Shown piece by piece: positions 1 through 64,000 of a stretch of DNA of 64,000 nt. The DNA lies in assembly GCA_012026655.1 (NCBI GenBank), contig JAAILG010001290.1, positions 1-64,000 on the forward strand. Direction: 5' to 3'. The notes beneath the pieces are model-generated. The model saw only the letters and a list, made by a program, of their open reading frames with translations. It did no database searches and was not told the DNA's origin. Every line of letters starts with the position of its first letter. The first letter of the stretch is position 1. The position numbers and the translations under genes were made by a program. This DNA is from Hydrolagus affinis. Its lineage: Eukaryota.

Positions 1-187
1 CCTCTTTGACCGTGCCTTTTGTTCCACCCCGAATCTTTCGACCTCCCCTTCGTGTTTCACCCCCGCCCAAACACTCCCCTCCCAGCTCGGGTCACACGCC
101 TCCTGTGCAGCGCCTTGGGACGTCCTCCCGACGTGAAAGGCGCTCTATAAATGTAATTTGTTGTTGTTGTTAATTTGTTGTTGTTGA
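1..187 (+). mobile_element. L2-clade LINE 3' end, young subfamily, cut by the window start
   Basis: 3' UTR ends in stem-loop AGCGCCTT-ggg-ACGTC-ctccc-GACGT-ga-AAGGCGCT (109-144), then tataaatgtaat(ttg)n. About 9 differences in 170 bp from the reverse complement of the 38438-38870 copy, which encodes an L2 ORF2 C-terminus. Confidence 0.9.
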
Positions 188-1514
188 CCTTATATGTGCC
201 TTAATAGAAAATCTTCAGAAAGATGTGCATCACCATTTTTGAGCAGGTTTTTTTTAACCTCCTGCATACATTCCTATCTTACATTCCATTGCTTCCATTT
301 TTGTTCCATAACATTTTATTGGGGACAGGGGTGGAAATGGTCTCCTGTGAATCATAAAATATAGAACTTCCAACATCAAAGAGCATTGTACAAATAAATC
401 ATCCTTATCCAATCCAGCCTCTGGCCAGGATTACTAGATTTTCGAGTCCTCGGATACAAACATACTTTTGAACATTGCTCTTTCTGGAACTAAATCTGAA
501 CATCATCAGCTGAATGATACGTGGAGCCATACCACTGTCTGTGTGTAGTCTGGCCTCTTAGGCTTCCATGAGAAAAGGAAATGTTTGGTCTATCAATTAT
601 ACCTTAATTTTATATTTGTGCTTCTGTGACCCTAATGAGAACTGAGGCAATAAAAGACAAATTCTGTAAATGACCTGCTGCAGCTTCCAAATGTATCTTT
701 GGTCGAGTGAAGTGTTTACTCTTCTCTTTCCCATTTTGTTACCCATATTCAAAGTGCACCAGTTAGCCAAAATAAATTGAAGCTGACTAGCTTCTCTCGG
801 TTCTTCAATGAAACATAGAAGTTTGGGCACGTTCTTAACCGTGTTCTCCAAAGCTCTAACTGACCAGTTGCTCCAATATAGACAATGGCTCCAAAATATA
901 TCAATGCTTTCAAGTGACTTTCATTCTAGTATAGTTATAAATTAAATACTTCATAATAGTGGTTGGCAGCATGGATAACCACTCTAGTAACATCACGGCT
1001 ACCGGCCAAGAACTGCCATCCATATGATGGGAAGAAAAACTAGTTCACTTTTATTTAATTATGTTTGACTGAACATTGAGCTGTTCCAAAGTTTGATAAT
1101 TTAGTTTATAAAAAAATGTGGTTTCCCACTCCCCTTTTCTCTAAATACATTCAAATCGTTTGATGCATTATAAATTTGTTTTCCATTGAAGTTTCCAGGT
1201 ACAAAAGATTTTTGCTGACTTGGACAAAGAAAGACAGGTGGAAGAGTAGGTCATAAAAGTGAACTTTCAGCAGAAACATTGCAAACACTGAGATGTGCAG
1301 CTGAATGCAGGCAGTTGGACAGGTTGGAAGCAATGCATTTGAAGTTACAATTACTATGGACCTCAATTTAAAAATGAAACCAGAGGGTTTTTTTGGGGGA
1401 ATGAGTTCAACCAAATCCAATTTCTCAGTAAGACTCGGAAACCAATTTCCAAGGAGCAGCCTACAGTTCAAGCCAGGTAAGGTTCAGTTTAGAAAGATGG
1501 GAAAGTGTAAGACA

Positions 1515-1588
1515 ACAACAACAAAATAACAAAATTGCACTTATATAGCGCCTTTCACGTCGGGAGGACGTCCCAAAGCGCTGTCCCA
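1515..1588 (-). mobile_element. Heavily 5'-truncated L2 insertion (tail stem-loop only)
   Basis: (caa)n plus tatagcgcctttcacgtcgggaggacgtcccaaagcgctg is the reverse complement of the L2 tail. Candidate TSD aagaca at 1509-1514 and 1589-1594. Confidence 0.85.
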
Positions 1589-3294
1589 AAGACAGGAAGG
1601 AGCCTGAGAATTGCGGAAAGATGAATGGGCAACCATTACAACAAACCTTAATATAAGTGTCCAAGAAAGGACAGTTAAACCCATGCAGTGGAATAGATTT
1701 AGTTCAATTGTTTTTGTTATGGAAGAACTGTAGAGGAACAAATGAGAACCTGAATGAACATTTTCTTGAATTAAGAGTTCCCTTCTGCTGGTTATTCATT
1801 CTGATTTATGCTACATACTTAATCACCTAAGTGTCTCTTTGCTTAGCACACATGCTTTTCATAGCTGCCAGCATGATTCAGTAGCCTTTCAGATTGCTTG
1901 TCAATTTGTAATAACTCAAGGAGTATTTAATATTTGTATTTCTGTTGAAGATCAGTTTAATTAGTTTTATGTGTTAAGTAGTGTGCCATGGTCTCTTCTG
2001 TTCAGCCTTCCTCTAAGATCAAGGTGGCACATAAATGTAAATTTTTTATTATCATTATTATTTAAATCATTGAAACTTGAAATGCAACTACAGGACTAAT
2101 GACACATAATTATCAGTTCCACTGAAAGCAAATAAAAGTCAAATGCCTTGTTTTTCATGGAAAGTTCAAACTAATCTAATTAATTTTGGTTAAACCATGC
2201 AAGTACCTCTTGAAGAAAGATTTTTTAAAAAATGATTCTCACCAACTCTGCAAGACATATTAAACATTTTGTTAAATGTCTAGGTTTGGCAAGGATGGCT
2301 GGATTATTTTTTGAAAGGGATTGGAATGCAGGAAAGTGTACATTGAAAATTCTCTGTATGTAAACTGGTATTTGTCAATTTCTGACCTGAAGCACACTCC
2401 AGTTTACCACAACACAAAAATCATCAACAGATATTTCTTAAATTGCCCTATGTATGCATGTGTACGCGGGTGGGTGTGTATGCATGCTGTGCCCTTATTT
2501 ATTTTATTATTGTTGCTTTTTCTCATCAGTATGGAACTTTGTAGAACTTAAATTGCTACCACACTTCTACTTTTAGAGGAATTTAATAAAAATCATATGC
2601 CGGGATATACCTGGAACTGTACTCCTGTACTGTCCATTTCTGTAGGCCAATATATAAGTTGGAATGCTCTGTGGAGACACAATTGCTGTCAGTTGATGTA
2701 TTTGAAATGTACTGCCTACTCTCTATTCAGAGCAATGGAAGTCAAAAGTGCTGGAAAAGCAATTGAACTCAGGTGAACGTGGAGGATACAAAGAAATGTG
2801 CTATGTGATGATTATCACCCAGTGATGGGATTGGAAAAATCATGGAGAAAAGTGGGGGAAATGCATTTAAATAAGAGTTGGTAGACTAGGCTCAATAGTT
2901 TATGCACGTTCCCATGATATTCATAAGCATATCATTAGCGGGAGAATCTCAATGGTTGTGCAATATAAATTAGACTTGCAGTAAGCAGCTGGATTCCAGC
3001 TGCAGGCAATGTGTTGTTTAGACAATAATCTTACTAATTACCATCTTATACAAGATTTAACGGGAAAACTTCATTTTTAAAAATGGTTGTAAAATACTTT
3101 TAAGTGCCATTTTATAACCTGGAAAATTCCTTTAAAAACTAAGCATCCTATTATGCTGCGGTTAATTTATACTGAAGGCAATTTACTGTAACTTAATTCA
3201 TTGCTCTGTAAGGCAGGAGTTCCTAATTGAAGTTAAAGTTGTGGCTGTTTAAAGTAGAAAATTTATTACTGCACATTTGGGATGATCTAACAAA

Positions 3295-3460
3295 AATAAT
3301 AATCTTTTCCTTTGATATAACATCTTATTACGTCATTGAGACTTCTCAAAGTACATTACAGGATAGCCAAATATACAGAATATATAAAGTGAATTGACTA
3401 TTTATATTTTGGGGGAGAAACGTGGCAGCCAATTACGCACAGCGGTGTCACAAAACAGTC
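3295..3460 (-). mobile_element. SINE 3' half (family A / Deu-type tail), degraded
   Basis: aataataat...tttgatata...ctcaaagtac...aaagtgaattgact...aaacgtggcagccaatt matches the tail of the full copies at 4391 and 24552. Confidence 0.7.
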
Positions 3461-3797
3461 GAATGGCATTTTGATTCAATATGAGCATCTTAACAATTTT
3501 AATGCACTGGCTTCTTTGAATGTATAATATATCTCCTCCTTCTGCATCCCCCTCCCATACCTTTTCTCATTCACAATTTTAAATATTCTGATTCCAAATT
3601 ACTGTGGTTCCATAAATGGATCATGGCAATAAATAGGCAGAGGTTTTACTGTAAACTCAATGAGTCATTAATAGGACTGAGAGCATCTGGCATGACTCAC
3701 CTCAACCCTTCTCTTTCCCCACCCCCATCATCAAAAATGTCACTTCGAAGTCTTTTTCCATCAACAATTTTATCCTGGTGCTGAGATGTTGTGATCA

Positions 3798-3975
3798 TCT
3801 GTAAAGAAATGAAACTTAAACAAAGCTTGAGAAAACAGAATGTTTGGATGATACAATGATGAACCCATCATGCTAAAATATCATATTAGGATCTGATGAA
3901 TAGCTGACTGACCCACTGTAGATTGCCAACACTTTTTGTTTTTACTTCAGTTTCTCTACGTCTGAAGGTTTTTTT
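3798..3975. mobile_element. Decayed palindromic Penelope-like (PLE) terminal relic
   Basis: Right part ctgatgaa...gctgactgacccactgtagattgccaacactttttgtttttacttcag aligns loosely to gctgcctgacctgctgag..ttcccagcaacttctgtttttgtttcag of the 32 kb and 44 kb copies. Left part aaaacagaatgtttgga resembles the inverted arm. Confidence 0.5.
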
Positions 3976-4390
3976 TCCTCATTCTGATCATTAACTTCTG
4001 ACCATATGCTGCCTCTATTTAACCGTGCCTTCTACTAAATGAAGCACAATTTGACTTTTCATGTGTGTGGCCCTTTATATTCAGGAGAAGTTCCAGCAAC
4101 AACACCTGGACCTCTTTACTGGTTTCACTTGACCTGACCAAAGCAACACAAGTCGAGTTGCCCTTTGGCAACTTCTCGGTAGGGTTGGCTGCCCCACCAA
4201 ATCAACTGAATCCACAGTAGGGTTGAGTGAGACAAGTTTGAATCATTGCTCAATGCCGAACAAGTGTTGCAGCTTCATTCTTTATAGTATTTTCTTAGCT
4301 GTACCACTTTTAGATATTGTGCATTACCCTGGACAAATGAGACAAATCAGTCTTGCAGAGCTGCAGGAAAGCTGTTAAGCAAATCATGGT

Positions 4391-4710
4391 AATAATAATA
4401 ATATTTCTTGCATTTGATATAATGCTTTTCACGTCATCTAGACAGCTCAAAGCGCTTCACAGAATATACCGTAAAGTGAGTTGACTGCATATTTGTGGGC
4501 GAAACGCGACAGCCAATTGTGCACAGCAGTGTCCCACAAACAGTTGTGGATTGAAGTGACAAATTTATTATTGATGTTTTTTCTTGAGGGATTATTATCA
4601 GGCATGTGGAGAAAGGAAACTTGCCCAAGGTTTTGAATAATTAAGGATCTTTACTCAGGACTCTTGCTTGTGAGGCAAATGCTCTAACCACTGAACTACA
4701 GGATTCTACA
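4391..4710 (-). mobile_element. tRNA-derived SINE, family A, near full length
   Basis: Reverse complement starts gaatcctgtagttcagtggttagagcatttg (A box), then cttgggcaagtttcctt, then a 3' body ending tatcaaatgcaag(att)n. Homologous to the copies at 24552, 48790 and 56177. Confidence 0.85.
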
Positions 4711-7700
4711 ATATGTTTCAGCCAATTAATTCTTCCAGTGTTTACCCGTTATAAATATAAAACTACTAATATCCTTAAGGAATACTCGTATTTGCGTAAA
4801 GAGAGGATTAGCTATCAAGTTACAGTAAGATCATTCAAGGATATCAGATTAAGCTCCTATGCACTGATAGATTGATAAATCTTCCAAAAGTTTCAATGGT
4901 TTCCTATAAAATTACAATATTGAAAAAAATGGTAGAGAGGATTATCTGAAAAATGCTTCGCTTTGATCACGAAATGGCTGGCTTCAGGATTTTCATACTG
5001 AATGCATTTCCGACTAGGTGGTTATTAATTGTTCACTGGGAAATGTATCTACAACAACTTACATTTATATGCAGCGTAGGATCCCATAGCTCTAAATGAA
5101 CATAGAGTAGCACAAGATACATTTCCTAGGCTGCAATATCAATGAAACGATTAAGCCCAGGTCAACTGTAAAGTAGTTTATGTGCAAGAAACCAGAAGAG
5201 CAATTGATGCAATGGGTCTCTTAAGCAAACACCTCATTGCCTGTTGTTATGTAGAATGGAAAGACCAATTTCAACGTATCTCAATTTTTATTTCATCAAA
5301 ATCATTTGTTTTAAATTTAGAAATGACTAGTGATGCTCTCTCTCAATGAGATTCACTTGTTGTAATTTTGTTGTTGTTGGGTCTGAATTGCTATCAAACA
5401 AGGGAGAAAACTGGTGTGGATATTGAATTCAGTAATGAAACACCTGACGCTGAACACACTGTGCCACAGTAGTTGATGGTTTTGTAAAACTATTTCTGAA
5501 AGAATTTCTTTCAACTGATACTTAGGATGCAACAGGCATTTGGTTCAGCTGAGGGAAGCTGTCAAAACGCTCTTCAGCATTGTATCCAGGAGAAATAATT
5601 TTATGAATTTCCTGTGTAAAATCTTCCACTCGCTTTCTCCAGTCACTCTGTGTTGGTTTACGCTTTGCAGGCTTAACTGCCATAGCTGTTTGGGGAACCA
5701 AAATACTTGTTTAATTCTTAACTTTTGTCACAACTGTGAAAATAACTTAATGCTGAACTGATTGTGTAGTTCAGAGGTTTAATAAAGCCTCATGAAGCCA
5801 AATTAAGCAGCAACTGGACTTTCTTTGCAAATATACGGAATGGAAATATTGTATCACAGTGTAGGTCTTGGCCTTGTAAGACTGGGATAGAAATGATCTG
5901 GTAAATTCTACTCTCTTCAAGCCAAATGGCAGAAAAAGTACTTACGCCATCTAAATTTTGCCTTCCCCAAGATGTTTTTTTTCGAGTGAACAAAAGGTTT
6001 TGCTCAGTATCCAACAAACATATTAACCCACCAGTCATTCTCCCAATTATTTGGAGTTTATCCCCACAGTCAACTGCCCACTGAGTTGCCCACACGTATA
6101 TGAAAATAAGGTTTGATTTCATTCATCCTTGAAGCTGCTTCTAGTCAGCCTTAGAATCAGTCAATCATTGTCTATGTGTTGTGCAATAATACATTTGTTC
6201 GCTGGCACCAAGCATTTTCTTTTCCCTGCACATTCATCTACCAAGATTCGTTGTTGGATGCACTAGTTTCAGACTGTCACGACTAGGAATCCTGTGATCT
6301 TAACAACAACAAAATTACATTTGTATAAGTCTTTCATGTCGGGAGGATGTCCCAAGGTGTATCTATTGGCTGAATATGAAAAAACCTGAGCTTTTGGTGC
6401 ATAATCAAATTGACATAACTCAGTTGATCATCAACATCATAGTATTTAGCAGTCCTATGAGGAATCCATTTAATTATTGCTCTTAATAATCTTTCTTGCT
6501 CATTCAGGAAATCCCAGGATCTGCAGGGTGTTAAGATTAATATGTTAATATTCTATTAAGAAATAGTAAAACCGACTGCCGGGGCTTAGCAATGCAATCC
6601 AGTGAATGTGAGGTCTGTGGGGGAGCCAGCTCCAGTTATTTCTCTTCCCATCACTGAATTGAATATAACGTTGACTTTTAGGTCCACATAAATTTTTATT
6701 ACATATATATACTATAATATTTAATATATATTTCTTTGAGTTTGCATGGTTAACCCTAGAAATTAAGGTTCTTTACTTATTTCTTTCATAGATAAATTGG
6801 TGAATTGAGAGAGACCTGCTTTTTTTTAAAAAAAAGCATGATATTTTACCATAACTGTTATAAAATATCCATGTCCATATAAAATATTGTCTGAAATGGA
6901 ATATCCGAAAAAGATGAGTTTAAAAAAAATGTGTGTCTATGTGGACAAAATCTTACTAGATCAGTCTATGCAATGTCCTAATAATTGACTAATCCGTGTA
7001 ATGTACACCCATAAATATCATTTGTAGTTGCTAATTTACAAACACAGGATCATTTTACTTTAAAGTTCTCAACAAGCACCAGCATGCTGCAGATTAGGTG
7101 TTCCAAAGACTAACCCAGACTTGACTGGTGTTTGGATAATTGGTGGCTTTTAAAGCATCAGTCATTTGCTGGCTTTGTTCCGTTTCAACAAGGCCAGGAA
7201 TATACTTTCATCAATCTTGTAACACATTTCTGACAGAATTCATTAAAGGTTCTTGAGAAGCATTGCATTGGTTAACTGGACAGGCAGACAAACAGCAGGA
7301 TAACGTTATTTGTTACCAGTAGAGCCTGTTTTTTTTAATCAAATTCTTGCCTTTGGTAAGCAACATTTCACATCACGGAACATCTCAAGCACTTCATAGG
7401 GTCCATTGCAAATCTATGTACCATTTTGTTTAGTGTCCATCTTACATATTTAATTGAAGTACAACACATGGCTTGGGTGAATCACTATTGCACAACATTT
7501 AAAGCAAGTAATTGTCAACACGTAAAAGAAGTCGAGAAGTGGTCAAGCTTCTTGATCATTCGTACAGAATGTGGTGCACCAACTCTCTCTGGTAATATTA
7601 GATTCAAGGGGTATCATCTTCTTCCGTTTGTTGTAAATGGGAGGGGGGAAGGAAATTTTGATCATGATATTATAAGCTTATTAAAAAGGCTGCACGGTTT

Positions 7701-8719
7701 CCCTGTCATGGCTTTGTCTGTTTATATAAAAGAATTCAAGTGATGCTTCTAAAATGTGCTGTAAAGTTTCTCTCGATGCCTCCCAACCTAAGTAATGTAT
7801 CATTAATAAATTCTGTCCAGTGACATTCCATAGATAAGAATTTTACGTTTCAAATCAACATTTTCGAAAAGATATTTATCAATCTGTATATTTTTTATCT
7901 CAAAAGGTGTGCCCAGAAAAAAATACATCTTTACACAGAGTATTGGAGTGGATTGCCTCAAAGCACTACCGGAATAGAGTTGATGAATGTTGTCGTTATT
8001 GTTGATGGAATCACTCAAAAATAAATACTGTTGCTTAAGAGTATGTTGCTTAAGTGTAAGGATATTCAGCAATGTGGAGAAAAGTTGGAGAATTGGAATT
8101 AAACTGAGATGTCTAAATACTTAATGGTAGAGCTGATATGATGGGCTAATTCTATTTTATTCTGGTTTGATTGGATATTCTCCCAACATGAAAGGCTTTA
8201 TATTAATGCACTGCATCGTTATTGTTGTTGCTGCGTTTCTTTGTAAACTTCAAACCTCTTCTAAACAATGTATTGGATAATTGGTTTTAAATGCTATTAT
8301 GTTCCACTATTTGAATTATTTGAAGCACATTTTTACCTCAGAAGTAAATCTAAAATTACCTTTGTCAGTAGTACTTAATAGTTTAAATAGCAAAGAACTT
8401 GCATCAGATGTTGATGGAATTTCGGTAGTAGCAGTCACATATGGGACTTTTCAGACCTCTGACCAAAGGAATGATAAAATTAAACTTGTATGAGATCCAA
8501 CAAGGTTTGGTTTGGAAGTTTTCCTTGTTTCTCCACCGTTGCCAGCTCTGTACACCATTACTGGAAAAATATGTCTTTGTTATTGATAAATTGAAGTGGA
8601 CCAAATCTGTTCATGAAATCAAATAGGGCTGCAGAATGTGATCGCGCTCCTGGGAAAATCCCATTACATGTGACGATTGACAGATTGGGAGTATGTAATG
8701 AGTAACTTCAGAGAAATGT

Positions 8720-9045
8720 AATGATAATAATAATCCTTGCATTTAATACAGTACCTTATCATGGCTTCAAGACATCTCAAAGCACTTCAAAGAATATACT
8801 GTAAAGTGAATTGTATATCTGGGGAGTGAAACAAGGCAGCCAATTCTGCCCAGCAGGTCCATAAACATCCCAGAATTGAGTGACCAAATTCTTATTTTAA
8901 AAAATTTATACAGATTATTACCCCCAGTAAAGCAATCTGCCAATTGTCTAACAATTGTGTTCCTACTTACAGCTAGGTAAACAGAGGCATGTGGAGTAAG
9001 GAAACCTCCTAACATTTCACCCCGTCCAGGAATTTAACCTCTTGG
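8720..9045 (-). mobile_element. SINE family A variant with a longer CORE-like central segment
   Basis: Same (aat)n tail and body as family A. The reverse complement of ~8960-9010, gtttccttactccacatgcctctgtttacctagctgtaagtagg, extends the CORE-like block. Confidence 0.7.
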
Positions 9046-9559
9046 TTGTTGATTATTCTAACGAATAAGTTACAGGATGTGGGGATTTTGAAGGTACCTG
9101 ATATCAGAGAAATTTTTGTGTGATCCCAGACAGATGAAGGCAAAGAGATGAGGAGTTTCAGAACTATGAAAGTCTTAGACCTCAAATATGCAATAAAGTG
9201 CCAGGACACTTCAGCGACAGAATTTATGATTGGTGTGTGAAGCAAAAAGAAAATCAGCGCACTCATTGATGTCAGTAATTAAAAGCACATCACACTCATC
9301 AAATTTCAGTACTGGATCCAAGACCTGTTGTGGATTAGACCAGCTGAATAGACTTCTTTTTGTCTAATTTTTCACACATTTTCCTGCTGCTGCATGGATT
9401 TCCATATTGATACTGTGTTGGTCCATGTCTTTCGTGGTATTATGCATTCATCTCTGGCTTGGGACATCTTAACATTGTCTTTTGCATGACCATTGTATTT
9501 TACAGGATTGTTGACTCATCTGATGAATGGGACACGCTTACCTATGCCCTTACACTGTC

Positions 9560-9815
9560 ACTCTGAAACTCCGTCCTACAGTCCCTTCACCTCGCTTCCT
9601 CCCTTGCCTCTTTCAAGGCTGGTCTCAAGACCCTCCTCTTCAACCATGCCTTCTGCTGCCCTCCCAACTCTCTTCCCCTTTTCCTAACTCTCTCCCTCCC
9701 CCTCCACCCTGCCCCTCCCCCTTGCTCGGATCCCAACCTGACTGTTCAGCGACTTGGGACATCCTCCCGATGTGAAAGGCATTCTATAAATGTAAATTGT
9801 GTTGTTTGTTGTTGT
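9560..9815 (+). mobile_element. Older L2 LINE 3' fragment
   Basis: ctctgaaactcc...ttcaaggctggtctcaagaccctcctcttcaaccatgcc (ORF2 end), pyrimidine-rich UTR, tail gcgacttgggacatcctcccgatgtgaaaggcattctataaatgtaa(ttg)n. Confidence 0.85.
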
Positions 9816-10229
9816 ACTGGTATTTGTTTAAACCAAATTCTCATGTATAGCTATGTTTCTGAATGCTCTTAAAAGTTTATTTTCAAAACAAACTTTAATT
9901 TTTTGTGTTTTTCTCCATTTTTCAGTCCTTTATTTTGTGTGTTACGTAAAAGAAAAATGTCATCCTAGTGTGGATGTTCTTTCTGAAAGCTGCTGGGGTA
10001 TGATGGCTTTTATCCAAAACCAACCTAATGTTTGATGGAATGCTAAAGTGCTGTCTACCTCCAATCGTTACCCAGCTACAATCATCTGTGATCATTGCGG
10101 TAAATATAGATCGTGTTTCCAAAACATTCAGAATTGAAATAACTGTTTCTGATGAAAAATGGATGATATGCCAAGGTTGGCAGTAAGATGTGAAGAAAAA
10201 TATACACAAGAGAGACTGACCACATAGCT

Positions 10230-10480
10230 TGAGTTATAAGGCAAAATGTGGTTGCCAAAGGAAAACTATATGTATCTGGACGATCGTCTGTCTGCATTTC
10301 TGGTCATCTAATCTTAGGCAGGATATGAGTGCACTTCAAAAGATACAAAGGAAGCAGAATTATTTTGGACATCAGAACTTAAGTTATGGAATTTGGTTTG
10401 TTCTATTTGGAAAAGAGGATGTTTTAATATGACCTATTTTTAAAGTTTTCAACATTATGAAATAGATCGACCTAGATAAA
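10230..10480 (+). mobile_element. Ancient CR1 LINE ORF2 fragment
   Basis: Translation CLHFWSSNLRQDMSALQKIQRK resembles the CR1 motif CVQFWSP.L.KDI.ALE.VQRR. A degenerate SLEKR..../VFKIM-like segment follows. Confidence 0.6.
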
Positions 10481-12694
10481 ATGGATGAATTTAAAAAAAA
10501 AATAGATTTGCATAAATTGGAATGATAGACCAGTCACCGGGGGTGGGAGCGGGTGGGAGGGGGCAAGGATTCTTCTCAGCTCCAGTTAACCCTGAAAACA
10601 AAGCCCTAATAGGTACAGTGGCCCAAGACTGTCAGACAGTGCTTTCAATGGCAATTGATACGTTTTTAGCTGGTTGAGCTCCAGTTATCCCAAATACAAA
10701 TTCCCCAAGCCTCAGCTTTTGCCAACCTGACCAAAATAAGAATGACTGAATGGTCCATTATAAATAATTGTACCTTTGGCAATACGGTATAGCAAGTAAA
10801 GAGATATTACATTGTGAATGCAAATTGCAGAATATAATGAACATGGAATGCATTTGAACATTGGTAGCAATATCATAATTCAAGTGATGAGAAAAGCAAA
10901 CTGTTTTTGCACCAGTTTTTTTTTAGAAAGTCTTATTTTTTATGTTTGAATGAGGCTTTTATTAAACTAGATGGACCAGATGTGAGTACAAATGCAGATG
11001 TAAAGGAGAGTTTTTTAAAAGTAGAAATGCACACGTTTGTGGTGTATATTTGCTCAGTGGTAGCTCGTTCAGTTGTTTTTGATTGCAGAAGTTTTATTTA
11101 AGTAGACTGAATAAAATGAAGCTCAAATCCTTTTGCCTTAGTACAATTTAACTTTCCCTTAAAAAATATTTTTATTTTAAAGTGTGTTAAAAGGGAGTAA
11201 TTTAACAGGGTTTTTTTTTCCACTTTGGGGAATTATTGTACCATGAACAATGTCCAAAGTAGATTAAAAACTGTCAGAAAGGCTATTGCATTAACCTCTT
11301 GATCTGTACTTTCACACGGCTACTTGGCTATTGTGTTGATTGTTAGAAACCGCCTTGCATTTGTTGGGGGAATGGACAAACCCAGTGTCAATCCCTGTAC
11401 TGTTATGGTAATTCAGGATTTCTGAAATGCTTTATTATAGGGCTAGCGTTTAAAATACAAAACCATGCTTGCAAAGAGACTTGTGTTGTCCAATCTTCAG
11501 CAAGACTGCTCTTCCCATTATAAACGCTGCCTGTGCAATGGTGCATGAAAAGTTTTTTTTTAAAGTTACTTGCTTTCTGGCAAAATTATATTCTTCTTTA
11601 AAAAAAACTTTTTGAAATTAGTCATCATTGTTAGTTTAAAGAAGAATAAAAATGTAGCTTTGGAATTGCCAGAGTGGCAGTTGGGAGAGAATTGATCAGA
11701 GATTAGTGCTCTAGGGTTAAAGAAGGGGAAGCACTAAGGAAAAATATGCAGTTTAGGTTCACAGAAAATAGGGAAGTAGTGTTTTTCTACTTATCTATTA
11801 AAAGTAACTTGACCCTGATAAATTGTCAAGTGGGACTTTCCTGCTGCTGATGGACGTGACTCTGCCACCTCTCATTTGTTGGGTCAAATTCTTACTGCAG
11901 AGTTGCAAAGTACACCTAGAAAGTTCCACTGCAGAAGACAAACTTATTTAGTTGTTTAAAATAAGTAGAATAAATATATGTGGTATGTACTTTAAGTTTC
12001 AGGATGGATGTTGGAACAAAGATAAATAGAAAAGCAGTGGATTCCCTTTGAAATTTAAACGTTGCAAAATATGACCACTTTTGCAGTACATGTCTATTTT
12101 GTAAATAACATATTCCAATTCCAACAAGGGTTGAGAGTAGATTTTTTAAAATAGAACTCTTGAAGTGTTGCTCATCTGATTTTCTAAACATTTGGAGCTA
12201 AGGAGGTTTTATTTTGATCTAGCGAAGGAAACGTGTAGAATTGGCTGCTCTGAAATTAATCTGAGTCAAGCAAATGGTAACATGAAGCATGTCACACTAA
12301 CCCAAGAGAACTCTGCTCCAACACAATCTACTAATGGACAGGCTTCCCATGAGTTGACAGGAATTCTAATGGGATACGAAATACCACAGAGTAGACCCAT
12401 CGAATATCAAATGTCAACAGTGCAGTGTTGTGCTGAGTAATGCAGATTGTATATAATATTACATTTATATCCTGGAGACGTTTGCTTGGTTGGTTCTCAC
12501 TGCAAGTGTCGGAACAAAATGTCAGTGTTTCTGTGATTAAAGGTTATTCACCTCACTTGGAAGTTTCAAGTTGGAAATAATCCAAGACTCTGGAAATGGC
12601 TATGTATTTATAGAAGCAGTTTTGATGGACCAAATGACCTATTAATTCCATTCCATACTCCAGTTACAGAATTGTCTTTCCAGATGATCTTCTT

Positions 12695-12782
12695 AATAAT
12701 AATCCTTATTTAATTTCATACCTCATCAAGACATCTCAAAGTACTTCACAGGAAATACTTGTAAAGTGTCGTGCTTGCACAT
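12695..12782 (-). mobile_element. SINE tail fragment
   Basis: taataataatcctt...caagacatctcaaagtacttcacagg...gtaaagtg matches the family A tail. Confidence 0.65.
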
Positions 12783-15293
12783 TGTTGTAGTTGATTAATT
12801 TCATCAAAGTAAACATTTAGAACCAAGACACACAACTTATCCTTCAGTTTGCCCACTGACTGAACCCTCATTTAAAGTACTACAGTATATTGTTTTTCAG
12901 TCATACTTAAAAGCCTCAAAGCTATAATTACAGGATTTTGAATTTCTGTTTATTGAGTAGAGTTGAACGCTGGAGGAGAAAGGCTGCAACTCCTTAATGT
13001 TGCATTTTTATGTGTTGAATATGGTTATTGACCATGTTTGATTCATTCTCCTCGACATTCTCGTTGATTTCTGTTGCTTTTCTGGTTCATCCCTTATTCT
13101 TGAAAAATAGTCTTGGTGGCTATTGTTGATGTTTCCCAGCATTGCAGAAACACATTCTGAAAATATCAGAAATGAGTGAAGCATTTAAATACATTTGGTG
13201 GTTTTAACAATGAATGGTAATGGATTGCTGTTTCTGATTAATTGCATAGACATTTCTTGTGTTAGGTTTGTTAGGAAGTAGAAGTAAATCATCAGTCAGT
13301 AACATTTATATTAAGTGCATGCTGACGTTAAGTCGTAATTCTAAGTAAATATGAAAAATGAGCCAATTTAGGACAATTGTCAGCTGCTATCTCTCTCTCT
13401 CTGGGTGGGTCTGTCTTTTTTGTTCCACAGTGCATCTGTCTGTAGGGGAGATGGAATGAACTTTTAAACGAAAGCAATGAGCTGAAAAGTGCCTTTTTAA
13501 AACATGAATAAACCAGCTCAAAATTGACCAAGTATTTCAACAAAATAAGGAAACAATCTGTTTTCCTCCAGGTTGTCCAGTAGATCTGAAGAAATCTATT
13601 TAAATTAGTTTTTTTTCACGGGTTGAAAGTTTTTTTAAAAAAATGTTTTTGAATAGACTGCTTATATATTTTCTGAAATATTGTGGTGTTGATGTTTTGA
13701 CAGCTAGGGGTGTGAAAACCCATCACGATGCTTCGGTGCATCCAGACCAGGCTGAGAGAATCCCATAATTTTATGGTCAGACCATAGCACTGTAAGTCAG
13801 TCAGTCCAAGAGTTAAAACTATAAATTAATCTATTTCCGGGGTTTGACCGTATTGCACTTGCAGACAATTTGGTTGCTATGTAAGGTATCTCTTTGCACG
13901 ACAGCTCAGAGAAAGAAACTGATGACAGAGTAAAATATTAACATAATAGATAGACATTTCTTTTTTTATAGATGTCTTTCCACCACATAATTATCTCTGC
14001 TTGCAGTCAAAATAGTCCATGAAATGAAAGGCATGATAGAAGAGCTATCCCACATGTACAGTACCCAGGCACCATGTTTTACTGCAGAGATTGGCAAGAT
14101 TTTTTTTTGGTAAAGATTTTCTCTGCAGTCATACATGTGAACTGCAGGGTATTTATTTCCGGAGAGTACCACCTGTGAATAGATACCGGTGTTGAAAGAA
14201 ACTGAGGATTTCTGCTAAAATTAATTGTCAGAGAGAGAGAGAAAGAAAGTCGGCAATTGCCAAGTTGCAGTGATTTTGTTGGTGATGTGTTTCGTGCCCG
14301 TCCTCACCCTACGACTGTAGAATCCAATCAGTTTTACACACTGACTGTATTTCAAAGCATTATTTACTATGACTTTCCCTAATGGTAGAACAGGTGTAAT
14401 TTAAGCCAATGGCTGTAATAAGAGTGACAAAATCTCTTTTGCCATTCACCTTGCCAAAGATGCTATTTTCACTGCTTTGCCTTCCACATCACTCTTTTTA
14501 TTGACGGCTGTCATTAGAAGCACAGCTTAAAACTCACTACGTTGGTGGTGAAGCCCATCCAATAGCACAACAGATTTTAGTTAAATCAATACTTTGCCAC
14601 TGACTGCCATAGTGTTTTCTGGTGTACAGGTGCATTCTACCTGGGAGGCATAAACTGGTTAATCCCAGGGCTTGTCAATGCCCAGGATGTGTGTGTGTAA
14701 CAAGTGATTATTTTATTAAGCAAGGTGTGATTATTGTTTTTGTTTGGAAAATAAATGGGGTGAAGATGTATGTAATTATTACTTTATAAAAGTGCATCGG
14801 TGGTCAGGCAAATATCATGCAGCTGTAGATCCAGCAAAGGCTGGGTTTGGCAAAGGCAAACATGCAGACTCCAAGTAAAATCGCTTCAGGATTATTGCAG
14901 TATTGATCCTTATTTGAGCCATCTGGCAGGACATGGCATGCAGCATTAGTTGTGTGGTTTTGATCGCCCAAACAGCTTACTTTCAACCATTGTTTTTCTG
15001 TGATTAAGATCATTGAAATATCCTTTAAAGTAGCTAAACAGAATGGCCTTCTGTTTTTCATTGACTTCTGGAGAATTTGTTTTGGACCGGTAGCAAAACC
15101 CAAAGGCATCACTAGAGTGCCAGTAAAATGAAAATAATCTGTTGTTGGATTGTGCAACCGAGGGCTGACTGTCTTTAGTTAGTAATATTAACTGCTTTTG
15201 TTAAGAAAAATGTAGCAAATCCATGAAATAAAAAAAAATCATGGAACAAACCTGATATAAATCGAATTAACATTTAACCAGAAGGAAAAATTA

Positions 15294-15323
15294 ATAGATA
15301 AGATAGATAAGATAGATAGATAG
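15294..15323. repeat. (GATA)n microsatellite, imperfect
   Basis: atagataagatagataagatagatagataga. Confidence 0.8.
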
Positions 15324-16129
15324 AAAGGTAATGCAATTGATGACTATTTCATGCTTGTTTTGAGTTCATTTATTTGTGTGGGGTTTGCACAAGAGAATCC
15401 TGAGTTTTGGTTTAGTTCAGATTCAGATTAGGTTTAATAACACTTTAATATTTACTGGTGAGAAGGACCAGATATTAACTGCACTTTTTAAAAATTATTT
15501 GTAATTTTTTGTATTCAAAGGGCCCAATTAACAGATAAATGCTCTGACCAGTTTAATTTGAGTAACGTTTCTTATACAATCCAAGTTTGTATTGGATTGT
15601 GTTGGAATGAATGTAGATTAAGCATAGATCAATAATGAAATCGAAGCCCAAGGTGGCAAAACTACCACTCCATCAAACCAAATTTTGCCAAATGTTTTAG
15701 ATTTGGATTTTGCCAGACTAATTTATTTAATATACAAAATATTCAGCCAATTCACTTTACACTGTATTCTGTGAAGAGCTTTCAGACATTCCAATAAGAA
15801 GCTATACCAAATGCAAGGATTATTAGTATTATTTGTGAAAGAAAGTGATTCATTTAGAAGTGAATTGAATTGTCTGATTTGCTTAGAATAAAATGTTTTG
15901 TATGAAATTGAACTCTGAGGAGAGTTACCCATCAGCTGGCTTCTGTCATTCCAATTGCACATGAACTTAAAGGATCAAAACCAAGAGAATTATAACTTTG
16001 TGTAGAATTCCATCAGCGAGTCTCTAGATTCTAAAATATCTTTTGTGCTATTTATGAATTGCAGGATAAAAGCTCAGCCTTCAACTTCATCCTAATTTTG
16101 AACAGGTGAAAGGTTTATCAATGGCATTT

Positions 16130-16490
16130 TGCTTGGCTAGCAATTAGACAATCTAGGGTTCTTTAGTCTTGAGAGAAGATGTCTCAGAAGGAATCTTATA
16201 AAAGTGTGTAAAATTTAAACCAGAACAATACTTGAATCAAGAAAGTTAAACAAAAGGACATCGGTTTAGAGTTTTACTGGGCAATTTTAGTACAGTTCCT
16301 TGAAAGTAGTTAAAAACTTTGAAGAGCTTACCAGGGATTGAGGCCAGGACACTGGATTCATTTAATTTTTTAAACAAAGCTTGATGTTGTGCTGGAAGAA
16401 CAGTAAGATGGATGTTCTGGGAGGACGGGGTCAGATCAGCCAAAGGTATTTCATCATCAGAACGGACCTTGTAATCTTGTGATTATTACG
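16130..16490 (+). mobile_element. Ancient CR1 LINE 3' fragment
   Basis: ttagacaatctagggttctttagtcttgagagaagatgtctcagaaggaatcttataaaagtgtgtaaaatt translates to LDNLGFFSLERRCLRRNLIKVCKI, matching CR1 L..LGLFSLE.RRLRGDLI.V.KI. Confidence 0.7.
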
Positions 16491-19400
16491 ATGTTGTTGA
16501 ATAGCAACAGTAAAAGTAAGATTTCAGGTGTTCCCTCTCTGCTGGGGAGGCTTCTGGTCTGCATGCAATTTGCCATCTGAACCTGAGAGATTCTTCCTCT
16601 CCTCATATGCAAGTATTTATTCTGAAAATATTGGTTAAACTTGCAACTGAATGACTATATTTGAATCACCGTGTTTCACAAATAAACTATTTAACAACAA
16701 GAAAAACAAACACACCCTAAAATATTATGGCAATGATGTGAAACTCTGTTTGGATTGAGTATTTCTAATTTCTGATTTTAAAATCATTAACAGCCAAAAA
16801 AAACTAAAATGATTGGCTGCATCATGGCAAAGTGGCTTGTTTAACACTGTCAGAGATGTTTTCACATGTTAAAATGTGTTTCCTTACATCTCTTCATTAG
16901 CTCCCTTTACTGAGATGTACTCTTATCTTTGCATTCATCGATTATCACAATTACTAAATTATTATGCTAACCAAATCTATTTCAGAATTGAATGCATGAA
17001 AATTCATCTATGTGTTGTGTAGATGATTTTTTCCTTTACACCAAATTAGTAGTGAGCAGAAAGTGTTCCAGATGTGGTCATCCAGTGAGCATCACTTTGT
17101 TTCCATCTGTTGATACATATTGGAGATCAGAAGGCCCTTTCTCCTTGGTGTCAAGTGTCTATTTGCGCAGTCTTGTACAATATTTTGATGTGTTTTACAA
17201 TGTAATTTTTCAAGATGACTGTAAATAATCCACAAAACCTGATTCCGAGAATAGTAAATTGACTTTGATATGTGGTTGCTTAGTGCTGTTGATTTGAAGT
17301 CCTCGGTTCCATCATAAGTCCTATTGAATCATTTACTAAAACGAATTGCTGCAATTTTAGCAATTGTTGAAAATAGCTATTTATTACAGGCAAACATTTT
17401 TCGTTTGTTCTGCAGGCCTGACGATCAGGAATGTTGAACTTAATTTCAGAACGTTCCCTTTTCTGTTCCTGGTTAGGGATGGTAATTTAATATTTATCTT
17501 TAAAGGGTTGCATTTTATTTCCTGTACTTTTGTGTCCGACTTTTAAAGAATTTAGAATTTCCTCTAAATGCCGTGTAAAGAAGTGGAGAATTAATGACTG
17601 CTGGCCAGTCGATTGGAATCTGAGTTTTTGAGCCTCTGGGTATTACTGAGGATTATGCACCGACACAGAAATACTTCTGTGTAAGACTGGGCAGTTCAAA
17701 TCAGGTGTTTTGTTCCCAAACATCATATCCACGATGCCTGGCAGGAATTTTGTACTCTTTATGGTGAGCTGCACTTTATCCACTTGCAGTAGCTACATTA
17801 AGGAATTATTGCGTTTTCATCACTGAGGAATTTGCTGTTTCTTTTTTGCAATTTCTAGAGTCAGTCAGATACTGAGACCAAAATGGCATTTCTTTTTTAA
17901 TCTCGATGTTGTTTCATACAGCAATTGCTTGATTAGATTTTGGTCTGTGTATTTATCTTCGCTTTCTTTTCTTGCTTTTCCTTTTCTGATGGTTGTGACT
18001 AATTCTGGGGTATGGATCCATGGGCACTGGCAAGCCTCTGCTAGTTAAGTGATGGTTCCTTTTCCTTATTGATCGATATCCTTTCAGTTGGAAAAAGTAT
18101 GTATAAAAGACATGCTATTAAGACTTTTACTTGAGTGCTTCTATCTTCAATTACAATTTGGGGGTTGGTAAATATGCATTTATAGTTAGACAAAGCAGCC
18201 GTAGAAGGAAAAATTGCTTTGCTCGTTTACAACGACATCTTGACTCATTTGGGTGAGATCGACTGTTTTGATGGAGTTGGAGCGCCAAATAAAGTTGCGA
18301 TCACTCATATTAGCAAATATCATAGTAGCTAACAGACCAGGATACTGGGTTAGTGGTTCAAGTTGCTCCCAGTTTGTTGCAGGGTCAATAATTCATCAAA
18401 GTGGACCAGGACCGCATGGTGAGGAATAACGTAAATCTGTGAGCAAATGGTGAGCTATGGCAGAACTTCTTCACAGAACACCTGCTGAATGTCTTGAATA
18501 CAGTGCAGTCAAGCACCACAAAAACAGAAGCTAGTAACTCACTCAAGTGGGAGATACACGCTCTTCAAATCTTGGACAGCTGCATTTCTGGTAATGCGAT
18601 ACATTTGTGTGACCCCATGCCAGCTACTGTTCATTGGTCAGGGGCATTCATCTGGAATACACGTCCGGGGAGCAGACTCCCAGTTTGAATGATGGAAATG
18701 ACATTTTACATTCCTAAACTACTTCTGTTAAACTGTACAAAATATTGCTTGGAAAAATTGGGCTCTTATTGATTGAATACAATTTAACTTGCAACCAGTT
18801 TGCACCCGTAATGCACTTAACTGAAGTGAAACTTGAGCTGCCCATTTTTTTTTACCCAGTTTTAAGTACATGGTTGAGTGTTCGATGTGCTTGGTGACTG
18901 GTTTCCATGATGGACATAAACATGGCTCAGGATGTCTTGTCAGCTTTTCCCCAGTCGCTGTTCAGTGTCTCCTCTGTTGGCATGGCTGAGATCAAGAAAT
19001 CCAGTGTGTTAACCACTGGTAATACTCGTGACTCACAATTTGTGATGTTTGTTGTCGGGAACTGTGCGTATTATTCAATTGAGAAGTTTTGTTTTTGTGC
19101 TGCGAGTAGCTATCATTGTATAACCATATATGTACTTCATGTCCTTAATGATGATTTTCAAGCCAGATGTCTGTGACAATTATTGAGAAATAATTGTTTG
19201 CATGAAATTGTAGACCTTGTGCGTAATATCCAGAACCTGTTATCAATTTGACTTTGGACAAATGCTGAGAGGAATCCGTGTTCAAGTTGACACATAATAT
19301 AACAGGCTGGTACCATCGGTTGAATGATCTCACACAACAGTAAAATTCAGCAAAAATCTTACACAACCAGCATTGTGATTTTTTTTACAACTAACCTTGG

Positions 19401-22400
19401 TTATCCTTTATTCCAAGAGGCAGCATTCCAGCTTCTTGTGCCCTGTTATTGCAAAGGAAGCCTGAACAATAGGAAGGCTCTATTTGAAGGTAATAATTTT
19501 AACTGTGGCATCAGCAGGAAATACCAGTCATCATTTTTTTCACTTTCCCTGTAATGCTGCCTTGACCCATTTACTTGGGAATCTGTGTGTTGTTCTGGCT
19601 GTTGCTCTCTATGAAGTCTGGATTATGTCATTATCCTTTCCTTGTCAAAATCACAATATTTATTTAAGTAATTCCAGCTATTTTACCACATATGTGCCCT
19701 TTCCAGTGCTTTTGTACAGCTGTTAACTTCAGCACACCGAGAATAACTGCACAGAAACTTCACAATTTCTACTTGATTGTGATGTATGTCTCAGAGTGAG
19801 ATTGGAGGTGTGATTTCCAGTGGTTACACTGGATTTATGTGCAACATTTAGCAGTGGAGTGAGAGGAGCCCATTTTATTTGGCTGAGTCCTAACAATTCT
19901 CCTTTCATTTTAACATGGGTGACTGTCAATGATAACTATGACCAGATGCAAATGAATGGGATAACGATTTTGTTTCTTTTTAATGTTTTTTTCAAGTGAG
20001 ATCATTACTTTGTGCTTATTTTTGACTCTAGACATTGAAAAGTTTATCGAATGTTGTTGTACGTTAATGGGACGCCTTCCCACTGGAAAGGTGCTATGTA
20101 AATTTAATTTATTGTTTTTTTTTCCAAGCAGAGTTTGTATGGAGACAAAATATTATCCGTGAAACTTTTTAATTTTCCTAAACCACTGTGAGACTTTAGG
20201 CACGCATGTTTAAAAAATTTGATTCAGCAAATAATTTGACAAGCTATCTCTTATCGAAGAACCATTGCAAGGCTATAAAAGCAATCCCATTTAAGATCAA
20301 AGCAATGTGAAATATAAACTGAGGCTATGTGAAAAATGCCTTTTCCCCCTCCAAGATTAAAATGCTATTTGGCTCAAACTGAATAGTCGATCGTACTTTT
20401 CCCAAATCTATTTTGTTTTATTTATGTGTTTCATGTTTCAACAAAAAAAAGCCAAAAATAGCAACTGCTTCTAATTTGAATACTTGGCTAACGAACGTCC
20501 AATGTGGGGACATTAGAGGTTTAGACCCAGCCAACGTGTTGGCACTGGAGCCAATATGTAGGTATGAGGCTTTTTCACGTATTATATTTTTGTCATGATG
20601 CCACCTCAGTTTAATGATGTTGGTGCACAGTGAACCTACTCGTCCATTGTTTGGGGAATATTTTTCAACCTTAAAATAAATATGCAGCAATATGTATTTG
20701 TTCTGTGTTTCAAAAAGAATATCAATAACAGTAGGAGCAATAGTTTTTTTTATTTTACAACAGTAATCTTTGCAGTATTTAGCAATGTTTTTCTGTGCAC
20801 CAAGGAGGTTGAAACCACGTCAATCCATGGAAGGTTGTGTGTTTTGACAGATTTTTAGGCAACAGTGTAGACCATGGAGCATTTTTGGTATGTTAGTTAA
20901 ATCAAATATACAGTGTTGTTTCCCCCACCCCTCCTAAATTGCCTAGCAAAAGTCCATGTGGCCTACCTTAAAAAAAAAGGGCTCTTTTCACATCTGAGGA
21001 GTGCCATCACATTTATGATTCTGCCTAAATCGTATGGTTTATTTCTTGGGTCAATATTCTCAGAATTCACATTTCAGCAGAATGTCAATTAACACATAAT
21101 GTTTTGCCACGTTGGTTAAGCTCCCAATTGCCGGGTTCGAATTTGACAATCCGGAATCTTGCCTGTACCAACCAGTATATGTCTCAGGAAACCGGTCTGA
21201 CATCAACCTGCGTTCTGACTTTTAGACTGTGGTCTCGGTGCTTGGCAAGAGGTTGGTGTCCGTGCATTTCCACATTTTCTATGTACAAATAAATCCTTTT
21301 ATGAATCTTGCATTTTTTTAAAAACCTGTATTTTTTAAAAAAAGATTTCTCAATACGCAGCTTTTCAAATCTGTTCATTGGAAACACTTTTTTAAATTTA
21401 CATATATATATATATTTTAATTTTTTTTAGTGAATGTTGATTTGAGCAAGTTTTTTTTAGTTGCAGAGAGTTGCGGAGGTGGTTTGGAGTTGAGAAAGGA
21501 AAGCAAATATTTTATTAAGTGTAATATTTGGCGGCAAAGTTTTTTTTGTGGTTAAAATGTGTCCAGAGATTTAGCTAAGTTCCACTTTGCTGTATTTACT
21601 TCCTCCACTTTGTCTCTAGTATTTTCTTCTCCCCCGTCTGAGATGTCAGTCTGTTTGCCTTTCATTTGTGAACTCATCCCAATTCAAGGACTCCATAACT
21701 TATTGCAGCTGTAACTCTTCTAGTCTCTTCACTTTTCCAGAGTCTTTTGTCGTTATTCCTGGGTTGTAGCTTCTCTTGGGAATCTCCTGCACTCAGCTCT
21801 CCTGTGGCTCCCTTCATTCTCCAGCCAACATATTTCTAAACTCTTAGACGTGTCTTGTTCCTTCAATACCAGAGCCTTTAAGTAAGTCCAGAATGCTGAA
21901 TTCTAACTCCAAAAGGCTTTCCAGCTGCCTTAATAGTTTTTGACTGACAGCTGTTGTGCCAAATTGGAAGCTCTGCAAGTGGGAGTGGGGGTCCCAGTGT
22001 GACTAAGTGCTGCATTATATTCTCTGACACACCATGTTATAGCAAATCCCCTGGACACATACCACTTAAGCAATGATGTTTTTATTTTTGGTTCATCAAA
22101 TGAAATGGATTCTGTTTCATGTCTACCTCGGTATTGGGAAAAAAAAGTGTTTGTGCTTGATGAGTTTGAACCCATTTCATGGAGTGGATAAACATACCTC
22201 ATTCAAATAATTGATTATGTATCAGAAATAATGCCTTTTTTATGAGGTGCCTTTAGGTAGAGGTCTCAATAAATATGGATCAATATCAGAGGTGATGATT
22301 TCTCTTGTACAATTAATTAAATTTTTTTGTATTGCTGAACTGGTCACTATGATTTTATTATTCTTTGAGAACTGAAGTCTCCGCAGCTGTAGAGCTTCAA

Positions 22401-24551
22401 TATCTGGAGTTCAGCCTATGGTCAGCTATAGTCTTTAGTTTTCAGGAAGCAACAGTTTGTGAAATGTTAAATAGAAGACAACCACACTGTTCCTAGGTCA
22501 GTATTTGTCATTTTAATGAAGTGCATGTGTGATTAAGGATGTTGTGGCTCCTTATCAAGCCATGTTGCTCCACAACATAATTGTAGCACTTATATAATTC
22601 ATAATCTGATGAAATACAAAATATATTTGCAACAGAATCTCACGTAAAGGATTATATGGGGAGAAAATAGCAGACTACTATTGCTCGTACACCTCAAAGT
22701 GAAACGGAGAAAGACTCCCAATTTATGCAGATAACTCAAATTTTATTTAATATGTTATTAATAATAATTATGCACTGCATTTGTCTCCAAATTCATTTGA
22801 ACGCAAAATTACTGTGGCATGTGCAGATGAACGCTCTCACCCCAACCCACCTCCGTAAAATATAATGCTGGGCTGTTTTTTTCAGTTATTTTTCAGGCTA
22901 TTTGAACACATTTCCTAGTTCATTGCTAGTTTTTTCTACTGAGTTAATTTCACTGCTTTTTGGGGGAGTGAATATTCCTTCTCTTCAGTTTCTCGGTCAC
23001 TGCTTTTCTTGCTTCACGAAAACTACTTGTGCTTTTGTTGGTGGCTGCTATAAGTTCAACTTCCCATTTATAATTTTGTAGCCTGTCCTTTCCCATTTCT
23101 TTCCAGTGACCTCCAGCGGTTGTGGTGCTCAGGTCTTCCAATAGACTTCAGTCTGCCAGTGGAACCCAGGGAGCCAGTAAGTCTCTTTATATGGGCAAGG
23201 GGCCTAGAAACTTTACATGTTGACATCCATGGCTGCCTTTTTCTCTCTTTCCCCTCATTCCTTGTAGAGTCATATTTTCAATCTCCTAAGATTTTTGTGC
23301 CAACAAATAATGATGGGTAACAAGTGGTGAACAATTGTCAATCCATACTGCTCTCAGGAAAGGTCTGCTGTCATTGCAGGCAAATGGTGATTTATGTTGT
23401 CAGTTTCCGGTACACTATCCTTCGTGAAGGGCACTGTATCAATGCAAGTTGTTGTTGTCTGTTGACAAATTAAGTCTGTAGTTCTGAAGGTTACAAAGCC
23501 ATTTGGTCATAGCCTGATAAAGAAATATAACATTTACTTTGTATAAATAAAAGCCTCATTGGTATCTCTTGCCTAATTCACTGATGCTGAAATTTTGTCA
23601 GGTTTCACCTGCAGCTGAATAAATTGATCTGATATTTATGACTGTGACCCAGTTGTAAGTGGAGACTTTATGAGGCAAATGTTGCAAAGATTACATGGAC
23701 AAGAAATGATCATGAGATGAGGGTGGCCTGGCAGTCCAGACATCTCTTCTGACCTCTTTCTCACATGTTCAGATGTTAGATTCCAAAGCAACAACACAAA
23801 TTCTGAACACTGTTTGCATCCTGACCAATTTTCTTGCTAGACATTTTGCAATATTACTGTATATTTTACCACCAAATATTAGGTTACAGTTGAACAAGGG
23901 CTAAACATCGTACCAATGAATTCAGTGGCAAGTCGCTGGCTTGAACAGCAAGTGCCAGATCTGCCAAATCTGCTTCTTATCGGGTGGTGTATAGTCAACT
24001 GTTAGCTATTTATTCTGGGTGCAGTACAATTCCCGATGGTCTTGTATGCATTCATTTATCAAGCAAACATGGCAGTTTAATGTCTTTATTGATGACAGTC
24101 TGGGAATTGTTATTGAATGTATTTGCAGCTCCGCTACGCATGCAAAATGCTTGCCCTTGTTTAATTGTAACATAATATTTCACTGTAAAATACACAATAA
24201 CACTCTTCCAAGGGATGATATCCAGATATTTGGTGCAAGTGCTCACAATTGTTTAATTCCAAAAGATTACTGAGGTTGGAAATATCAAAAATGTATCAGT
24301 GGAGATAATGAATGGCAGATTTGCTGAAGCAATTTTGGTTTGCTTCGAATTATCTTGATTGGAACCATAAAGAAAAATCTGTAGAACTGTCTTTGTTTGC
24401 TTCTCAATTTGCTTTCCCCTTTAATTGCCTTTCAATTAAACCTACCACAGAATTTCTCTTATTTGGCCTGATTGGATAGATTTTTGTTTAATGTAAGGTA
24501 GCAATGAAGTCAGTGATTGTTACCACTGGTGCAAGTCTAATGCATTAGAGG

Positions 24552-24870
24552 ATAATAATAATAATCCTTGCATTTGATATAACACTATTCATATCTACTA
24601 AAAGTCTCAAAGTGTTTCACAGAATATACTGTAAAGTGAATTGTCTATTTTATAAGTGATACGTGGCAGTCGGTTGTATGCAGAAGTGTCCCACGAAGTG
24701 TCATGGATTGAGTGATCAAATTATTATTGGGGGTTTTTCTTGTGGGATTATTATTGGGCATGTGTAGTAAGGAATCTTGTCCAATGGTACAAGTTCCCTG
24801 CCAGGAATTGAACCAAGGTCTCTCACTTGCAAGGCGAGTGTACTAACCACTGAGCTACAGGACTCCACAA
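24552..24870 (-). mobile_element. tRNA-derived SINE, family A, full length with intact Pol III boxes
   Basis: Reverse complement head ggagtcctgTAGCTCAGTGGttagtacactcgccttgcaagtgagagaccttGGTTCAATTCCtggcaggg (A and B boxes). (att)n tail. Confidence 0.9.
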
Positions 24871-26553
24871 ATATTAGTATTATTGCTGAGTTGGAAGGAG
24901 AGAAAGCTTGGCTGTATCAGAACACCAGTCTTTTGGGGTTTGAGAACCTGACACACTCCATCATAGAATTAAAACAAGAAATAGAAATGAGACTGCTCTG
25001 TTGGATAACAGTGGTATCCTGAGAGTGAAAAAGACTTCAAAACTGCACGGTGAAGCACCCTGTGGTGCAATGTGTGTCGATTCATAAAATAACTTCTAGA
25101 TTCAGATCCCATAGGTATTGAGCTGCACCTCACACCATCTGATCAGAACTTTTCACAAGGCTGATGGCGACTAACCTGTGTGTCAGGAACTTTGATTGAT
25201 CACAATCCAATGTCTCAGAGATGAGTTACAGTGGCACATATGGATTTCATGCAGGCTTCTGTGTTTTGTACTCTTCATTGTATCTGAAATTTCTGCTGAA
25301 GCAAAACATTTGACGGGGTGATTTAGAAATCAGCATCAGAATGATAATGTATCTGATCATTTATTGGTTCGTTAAGAAAGAAAACTTGAAATGTTACTCA
25401 TTTCAAAAGACTCAGCACTCCCGAGTGTCGTGTATTTTTTATTTAAAAAAAGTAGATGGAGGTTTAACGAGTGTTCGAAAAATCAATGTTGTTGCTTTTT
25501 TATAATGCATTCCATCAGTTTATGCTTGTGGCATTTGATAGGTTAATGCATTTTGCAATAGTTGCTGATTGCCTTAATCAGATCTCTTACATGAGTAGTC
25601 TGGTGTCATGGTACCATTAAGCAGCTTTCTGAAGTGGGGGCTAATTCTGTCTTGCCTAACTAATTATTGTCAATATTTAAAAGCATTGTAATCCTACTTT
25701 GTTTAAACTACATTGTGAAAATGGATTACAAAATGTTGAAATCTGTCTGATATTCTTCCTCTGCACTGAGTGTGACTGAGAAGGGATGTTGTGCTTAAGT
25801 TTCGGCTGCTGTTTTTATATAGGTTTGGTGATGACACAGTTATATGAGCCACTTGTCTGTTCCAGAACATTTTAATTGCTCTACACTGTTTTTGAAATTG
25901 ATTTTGATTACAGGCTGTTTCACATTAAAGGCAGGTGAAGAGTACATCAACATTCATTAAAATCTGCTTGAGGTGGTTGCTTTGGAGCATCTTGCAAGGA
26001 GGTGAATTCATGTGAATGCTGAAAAAAAAAAGCATTATATTGGGAGCAACAAATGTTAGCCCTTCAGGTGAAAGAATTCCTCACGCAGATGTTTTGTCAT
26101 GTCTACTGTTGACTCATAAGGAGGAATTTAAAACTAAAAATAATTTTTCTTGTCTTAGGCTGTTGAGCAGTAGGTCTGTCATCCTTGCCACACCTATTGT
26201 TGGCAAAGAGGTTTGAGTTTTACCATTTTAAAATAAAACAGAGAGCCTGCATCACTTCAGACCCAGCTCAAATGATCACCGTTACCTATTCTAACTACTG
26301 AAGTTCTTTAACGCTTAGTTTATTGTAGGGGGATTAAAAAATGCTGATTGGCACAAGTGAGTGATTCCTATTGACAGTGGCGATGTGCAGTGAAACTGAT
26401 TCTCGTCAACTGATGCCCCAAACTTAAATTTGAGTACGAAATTTTGTGTTGTTTCTGCTGATCATAAATTCTAATTATTCAAAGTTGGTTCAGACACCAG
26501 CTATAATGATCACCATTATCTGTTCTCGCTAATATTGGTCTACTGGCTGATTT

Positions 26554-26595
26554 AATATATATATATCTATATATAGATATATATAGATATATATA
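26554..26595. repeat. AT/ATATAG simple repeat
   Basis: atatatatatatctatatatagatatatatagatatatata. Confidence 0.85.
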
Positions 26596-28494
26596 CATGC
26601 AGTATATCAAGTTATTTAACAATATCAGGACTGTTGCTATAAAACATTGCTCATCATTCACATCTCATTAGTTTAGTGGTTTCCCATAATAGCCGTGTTT
26701 GGTCTGCTCTAAATTTCTCAGGATGGATAAGGATGTTACATTTCCAAGGAGGAGTCAAGCAGTTTTTGTAAGACCCACCAATGTAGAAAATCCACCAGTT
26801 GTAGCTCTGGTCAGGAAACTAGTTTACGTTTATTTTCCTACAACTTCAGGGCAATCATATAGTCAGTAAAAACTATTTTGCATTGATTTAAAAGCTTTAT
26901 TCTCTAATACTCTTCAAAACGCGATGGGACATGAAGCATTCCCCTTTCAACAGGATGTACAAACAATCTGCTCTCAGGCTTCAGAACATGGAGCCCTTCA
27001 CAGACAGTCTCTGGGATAGATAAGAGACAAAACTTTAATTCTCCAACCAGAAAGTGTTTGTTTTTTATAGGGAAATGTAAAGAACTTGGGAGCTGATTCA
27101 AGCAATGAAAGGTGACGAAGCGAAACTAATAAGATTTTTTAAAAAAAATATCTCACTGATCAAGAGATGCAAGAAAGCTGGGACAAAGTGTAAAAATGCA
27201 CAATACTGCCTTTCCCTAAAATGAAATTAGTCAATGAAGTTATTGCATTTCCTGAAAGTTATTTGCAACTTGATGCCAATGTGATGTGAATCATGAAGAA
27301 ATGGAAATATGGTCCATTCCACATTGCCATTTCTGTGCAGCTGTGGGTTATACAGAGCTTTTGGTGTGATCTTAATGTTTAGTCACTCCTAGTGCAGGTT
27401 TATACAGGTTCAGTTCATGGTCTGAGATTACTGCTATGGGTGAAGTGATTCAAATACTGATTAAAAAAAAATGGGCATCAACTGAGTCCTCATACCTGTT
27501 TTGACAATGCAATTGGTGTCTGCTTTACAAATGAATTCACAAAGGTCTGTGTGAACAGGTCAGGCAGTGTTAATCTGGCATGCATAGTGAATTAGGATCA
27601 TAATGAACCAAAGAGAAGTAGAAATAAGTGAGGTAACAACATTTATACAATGCTTGTTTAAATGGCCAATATGCAGACTATTTTGCAAAGTGCTGAAAGA
27701 GTTAATTGAATTTTTTTATCTGAACAACCAATGTTGCGTTTGATTTTCATAAACACCTAAAGCTTTGTTTTTTTCAATGGCTTCTGCAACATTTTCTCAG
27801 TGCCATTGAAATCCACTTAAGCACTTATTAACTTATTATATCCTGACACATTCCAGAGCTTACTGGGACTGTTTAATTTGGTCTCAATTACTATTGTATG
27901 AACGTTGCTGGGGTGACAAAGTTATCCAAATGAATTCCTATAGGCAAGAGGTCCCTGCATCTCATCAGAAGCAGAGCTCCATAGAAAAATGACAGCAGAT
28001 AGAGCAAAACTCTGCTCCTGACCTCAACTACTCCGTCCCCCTTCCAACCTAAAGCTCCTCTAATCTTACCAAGCTAATTCAGCTGCCTGCTTTCGACACT
28101 CCAAGAGATTCCCAGCGAGAGTACTACAGAATTCTTTCTATGCAAGTCTGTATTGTTTTTTTCTCTCTGTGGGATCTTGAATATTAATCTCAGACAGCCC
28201 GTCCTGGCATTTGCAAGTGACCTGAAATTAACATGGAGATGTATAGAATGTACACATTTCCACCCAGTGAGTTTTGAGATCTTCGGGCCAGATTCTTCAT
28301 TTGATAACATAGTGTAACAGTTCAATCCAATGGAATGTGAAATAGCTAACGTTTTATTTGCTAAAAAATCAGATTGTCATTATAAAGAAGTTTACCAGGC
28401 ATTTTACTGCTATGAAAAATGCAATGAAGTGTGAAATATTCAATGGCACTTAAGTATGGCGATGTAGACCAATAAATGTCTGCTCCTACACATG

Positions 28495-29045
28495 GAAAAT
28501 GACCTGGATGTGATTATTGATTGTTCACTGAATGTTTCCAGTCAAGGTAAAGCTGCTATCAACATGCAAATCAAATCCTGCTACTAGATTGCGTCTTGAA
28601 GGTCATTCACTGGATATCAAATTAAAGGGTTTTACAGCACTCCAAGATGTTATCCTATGTGAAGGGTGCTATATTTTTAACAAAGGATAGATCACTGACA
28701 AGGTCTCGCTGAGAAAATTATGTGCAGTTTTGGACATCCTATCTTTGAATGGCCATTGAAATAAGCAGAAAGCAAGGTTCAGCGGAGGACAGCGGGGTCA
28801 TTTTGGAAAGTTGTAATGAAAGATTTCAGAGAACCGAATGGCTTTTTACTAGAAAAACAGCTTGAAGTGGTCTTGATCCAGGTCTTTAAAATAACAAGAC
28901 GTTGATGATGGTGGTATAAGAAGCTCATCTGACTTAATTTGAGAACAAAACCGCTGGAAATACCATATGTTTAAATTACAAAAATCTCAAGCAGGCCTAT
29001 CGATTAGAAAAACATTCTCAGAGTTGTGGACATGTGGCACTGATT
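28495..29045 (+). mobile_element. Ancient CR1 ORF2 fragment, interrupted by an L2 tail at ~28635-28680
   Basis: gacctggatgtgattattgattgttcactg (DL.V.ID.SL), tatgtgcagttttggacatcc (YVQFWTS, cf. CVQFWSP), gttcagcggagg (VQRR), gatccaggtctttaaaata (IQVFKI). Confidence 0.7.
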
Positions 29046-29769
29046 CTGGACATATGTAGTTGATGGTCAGTGTATAGTTGTTATAGTGCAGGGGAAGTAT
29101 TGGAAGATAGATAGCCTGAACAGATGTCTGTCCTAGGGGAGAGACTGTGGAGAGAAGGAAGCCATCATTGAAGTCCATATGTCGGGATTAAATGAATATT
29201 TTTGATGGTTTAGTAAGGATGCTTGAGGATTTTCCTCCCCGAAGAATCAAATGGGCAGTGAGGAGTTCATAATAACACAGGTGTTGGTGAGCCAGGCTAT
29301 TTAGTGATTAATGCATTTAATCTTTCCAACAGTTTTTGGAAATTCATGAGATTGTACAAAGCCCTGTAATTTCCTGCTGTGCCCTGGAGGAGATGGCGAT
29401 GTGTGGAAGGTTCAAGTCCTCTGATTTTATATTATCCTGTCTCTACCAAAAATAGTTAGAAGTATTAGTTTAGGAAATAGGATTAGAGTAGGTTGTTTAA
29501 ATTGGATTAGCCTTCCCAACCCAAACGTGATGAGCTGGATGGCCTTGTTCTGCACTCTAAACCTTTTATGATTACCATAATAAAATGTATTATAAAATAT
29601 GTGTGGTGCCTTTCTGAGTGAGATTTAATGTACAGTATTGTGTATTTAACAAGTCAGCTGGCACAAGAGTGGGTGTGAGGAAAGAATAATACTGTAGCTG
29701 TGTCTCAGAGTAGGACAAATTATTCGTGCGCACCCCACCTACCTGATGATACGTTTGATAAAGTGCGTT

Positions 29770-30092
29770 AATATCAACACCTCCAAGCACTTCAGAGAGA
29801 ATTTGTGTCAAGTGCAGTATCTGTGTTTGAGGTCACACAAGTGAACAACAACCAGCTATAAAGTGAATGGCAAATTCATCTGAATGATTATTCAAAATTT
29901 TCTTTTCCAATAGGACCTTTTAAAGTCCAGCTGAACACTGAGCCGCGACCTCCTTTTATTGTCGCATCTGAAGGATGGCACCCTGCAACAATACAGTTGA
30001 GTGTCAGTCTCGACTGGGAACTCAAAGCGTAGTCAAACCTACAACTTTTTGATACCAAGGTGAGAATGCTACCAACTGCACCAAGCTGACTG
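29770..30092 (-). mobile_element. Deu-domain SINE (SacSINE1/AmnSINE1-like), degraded
   Basis: Reverse complement has the head agtcagcttggtgcagttggtagcattctcacc and the Deu-like block gccatccttcagatgcgacaataaaaggaggtcgcggc. Homologous to the 43143 copy. Confidence 0.7.
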
Positions 30093-32009
30093 GCAAGTCA
30101 TCTGCATTGTATATTTTTGTTCTGAGGAGAGTTGTACATTCTTTCTCTTCAGGCAAATGCAATTTAGGGTTTTTAAAAATATATATATATGAAACGCTAA
30201 CGTCTTTATCCGAGTGCTTGTCTGGCACTTCTCTCCAGGCTGGGTGCCAGGTCAGGCACAATATGTCACAGTACTGTTTGAAAGTTGGCACTGGCGCGAA
30301 CCTCCCTTTCTGCTCTGGGAATCACCGCAAATTGTGCTCCGTGCCAGTGTGAAATAGAACACAATGGTCCAAGCACGCCACTGTACACGGAGAGACCGTT
30401 GACGTCATTGCTCTTTTTGGCCAGCTTTGCGTGACGTCAACTGGTGCTCATGCAAACAGGCTTAGCAGGCATGTGAAGAGCTGTTGGAAACTGAAAGAAA
30501 CTGGACTTGTTATATAATTACATATATAAATGTATGGAAAGAAAACTTTGGTTCAAACTTTGCAGGTCATTTTCGCAGCTGTTTCACAGCACAAAATATT
30601 CTCACACTCAGCAAGATTACACTCAGTGCACAGAGAGTTAGCTGGCAATGTTGATGCTCATTCCCTGATGGACCACTTTGTCAAACAGCAATTTGGTGTA
30701 AAACCCAAAGACAGACTTCCAATGCAAGCTAGTTGGCTTTAATGATGATGATGATGACTTCTAGTACAAATTGTGCTATTTTTTATCATAAAAGAAGTTA
30801 ACATGTTTAATAAAATACCGTTAATATTCGCATTTGACCCCTTTTATATGGGAGGACGTCTCAAAGCGCTTCACATAGTTTATTGTGAAGTGCAGTGATT
30901 ATGCATTTTTGTAGGCATTTCTGTGTTCATTTAATTGTGGAAATATTCATTTTGCCAGTAAGTAGCCCAGCATATGGTTTTGTTCCAAAGCAAAACAATA
31001 TCAAATTCAGTCTCTGGAATTAACAACCATCATGTTTTGTTTATAATCGTGATTTAATAAATCCCAGGTGCTGTTTAACGTCTTCTAGAAAAGATCGCTT
31101 TCTCTCTATTCTGCAGCGTCCTGGCGGAGGCAAAGCTGCAGATTATAAAAGCAGTGAAAGAACTGGCAACATTTTAGTCTCAATGTAAAATATCTAATGT
31201 GGGAAACGGCTGACCAAATATGTCGTGCTGTCTGTCTGCAACCAAACTAAAGCTGGGTTTAGACTATTGTTTCTTATTTTAGAGACCAGCAATCGTTTGA
31301 GTCCAGAAGTGTGGAAGAAAAAACTATTCAGCAGTGTCACTCCAGCCTCCATCTCTCAAAAGTGTTGTGTGCTGGAGTTTTCTTGTAAAGGAACACAGAC
31401 TCCCTCCCTGCTTTCTATTTACCTGTCATTATAGCATCAACTGATTTACTTGGAGTTTCACTTTCTATACTGCAGAACCTCATGGTTTTGGTGGCGAGGA
31501 GGAGGATAAAAAGCAAATTAACCCTAATTTGTGTGAGAAAAGGTGATGGAATGAGTGTGTGTTGAAAGACGTACATTATCTCCTCACGGTTTACCATAGT
31601 CCTTTCAGGAATTGCAGCTTTTTGTTTGCAGGGTGCAGTTTTGCCGGGTTTCCTAGGTGAAACCATCCAAACATGTAATACTTGTTTGTTTCTGCAAAAC
31701 ATTTTCTGTTGCTTCAATAAAGAGATTTTTTAAGCAGCTGACGAATTTAATACTTCAGCTGAGACAGTTCTCTGGTTCTCTTCCAAAGGCTGAATACGGT
31801 TACTAACTTTTTAGAAGCATTCGAGATTATCGAAGGGCAAGGCACATTTCATTTCACTGGGGGGGAAATAAATGGTACAGTTGAAAAGGAGAAGTCCAAC
31901 AATTGTATGAAACTAATGGACTTTAAAGGGTGTGTTAGTGCGTTAGATTATGGAGGTTTTAGGGGGAGTTGCAGATTTTTGCAACACCTTTGGCTCAGAG
32001 TCAGGATCC

Positions 32010-32078
32010 TCCACTGTTAAGCAGTCTGAGCTGCTACCCTACGTGGAGGGCACTATATAAGTGCAAGTTGTTGTTTTT
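32010..32078 (+). mobile_element. L2 tail-only fragment
   Basis: acgtggagggcactatataagtgcaagttgttgttt. Similar short tails occur near 6303, 8170, 20065, 23405, 30825, 34390, 35575, 50853, 58775 and 62378. Confidence 0.7.
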
Positions 32079-32122
32079 TCGCAGTCAATGTGCACTGCAG
32101 CGTAGTATGTTGAGTATTGCAG

Positions 32123-32871
32123 TTTGATTTTTGCATTAAGAGTTTTCCTTTTTACTTCAAATTCGGTAAAATCCAAAGGAAAAATGATTCGCAGCACCAG
32201 GCACTGCTTTGGATACTGCACAGAATAACTTTCACAAAACACAAAATACTACGGATGCTGGGAATCTGAAACAAAAACAGAAGTTGCTGGGGAAAGTCAG
32301 CAGGTCAGGCAGCATCCATGGAGAAAGGAAAATGAGTCGACGTTTTGGGTCTACAACCCTTCGTCAGAGGGGTTTGACGAAGGGTTGTAGACCTGAAATG
32401 TTGATTCATTTTCCCTTCTCCATGGATGCTGCCTGACCTTCTGACTTTCCCCAGCAACTTCTGTTTTTGTTTCAGAATAACTTTCACATTTGATTGCAGG
32501 CAATAAAATGCACCATTCTTAATTCAGTGTCCATTGTGCTCAAAATATAGTGCAGTAGAATACATGCTGTATTCAGCCAGAAATCCTCTCGCTGTCTGCT
32601 CAGGCAGATTGTTTTGAGACCAATCATTTTAAATTGCAGCAATATACTCCTAACGGTTACTTGACATTAGTCCTCGGCAAATAAACTGTTGTATGTTTGA
32701 AATCTTTGAGTGTACTCCAATTCTTCTATCAGCACTTCATGCTGATGTGAAGCTTACAATTTGGCTTTCATCCAGACCATGATCAAGTCAACTTTCTTCC
32801 ATCTTTATTACATTGGACTGCAATATATCGAATTTGAAGAAAAAAGTAAAAATCTCAATGCAAAAAACAAA
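32123..32871. repeat. 43-bp inverted-repeat pair (32123-32165 / 32829-32871), possibly an old foldback or TIR element
   Basis: Reverse complement of the left arm cgaatttgaagtaaaaaggaaaactcttaatgcaaaaatcaaa vs right arm cgaatttgaagaaaaaagtaaaaatctcaatgcaaaaaacaaa: 38/43 identical, no gaps. Confidence 0.8.
32237..32476. mobile_element. Head-to-head palindromic Penelope-like element end with two degenerate hammerhead cores and a 16-bp TSD
   Basis: Arms 32265-32368 and 32373-32476 (104 bp each, 96/104 identical) around a GGGG loop. Direct repeat cagaataactttcaca at 32221-32236 and 32473-32488. Inferred arm consensus CTGACGA-agggttgtagaccc-GAAA-cgtc. Confidence 0.85.
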
Positions 32872-33139
32872 TCGCTTTGGCTATCTGGAACTTCGAACAT
32901 CACTCACCAATCTCTTTCCCCTTTCCCCCTCTCTCCCCATCTCCCCTGCCCCTCTCCCTGCCCCCCCTCTCTGTTTCTGTGGGACTTCATTTTTGAGTTT
33001 AAGATTTGAAGAACCTGATTTAATTGGCTTGATTTGTGACCTTTAGTTTCAGTGTTTTTTGTGTACAGTAATATGCTTTTGGCCATGTTACACCAATAAT
33101 TCTCAGCTTTGTGCTGAATTTTGTAATGTTTTGATGGAC

Positions 33140-33890
33140 CTCTCCATGCAACTGTGATGCAATTCATCAAGTAACAGAGGACACAGTCATAATGTCTGAC
33201 CCTGGTAAACTGCATTGAAGCTAAGATCTGCTCAGAGCTGCACCACATGTTGGCATTAAGTTCAAATGATGGGACAAAATCAATCTTTGGGTTTGAAACA
33301 AGCGCACGTCCCATCTGGAAACCATCAACTTTGGCCCAATCCATGTCTCTCAGCCTCATGGGACACAATACAAATGCTTGGAATATGCTCTTACCGTTAG
33401 TTTTAGATGTATATTTCTGCTTTCTTAATGAGCAAACCAATGATTACAATGTTTTTACCAGTGTTAAGGATTTGAGTTTCGATGATGCCTATTTATGAGG
33501 AGAGCTGCCAATTCAGAAAACTTCCCAAACATTCCCTGAGGATGGGATCTTTCTGAAGTTTACATTGCTACAGAAACAAACCTTGCATTTGTGTCTTTAC
33601 TGGGCAAAACATATTAAGAACAGATCACATTAAAACCCATTACACTGTTAATTTCGGTCATTGACATTAATTCCGTGCTCTGGAACTCCATCCCATGTTC
33701 CCTTCAACTCGCTCCCTCCCTTGCCTCCTTCAAGTCATGCCTCAAGACCTTTCTCTTCGACCATGGCTTCAACCACCTTCCATATCATCTCTACTCTCCC
33801 TGATCCCAACTCTGCTCTACTTTCCCTGCTCAGGTCCCAGTGACCCTGACTGTTCAGCACGTTGAGATGCCCTCCCAACATGAAAGTGTG
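33140..33890 (+). mobile_element. Old L2 LINE, degraded RT-to-tail fragment
   Basis: 33680-33890 has ctctggaactcc...ttcaagtcatgcctcaagacctttctcttcgacc and an L2 tail. 33180-33295 weakly resembles the post-YADD L.LN..KT..I.FG region, so the upstream limit is uncertain. Confidence 0.6.
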
Positions 33891-36800
33891 TGAGTTTTGT
33901 GGGTTTATTTACATTTTAAATTGCATCCACATCAACCACAATGGTCTTTTCCAGTTCTGTACATTCTTCTGAATGTAGTACCACGCCCATTTTCAGTAAG
34001 TGTGTCTACCCAATTTTTAAATATGATATTTCTTGTGTCGTTTCCTCGATTGTAACTTTTGTGGTTACCAAATGTGTATATTCCGGAAAATAGAATAGTT
34101 GGATGGCATTTTCATACAAGCCTGACTTGGCACAAAATAAGTAACAAAAGCAAAGTAACGATAAGAAAAATGTCCCACATATGATAATCTGCTGCAGATT
34201 TTCAGAAAAATCATTGCTGCATTTTTTCCTGTCTCGGTACTCTTACAAATATTTTAATGAAATGAATGAAAATATGTTGTGGTCAAACTTTTGCACCAAG
34301 GTAACATTGCAGGAAGAAAATAAATTATCTAAGTATCATAAAAGAAAGCACATGATGCTTGAAAGTTAGTATTGATGTTTATAATTCATACACTACCTTG
34401 CATGAAGGGTACTATAGAAACGTAAGGTTTTTTTTTGTGTGTATATAAATGCAGTGTACAGTTATGAGACAGTGTAAAGATAATATTTCTTTTACTGGAC
34501 ATATATAAATGTCAGGTGAGAAGAGGATGAAAAATTCCCCTGCCATCATTATTATCACCGGTCAGCGTTTTAACACTGCCTAATGTTACTTACACTAATT
34601 TCTTGAGTGAGTCATCGGAGGGTGTTTTGGAATCTGTGAAGCTTTATCATAGCAGGCATTTGTGGAGAAGAAGATAAATTAGGATGGGGGAGGGCAATAA
34701 ATGGGGAATATTAATTCAATATTTCAGCAGATGTACATCAAGAATTCAAGCTTAACTTAGTCATTAGTTAATACCTGTTCATTGTTGCTCTGCAGGGCTA
34801 TGGCGACCATGGGCTGGTATGGCAGGGGACTCGTGTGAGACAACTAGGCCTGGGATGGCAGAGGTTTAGGCTGGCACAGGCATCAAGTTCATACTAGTTA
34901 TGTGTAAACCTAGAATGCAACAGTTTCGTCAAAATAGAGAAGACCAGGTCTGCTAGGCAGCTTTAAGGTACGTAAGCTATAAAGTAGCCAATAATTTTCC
35001 TTCTATCTCAGACAGTTTGTATAAAGGAAGATGGTAGAATAGCCAGATGGCAGCGAGGGCCACAGTTTTATTTTCCATTGCTGCAGTAGTGGGGTAGATA
35101 GCTTATAAAATCATACCACAAGCAATGCAATATGTTATTGATTGCTAAGGGAAGAGTAATTTGTAACTAGCAATTATAGACCATAGGCCACTAATCTGTA
35201 TGTGTGAACGGATCACTTGTAAATCACTATATCCTGAAGTGACTCTGGTCTGACCTTTTGTTTCTTATTTGAATGCTTTGCAGTGCAATTTCCTGTAATC
35301 CAAGTCACTACAAAGGTGAGAAGAATCTCCGTTCTCGGATAAAGTTACTAGAATCTTGAATGCTTTCATTCGTATTTAAAAATGAATTGCACAAGAATTC
35401 ATGAGAAATTCTCCTGGGGCATATCTGAATCTTCCTGTGACATCCTGTGCTGATTTCTTTTCAATGCATTTTCAATCTAAAATTTGAGGACTTTTTGAAA
35501 TCTTTAAATGGTCTCTGCAGATGTAAAACTATCTTCCTTGTTGAACAATTTCAATCTTCTTCCTTTCTACTAAAAGTGCTCTGAGACACTACCCTGCATG
35601 AAGGGCGCAATAGGGTAAAGAGAAGGATACATTAAATCCCTTCATAGGATATACTGTGAAGTGTAGCTTTTTTTTGTGGGCCATCACAGCAACCAATTTG
35701 CACACAGCAATATTCTACAAACTGCTATCAAGTGAAACATTAAGGTACAAAGAACACAATACTTTATACAAAAATGCTTAGTGAAGAATTATTGAGGGAG
35801 CTGGATGATGGGATGGTTACCATCTTATTAGGATTCAAAGCAATCCAAGTACAGTAGAATGGAATGATAGATTTTTGACTTTGTAGGCCCCATGGACCTT
35901 TAATTGAAATAAGTTTGGACAATCACAATCCAGTTCTGAATGAGAGTGAGGGCATACTACAATATTTTAACTACACTTGGTGTTCGAATCAAGAAGTTGC
36001 AAAAGAAATGAAGTTTCCACAATGCCCTTTTCTAAGAGTGGTATTGAGAACCATTAATGGGAAAGAGCTTGACTCTGTTTATTCACATTTTAGCCTGAAA
36101 TTCTTTGATCTTGACGTTAGGAACCCTTAATGGAAACTGTGCTCTATTCCCAACTTTGGCTTTTATTGAATTTCCTGTCTGAATAGTTGGGTAAAGTATG
36201 TAGATAATTTTATTAATTTCCCTCAAAAATGTTTATTATTTTGACAACCTAGGACATCTGTAGGAACATTAAAAATGGAACTTTGCATAGTTCTCCTTCA
36301 TGAGTGTGGCTGGGAAGGATGCTTGAGGCTGGGGCACCAAGATGATTCAAGGAACAGATGCTGCACTCAGACAATTGCAGGGTTGGCATTCTGAAAGGAT
36401 GTGAACAACTGCACCAAATTGTCTTTTTCATCTGTGTTTCTCTTGTGGCTTGCCAAAGTACTTAGTAAATCTTGCAGTTTTAGGAGCTACTAATGGAAAA
36501 CATTTGTGATTTGAAGGAATTATTCAAAAATGATTTTTTTCGAACTCACCTTTTTTGCATTGCCTTTGCATTTGTTGCTTTGGATTGTGTGTGTGAGAAT
36601 TGACCCATAACTCTAGTGAACCAATGTTCCATAACAAACCCGCAGGTGTTTCTTTTCTACGCTGATCTGTGTAATCTTTTGAAGTTTACACCATGTTTTT
36701 TCCATTCATTGTGCCAGCCTTATAAAATTCTGTGATCGAATCCATCCAAATGTTTTATTCACTGCACACTTAACTCAATGAATGCCTAAAATATAAAATA

Positions 36801-38169
36801 TATTTGGCAATTATGATCAATGATCTTGGCCCTTACTTTTTGGATTGCTTGTTTGTACTAAATGTCTTAGCAGTGAGCGTAAAACACAATGTTGTCGTCT
36901 TCCAGTTTCTGGGAAAGAACAAAAGTTCCTACCTCTATGCCTAAATTTTGGCTTTGTATTGGGTGGGTCTCCTAATTTAGCTTCAATTCTTAATTTTATC
37001 CCCAATTGGAAAATAAATAGATAAGTGTACCTAATGCACAGATTGCAATGTACATTAAACAGTGTGTTGAATGGTATTTGTGAAATGCACATAACTTTTA
37101 CAAGTTCATTCCAGTGTCATTGATCATTAATTTCTTGGCTGTAGGACATTGTTGTGTTCAATTGAGGTGTTGCTGTTGCCCACAAATAAAATCCACTTCA
37201 CTTTATACTATATCCTGTGCAACAACAACAACAAAATTACACAAGGTGTAGTGTCTTCCTGACATGAAAGCGGTTATATCAAATACAAGGATTACTATTA
37301 AATCACATCTTAAAAAAGCTAATCGTGTGTGTGTTTGTGTGTGAGTTGTGTATACTCAGGCTGATTTACAAAATGGATGTCAACAAGTAGTGATTCAATA
37401 TATTTTTGTTCTACATAGAAATTGGCGGATGTGTGCTGCATTTCTGCCTTTGGGCTTAAATTACCATTATGTTGAAACTAACTTCAATGATCTGCCTCGG
37501 AAAAGGAGATGAAGATTTTGCAAACACATTAATGGAGGGTTCCAGCTTGACATTTTTAAGCTGTGTTTGTTTAAATCAACCCTTCTGGTGCAGGGGCAGT
37601 TGCTGTTCCATTGAAGAACACAAACTATAGTTCATGGTAAGGTTCAAGGTCCTTGCTCTGGGGAAAGCCAGGTTCTTGTATAAAGAGAGTAAACATAACT
37701 GCTAATTTATGCAGCTCCTCTTTCACACACGATAGAGACTGGGTTATCATCTCTCCCTTGTTCTGAATGATTCCTCAAACCAAGCAAAAAACACAAATGG
37801 GCAATCCACCAAATCCATTTAGCTCTGATAACTTGGCCAATTTACTCCTCTAATGCTTGTGTCCAACTTCCTATATAAACTATTGACGTATGTTGACCTC
37901 ACCAGAAATATAACCTTAAAATGTTATTGTGAGAAGCTGTTGGTTGTCCAGGACACATGTTTAGTCCTGTCAGCTGCTCCCTTTTATTCACAGCAAGCTT
38001 CTAAAACGTCAACTTTGAAAAAAGGGTTGAATTGACTCACCAATATTTGGCACTTTAGAGGTTTGGACAGAGGAGAAAAGCAGAAAGGATTATTTTTAAA
38101 CGTCAGGGTTACATCTCCTGAAGAAAACCCTCTCATGCTAGGGTTTAGTTTCACAAGCTATAGGAGGAT

Positions 38170-38432
38170 TTTAGTACTCAGCCAAGTACCAGGCTAGACA
38201 TTAAACATCAGTCAGCAGCTGGTGGAACAGGAGCAATGACTGAGCTTAATCCTGTGCTCCCCTGAAATATACACTTCAGCAAGATTTACTGGATAGCAAT
38301 TGGGATTCAGAACCCTGGGTTATTTTGCTACCCTCACTCGGCTCAGATTATTTGTTGAAAGTGAAACCTTGCTAGCCTTTGACTGGCTCAACAACACTTT
38401 GCTGTGTGCTACCCACACAACTGTTGGGCAGT
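38170..38432 (-). mobile_element. Ancient SINE family C (AmnSINE2-like by recall), degraded
   Basis: Reverse complement contains aaaataacccagggttctgaatcccaattgctatccagtaaatcttgctgaag...gagcacaggattaagctcagtca, homologous to the 55905 and 62085 copies. Confidence 0.55.
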
Positions 38433-38437
38433 GCTAC

Positions 38438-38870
38438 AACAACAACAACAAATTACATTTATAGAGCGCCTTTCACGTCGGGAGGACGTCCCAAGGCGCT
38501 GCACAAGAGGCGTGTGACCCGAGCTGGGAAGGGAGTGTTCGGGAAGGGGTGAAACACGTAGGGGAGGTCGAAAAATTCAGGGTGGAACAAAAGGCACGGT
38601 CGAAGAGGAAAGTCTTCAAACCGGCCTTGAAAGAAGAAAGGGAAGAAACGAGATGGAGGGATTGGGGGATGGAATTCCATAGGGTGGGAGCGGAGAAACT
38701 GAAGGCCCGGCCTCCGATGGTGGGGCGGTTCGGGCAAGGGGCTTGGAGCAGGCCAAGTCCTGCTGAACGGAGGGTCCGGGTGGGCTTGTAGGGGGAGAGT
38801 AGATTGGTTAAGTAGGGCGGGGCAAGGCCATGTAAGGCCTTGAAAGTGAGGACGAGGATCTTGAACTCGA
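38438..38870 (-). mobile_element. Young 5'-truncated L2 LINE with ORF2 C-terminus and candidate TSD
   Basis: Reverse complement translates EFKILVLTFKALHGLAPPYLTNLLSPYKPTRTLRSAGLGLL, a typical L2 ORF2 end, then UTR, stem-loop and (ttg)n. gctac is duplicated at 38433-38437 and 38871-38875. Confidence 0.92.
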
Positions 38871-41800
38871 GCTACTTGTTTCTTTGCCACATTGGGAACT
38901 AGTACTTTTCCCGTACAAGAGCAAGACAGAAGGGCCATTTGTGTAGTTTGCAAACATTGCTGTATTGAAATTTTGTGTGTGCTGTCCACTTATTGGGTAA
39001 GTTTCATACCAGCTACAGCTGCAACACTCAAAATAACATATTATTTTGTTGCTGTTGTGGTTTGGTGTTAAAACATTTAGAATACACACATTTCTGGTGG
39101 AGACCACATCAGACAATTTGCTTCCCCTTTAAAGCATTTTATTCTCACCAACCCCCTGTCCACCTCAACATACTTACACACACATACTCTATTGCCATTC
39201 CCTTGGGACTATTGCCCTCTAGCAAGCTTCGAAAGCTTAAGGCACCTTCTATTTCATTCACCTTTCAGCTACCTGAACTAAAATCAAAGTCAGAATTTCT
39301 ATGAAGCCTTCCTGCACTTTGTAATTTCATTAAATACTTGACTACGCAATGTGCTCCAATTCAATGACTTCTGAGTGTAGATGTGAATACTTTTGGTTCA
39401 ATACTTTAAATGCCATATTTATAGTTTCTCTCTGCATGCATGTATTTCAAGCAACTATTACTGTATATGCTGTACCAAGTCACAGCAACTTTAATTCAGT
39501 AATATAAAACTGTTTGAAAATCAGTTTAAAACCAGTTCCATTAAATTTATAGTGAACCAAAAATAGTAATCAAAATGTTTATTTCTGTAAATTCTCATAA
39601 GGAAATGCTATTCTGTAAGTTGATATTTGTACCCCACAAATTGTCTACTTATTTATTTGGTGAATAACTGTGTGATATATACAGATAATATACAGTATCA
39701 GCATTCATTAGTGTTTCCTTTAAAGATATCTGGACTTCCGTATTTTTAAATTGCACAAACATTTTTATAACCTAACCGTCCCCGATAAATAAATAATTGA
39801 AGACTATATTTATCAAACCGCATATCCCATTCTTGACAACTGCCTTGTATCTCACTTCAGCTTAATGTATTGCGTATCAGGTTACAACACAGTCATTCTC
39901 TGTTGTTTATTGATAGCTGCAGTTTTATTTGGTAAGTTGGTCAAAACCTTTTGTTATTTTCCTCCCTAAAATGTAATTAAATTGTTTAATTGGACTTTTG
40001 GAGGCGTGTGTTCAGTTATAGAAATATAGACTGTGTGTATCTTTTTCGATTGGTTCCCAGCCTTAGAAAGGGAAAACCTATATTGACCATTTATTCCTGG
40101 AGCTTGTTATTTCAGTGATAAATGACTTGTCACCATGGCTGGATATCAGTTAGGCTGAACAATTTTAGCACAGAGTTTAGAATTGAGTCTTATCTTCAGG
40201 AAGTAATAATCAAATGTCATTCCGAGCACATCTTTGTGGGATCCGTTCGATCTGATGCTGTATCACTCTGACTGCGCTCACCACATGTAACTTTGACGGC
40301 CTCTATTTTTATTCCCCAGTAAAAATAAAGCCGTCAGTAGAAGGAAATGTCAAATCATCAGCCACTCTATTTGAACATATGTTTCTACATCAGCCTATAT
40401 TTAATTTGGGTATAAATTACAATATTCACACAGTGGATTTGTGGCCTAACGTGCAAATTATGGTTTATAAATTACTGTATAAAGTTCAAGGTCGGAGAAT
40501 CCCAAGATAGTATCAGTCCAGGCTGATGAGCAAATCCCTCTGTTGTTGCCAGCTGTTTGCTTACTGGACTTTAGTCAGACATTGCCAGCTTGGAATGTAA
40601 TGATTATGAATTTTAAGTAATGACTTTCCATTCTGCCATGGGCTTCATGTGATCATATCAAAGGACAGTTTTGCAGTTCACTTCTTGCCCTTGTGTTTAA
40701 TGACTGTTGCCTTTTAGTCCTTTTTCACTCTTTCCTATTTTTTTCCAGTCAGTTGTGGTTTGATTGTCTTATTGATGGTCTTATTTTGCTATGTTTTAGA
40801 AAATCTGGCAACGTTTGACTTGCACTAAATTTTCTCAAAATGCATTAGCTGATACTATCAATTAATGTCCAAACTGACTGGAAACCTCTCAGCCAGAAGC
40901 ATGCACCTACTCTTAGGAGGCATCCAGCAAATCCAGGTGTTCCTGATCATGTGTTCCTGGCCACAGAGGAGGTTATTGTGTGCTTCTGGAACTGAAGAAT
41001 CCCCCAATCAGTAAAAAAAAATGATGTACGATGTGTAAGTAATTGTTAGCAAATGTTTCCACATTGACATCCGACAATACTCGTATCTATCCTGGTTTAT
41101 GGATAGAGAGAGCTGGTAATTATTTTTGATGCTTTACATTCTAATATTCAATGCAAATAATTTCAAGTCCCTCAGCTTTTTGTTTTCTGTATTGATGTTT
41201 TTTGAACAACAACTGTCATAACACCTTTAGAATAATGTCATCCTTTCTCTGCAGACATCTTTTAAAATAACTGTGTGAAGTGTTTATGGACAGCAGATAA
41301 AGACTCAGACTTCAACCCATTGTTCCTGTCTGTTACTGTTACAATAATACAGTGTGTGAGCCCATAGCAATTTTGTCTGACCACACATATGAAAATTGAT
41401 TACAGATATGGCATTCCTGATGGTCACAGGACTCTGCGGTTGGGCACTCATCCCTAACAATTGTTTTTATGGCCACAAGACATGGATATGAATTTAAAGG
41501 ATGCGCTGAAGCTAATATATGGCTTGCTTTTAAGGTTTGAGGTTTAATTTAGCAAAATTGACCTGCCTGGAGCCAGGCAGGAACAGCACACTCAACCGAT
41601 AAACCATTCTGGCAGTGTACTGATGCAGCTATAGGTGGAGGGAGCAGTCACAAAAGCTCTCTATTTAAACTAAAAAGGAATTAACTGACAGGTGAGATAC
41701 ATTTGGCCTTTTTATCATATCATTGCTGTTTACATTTCTGTTTATTCATGACTCTCTCTAGATCCAAGGATACAGTTTTATATTCCTGCTCTCTATTCCT

Positions 41801-42337
41801 TGTCCGTTTCTCTTTTGCTGCTCTTACTGAATTTCGGTTTATCGTCCCCTGGTGCAATTTGGATTGATCTTTTTTTCACTATAAAAACAAGTCAGTATCC
41901 CCATAGTGTATGTTTTGGGTTGCTCGTAGCCATATTTCATTGCAATAAAAGCTGCCTGTAGCCAACACTTCAATTCTCTGACTGTTCGTGTGGTGGGTTA
42001 AGAGCTGACGTTTGTGCCACCTCAGAGACTCAAAATGTGAAACAGTAGCAACCGAACTGTATCACCGTAAAAATGGTCAGTTTTCTAACATTTGCCTTTA
42101 ATTTCAGAAATCTATTCCCTAGTCTACCGTTTTTTTGTTGCATAAATCAAACTCAGCAATTTTTGCTATACTACCTTTGGGATATGTGAGTGCTGCCAAT
42201 GTTTTCATTCACGTAGAATATTCACATATTATTCACAGCCAACAATTCAACATCCTGAAGGTGGTGAATATGATTTTGAACCTTTGAGCTCTGCTTCACA
42301 GAGTCAAATAGGCAATGGATGGATGTACGCTGTAGTC

Positions 42338-42560
42338 TTTTTTGAATAGTGGCATGGGATCTTTTACATAAACCTGAATAAGCAGATGGGATCTCAGTTG
42401 AACATTTCATTCAAAGGAGGGCATCTCTGACAATGGAGAGCGCTCCTCTGGTCCTCCACTAAATCAGCCTACGCTGTGAGCTCAAAATCTTAAAGCAGGG
42501 CTTGAATCCACAACCTTCCGACCCGGGGTGAGAGAGCTATGGATTGAGCTGAGCTGGCAC
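42338..42560 (-). mobile_element. Deu-domain SINE, 5' half
   Basis: Reverse complement has the head gccagctcagctcaatccatagctctctcaccccgggtcggaaggttgtggattcaagccc and the Deu block ...tgtaaaagatcccatgccactattcaaaa. Confidence 0.8.
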
Positions 42561-43142
42561 CTTGTGCATTCATATTTTTAAAACATTCTTTAGTTATAAA
42601 TGCAGCAATTTAAAACATTATATCTATGGAAGAAGACGTGAAATAAAAGGAACAGTTTCCAAGTTAATCCTCCCTTTGTTGCATTTGTGAATTTGTTTTT
42701 GTCAAAAAAGCAAATTCTGCCAGATATTAGAAGTATCTTTCAAAGTGCCTTTTGCTTACACACTGAATGTGTGGGAACATTTTAAACTCTGAGGATGATT
42801 TTACTCAAGTTCCTTAAACCCATGAGCAGTAGTTGTTTAGAGGATCGGATTGCAGCCAATTGTATCAGTACTTTTACTTGCGTGCAGATTGACATTCTTC
42901 AACCCAGAATAAATGTGTTGGGAACTAACATTTAGACTTAACTATATTTTGTGCTAATTAATACATCAGCTGACGAGCACTACAAAGTTGTAAATACCAT
43001 GGCGACTTTACAGGTCACAATTACTGAAACCTCAAATTTTTGAAAGCAGCTTAGTTTGTAGAGATTTATGTACAGTCTCCTGGGATCATCAGCACGAGAC
43101 CTCAAATAAATATTTCATAACATCCTCAATAAGTTTGAATGC

Positions 43143-43585
43143 CCATCTGACTCAGTTGGTAGCACTCTTGCTTCTGAATCACAAGGTTGTGGCTTCAAAC
43201 CCTATGTCAGAGATGGAATCACATCGACTAAACTGACAATGCAGTGCTGGGGATGTCTTGCATTGTCAGAGATGCATTCCTTCAGATGAAATGATAAACC
43301 AAGGTCCCGCCTGCTTGTTCAGGCAGACGTTAAAGATCCCATGGCACAATTCGAAAGGAGAAGGGAGTTTCTCCTGGTGTCCTCACCAACAAATCCAACA
43401 AATAAAATTGGTCACTCACTCCATAGTTACAGTATTTGTGGGAAGTTGCTGTGTGTAAACTGGCTACCGTATCCAGCCAACAAAAGTCACAATAGAATCA
43501 CTTCACAGTATATCCTGTGAAACATTTAGAGACGTCAAAATAATGTGATAAGAAATTGTATCAAATGCAGATTGTTATTATTATA
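43143..43585 (+). mobile_element. Deu-domain SINE (SacSINE1/AmnSINE1-like), full length
   Basis: tRNA-like head tgactcagttggtagcactcttgcttctgaatcacaaggttgtggcttcaaaccc. Deu block ccttcagatgaaatgataaaccaaggtcccgcctgcttgttcaggcagacgttaaagatcccatggcacaattcgaa. L2-type tail tatcaaatgcagattgttattattat. Confidence 0.85.
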
Positions 43586-43807
43586 CATGGAGATTCGCTG
43601 GATATATTGTTTTGTAAACAAGTGTATATATAATGTTGTGCTACTGGTATTTGGTCTTTTGGAGATTTGTTTCACTTCATCAGAGCAGGCACCCGGGGTT
43701 GAGGAGTCCAAATGAATTCAAGTGAATAGAATGATCTCAACATCCCTAAGTTATTTCCATTGGAGATTTTTATTATGAAAACAAATAAAGCACGTGTAAA
43801 ACCACCT

Positions 43808-44201
43808 ACTATTTCTCGTCTTCAAAGCCCTCCATGGCCTTGACCCCCACCTACCTCTGCGACCTCTTAACCCCCTACCAACCTATCCATCCATCAACTC
43901 AGATGGCTCCGGCCTGCTCCACATCCCCCAACCCACCCATCCCACCATCGGCGGGCGAACCTTCAACCACCAACCTTTGGAATTCCAGTCCGCAATCCCT
44001 CCGCTTTGCCCCCTCCCTAGCCTCCTTCAAATCCCACCTCAATACCCTCCGTTTCGACTGTGCCATTCGTCACCTCCCCCCCCACCGTCCCTCCATTCTC
44101 CCTGATCCCAATCCTAGCTGGTCCGAAACACTGACTGTCCAGTGCCTTGGTCCTCCTGACGAGAAAGGCGCTATACAAATGTAATTTTTTTTGTCGTTGT
44201 T
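43808..44201 (+). mobile_element. L2 LINE 3' fragment, second subfamily
   Basis: ctcgtcttcaaagccctccatggcctt translates to LVFKALHGL. LWNS.PQSLRFAPSLASFKSHL follows. Tail gaaaggcgctatacaaatgtaa(t)n. Confidence 0.9.
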
Positions 44202-44673
44202 CTACTTGTTCCTTGATTTCCTCCCCCTTACACATTCTCACAGCCTCCCTTTCAAAGGCACAATTTTTAAAAAATGTTTCCGTGTTTCAAATATTTTGTT
44301 GAGATCATTTCAGTTTATTTTTTTGACTGGCAAATAATGTGCTGTGTTCTGTCTTTGAAGGTTTACTCTGCTCTCGGGCTGATAGTTAGTATCAGTAGGT
44401 GTGAACAAAATGTACTCTGTTAAAGCAGGGTTTATTGTATTCATTGTAGAAATTACAGCAACGCATGTGCTGCATTTTTGCCTCTCAGAGTTGACACTCA
44501 GTGAAGCCTGTTGTTCCCTTTCAGAACGACTTTCATTCATGTTATCAATATGAATGGGCTTAAAGGAGTGAGATATATACCCACCTACCAGATTGCTGGC
44601 TTTATGTGGTGCTTTCGGTGCTGGTGGCAGCATGATCACACCCCTGCCTCCTCCAATCAGGGTCTGAAATCTA

Positions 44674-44777
44674 TCAGTTCTGACAAAGGGCCATGGACCC
44701 GAAACGTTGACTCACTTTCCTTTCTCCATGGATGCTGCCTGACCTGCTGAGTTTTCCCAGCAACTTCTGTTTTTGTT
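44674..44777 (+). mobile_element. 104-bp Penelope-like monomer with an 11-bp TSD
   Basis: Homologous to one arm of the 32 kb palindrome. Flanked by tctgaaatcta at 44663-44673 and 44778-44788. Confidence 0.85.
44676..44712 (+). ncRNA. Degenerate minimal type I hammerhead ribozyme motif
   Basis: agtt (helix I) - CTGACAA (core CUGANGA with G8>A) - a-gggcc-atg-gaccc (helix II) - GAAA - CGTT (palindromic helix III, UH site) - gact (helix I 3' strand). Probably inactive as it stands. Confidence 0.6.
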
Positions 44778-47702
44778 TCTGAAATCTAACTTCCTGGTCA
44801 TCTCCTCTTTCCAATCCAGTAATTAACAGCTGGTGCAGCAGATGTATGTCGCCAGTGTGAAACCATTTCCTGATTACACCTTCCACAACAGCAACACTCT
44901 ACACTCTGGAAAAACATCTTCAATTAGATAAAAGGTTTTAAAATAGAATTGGAATTGGTGACTCCTAAAACCGGCTGATAGGGTAGCCTGAGGGATTATG
45001 CAATTCAGTGCTTTTATTGGGAACGTCTGCTTCAAATATCCAGTATTCTGTGTGATGATGTGGGATGAACTTTTCTAATCTCTAGTTGTGCTTTAGGCCT
45101 ATTTTGTTTGAAACTTGTGGCCTCTGAATCTGCTCGTGTGCATTTTATAATCTGTGCCTTATTTTTAAAGGGAGAGATGCATCATCAAAGAGTTTCATGT
45201 CTTCCCTTGTGCATTCAGAGTGAGAACATATGAACCGCTTCACATGCCTTGTAAATTTTCATAAGGTGCTTGGTATTCTGCAACTGTAATATTATCTTAA
45301 TTGTGCTATTTGTACATATTGCAAGAAAATATAAGGATATTAATGCCAAAGAAATGTCCCATCCAAAATGAATTGTTTTCAGGACAAACTCTTTCATAAA
45401 GCAATCTTATGAAAGTCCAATGAATTGACCATGATTGTCTCGAATGCATTTCTAGTTTGGATTTAAAATTTGGGGGGACTTGATGACATCCAAACTAGAA
45501 GATACAGAGATAAGCTCAGTTAAGTGAAAAAACATTTGCTTTGTAAGCTGCCAAATACATTAAAAAAATTGCTTTGTTCTATTCTCAGTTTCCGTTTCAC
45601 TGCTACACTGGCTGCATAGTACAACATACATCAAACTTTATATGTGCGTGTGGTGTTTTTTGTTTGTTTCAGATGTCTGGATTCTTCCCAAAGTTTTAGT
45701 TTTTAACGAAAGAGGTTTAGTAGAAAAGGTGTACCAATTTCATTGCAATGCATGCTTGACCACAGCTGCTTACAACATTTGTGCTGGAGTGATGTTTTTG
45801 TTGTAGCGATTTATTTCTGGAAATTCTCTATCAAAAATGTAATGGTATAGTTTCTAATGATAGAGTAGGACACTGAAACCCACAGTAAGTACATGGGAAG
45901 ATTTAAGATGACATAGGGAATGAGGATGATGGGATCGAGGCAGTATTCAGACCCTTATAGATGGTATAAGAATGGTGGTGATCTGTGCTACTTAACATTT
46001 TCATGATTCTTAAGAAATAAAGAATATTAAGTTAGACTGTGACTGAATGGAATTTGCAAACTATTAATTATCTTGAAATAAAATGAAATAAAATGAGAAA
46101 GCAACAAGAGCCAAGCAGATATTTCATAGTCCTTTAGATGTCTGGCCCAGTGGATGTGTGCTTAGATATGATCATCCCTTCTACTCCCATAAATTGTTCG
46201 GGCAAGGGTGTAGGAATTAATTTGTCTGAAGTAATGTTGCTGTTCCTTTAGTGCTCGATGTTGAATATCATTTTGGGCTCTTGCTATTCTTGATGTCTTT
46301 TCTCTGTTAAATTGTAAAAGCCATCCCTCCTGTATGGGATGAGGGAGGACAGAGAAGCCGAAGGCACAGTTGATTAATACTATATGGAGTATATATATAT
46401 GTGATATATTTTGTACTTTAAGATTATATCTCTTGGGTTGTATCTTTGAACAAATATTCTAGTCTGGGTTTAAGCTGCTCTGTGGAGGATTAACTTGGTT
46501 ACATTTCTTATGTCTGAGGAAGAATGTGCTTTTACACTAATTTTAGATCTTTGTTAAGACTGTGAGCCATATGTGTCCACATTTTGTCCTGGTATGTTTT
46601 TCTGCTTCTAATTTGGAGATTGAGATGTTTAGACAATTGCGAAACAGTGGTTTGATGCTTTATCAATTTATCAAGTGGCGTTCAACTACAAAGAGTTGGA
46701 ATTCACATAAATTTGTGTATTTTTAAATATTTCCAAAATTTGGGGCATTTTTGTTTTTTTGGTTCAGTTTGATGACTGTTATTACCACACTAGATAGCTA
46801 GTCCATAACTCAATGTGATTTGGCAAGGGTTTGGTCTAATTTTAAACAGTGTTTATGGAAAGAATGTCCCCCCTTGGTCCATTGTGGTGAGTTTGTCCTT
46901 ACATTGCTTTGGAAATGTCTCACCAGTTGATGCTACTAAGTTTTCTCCTCCCTGGATAAAGATCTTGGAAGGACATAAATAAACCAGCAAACAATAGACT
47001 CTGGACAAGCATCTTGAGATGTCAAGATGTTCGAAAGCTTTGTTTCAAAGCATCTTTATTTTTGTTCCTTGTACATATTGTGAGATATATTGTCTCCATA
47101 TACTACACCAACATCCTTTCTGTCTATCAATTAGCAGTAGCACTCTCAGCTGATGTATTTGAGCCAGAGATAGCAATTGCTCATTCGGTACAGATCATGT
47201 TTAGGCCATTTATTAATAATAATAATCATGATTTCATTTGAAATTAACACTTACATATTGGGATGGCATTTCAAAGTCCTTTGCAAGATTACTATAATAT
47301 AATACATTAGAAAAGTCCAGTTGCCAGGGAAGAAGTCCTGAGATGGACCTGAAAACAAACAGTGGGTATAAGTAATTTTTATTTGCATATATGTTCTCCA
47401 GGAGATAAAATGGGTGTGGTGGAGTGCATACCCACAGGTATGTTCTGTCTGGTCTGTGGGAGAAGCAGGCATGGATCAGCCAAATAGTTTGGGCTATTTT
47501 CCATCTGAAATCGTATTCGGCATCTGCTGTGCACGTGCATGTGTGTGAGTGGATGAACATGTCCTGTGTGCGCTTGTGGGTGGAAGTAATCTGACACGAA
47601 TAACTCTTGTGAAGGTTAATGACCACAATGTGATATTTTTGAAAAAAAAAGCTTTCGCAAGATTACCTTGAGATTATGCCTTGAGATACTCAATCGCTCA
47701 TA

Positions 47703-47815
47703 TAATAATAATACCAATCCTTGTATTTGATATAGCACTTTTCATGTCTTCTAGACATCTCAAAACGCTTCACAGAATATACTGGAAAGTGAATTGACTG
47801 TACATTTGTGGGCTA
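47703..47815 (-). mobile_element. SINE family A tail fragment
   Basis: aatccttgtatttgatatagcacttttcatgtcttctagacatctcaaaacgcttcacagaatatactggaaagtgaattgactg. Confidence 0.85.
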
Positions 47816-48789
47816 AAGACATTTGTATTTGGACAAAGATTATTTTGAAATCTAGTTCTTGGTCAGATTTAGCATTTGATGTATATGTAATGGTTTCTTA
47901 TCATTGATCTAAATTGCCCTACCAACTAAGTATCCATAGGAATTCCCCATTATTTTTCTAGGTGCATTCAACATTAGTCAAAAATAATGAATATAAATCC
48001 TGGTTCCTAAAATGTTAACGGCCTGTTCAGCGGTTGAAATAGTTGTGCTCCAATACTCCTGGGTCGTTCATTGTGTTTGCACTTGGGATCTAATTTGTTA
48101 CTTCACTGCCAATTGTGAATGTTTCTGAAATCTGTTACTAAAAAGACTGAAGTACTCTCATGTCCCATTGCAGAGCATCCTTGATGCAAAGTTCCCTCTC
48201 CTGGCATTTTCTATCCAGCAAACCCAATGTTCCAGTTAGGCCATGCAAATTGTGGCCAGCATTCAATGGAGAGGTAACAAATTTCACTTCAGGGTTATAG
48301 CGCACACAAGCTCCAATTGATCTCTACCCCATAAAAATGGAGAAACTGTTTCATGCAAAGTAAAGAAGGAAGCATGATTATTTAGTTAGAACCTTGGAAT
48401 ATCCTCCTGATGTGAAATGCACTGTACAAATGTAATTTTGTTTGCATTACTTTGAAAACAATTTTGGTGTAATTGGTGTTTTTTGCTCTGGAAACTGTAT
48501 TCATTAATGGTCACTTCTGAGTAACATCTGTGAAATATCAATTCTAGCATCTTTTCCTTTCCTGTCAATAAATTACAAAATCCACAGGTGGCCATTTTGC
48601 AGTTAGCTTAGATTGTTTAAGAATGAATGCTTGGCATTGTAACCAATTAGTATTGGATGAGCTCTCCTGCCCTACTCGAGGGTGCTGAAACCTGTGAGTC
48701 TTTGACTCTTACAAGCTGTTTACAGCTGCTGAACAAGAGACAGATAAACTGGTTCCAGTTACCAAATACTACTACTGTGAATGCTGGGA

Positions 48790-49053
48790 TCTTCTAGACA
48801 TACCAAAGCGCTTCACGGAATATGCTGAAAAGTGAATTGACTGTATATATGTGGGTGAAATGCGGCAGCCAATTATGCACAACAGTGTTCCACAAACAGT
48901 CGTAGATTGAAATGACCAAGTTTTTTTTGAAGGATTATTATTAGGTGTGCGGAATAAGGAAACTTGGCCAAGGTTTTACCCTGCCTGGAATTGAACCCAG
49001 TTCTCTCGTTTGTAAAGCGAGTGCTCTAACCAATGAAATACAGCACTCCACAA
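48790..49053 (-). mobile_element. SINE family A lacking its extreme tail
   Basis: Reverse complement head ggagtgctgtatttcattggttagagcactcgctttacaaacgagagaactgggttcaattccaggcaggg, then cttggccaagtttcctt and the family body. Confidence 0.88.
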
Positions 49054-49078
49054 AATACACAAAAGAGGAAATGTATGA

Positions 49079-49190
49079 AATAATAATAATTCTTGCGTTT
49101 AATATAGTGTCTTATCATGTCTTCGAGACGTCTCAAAGTGTTTCACAGGATATATTGTAAACTGAATTGACTGTGTGTTTTGCGGGCAAA
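49079..49190 (-). mobile_element. SINE tail fragment
   Basis: aataataataattcttgcgtttaatatagtg...gagacgtctcaaagtgtttcacaggatat...tgaattgactg. Confidence 0.8.
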
Positions 49191-49263
49191 AAAGAAAAAT
49201 AATCAAAGACTTCGATCGTGGAGGTATAAAGGGGTATAACAAAAGAAAGGAGCTTTGCGATTT

Positions 49264-49368
49264 TCAGCCCAGTTCAGTTGGTAGCACTCGCACCTCTGGG
49301 TCAGAATGGGTTCAAACTCTCCATTGGGAGTTGGAAATCACATTGTCTAAGTTGATACTCCAATGCAT
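49264..49368 (+). mobile_element. Deu-type SINE head fragment
   Basis: cagttcagttggtagcactcgcacctctgggtcagaatgggttcaaactc matches the 43143 head. Confidence 0.7.
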
Positions 49369-50330
49369 GAGTTCAAAGGAGGTGAGAATGCCATGACCCA
49401 GGCTAACATTTGAATAATCTACTCAATTAAGGGATGACCAAAACATGCCTTCTATATATACAATCTTTCAGAATGCTTCTTGTACTAATGCATATTATTG
49501 GAGTGAGGAATGGCCTTCCTATATAAACATTTTACATTTGACCAGTTAGGTTACTATGGTTACATATTTATGCAGAGCAAACAGTTCTGCATAAATAGAT
49601 TACAACATTTTCTCCCGAGTCCCTTATTTGCAAACTGCATTTTATGTTTACTCAAGTTCATTGTCGGGACTCTGATTTCCAACAAAATAAAAGCAGTCTT
49701 CTGAGTTATTTAATTGTTCAAAAAGTTTATTGATGTATCAAATTTTATGTGGCACAATATTAAAAAACAGTTTTTTGGGAGGGGTGGGAGGGGGAGCAGT
49801 GAATGGAAGGCTTCATTGTATGCAATAGCAGTGACCTTGTGGTTTGAGGAACAACTTTTTGTTGGAAAATATTCCGTGCCTTTAAGACGTTTGACTTTAA
49901 TGAGAAAATGTTGACTGCAATGTTTGGAAATTAACCCAACCTAGACGCATGCCATATTTTGCATTATTGTAGAACATGTCTCTCCAAGTCATTCTGTCTC
50001 TTTGCTTGCAAAAAGTGTATTATAGGAGATATATTCTTTTGCAAAACCTGGCTGTATTTTGTTGGCTGCGCAAGGAGACTTCTTGCCTCAAGTGAGGTAT
50101 GAAAATAAGCGCATACCTTCCCAATGAGTGAAACGCAAAGTTAGCCACAAATATGAGTAGTTCAAAATAAACCATGGATGCGCTACCACAACCAGAAGAT
50201 TTAATTCCTTCAGCCTAGAGCATACAAACAGCTGCCAATTTATTGTGGTTGTGACCTTATACTGTATATTACAGCTTCCAGTCTAGTGCTTTGTAGACTG
50301 GGGGGAGTCAAAAAAAAATCAAAGTCCATC

Positions 50331-50526
50331 ATCATAGAATTTTAAAGCACAAAAGGAGGCCATTTGGCCCATCATGTCTGTGCCTGCTCTTTGAAAAAAG
50401 CTATTCAAAGTCAATCCCACTCCCCGGCTCTCTCCCCATTACCCTGCAAACTTGTCCTCCCCAAATAACCATCCACCTCTCTTTTAAAAGTTGTTATCGA
50501 ATCGGCCTCTACCACCCTTTCAGGCA
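50331..50526 (-). mobile_element. CR1 LINE 3' end
   Basis: Starts atcatagaat, the reverse complement of the CR1 attctatgat terminus. Reverse complement tgcctgaaagggtggtagaggccgattcgataacaactttt is homologous to 58378-58420. Confidence 0.85.
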
Positions 50527-51836
50527 TGTTTCTCAAACAAGAAAATCATGATGAGTAAATAAAAGCAGATAGCTTTCAGGTCTTGCGCAGCAGTTAACTT
50601 TGCCGTAGAACTGCTTTTGTTAATGTATTTCTTTGTTGCTTGTTCTGGTTAAGAGACAGTAAACCATCATTCAATGCTCAAAAGCCTATTAACCTCAAGT
50701 GTGCTCCTAACTGAGATTTCTGATCAGTTACCTCTTGTGGATAGTGCTGGCTCGAGTCCCACAAACTTAGACAAAATTTGCACCACACTGGTTACGCTAG
50801 ATAAGGGGAGCTTTGCAAATCCTTATCTGTACGCCAGTTTTTGAATGGGTTCAGCACTTTGAGACGCCACTCCGCATGAAGGGCGCTATATAAATGCAAG
50901 TTGTTGCTTAGAGTTGCTCTGCTTCTTTTGCTTTATAGCATCTAGCAGTTTTACGATTTACTTTCTCATTCCAAATCACCCCATGCCCTGCTACACTTGC
51001 ATTTCCTAAAGAGTCTCAACCTTACTGCCGTTCCTTTCCCCCCACAACCACTGATTGGCACTGTTTCCTCAATAGAAGGTGAAATGGAAAATGGGGAAAA
51101 TAGAAAAGAGACAAATAACATAAAAGAGTGGGATATTTGGAGAGCCAAGTGGGCTTTTTGAGGAATTTCTGCACACATTTCTTTATTTGAATACAATAAT
51201 CTATATCCTTCCCTCCGTTTAGTTGAAGGTATGTTCAAACTGCTTTATTAATCCATATCAGAAAACTACCAATAGGTTGAGGGGGACTTCTTAACCACTG
51301 TAATTTATGTCTAAAATGTTTTTGTGATTCATTCTGCAGCAGTTCAGACTTGTTGCAAAACAATGCTGCTAAGTGTGTCACTCACCTGTGTCTGACTGGT
51401 GACCTTTGCACACCATATGTTGTAATGTTGCTTTTCCTTTGTGTCTTAAAGCCCACATTAGTGGAAATGCCAACCTTAAGCAGCTGTTAGTGTTGTCTTG
51501 CTCTGACCTGTTATGTACTGTAGTCTGATAATTTCAGGAGACATATTCACAGATGAAATATTTGGCAGCAGTATAAACAATGATTCCGCAAGCACGCACG
51601 GTAGGGATGAACTTTATGATAGGAGATGCAATGCTTAGCATTCACACTGCCTCCTGTTATTGAGGGTTAGTTCAAATAATAATTGACAGTTCTCAAAGGA
51701 TTTTTTTTCTTCCTTTTCCAGCGGGTTAACTTCTTGCTTGACAGGCTTTCCTTCAGGAATTTCCCTGACTTTTTGTAGGATTTCAGCTTCACCATTACTA
51801 ATACAAGATGAACGTCTATTTGTTCATATGCATATA

Positions 51837-51910
51837 CAGTCAACTATTGCCGAACGCGACTTTCTCGAGTACGGATTAGCCTATATGCCTTGTTCGACGA
51901 GGGTCTACTG
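51837..51910. mobile_element. 74-bp Tigger/pogo-like mini-element
   Basis: ta|cagtcaactattgccgaacgcgactttctcgagtacggattagcctatatgc aligns to the left end of the 52707 element. Ends cgagggtctactg, like that element's cgagggttaactg. Confidence 0.7.
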
Positions 51911-51970
51911 CACTAGCGTAAAGTTAAGTACCAGATATGTATTTGGACCTTAGTTATAAAAGTACTAGAG

Positions 51971-52254
51971 CAGTGGTTCTCAACCTTTTTCAGTAATGTA
52001 CTCCTTGTTAATTATCCTTGGAGCCCCACCCAACCACATACACACACACCACCCTCCTCATTCCACTTGCATTTTATGACCAAGCTTTTCTTATATAACA
52101 AAATAACTAGCACATACAAAACGTGGGGAATAACAATTAAATGTACAATTTGGAAGGCTATAAAATGCTAAATAAATCAATGTACCGCCACCTGTACCCC
52201 CGGAAATAATTTTGTACCCCCTGGAGTACGTGAACCCCTGGTTGAGAACCTCTG
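51971..52254. mobile_element. Non-autonomous hAT (Charlie-like) DNA transposon
   Basis: TIRs cagtggttctcaacc / ggttgagaacctctg. Perfect 8-bp TSD tactagag at 51963-51970 and 52255-52262. Subterminal gtacccc repeats. Confidence 0.92.
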
Positions 52255-52706
52255 TACTAGAGCACAGCTCTCCACCTAGCCCCTGATTATAATAGCTAAC
52301 ACTTTGCAAGCTTTTTCTCTTTTTTTGTGGTGACTTCAGGCTTGTGACTTGACTTGTGATGAGATAATGGCCAGTGTGGATCAAGTTTATATGAAAGATT
52401 TACATTTATAAATATTTGCATCTAAACCATATGAGTGTGAACTGCAAGACCGAAAACAAAGTAGTTTAGTATTCGACAGTTTTCAGTACTTGATGGTCTC
52501 CAGTCCTGTTTATATGGTCCCCTCTTAGCACATCAATAACAATGCATTTTGCTTCTTCCTTTGAAGTCGAGAAATACACACACACACACAGCCAGGCCAT
52601 GCAGTTGCAATATGTGTCAGCTGTGGTTTATTTGGAAATAAATATGTTTATGTTTCACAACACATAACTGGCATCTGCAAATGTATTAATGCCATTAACT
52701 GTAGTA

Positions 52707-53365
52707 CAGTTAAACCTCACCGAACGCGTCTTTCTCGATTGCGAATTCAACTATACGCAAAGAAAAAAGCGACACTTTTTTGCATAAAGCGCGTGAAACT
52801 TGCATATATGCATTGGCTGGCCCCGCGCACATGCGCACTTGGGAGGTCAAGCTTGGTGATGGAACCCGTAATGGAAAGGAGTCTGAAATTTAAAACAGGT
52901 CTGGATGGCCTCTTAGGACCTTACAGTGAGCTTGTGAAAGACTTTTGGTGGAAGGCAAAACCACGGAAAATCACTTCTTTCTTTCAACCTGCACGTTTGT
53001 CTCAACAGGCATCCAATGAAAACTTACCTGCTGCTGCATCTTCTCGGCCATCCATTTCTGCCTCTCCCCAAGCATCCGCTACGATGGAGTTTGAGGCCGA
53101 TGATTCCTTGGCCTCGGACTGTTATGAGAGCGTGGAGAGCGATGAGAGCGGGGAGAGAGACGAGAGCGGGGAGATTGGGCCAACCGGCTGTGGCCCACCT
53201 CAGTACGTACCTTGCATTGGTCGGGTGTGGATGTGCCTGGAGGCTTGACGTGGGTAGCCTGTGGCTGGATTCCCCTAACCCCCCTTTTCCCATTACTTGT
53301 TAAGCTTACCAAACGCGATTTTACCGAGTGTGCAGTTTTCCAGGAACGTAAGCGAGGGTTAACTG
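52707..53365 (+). mobile_element. Internally deleted Tigger/pogo-like (Tc1/mariner) DNA transposon with a transposase C-terminal remnant
   Basis: TA|cagttaaacctc ... gagggttaactg|TA. Internal frame MEPVMERSLKFKTGLDGLLGPYSELVKDFWWKAKPRKITSFFQP resembles Tigger transposase C-termini. No DDE domain is present. Confidence 0.85.
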
Positions 53366-54019
53366 TATATTGAAAGGCAATATATGCAGTCTGACATTTT
53401 TCAATTTGATGTAACTTTTCCTTTAATCTCTTCTCCAAAGGGTGTGGACAGGTGAGGAGACATGAGTCGGAAATTTATGTTACATTTGCTGAGTAATTTA
53501 CAGACGCTAACGTCTGACAATGGCTGAATCATGCAGCTCACTCAGTGAGGATAAGCTCTATCTTCACAATGTCTGGTTGCTACTATGTTGTTCAGTGTAA
53601 TTGAGATTGGTACACAACATAGTGTTGCAATTTTACACCAAATCATCGGACCTTTACCTAGCTGTGCGACAATTTTCTGGAAGTTGTTTTCTGTGTTTTC
53701 AGAGAGGTGTTTTTCCATTTTTATTAAAAATATTCTAGAAAGAGCATGAAAGGACATTAAGGTAACAGCTTACACATGGTTACAGAGAGGCTTGTTTGAT
53801 TGAAGGTGAGAGCAGAGATTGATTTTTTTCATTTTCTCACCACACACTCTGTGAGCGCGCATACCATGTACTAGGTCAGGCTATTGTACATCAATTTTAG
53901 GTCATTTTCTCCCCCGCATCTATACTGTGATGATTTCATCTTCCATTAACACTGAAATGCAATCCTTGCAATTGGAAAGTGTAGAAAATCATTCATTTTC
54001 ATTCTTTCTTTCGGTTGGC

Positions 54020-54448
54020 AAACTTTCAGCTACTTTGCTCTTGCCCTCTGGAACAAATCCCAAGGTCCCTCTGTCCTACCCTAGCCATCTACTTTAAACA
54101 CATCTACAGACTTGTCTCCTTCACTGTGCTTTTAGTTATCTACTTGGCACTTCCCTTCTCTGCAAACTTCTCTTACACTTCTCAGCTCACTCATCTCCAC
54201 CATCAGTGGCTGTGGTTTCAATTCCTACACCCCAAACGTCTGGAACTCCCTCTCTCTACCACTTTGGCTCATCCCTTCACTTACTGCATTTAGGTCCACC
54301 TTAAATCCTACCTCTTCGAACACAAATGTAGCCACCTCCAATTCTTCCCCTCCCCAACTTGTGCATTGTCCAATCCTGTCCCAAAAAGCACTCAGACATT
54401 GCCCTCCATGAAGGGTGCTAGAGTATATAAATACCAGTTGTTGTTGTA
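54020..54448 (+). mobile_element. Old L2 LINE 3' fragment
   Basis: gtctggaactccctc...tttaggtccaccttaaatcctacctcttcgaa and tail atgaagggtgcta...tataaataccagttgttgttg. Confidence 0.75.
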
Positions 54449-55904
54449 GTTTCCTTCCTCAGGCACCCACTTTGTCTTTGTGAAGTACTTTGAGATTCTA
54501 GGTGGAAATGTTATATAGGTCTGAGTTGTGTGTGTGTGTGTCTTTCTCACTCTCTCTCCCCATTTCTCTTCCAGGTGCCCTTAGTGTGTAAGCAACTCTG
54601 TGATCTTATCATTCTGATGGGCCTGTTATTAAATAGTATTGTACTGTACTCTCATTCCTGTTTAAAATGACAAAAATCATCCTCTCTGCAGTCTGCATTC
54701 TCCACTGGCATGATTGAATATTAGATATCATGCAGAACAATTAAGACAGAGTGTAAATCTCATAAATATGGCTGGATTTACTGCCTACTTCAGAGAACAT
54801 GAGAAACTGAAAAGAGCTAACTGCTTTTTTGTATCACAGTCTTCACTGCGCTGTTTTTAATGAAATGCTCAGTGGAGTATGTACTTCCGATTAAGATAGC
54901 TTACAGTCAAAGAAAGCAGTGAAGCGTCCGCTTTTGATCAGCACCATGATTCCTACTGAGAGCCCAGCAGGTTTCTATTAAATATATTTAGCGCCTTTCA
55001 TGCAGTAGAACATTTGTGACGAAAGTGACTATATTTGTTATGTTTATATAATAATCTTGCCGAACATAGATGAGTTGTGCATTCTCCAAATAATACTTAT
55101 GTCAATGTTTGTCACATCAGCATTTCATTTCAAAGACTACCATGATCTGTCTGGTATTTATAGTGAACTAATTTTGTGCTGTTACAAGGGCACATTGAAA
55201 CCTTCAATTCACGTAGTCATTTGCGTATGATTTTTACAAGTTGTTTTTCTTCTATTCTGAATGAATTTACTAAAGCCAGCATTCTTCAGGAGTATGCAGC
55301 TGTGAACTGGTTGACACTGTGGCTAATGGCATGTGGTTCATATGGAAAAGAGATATTGTCAATTGTAGACACTAATTAATGCTTTTGGGAAGGGACGATA
55401 AAAAAAATTGTTGGAAAAGGTGGTGCATTTGTTGTCAGTCAACAGGAGGCAATCTGGCATCTGATACATAAAGTTCCTCTAAAGAGTGAAGCTTGATGGA
55501 GAACTCTTTGGGAAATGCTTCTCCTATTTCCTGAGCTAATCAGAGTTCAGGTATGTAGATTGGCAACTTTCCTGTAACATTTGAAATACAGTAATTGAGG
55601 AGATAAAAGTTTTTTTTATTACCTTTCAAATTAGGTTTCAATTTAACTTGATAAAGATTACATATTTGTTAAAAGGTCAAGTATCTGTTTCTGATTTCAT
55701 ACCTCTGAATATTTTTCATTCTTAAATATAGCTAGATCTTGAAACAAGATTGTACAAATGTTACTTTTTATTAGATCTCTATTCACACAGAGGCTGCTTC
55801 AGCCAATGAAGAGACTTGATGGATTATTTCGGAAATTACTCAGCCGCATGACTAGGTAGAAACGTTTGGAATTTTCAAAGTAGATTCAAGTGTTCTGAAA
55901 TGCA

Positions 55905-56545
55905 AAACCCAGCCATACAGACAGAAAGGTTGCAGATCCAAATCCTGTGCTGAGCTAACTAATCTCAGTCAGCGTACTATTTGGGGAATTGTACCTCTGG
56001 ATTCAGGAAGGGGAAATTAGACAGGATTGTCTAGAGACCTGATAAAAGGTGTGTGTTCACATCTGCTGGAGACAGAACTGGGCTCAACTGTAATTCTCCA
56101 TCACCTCGACCACTGTCATAACCTGTCAAGTCATACATGTGAATAATACCACCTGATTTGTGTGAATAAATTGTGTGGAGTCCTGTATCTTAGTGGTTAA
56201 AGCACTTGCGTCTCAAGCGAGAGACCTGGGTTCCAGGCGGGACAAAACTTTGGGCAAGTTTCCTTACTCCACACGCCTAATAATAATCCTTTTGAAAAAA
56301 AAATGAAGAATTGGTCATTTTCAATCCACGACTGTTTGTGGACCACTGCTGTGCGCAATTGCCTGTCATGTTTCATGGACAAATACAAAGTCAATTCACT
56401 TTACAGTATATTCTATGAAGTGCTTTGAGATCACTAGAAGATCTGAAAAGCTCTATATCAAATGCAAGATCATTATTATTATTATTAATAACCACTTGTG
56501 TCTGACACCCTTGGAACCTTACCCCATCAGAACCAAAAATGCATC
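55905..56545 (+). mobile_element. Ancient SINE family C (AmnSINE2-like by recall), split by a younger SINE
   Basis: agccatacagacagaaaggttgcagatccaaatcctgtgctgagctaactaatctcag...ggaaggggaaattagacagg, resuming after 56484 with accacttgtg...cccttggaaccttacccca. Confidence 0.55.
56177..56484 (+). mobile_element. tRNA-derived SINE, family A, full length
   Basis: ggagtcctgtatcttagtggttaaagcacttgcg...gagacctgggttcc, ttgggcaagtttccttactccacacgcc, tail ctatatcaaatgcaagatc(att)n. Confidence 0.9.
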
Positions 56546-57157
56546 ATAAAACTTGAAGAAGAGAGGAGTAAAATTCTGAAGAAGATGAAGAAGAACTGGC
56601 TCTTCTGAAGTCTTTGGATGGTGGCCTACTTTTGTTAAATGTTATCTATGATTTAGGCCATCTGAATATCATGAAAAAAGTAACGTGGACATCAAACCAC
56701 CCCCTACCTCCCCCGTGAGCTCAAAAGCATTTATCTTTATCCAAGATAGAAGTGCAGATTTTAATGTTGCTCAAAACTATTCTGTTTGATGTCGTTGGCT
56801 GTAATTTGCATGCATCATTCCAACTACTTTGAATAAACATGTTAATGTCATAACCAGCTTCTCAAGTAACTACCTTCTCTCAGAAAAGTTTTTTTTCCCC
56901 CCCCACCCCATCTGTGCTGAATTAATCTGGAAACTACTCAATCTTGAACTGTAAGGGAGTGCACACTATAATTGCAGTTGGGCCTCACTACTGGTAAAAA
57001 CACTGGTGAGAAAGCAAAGTACACCACAGGTTTTGTCTGCCCTAGGGCGAAATGGAAGTTGGTCAATGCGAAAGGTTCTTGTTACATAATTTGATGGATA
57101 AAGTCAACTTTGCTTGGTCATCTCTTTTTCCTCATCTACCTGTGTCCACCCCCCCGA

Positions 57158-57535
57158 CCTTGGTGATACCATCCACTGCTAATGTTTCCCTTCTATAGGT
57201 ACACGGATGACTCTCCACTTTTCTGTCTCCATCCTTGACTCAGGATGTTCTGACAGATGGCTTGTGAGACATCAGATATTGGATGAGCTTTAACATTCTC
57301 CAACTTAATGTCAACAAAACTGAGATCCATAATTGGCACTCCCTGTCTCTCCCTACTTTATCTTGCCTCCTATCTTTCCCTTCTTAAAAAAAACTGCCTT
57401 CTGACATTTTCCTCCCCACCTCACCATCTCCCCTTTCTCCCCCCTCGCTTACCCTGTCTGATTCTATCTTTGTGAAGTGGTCTGAGGTGCTATTCTATGG
57501 GAATGGCATGATACAGATGCAAATGGTTATTGATT
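57158..57535 (+). mobile_element. Old L2 reverse-transcriptase fragment joined to a tail (internal deletion)
   Basis: tataggtacacggatgactctccactt translates to YRYTDDSPL (YADD motif). gacatcagatattggatgagctttaacattctccaacttaatgtcaacaaaactgag translates to DIRYWMSFNILQLNVNKTE. Confidence 0.8.
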
Positions 57536-58107
57536 TACACTTGAGTGGATACACAAGAATTGACATTGGGCTCTGGGAAGCTTGGGGGCTCTTTATAACA
57601 TGCCCACTCAATAACTGGTTTGAGTAAATTTTGACAGTAGAGGCTCAATGTAGACCATCTGTCCTTCCTTCAGGTATTTTACATTGGTTACAATACTGGC
57701 TCCAGGAAATTAATGGATTTGCATGCATTTCTCCATGGAATTCTATAAATATATTTTATCGGTTGTTTAAATGAAGCAGTGAATGATTTGCAGCTGAGTA
57801 GTTTATTCCCAAAAACACTCAAACGGAAACTATTGTTTTGTACAAATATATATTTTTAAAAAGTCACTTTGTCTGTCCTCTTTCCGTTGGTCTCTCTGGG
57901 CAATGCAGCTATAGCTTGAGCATAGGCAAGCTACCTGATCCAAATGTACTGTATTGTTAGTAGAAGCTGCATAATTGGAAAAGTGTCTTTGTTGTACTAT
58001 CTGTACTGTCTGTACTCTGTACTCTTAAGGTTTTGTGGAAATAAAATAAAAGCAGTGGCATTGAATGGAATACATTCAGTTGTACATTCTGATAAGGCAA
58101 AAACTTG

Positions 58108-58541
58108 CCAGGATGGTACCAGGAGTTAAGAGACTAGAGTTATCAGGAGAGGCTAGAGAAGCTAGGAATATTCTCTTTGGAGCAGATTAGGTTAAGAGGA
58201 GACTTTATAGAAATTTTCAAAATTATCAGGGGATTCGATAGGGTGAACAAGGAGAAACTATTTCCACTGGAATGGGTTGGTAACCCGAGGACACTGATTT
58301 AAGATAGTTGTTAAAAAATACAGAGTAAGTGAGGAGAAATTTTTTCACGCAACAAGTTGTTTAGGTCAGGAATGTATCGCCTGAAAGGGTAGTGGAAACT
58401 GATTCAATAACAACTTTTAGGAGGGAAGTACTGTAGATTGTTATTTGGGGAGGACAGGTTTGCAGGGCTATGGGGAGAGAGCCATCACAGACACAATGGG
58501 CTGAATGATCTCCTTCCGTGCTGTATGATTCTATGATTCTA
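58108..58541 (+). mobile_element. CR1 LINE 3' fragment
   Basis: SYQERLEKLGIFSLEQIRLRGDFIEIFKIIRGFDRVNKEKLFPL (CR1 ORF2 end) and terminal tatgattctatgattcta repeat. Confidence 0.92.
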
Positions 58542-60013
58542 GTTATGTGAATGACTCTCAACTTGTGCAGTGAAGATAGCCCAGCCATTTAATCTCAAAG
58601 CATTGTGTGTGGAGCTAAACTATTACAACAGTGTCTGATGATAACAGTTGTGTTTTTAGGAAGTCTAATATGAATGATCAGCCATGTACAGTGTGTATAT
58701 TAATTGCATGAGTTGGATGTGGAGGACGATTCGAATGCAACAATTGTGTTTTGGCAGTCTCTGTATTTTTTTCATTCCTCCAGATGGGAAAGGAGCTATA
58801 CAAATGTAATTTTGTTGTTGTGTCCTGGAGTGACTGAGATTGGTGTCACAGGCTTGGAATACCCCTGTGAATAACAACAATGGTAACTGTTTGTAACTCT
58901 GCTGTTCACAGACAATTTGATTGGAATTTGGGTTGAAAAAATTTATTTTTGTGGTTTTTACAGACATGAATGATCAAGTTATTAGTGGTGTCCTTACACG
59001 CAACACTACAGCCAAATTATGTTGATTATGAAACTTCCAGTTTGTTTTTGACCATTAACTCAGTTCAAACTTATAAAGATATTATCCAAAATGTAAATAT
59101 TTTTGTGTTGGCATGGAAAGAAACAAATAATTTTTTTTGTCAGTCAAGTGATTCCTCTTTGATCTTAATTCTTTTACCGCTACAGTACTATTTATTTTCA
59201 GTGATTATCTCCATGATGATTTCTATTTACAGAACAAACACTGCTCATGGGGTGAAGGTACATCAATACTTTATGTCCCCGTCAGCAAAGTTTAATTGCT
59301 ATTGGATGCAAGCGGGTCTTCTTTTCACATTAATTTTATGCATTGATTTCACTTTTGAGAGTAATAGCTTCAGTGCAAGTGGGCTTGGGCAGTATTTTTA
59401 TTAACAAGATCAGAACATGAAACATCTTAGCTAAGCAGGAGGTCTCATTGAGGGAAAATACAGATTTATTACTTTATTAATGTAACTAGAGAAGATTGTT
59501 TGCACAGATTTCAAATTGATTCTGGAATTTTGTAAATGAGGGCAAACAGTTTTGCGCCCAAATATTCTTAATTTTTGAACAATTTGCTTCATTTCTTTGG
59601 AGATACTTCAAGCACTGGCTGCTATCTGTACTTAATGAGGATTCTGTGCGGGCATGCAAGGAGAATCGCAAGCAAGCTGCCTCTTCCATACAAATAAGCA
59701 GACACTGAGCAAACTGAAGTTGTGGAATTCTTTTGGAGAAGAATGCTTAAAAACAGTGCAGTGAAATATGCATTTATGGGCCTGTACTTACATGTATAAA
59801 TGAGTTTAGAGCAAACTACTTTGAATATTTATATCTAAAAGGATGCTTTTGTACTTTGGAGGAAGTTGCATAGTTTGGATAGGTTTCAGATACTTAGTTG
59901 AATGTCCAAGCCACTCATTAGTTCATGCTTATGAACATAAGCTAACAAGTCTACTCTGCTGGATATAAGTGAACTTTATTTATTTAGGAAACTATTTGGG
60001 ATAATAGTCCTTC

Positions 60014-60113
60014 NNNNNNNNNNNNNNNNNNNNNNNNNNNNNNNNNNNNNNNNNNNNNNNNNNNNNNNNNNNNNNNNNNNNNNNNNNNNNNNNNNNNNNN
60101 NNNNNNNNNNNNN
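60014..60113. other. Assembly gap (100 N)
   Basis: Run of exactly 100 N, a common placeholder for a gap of unknown size. Confidence 0.98.
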
Positions 60114-60203
60114 GGCTTTGCAATGCAGCATTTATACTCCCCACCATACATTACTTTAAATTGGGACCAAAATAATTATAAAATGCAGTTTTTGCAATTA
60201 ATT

Positions 60204-60261
60204 GGTGGGATGTGGGGGGGAGGTGGGGTGGGGGTTGTGGGATGGGGGGATGGGGGGATGG
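60204..60261 (+). repeat. G-rich low-complexity tract, potential G-quadruplex
   Basis: ggtgggatgtgggggggaggtggggtgggggttgtgggatgggggga...; at least six runs of three or more G. Confidence 0.7.
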
Positions 60262-60473
60262 ATTGTACAAAGGCACATTGCAGAGTGACAGAGTATGCTT
60301 TATCACCACTCACTCAAAAGTAGCATTGCACAGCTTGAGAAGTAGTTTTGATGTGAATGGGCTATAGACAAATGGGAGGGATTAAAGATCATTTGAAGAA
60401 TGTATGTTAACAATTTAATTTATAGCATTTTATCTCAGTGAACTGACATCAGTTGTGAGATATTATGTCTCTC

Positions 60474-60527
60474 TATATAGATATATAGATATATATATGT
60501 ATATATATATCTACATACTGTATATAC
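60474..60527. repeat. (TA)n-type simple repeat
   Basis: tatatagatatatagatatatatatgtatatatatatctac. Confidence 0.85.
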
Positions 60528-62084
60528 TCTCAACAAAAATGAACAACTTGCTCAGTCAGTGCAAATCATTTCTTAATAAGGGTAAAAATTAAACATGCTG
60601 GCATCTAAAGCATGATTTTTTAAGCTTTTTGATCTAAAGAGTCCAAGTTGAGAGTCCTTCTGTTGACCAGAAATCTATCTCAGGGACTTGTGTTAATTGG
60701 AATGTGATTCAAAAGTAGATTGCATTGGAGGAAATTCAGGAGAGCAGGTATCATGTACATCTGAAATCCTTAAATAAGGAATCCCATTTGAAATGGCTAT
60801 TTTTGATGTTTACTTTCAGGAGTCAGTACAGGAAATCTTGACATATTTTTGATTTGCTGATTGAAAATCCAGATCCCATGTTCTACAATCTAAGAGCATC
60901 ATAGGAAACGTTATTTTGAAGGTTTGCTAGAACACGTGTCAAAAAATGTTTGGCTGAGGTCATTTGTTGTCAATATCCTGTGAGGTGCTTGGAGGCTTAA
61001 TGGTACTACACAGCGCGGTTCATTAAAGTTGTGTTTCACTAAAGCAGCGTGAAGCTAACAGTGTGCCAACATGCAGTCGTGTAGTAGCAGAGCTTTGCCA
61101 GCCCCCAGTAGGAAGCATCCAATCCAGCCTTAATGATCCGAGGTAAGCAGATAGCTGAGTATTGTATGCTTTTGCCAAAAATTCATCTGAAAAGCTTTGA
61201 AGGAAGAGTCGAGAAGAAATAAAATGCTTCTGAAGTTTTATATCTGCATGTGTGGCCCTGAACATGCTGATTTTCTTTATGTGCACTTTAGAAGACTATA
61301 CTGGGGAGTCTTGGCTGATCCATGAAGAAACTTCAGTTGGATGTGAGCAATACTTTTAGGATGAATGTGTTCAGGTTTATCACTGACTTGATCATTGTCC
61401 AATACTCAAAACAAACCATGGCATAGAAACCCGATTATAACTGAATGCCAACTTTACTTGGCTCTACCACTGACCAAGTGTCTGTTTCATTCACGTCACA
61501 TTGCTGGACACTTTGCAAAGGAATACTGTTGCATGCGTTCTTTTCCCATCGATAAATACATTTGCTGCCCAGACAATTTCCCCAAAGGTGATGCGAAACG
61601 CAATATTGATGTCTCAAATGAATACAGCCATTCAGTGCAAGCACGCTTTAAAAAGAGGTCACCTTAGAGGAAATTGTGGAAAAAAACTGTAGGTATTTCA
61701 CCAATGCACGGGTGTAACATGAGCCCAAATATTCCGAATTCTCTTCCCTTTGCTCTTTTCAATATCCCCTTAAGGAAGCTTTGTAACTTGACCGATTCTT
61801 TTTGAAAAAAAATAACTTCTTGTATAGATTTAGACACATCTAGTTAAAGCAAGCTGAACAATGAATGTTACATTCCTCTACTGTGCTCGGGTGTGTTGCT
61901 CACTTTTTGTTCTCAGGGTGCTTCTCTTTAGTGGGTGAAAAGTGAGTCTGTTATACAACGTACACTTGTGGAACACCTTCAGCTCTCTTTTACTGTTCTT
62001 TCACAAGGAAGATTTTTCCAAGGAATACACTGTACGATTCCGTGGCTGCACATAGCTTAACACAAATCAATGCAGCAACTACAA

Positions 62085-62370
62085 GATTATGTCATGGAGG
62101 CACTGTGATTGACCTCAGTGACCTTGAATTAGGAAAACAATTGCAAGGGGCGTGGATACCCCTATCACTCTCCAGTGACCCGTGGTAGTAAGTGCACTTG
62201 TGTGGCTATTGGTTGTGGACATGATCATGCTTGGCTGTGATCCCTCGCCAGTGGGAGACCACTAGCATTTACATTCCAGATTCAAGATTGGCAGTGGGGG
62301 GTGGGGGAGTAGGCAGGCGGTTGTGAGATACTGAGTTCCACTAATGCCCATAGAGCTATATTCTACAGCC
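62085..62370 (+). mobile_element. Ancient SINE family C (AmnSINE2-like by recall)
   Basis: gattgacctcagtgaccttgaattagg...tcactctccagtgacccgtggtagtaagtgcacttgtgtgg...ggacatgatcatgcttggctgtgatccc, homologous to the 55905 and 38170 copies. Confidence 0.6.
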
Positions 62371-64000
62371 AGAAGGTTTTTATTTATATAGAGCCCTTCA
62401 CAAAGAGAGGACATCTCAAAGGACTTTATACTGCTGGTTGGCTGTGCACTTGAACTTGGCAGATAGGGGAAAGGAGAGGGTACGAACCTACTTATTTGAA
62501 GTAAAATCTAACCTGATTGTGTCTAATGAAGCAACTGCAAGAGATGTATAAGTGTAGTTCACTTGTAAACTGTCAAGTCAGTAAGCATCACGTAATCCAA
62601 TAGTTATGCCATGTTTGTGATTACAGTGCAAGGCCACTTCACACAAGGCGAAGAGCAGCAAGGAGCAATTATAGCATGCATTACAATTTGCAGATATCAG
62701 TAATGGATCATTCTTGAGAATTTCACCCTACTAGACTGAGATGAGGTTTCTCTTCATTTTGACCAGGAATGTTGATTACACCAGCTAAGTAAATGATGTG
62801 GTGAACAAAGTATTCCAGTGCCTTCACATCCAATGTGGCCTGCGCTGCCTATTTAACTCAAGTGAAACTGATTTGCTGTTAGATACTGTTCCAAATCTGA
62901 TTAGAGCGAGCATTGAATTAGATCACTCTATTCCCACAATCTGTGAAGTTGTCACAGAGTAGCATCTACTAGACCAGTGCCCACATTGCTATTCAAACAC
63001 AGTTTATCAGCCTAAGAACAGGCTAATTCATAGAGTGATAGATTTTCTAGATGTTGAATGTCCTAGTGAACATAATTTGGTAACGCAGACCATTTTTGAT
63101 CCTGATAGTGTACAGAACTTCCTCCTTTAGTGACATGTTCTCCACTTGCTACATGAATTAGCCAAGTGACAAAACTGGGTGAACATGAAAGTGAAAGAAC
63201 TGTACAGGAATTGGAAAGGACATCACTGGAACAACAATTCAGTAGATTGTTAGGATGGCTGAGAATATTTTGCATCCATTTGTTGCTTAATTTTGAACCA
63301 TTCAACACACACAATCATTCATCTTTACAGTAAACCCTGTAAAGAGACTTTCTCCTAACATGGTATTCTCCTATATCAAATGCAAGGATTTTTTGTTGCT
63401 AAATATCTGAAATAGAAATATATGAAAGGCTATGGGGAAAAGGAAGGAGAATGACACTAAATGAATTGGCCGAATGGTCTTGTGTGCTATAAATCTCTGG
63501 TTCTGTGCGTAAGCAGATTTAGTAATGCTGTCTGTTGCGACACATAAAGCAGACTTGTAACCTATTACAGACACTTTTAATCAGTATTTTTAATGTAGAG
63601 AAATTTGTTGATGGAGGAGTTTTACTCACTGACCTTTTTTATTTCATCTGATTTCAATCCAGTTTTGAGAAATTTTAGAAACAGCCTGCATCAGTAATTT
63701 GGTAATCTGCAATTCATTTGCTGAAGGTCATTCTAATATAAAATAAACACATCTGAAGCTTGGTGTGTGTTTGTGGTGTGGGGTTTATGAAATTTCTCCA
63801 GCCTTGAAAGTAAATCATATCTTGTGTGTGAAAATTATGATGTAGGCCCTCATAGGATCTTAATGCACTTTGCCTTCGGTTGGGGTGAATGGGGGGAGGA
63901 ATGCGCTTCCTTTGTGCTTATGGTGAGTGAAAATCCCGAAATTCCACAATCAGATGAGATGTAGGAGGAAGAGTGTGGTCATGGCATTGAAACTTTCAAA

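Follow-up and report, generated by a model that had tools for sequence, protein, structure and literature searches.

A 104-bp hammerhead-bearing insert in Hydrolagus affinis reads as a solo pLTR of a Neptune-type Penelope-like element whose copies share recurrent end points

Results

The stretch of DNA analyzed here, called the window, covers 64,000 nt of the Hydrolagus affinis genome (assembly GCA_012026655.1, contig JAAILG010001290.1, positions 1 to 64,000, forward strand). At 44.7 kb, it holds an insert of 104 bp between two exact plus-strand copies of TCTGAAATCTA, at 44663 to 44673 and 44778 to 44788. This is the only 11-mer direct repeat spaced 100 to 130 nt in the 64-kb window. The initial annotation had taken the pair as a real 11-bp target-site duplication (TSD) of a 104-bp unit. 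The repeats and their spacing are exact, and the TSD reading holds family-wide, with duplications of at least 9 nt flanking 44 of 85 insertions versus 17 of 2,000 mismatched flank pairs. We found no empty site for the locus in the sequencing runs examined.

We numbered the unit from A44676, the first base of helix I of a hammerhead motif. The hammerhead is +1 to +37, and the predicted cut falls after +33. Two nucleotides of junction filler, TC (44674 to 44675, plus strand), follow the left TSD, and the C may be element position -1. The element sequence preceding AGTT is CCCC, and the commonest non-CC form of the CAGTT junctions among the first 100 matches listed is TC-AGTT. The decayed minimal type I hammerhead motif spans 44676 to 44712 on the plus strand and is recognized by its sequence, its column counts, its pairs, and the descriptor features in the accessible text of PMC4209133. 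It begins with the 5' strand of helix I, AGTT (44676 to 44679), followed by the core CTGACAA (44680 to 44686), an extra A (44687), stem II (44688 to 44700), GAAA (44701 to 44704), and an ACGT palindrome (44704 to 44707). The predicted cut is after 44708, and the 3' strand of helix I, GACT, closes the motif (44709 to 44712). These letters are as first described. The remaining pLTR, delimited by comparison with the subfamily B majority, runs from 44713 to 44777 on the plus strand, to a tail-less 3' end at +102. The next two bases, TC, are compatible with both the element and the TSD.

Compared with the subfamily B majority, the window copy has 3 changes over 102 nt, which affect G8, one pair of stem II, and one base in a loop. 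Its core is not intact: it carries G8>A at 44685 and a second lesion, overlooked in the first reading, namely, T>C at 44691, by which stem II acquires a C-A mismatch. The G8 change had been attributed to CpG decay, and the column counts confirm this. Position 8 is G in 67, A in 15, and C in 1 of 83 sampled arms, and the dinucleotide at the site is CG in 46, CA in 14, TG in 12, and another in 3 of 75, a symmetric decay. The consensus had also been predicted to have an intact core, and the family majority does read CUGACGA plus GAAA, in agreement with CUGANGA/GAAA. In the unbiased sample, both boxes are retained in 37 of 75 arms. Because of its two hammerhead lesions and the absence of an upstream TATA-like box, the window copy is predicted to be dead.

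Helices I and II, the extra base between 9 and 10.1, the G10.1-C11.1 pair, and the palindromic 15.2-16.2 bases support the earlier assignment to minimal type I hammerheads with a palindromic helix III. In the accessible text of PMC4209133, the min-HHR of metazoan Penelope-like elements (PLEs) shares these features with our motif, as well as a short helix I, the absence of helix III, and the occurrence mostly as single dispersed motifs tied to truncated PLEs. However, helix II has 5 bp here and 7 to 8 bp in the Schistosoma motifs of that text, and the window copy departs from its min-HHR descriptor by the two lesions. The words "shark" and "Callorhinchus" are absent from two supplement files of PMC4209133. 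Pair +17/+21 is either C-G (94) or U-G (87), and two-sided compensation was not seen. In the computed lowest-energy fold of the monomer, the core would pair with the ACGU segment, an inactive form. An Rfam scan found no hammerhead at E ≤ 1 in the window, and five loci whose copies are close to the majority gave none at E ≤ 5. These negatives do not count against the motif, because the minimal form has no helix III. Single minimal hammerhead motifs did not cleave, according to the available part of PMC4209133.

A palindrome at 32.2 to 32.5 kb of the window consists of two further copies of the unit, inserted head to head with a 16-bp duplication of their own. The left TSD (32221 to 32236, plus strand) is repeated exactly by the right TSD (32473 to 32488, plus strand). 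The tailed arm, on the minus strand at 32235 to 32368, covers +4 to +137, matches subfamily A at 95.5% over 134 nt, and has a mutated GAAA box. The tail-less arm, on the plus strand at 32375 to 32476, covers +6 to about +106, matches subfamily A at 92% over 102 nt, and has core C3 replaced. The initial annotation had given the 44.7-kb unit the same span as each palindrome arm. This is true of the right arm but not of the left, to which the tail adds about 33 nt. The match of the left arm to the 44.7-kb copy ends only because the latter has no tail.

An internal 22-mer of the unit (+48 to +69) is matched exactly at least 4,973 times in the 1.11-Gb genome, and the reversed 22-mer used as a control is not matched at all. 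Copies extend upstream as a ladder of lengths, into degraded coding sequence. When loci were picked by their RT region, the unit lay about 1.4 kb downstream of the RT in 24 of 30, and 5 of the 6 RT loci without it end before that point. The PLE origin proposed at the outset is thereby supported, with an RT and a GIY-YIG nuclease upstream in 24 of 30. YIDD occurs in 22 of the 30 RT loci, a GIY-YIG-type motif (YCIxCxxCGxxYIGE, of a C-terminal endonuclease [EN] with a C/H motif) in 15, and DKG in 5, which are longer copies only. RVT_1 matched a 487-aa open stretch in Pfam with an E value of 1.5e-6 (score 28.6; curated cutoff, 29.6), and the GIY-YIG match was weak (E = 0.25, below the curated cutoff). 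In each of two Pfam searches, 2 of 3 peptides had no match, and a PDB sequence search found nothing. No intact ORF was found in the fetched loci, where the longest open stretch was 487 aa; the assembly consists of 245,464 contigs.

A CQRRRCNTC-type Zn-finger-like motif lies between RT and EN in the translations, and a loose pattern for it was found in 22 of 30 loci. A motif of this kind in this place is a mark of Neptune and Nematis in the accessible text of PMC8557442. The PLE would thus be assigned to the Neptune type by a motif that it shares with Nematis. There is a pLTR at both ends: +1 to +137 terminates copies and also precedes the 5' body, the start of which equals the tail, so that the tail is continued by the 5' body and the ORF start. 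Therefore, the unit is the pLTR plus tail of a roughly 3.2-kb element. The available sections of PMC8557442 and PMC3846280 describe EN+ PLEs of the Neptune type as having a pLTR, a 30- to 40-bp tail, and an inverted 5'-truncated arm. An optional tail at one end, an inverted arm, and a TSD are all present in our sampled copies. We conclude that the insert is almost certainly a solo, tail-less pLTR copy of an abundant Neptune-type PLE. As a decayed solo pLTR, it is of a known kind.

To plot copy ends, we took the first 100 listed matches of the 22-mer (those on the longest contigs) and fetched 99 of them. After duplicate filtering, 98 arms remained, representing 85 insertions, 39 solo and 46 head to head. 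Copies shorter than the anchor are absent from this sample because the anchor lies at +48 to +69. The 3' ends are bimodal, a pattern already known from the tail of PLEs. Fifty-three of the 98 arms are tailed, 50 of them ending at +136/137 (+137 is the reference end), and 39 of the 45 tail-less arms end at +94 to +112. At the 5' side, 52 of 98 arms end at -6 to +6, 30 inside the unit, and 16 at least 10 bases upstream. The 5' stop rate per nucleotide is 6.4% at -6 to +6, 0.75% inside the unit, and 1.2% just upstream of it. These two 3' sites and the 5' pile-up at helix I agree with the earlier suspicion that the ends are not those of random truncation. The exact class of the window copy (solo, tail-less, starting at helix I) accounts for 8 of 85 insertions. 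The TSDs are 70% A+T versus 60% in the background, and there is no overall preference for insertion near a tRNA-headed SINE (20/85 versus 19/85 controls). Among the papers listed in literature searches, no title or abstract opening states that the 5' ends of PLE copies accumulate at helix I.

Genome-wide, 3,313 copies match +2 to +16 exactly. The match continues into the upstream element in 1,335 of them and is lost within three bases upstream of +2 in the other 1,978 (at +1 in 861, at -1 in 586, and at -2 in 531). The +1 context is CCAGTTC in both subfamilies, and TTAA(A/G)AA stands near -30 in both. The former fits the initiator pattern YYANWYY, and the latter is TATA-like. Among copies that enter from the body, 4 of 6 independent insertions reaching the hammerhead stop at about +1, and 2 go further upstream. 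The pLTR side of the junction lies at -3 to +1 in 9 of 14 independent chimeras, further upstream in 4, and at +9 in 1. The body partners of the 9 lie at eight different sites, from about +265 to +1,120, with short microhomology or filler at the joints. A fixed pLTR side and a varied body side are what a template end followed by a jump would be expected to produce.

Of the first 100 non-C junctions, 46 have a G immediately before +1, where 25 would be expected (P = 6e-6), and there is no such excess at the neighboring positions (30/100 at +1 and 11/100 at -2; all hand counts). The excess may come from a copied cap. However, it is only suggestive and no clean cap signature, because 24 of 33 G junctions inspected read TG and 7 of the 33 read CTG, as at an internal CTGAGTT site where re-priming could occur. 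Poly(A) single-cell reads of another organism include 6,188 that cover the unit, 86% of which run on into unlike sequence, and there is no place where many molecules begin or end in them. These reads are uninformative on the start site because the library is not of a 5'-end type. Judged from the DNA junctions, 44676, that is, +1, is likely the transcription start. PLE pLTRs hold promoters, according to the accessible parts of PMC3846280 and PMC2377424.

Alternatively, the +1 edge might arise because the RNA is processed at a 3' splice site (CAG-TT) or because the RT stalls at the base of helix I. In both subfamilies, the sequence before +3 comprises a pyrimidine tract, a YTRAC-like word, and CAG, which look like parts of a splice acceptor. 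Nevertheless, of the 23 solo copies whose TSD is at least 10 nt, 20 have target DNA right next to +1, separated from it by no more than a short filler (-4 to 25 nt). Among 60 junctions (one a duplicate), we found no shared upstream exon, and 1,117 of the 1,978 noncontinuing copies still have A at +1. Nor is there a fixed donor among the chimeras, whose body junctions vary and show short microhomology or filler. We rejected host-exon splicing into CAG-TT on account of the short fillers and the lack of a shared exon, and a fixed splice donor in the body on account of the varying junctions. If RNA structure made the RT stall, the stop would be expected ahead of a helix rather than behind it. In Drosophila virilis Penelope, transcription starts 46 nt before a 75-nt intron (available text of PMC2377424), the 3' end of which maps to helix I (available text of PMC4209133). 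This precedent favors a splice site, since helix I there is a splice site and not a start, the start preceding the intron that ends at it. Overall, we consider that splicing or stalling is unlikely to set the edge and retain the transcription start.

The initial annotation had gone further and read the unit as a discrete non-autonomous, retrozyme/SINE-like family. In that case, short copies would be re-transcribed from an internal promoter and mobilized in trans by a PLE. The fixed ends fit such a family, with 23 of 39 solo insertions starting at -6 to +6 (15 tailed and 8 tail-less), and the internal promoter of D. virilis Penelope described in the available text of PMC2377424 means that a copy starting at +1 could be transcribed. 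The TATA-like word near -30 lies outside the unit. However, 5'-truncated copies of very different lengths also terminate in this sequence. The eight commonest haplotypes of short copies are all present in long copies (the latter from biased queries), and short-only haplotypes amount to three rare ones (1 to 3 copies) among 30 printed. Subfamily B is rich in short copies, since 536 of 1,609 (33%) continue upstream versus 799 of 1,704 (47%) for the rest (Fisher P = 0.023 in the sample), and this leaves room for some re-amplification of short copies. Still, a third to a half of core copies continue upstream in both subfamilies, so both have coding relatives. Two-armed insertions (46/85) exceed solo ones, the 104-nt class is only the 8 of 85 noted above, and the unit does not end at the predicted cut site of the ribozyme.

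The accessible text of the preprint 10.64898/2026.07.22.740005 argues that animal retrozymes derive from PLE pLTRs, and its non-LTR retrozymes resemble the insert in being non-coding, in having a type I hammerhead, and in their relation to PLE pLTRs. However, they are tandem repeats with a hammerhead in each unit, and the definition given there requires a tandem array. The insert is solo, and its relatives are head to head or contiguous with the coding element, unlike those retrozymes. No head-to-tail array with a hammerhead per unit occurs among the 85 insertions, no array of the short unit was found in the loci examined, and the partial tandems that we saw include 130 to 1,100 nt of PLE body. 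The regular span is better explained by an RT that starts at fixed sites and runs off the 5' end of its template than by a separate family. A discrete family is thus quite improbable, and the unit is very probably not an independent one.

Random 5' truncation of an ordinary PLE copy, in which the span would have no special meaning, is consistent with the 5' ends that also ladder inside the unit (30/98), upstream to -816, and beyond 2.5 kb. It is nevertheless very hard to sustain, as stops are 5 to 8 times as frequent per base at -6 to +6 as they are to its left or right, and the genome-wide counts show the same step. Self-cleavage by the hammerhead might be suspected from the intact majority core and the many arms with both boxes, but it has next to no chance of being the source of the unit, because the predicted cut after +33 is internal to the unit, arms with an end at +30 to +38 number just 3 of 93, and the 5' stop rate around the site is 0.36% per nt. 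Self-cleavage is thereby contradicted for integrated copies, which has no bearing on cutting at another stage.

We then considered the two arms of the head-to-head insertions together. After setting aside three with an arm ending before +80, 43 of the 46 were informative, and exactly one arm was tailed in 43 of 43 (P = 7e-14 if arms are independent). The tail-less arm reaches +1 with the tailed arm stopping inside the unit in 14 of 43, and the reverse is seen in 3 of 43. This asymmetry suggests that the two arms were reverse transcribed separately, each from a priming site of its own. We rejected the fold-back of a single tailed cDNA as a general source of the palindromes, because those 14 tail-less arms hold 5' sequence that is missing from the tailed arm. 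The two arms belong to one subfamily in 36 of 37 pairs. Arm-to-arm divergence is 6.7% (29 loci) versus 7.4% between copies of one subfamily, a value so little lower that one shared RNA molecule for both arms is not established.

A one-sided tail is already described qualitatively in the accessible text of PMC3846280 and PMC8557442. In the same parts, on EN+ PLEs of the Neptune type, we found neither the strict rule (43/43) nor a 5' pile-up at the first base of helix I stated. We infer the strictness of the rule, and its reading as twin priming, from the present analysis.

Discussion

The span of the unit probably reflects run-off from fixed internal priming to the 5' end of an uncut RNA that starts at +1. 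In this scenario, the pLTR promoter would start the RNA at +1, and the GIY-YIG nuclease would make staggered nicks. The RT would then start, in either of the two pLTR copies that the RNA contains, from about +102 or +137. Starts in the 3' copy would give long 5'-truncated inserts, and those in the 5' copy would give run-off cDNAs of 102 or 137 nt. If both nicks primed, one at each site, the two cDNAs would join head to head, and a run-off cDNA that jumped into the body would yield a partial tandem.

More tentatively, and at somewhat less than even odds, we suggest that PLEs make a "strong-stop"-like cDNA, in which a PLE dimer would prime from the nicks on both target strands at two fixed sites (one per strand) of a capped RNA that begins at +1, and the cDNA would run off its 5' end and then jump. 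If this is true, that mechanism alone would account for the solo pLTRs, for the exactly one tail of head-to-head insertions, and for partial tandems, by which a pLTR is regenerated. The origin of such tandems is called unexplained in the available text of PMC2377424.

The closest parallel is the Poseidon element of Anolis carolinensis, PAc, in the accessible text of PMC11167929. In vitro, its reverse transcription starts at two internal sites, one on each side of the tail; both strands are extended, and the RNA that serves as the substrate is uncleaved. PAc resembles the present family, as read here, in having two internal RT start sites that bound the tail, about 100 to 140 nt downstream of the hammerhead, as well as AT-rich targets and uncut RNA as the template. 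It differs in belonging to another clade and in priming at an AC-rich stem-loop, in contrast to the U/G-rich ends here. Genomic 5' run-off products are not discussed in that part of the text.

To such work, the family-level counts add coordinates: +1, about +102, +137, and the cut site at +33. For annotators, they carry a warning, since stubs of this kind resemble SINEs or MITEs and belong under their parent PLE. The thousands of copies are a record of where PLE reverse transcription starts and stops, and this record bears on how the pLTR is rebuilt, on the one-sided tail, and on the role of the hammerhead.

A tRNA-headed SINE of about 320 bp, which ends in (AAT)n, is abundant. In the window, copies lie on the minus strand at 4390-4710, 24552-24870 and 48788-49056, and on the plus strand at 56174-56487. 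An Rfam search of the window placed the head at 24797-24861 above the tRNA cut-off. A second dispersed repeat family, which ends in (TTG)n, is present at 1-171, 9561-9819, 38429-38844 and 43821-44200, and short pieces of it are scattered throughout the window. Its stretches at 1-171 and 38438-38608 are inverted relative to each other and 95% alike. The sole N run of the window is a 100-N assembly gap at 60014-60113.

Overall, insertions of the Neptune-type Penelope-like element (PLE) were not enriched beside the SINE, which adjoined 20 of the 85 sampled insertions and 19 of 85 controls. Among the 20 SINE-flanked insertions, 9 had a junction within one 20-bp stretch, SINE positions 239-259 (in the flanks of loci L099, L106, L108, L113, L114, L130, L139, L144 and L147). 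This stretch is possibly a nuclease hotspot.

The tail-less end of the PLE is located where a pyrimidine tract runs into CAG, at +95 to +106 counted from the first base of hammerhead helix I, both in the window (44770-44779) and in tailed copies. Judged by its sequence, this motif, where the tail starts, looks like a candidate splice acceptor; a donor to go with it was not identified. In the RNA reads of X21, a run from another organism, first mates on the element 3' region (L088:1182-1420) fell on the minus strand about 4 to 6 times more often. If the library is stranded, this bias would fit long copies being transcribed in the sense direction.

The chimeric PLE insertion at L272 (860-2100) has two pLTRs, separated by about 1 kb of the 5' body, and a 13-bp duplication. 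It was seen again on several contigs with flanks in common (L274, L275, L276, L278, L285 and L289), and was therefore amplified within a larger repeat or duplication. L266 records an independent jump at the identical body site, which is similar to the hammerhead start. Where copies enter from the 5' body, the 5' end is often located between +89 and +112, which is the site of tail-less priming (L294, L295, L299, L302, L307, L309, L311, L312, L316 and L321). It is as if a jumping reverse transcriptase halts where its own cDNA, or that of a partner, started.
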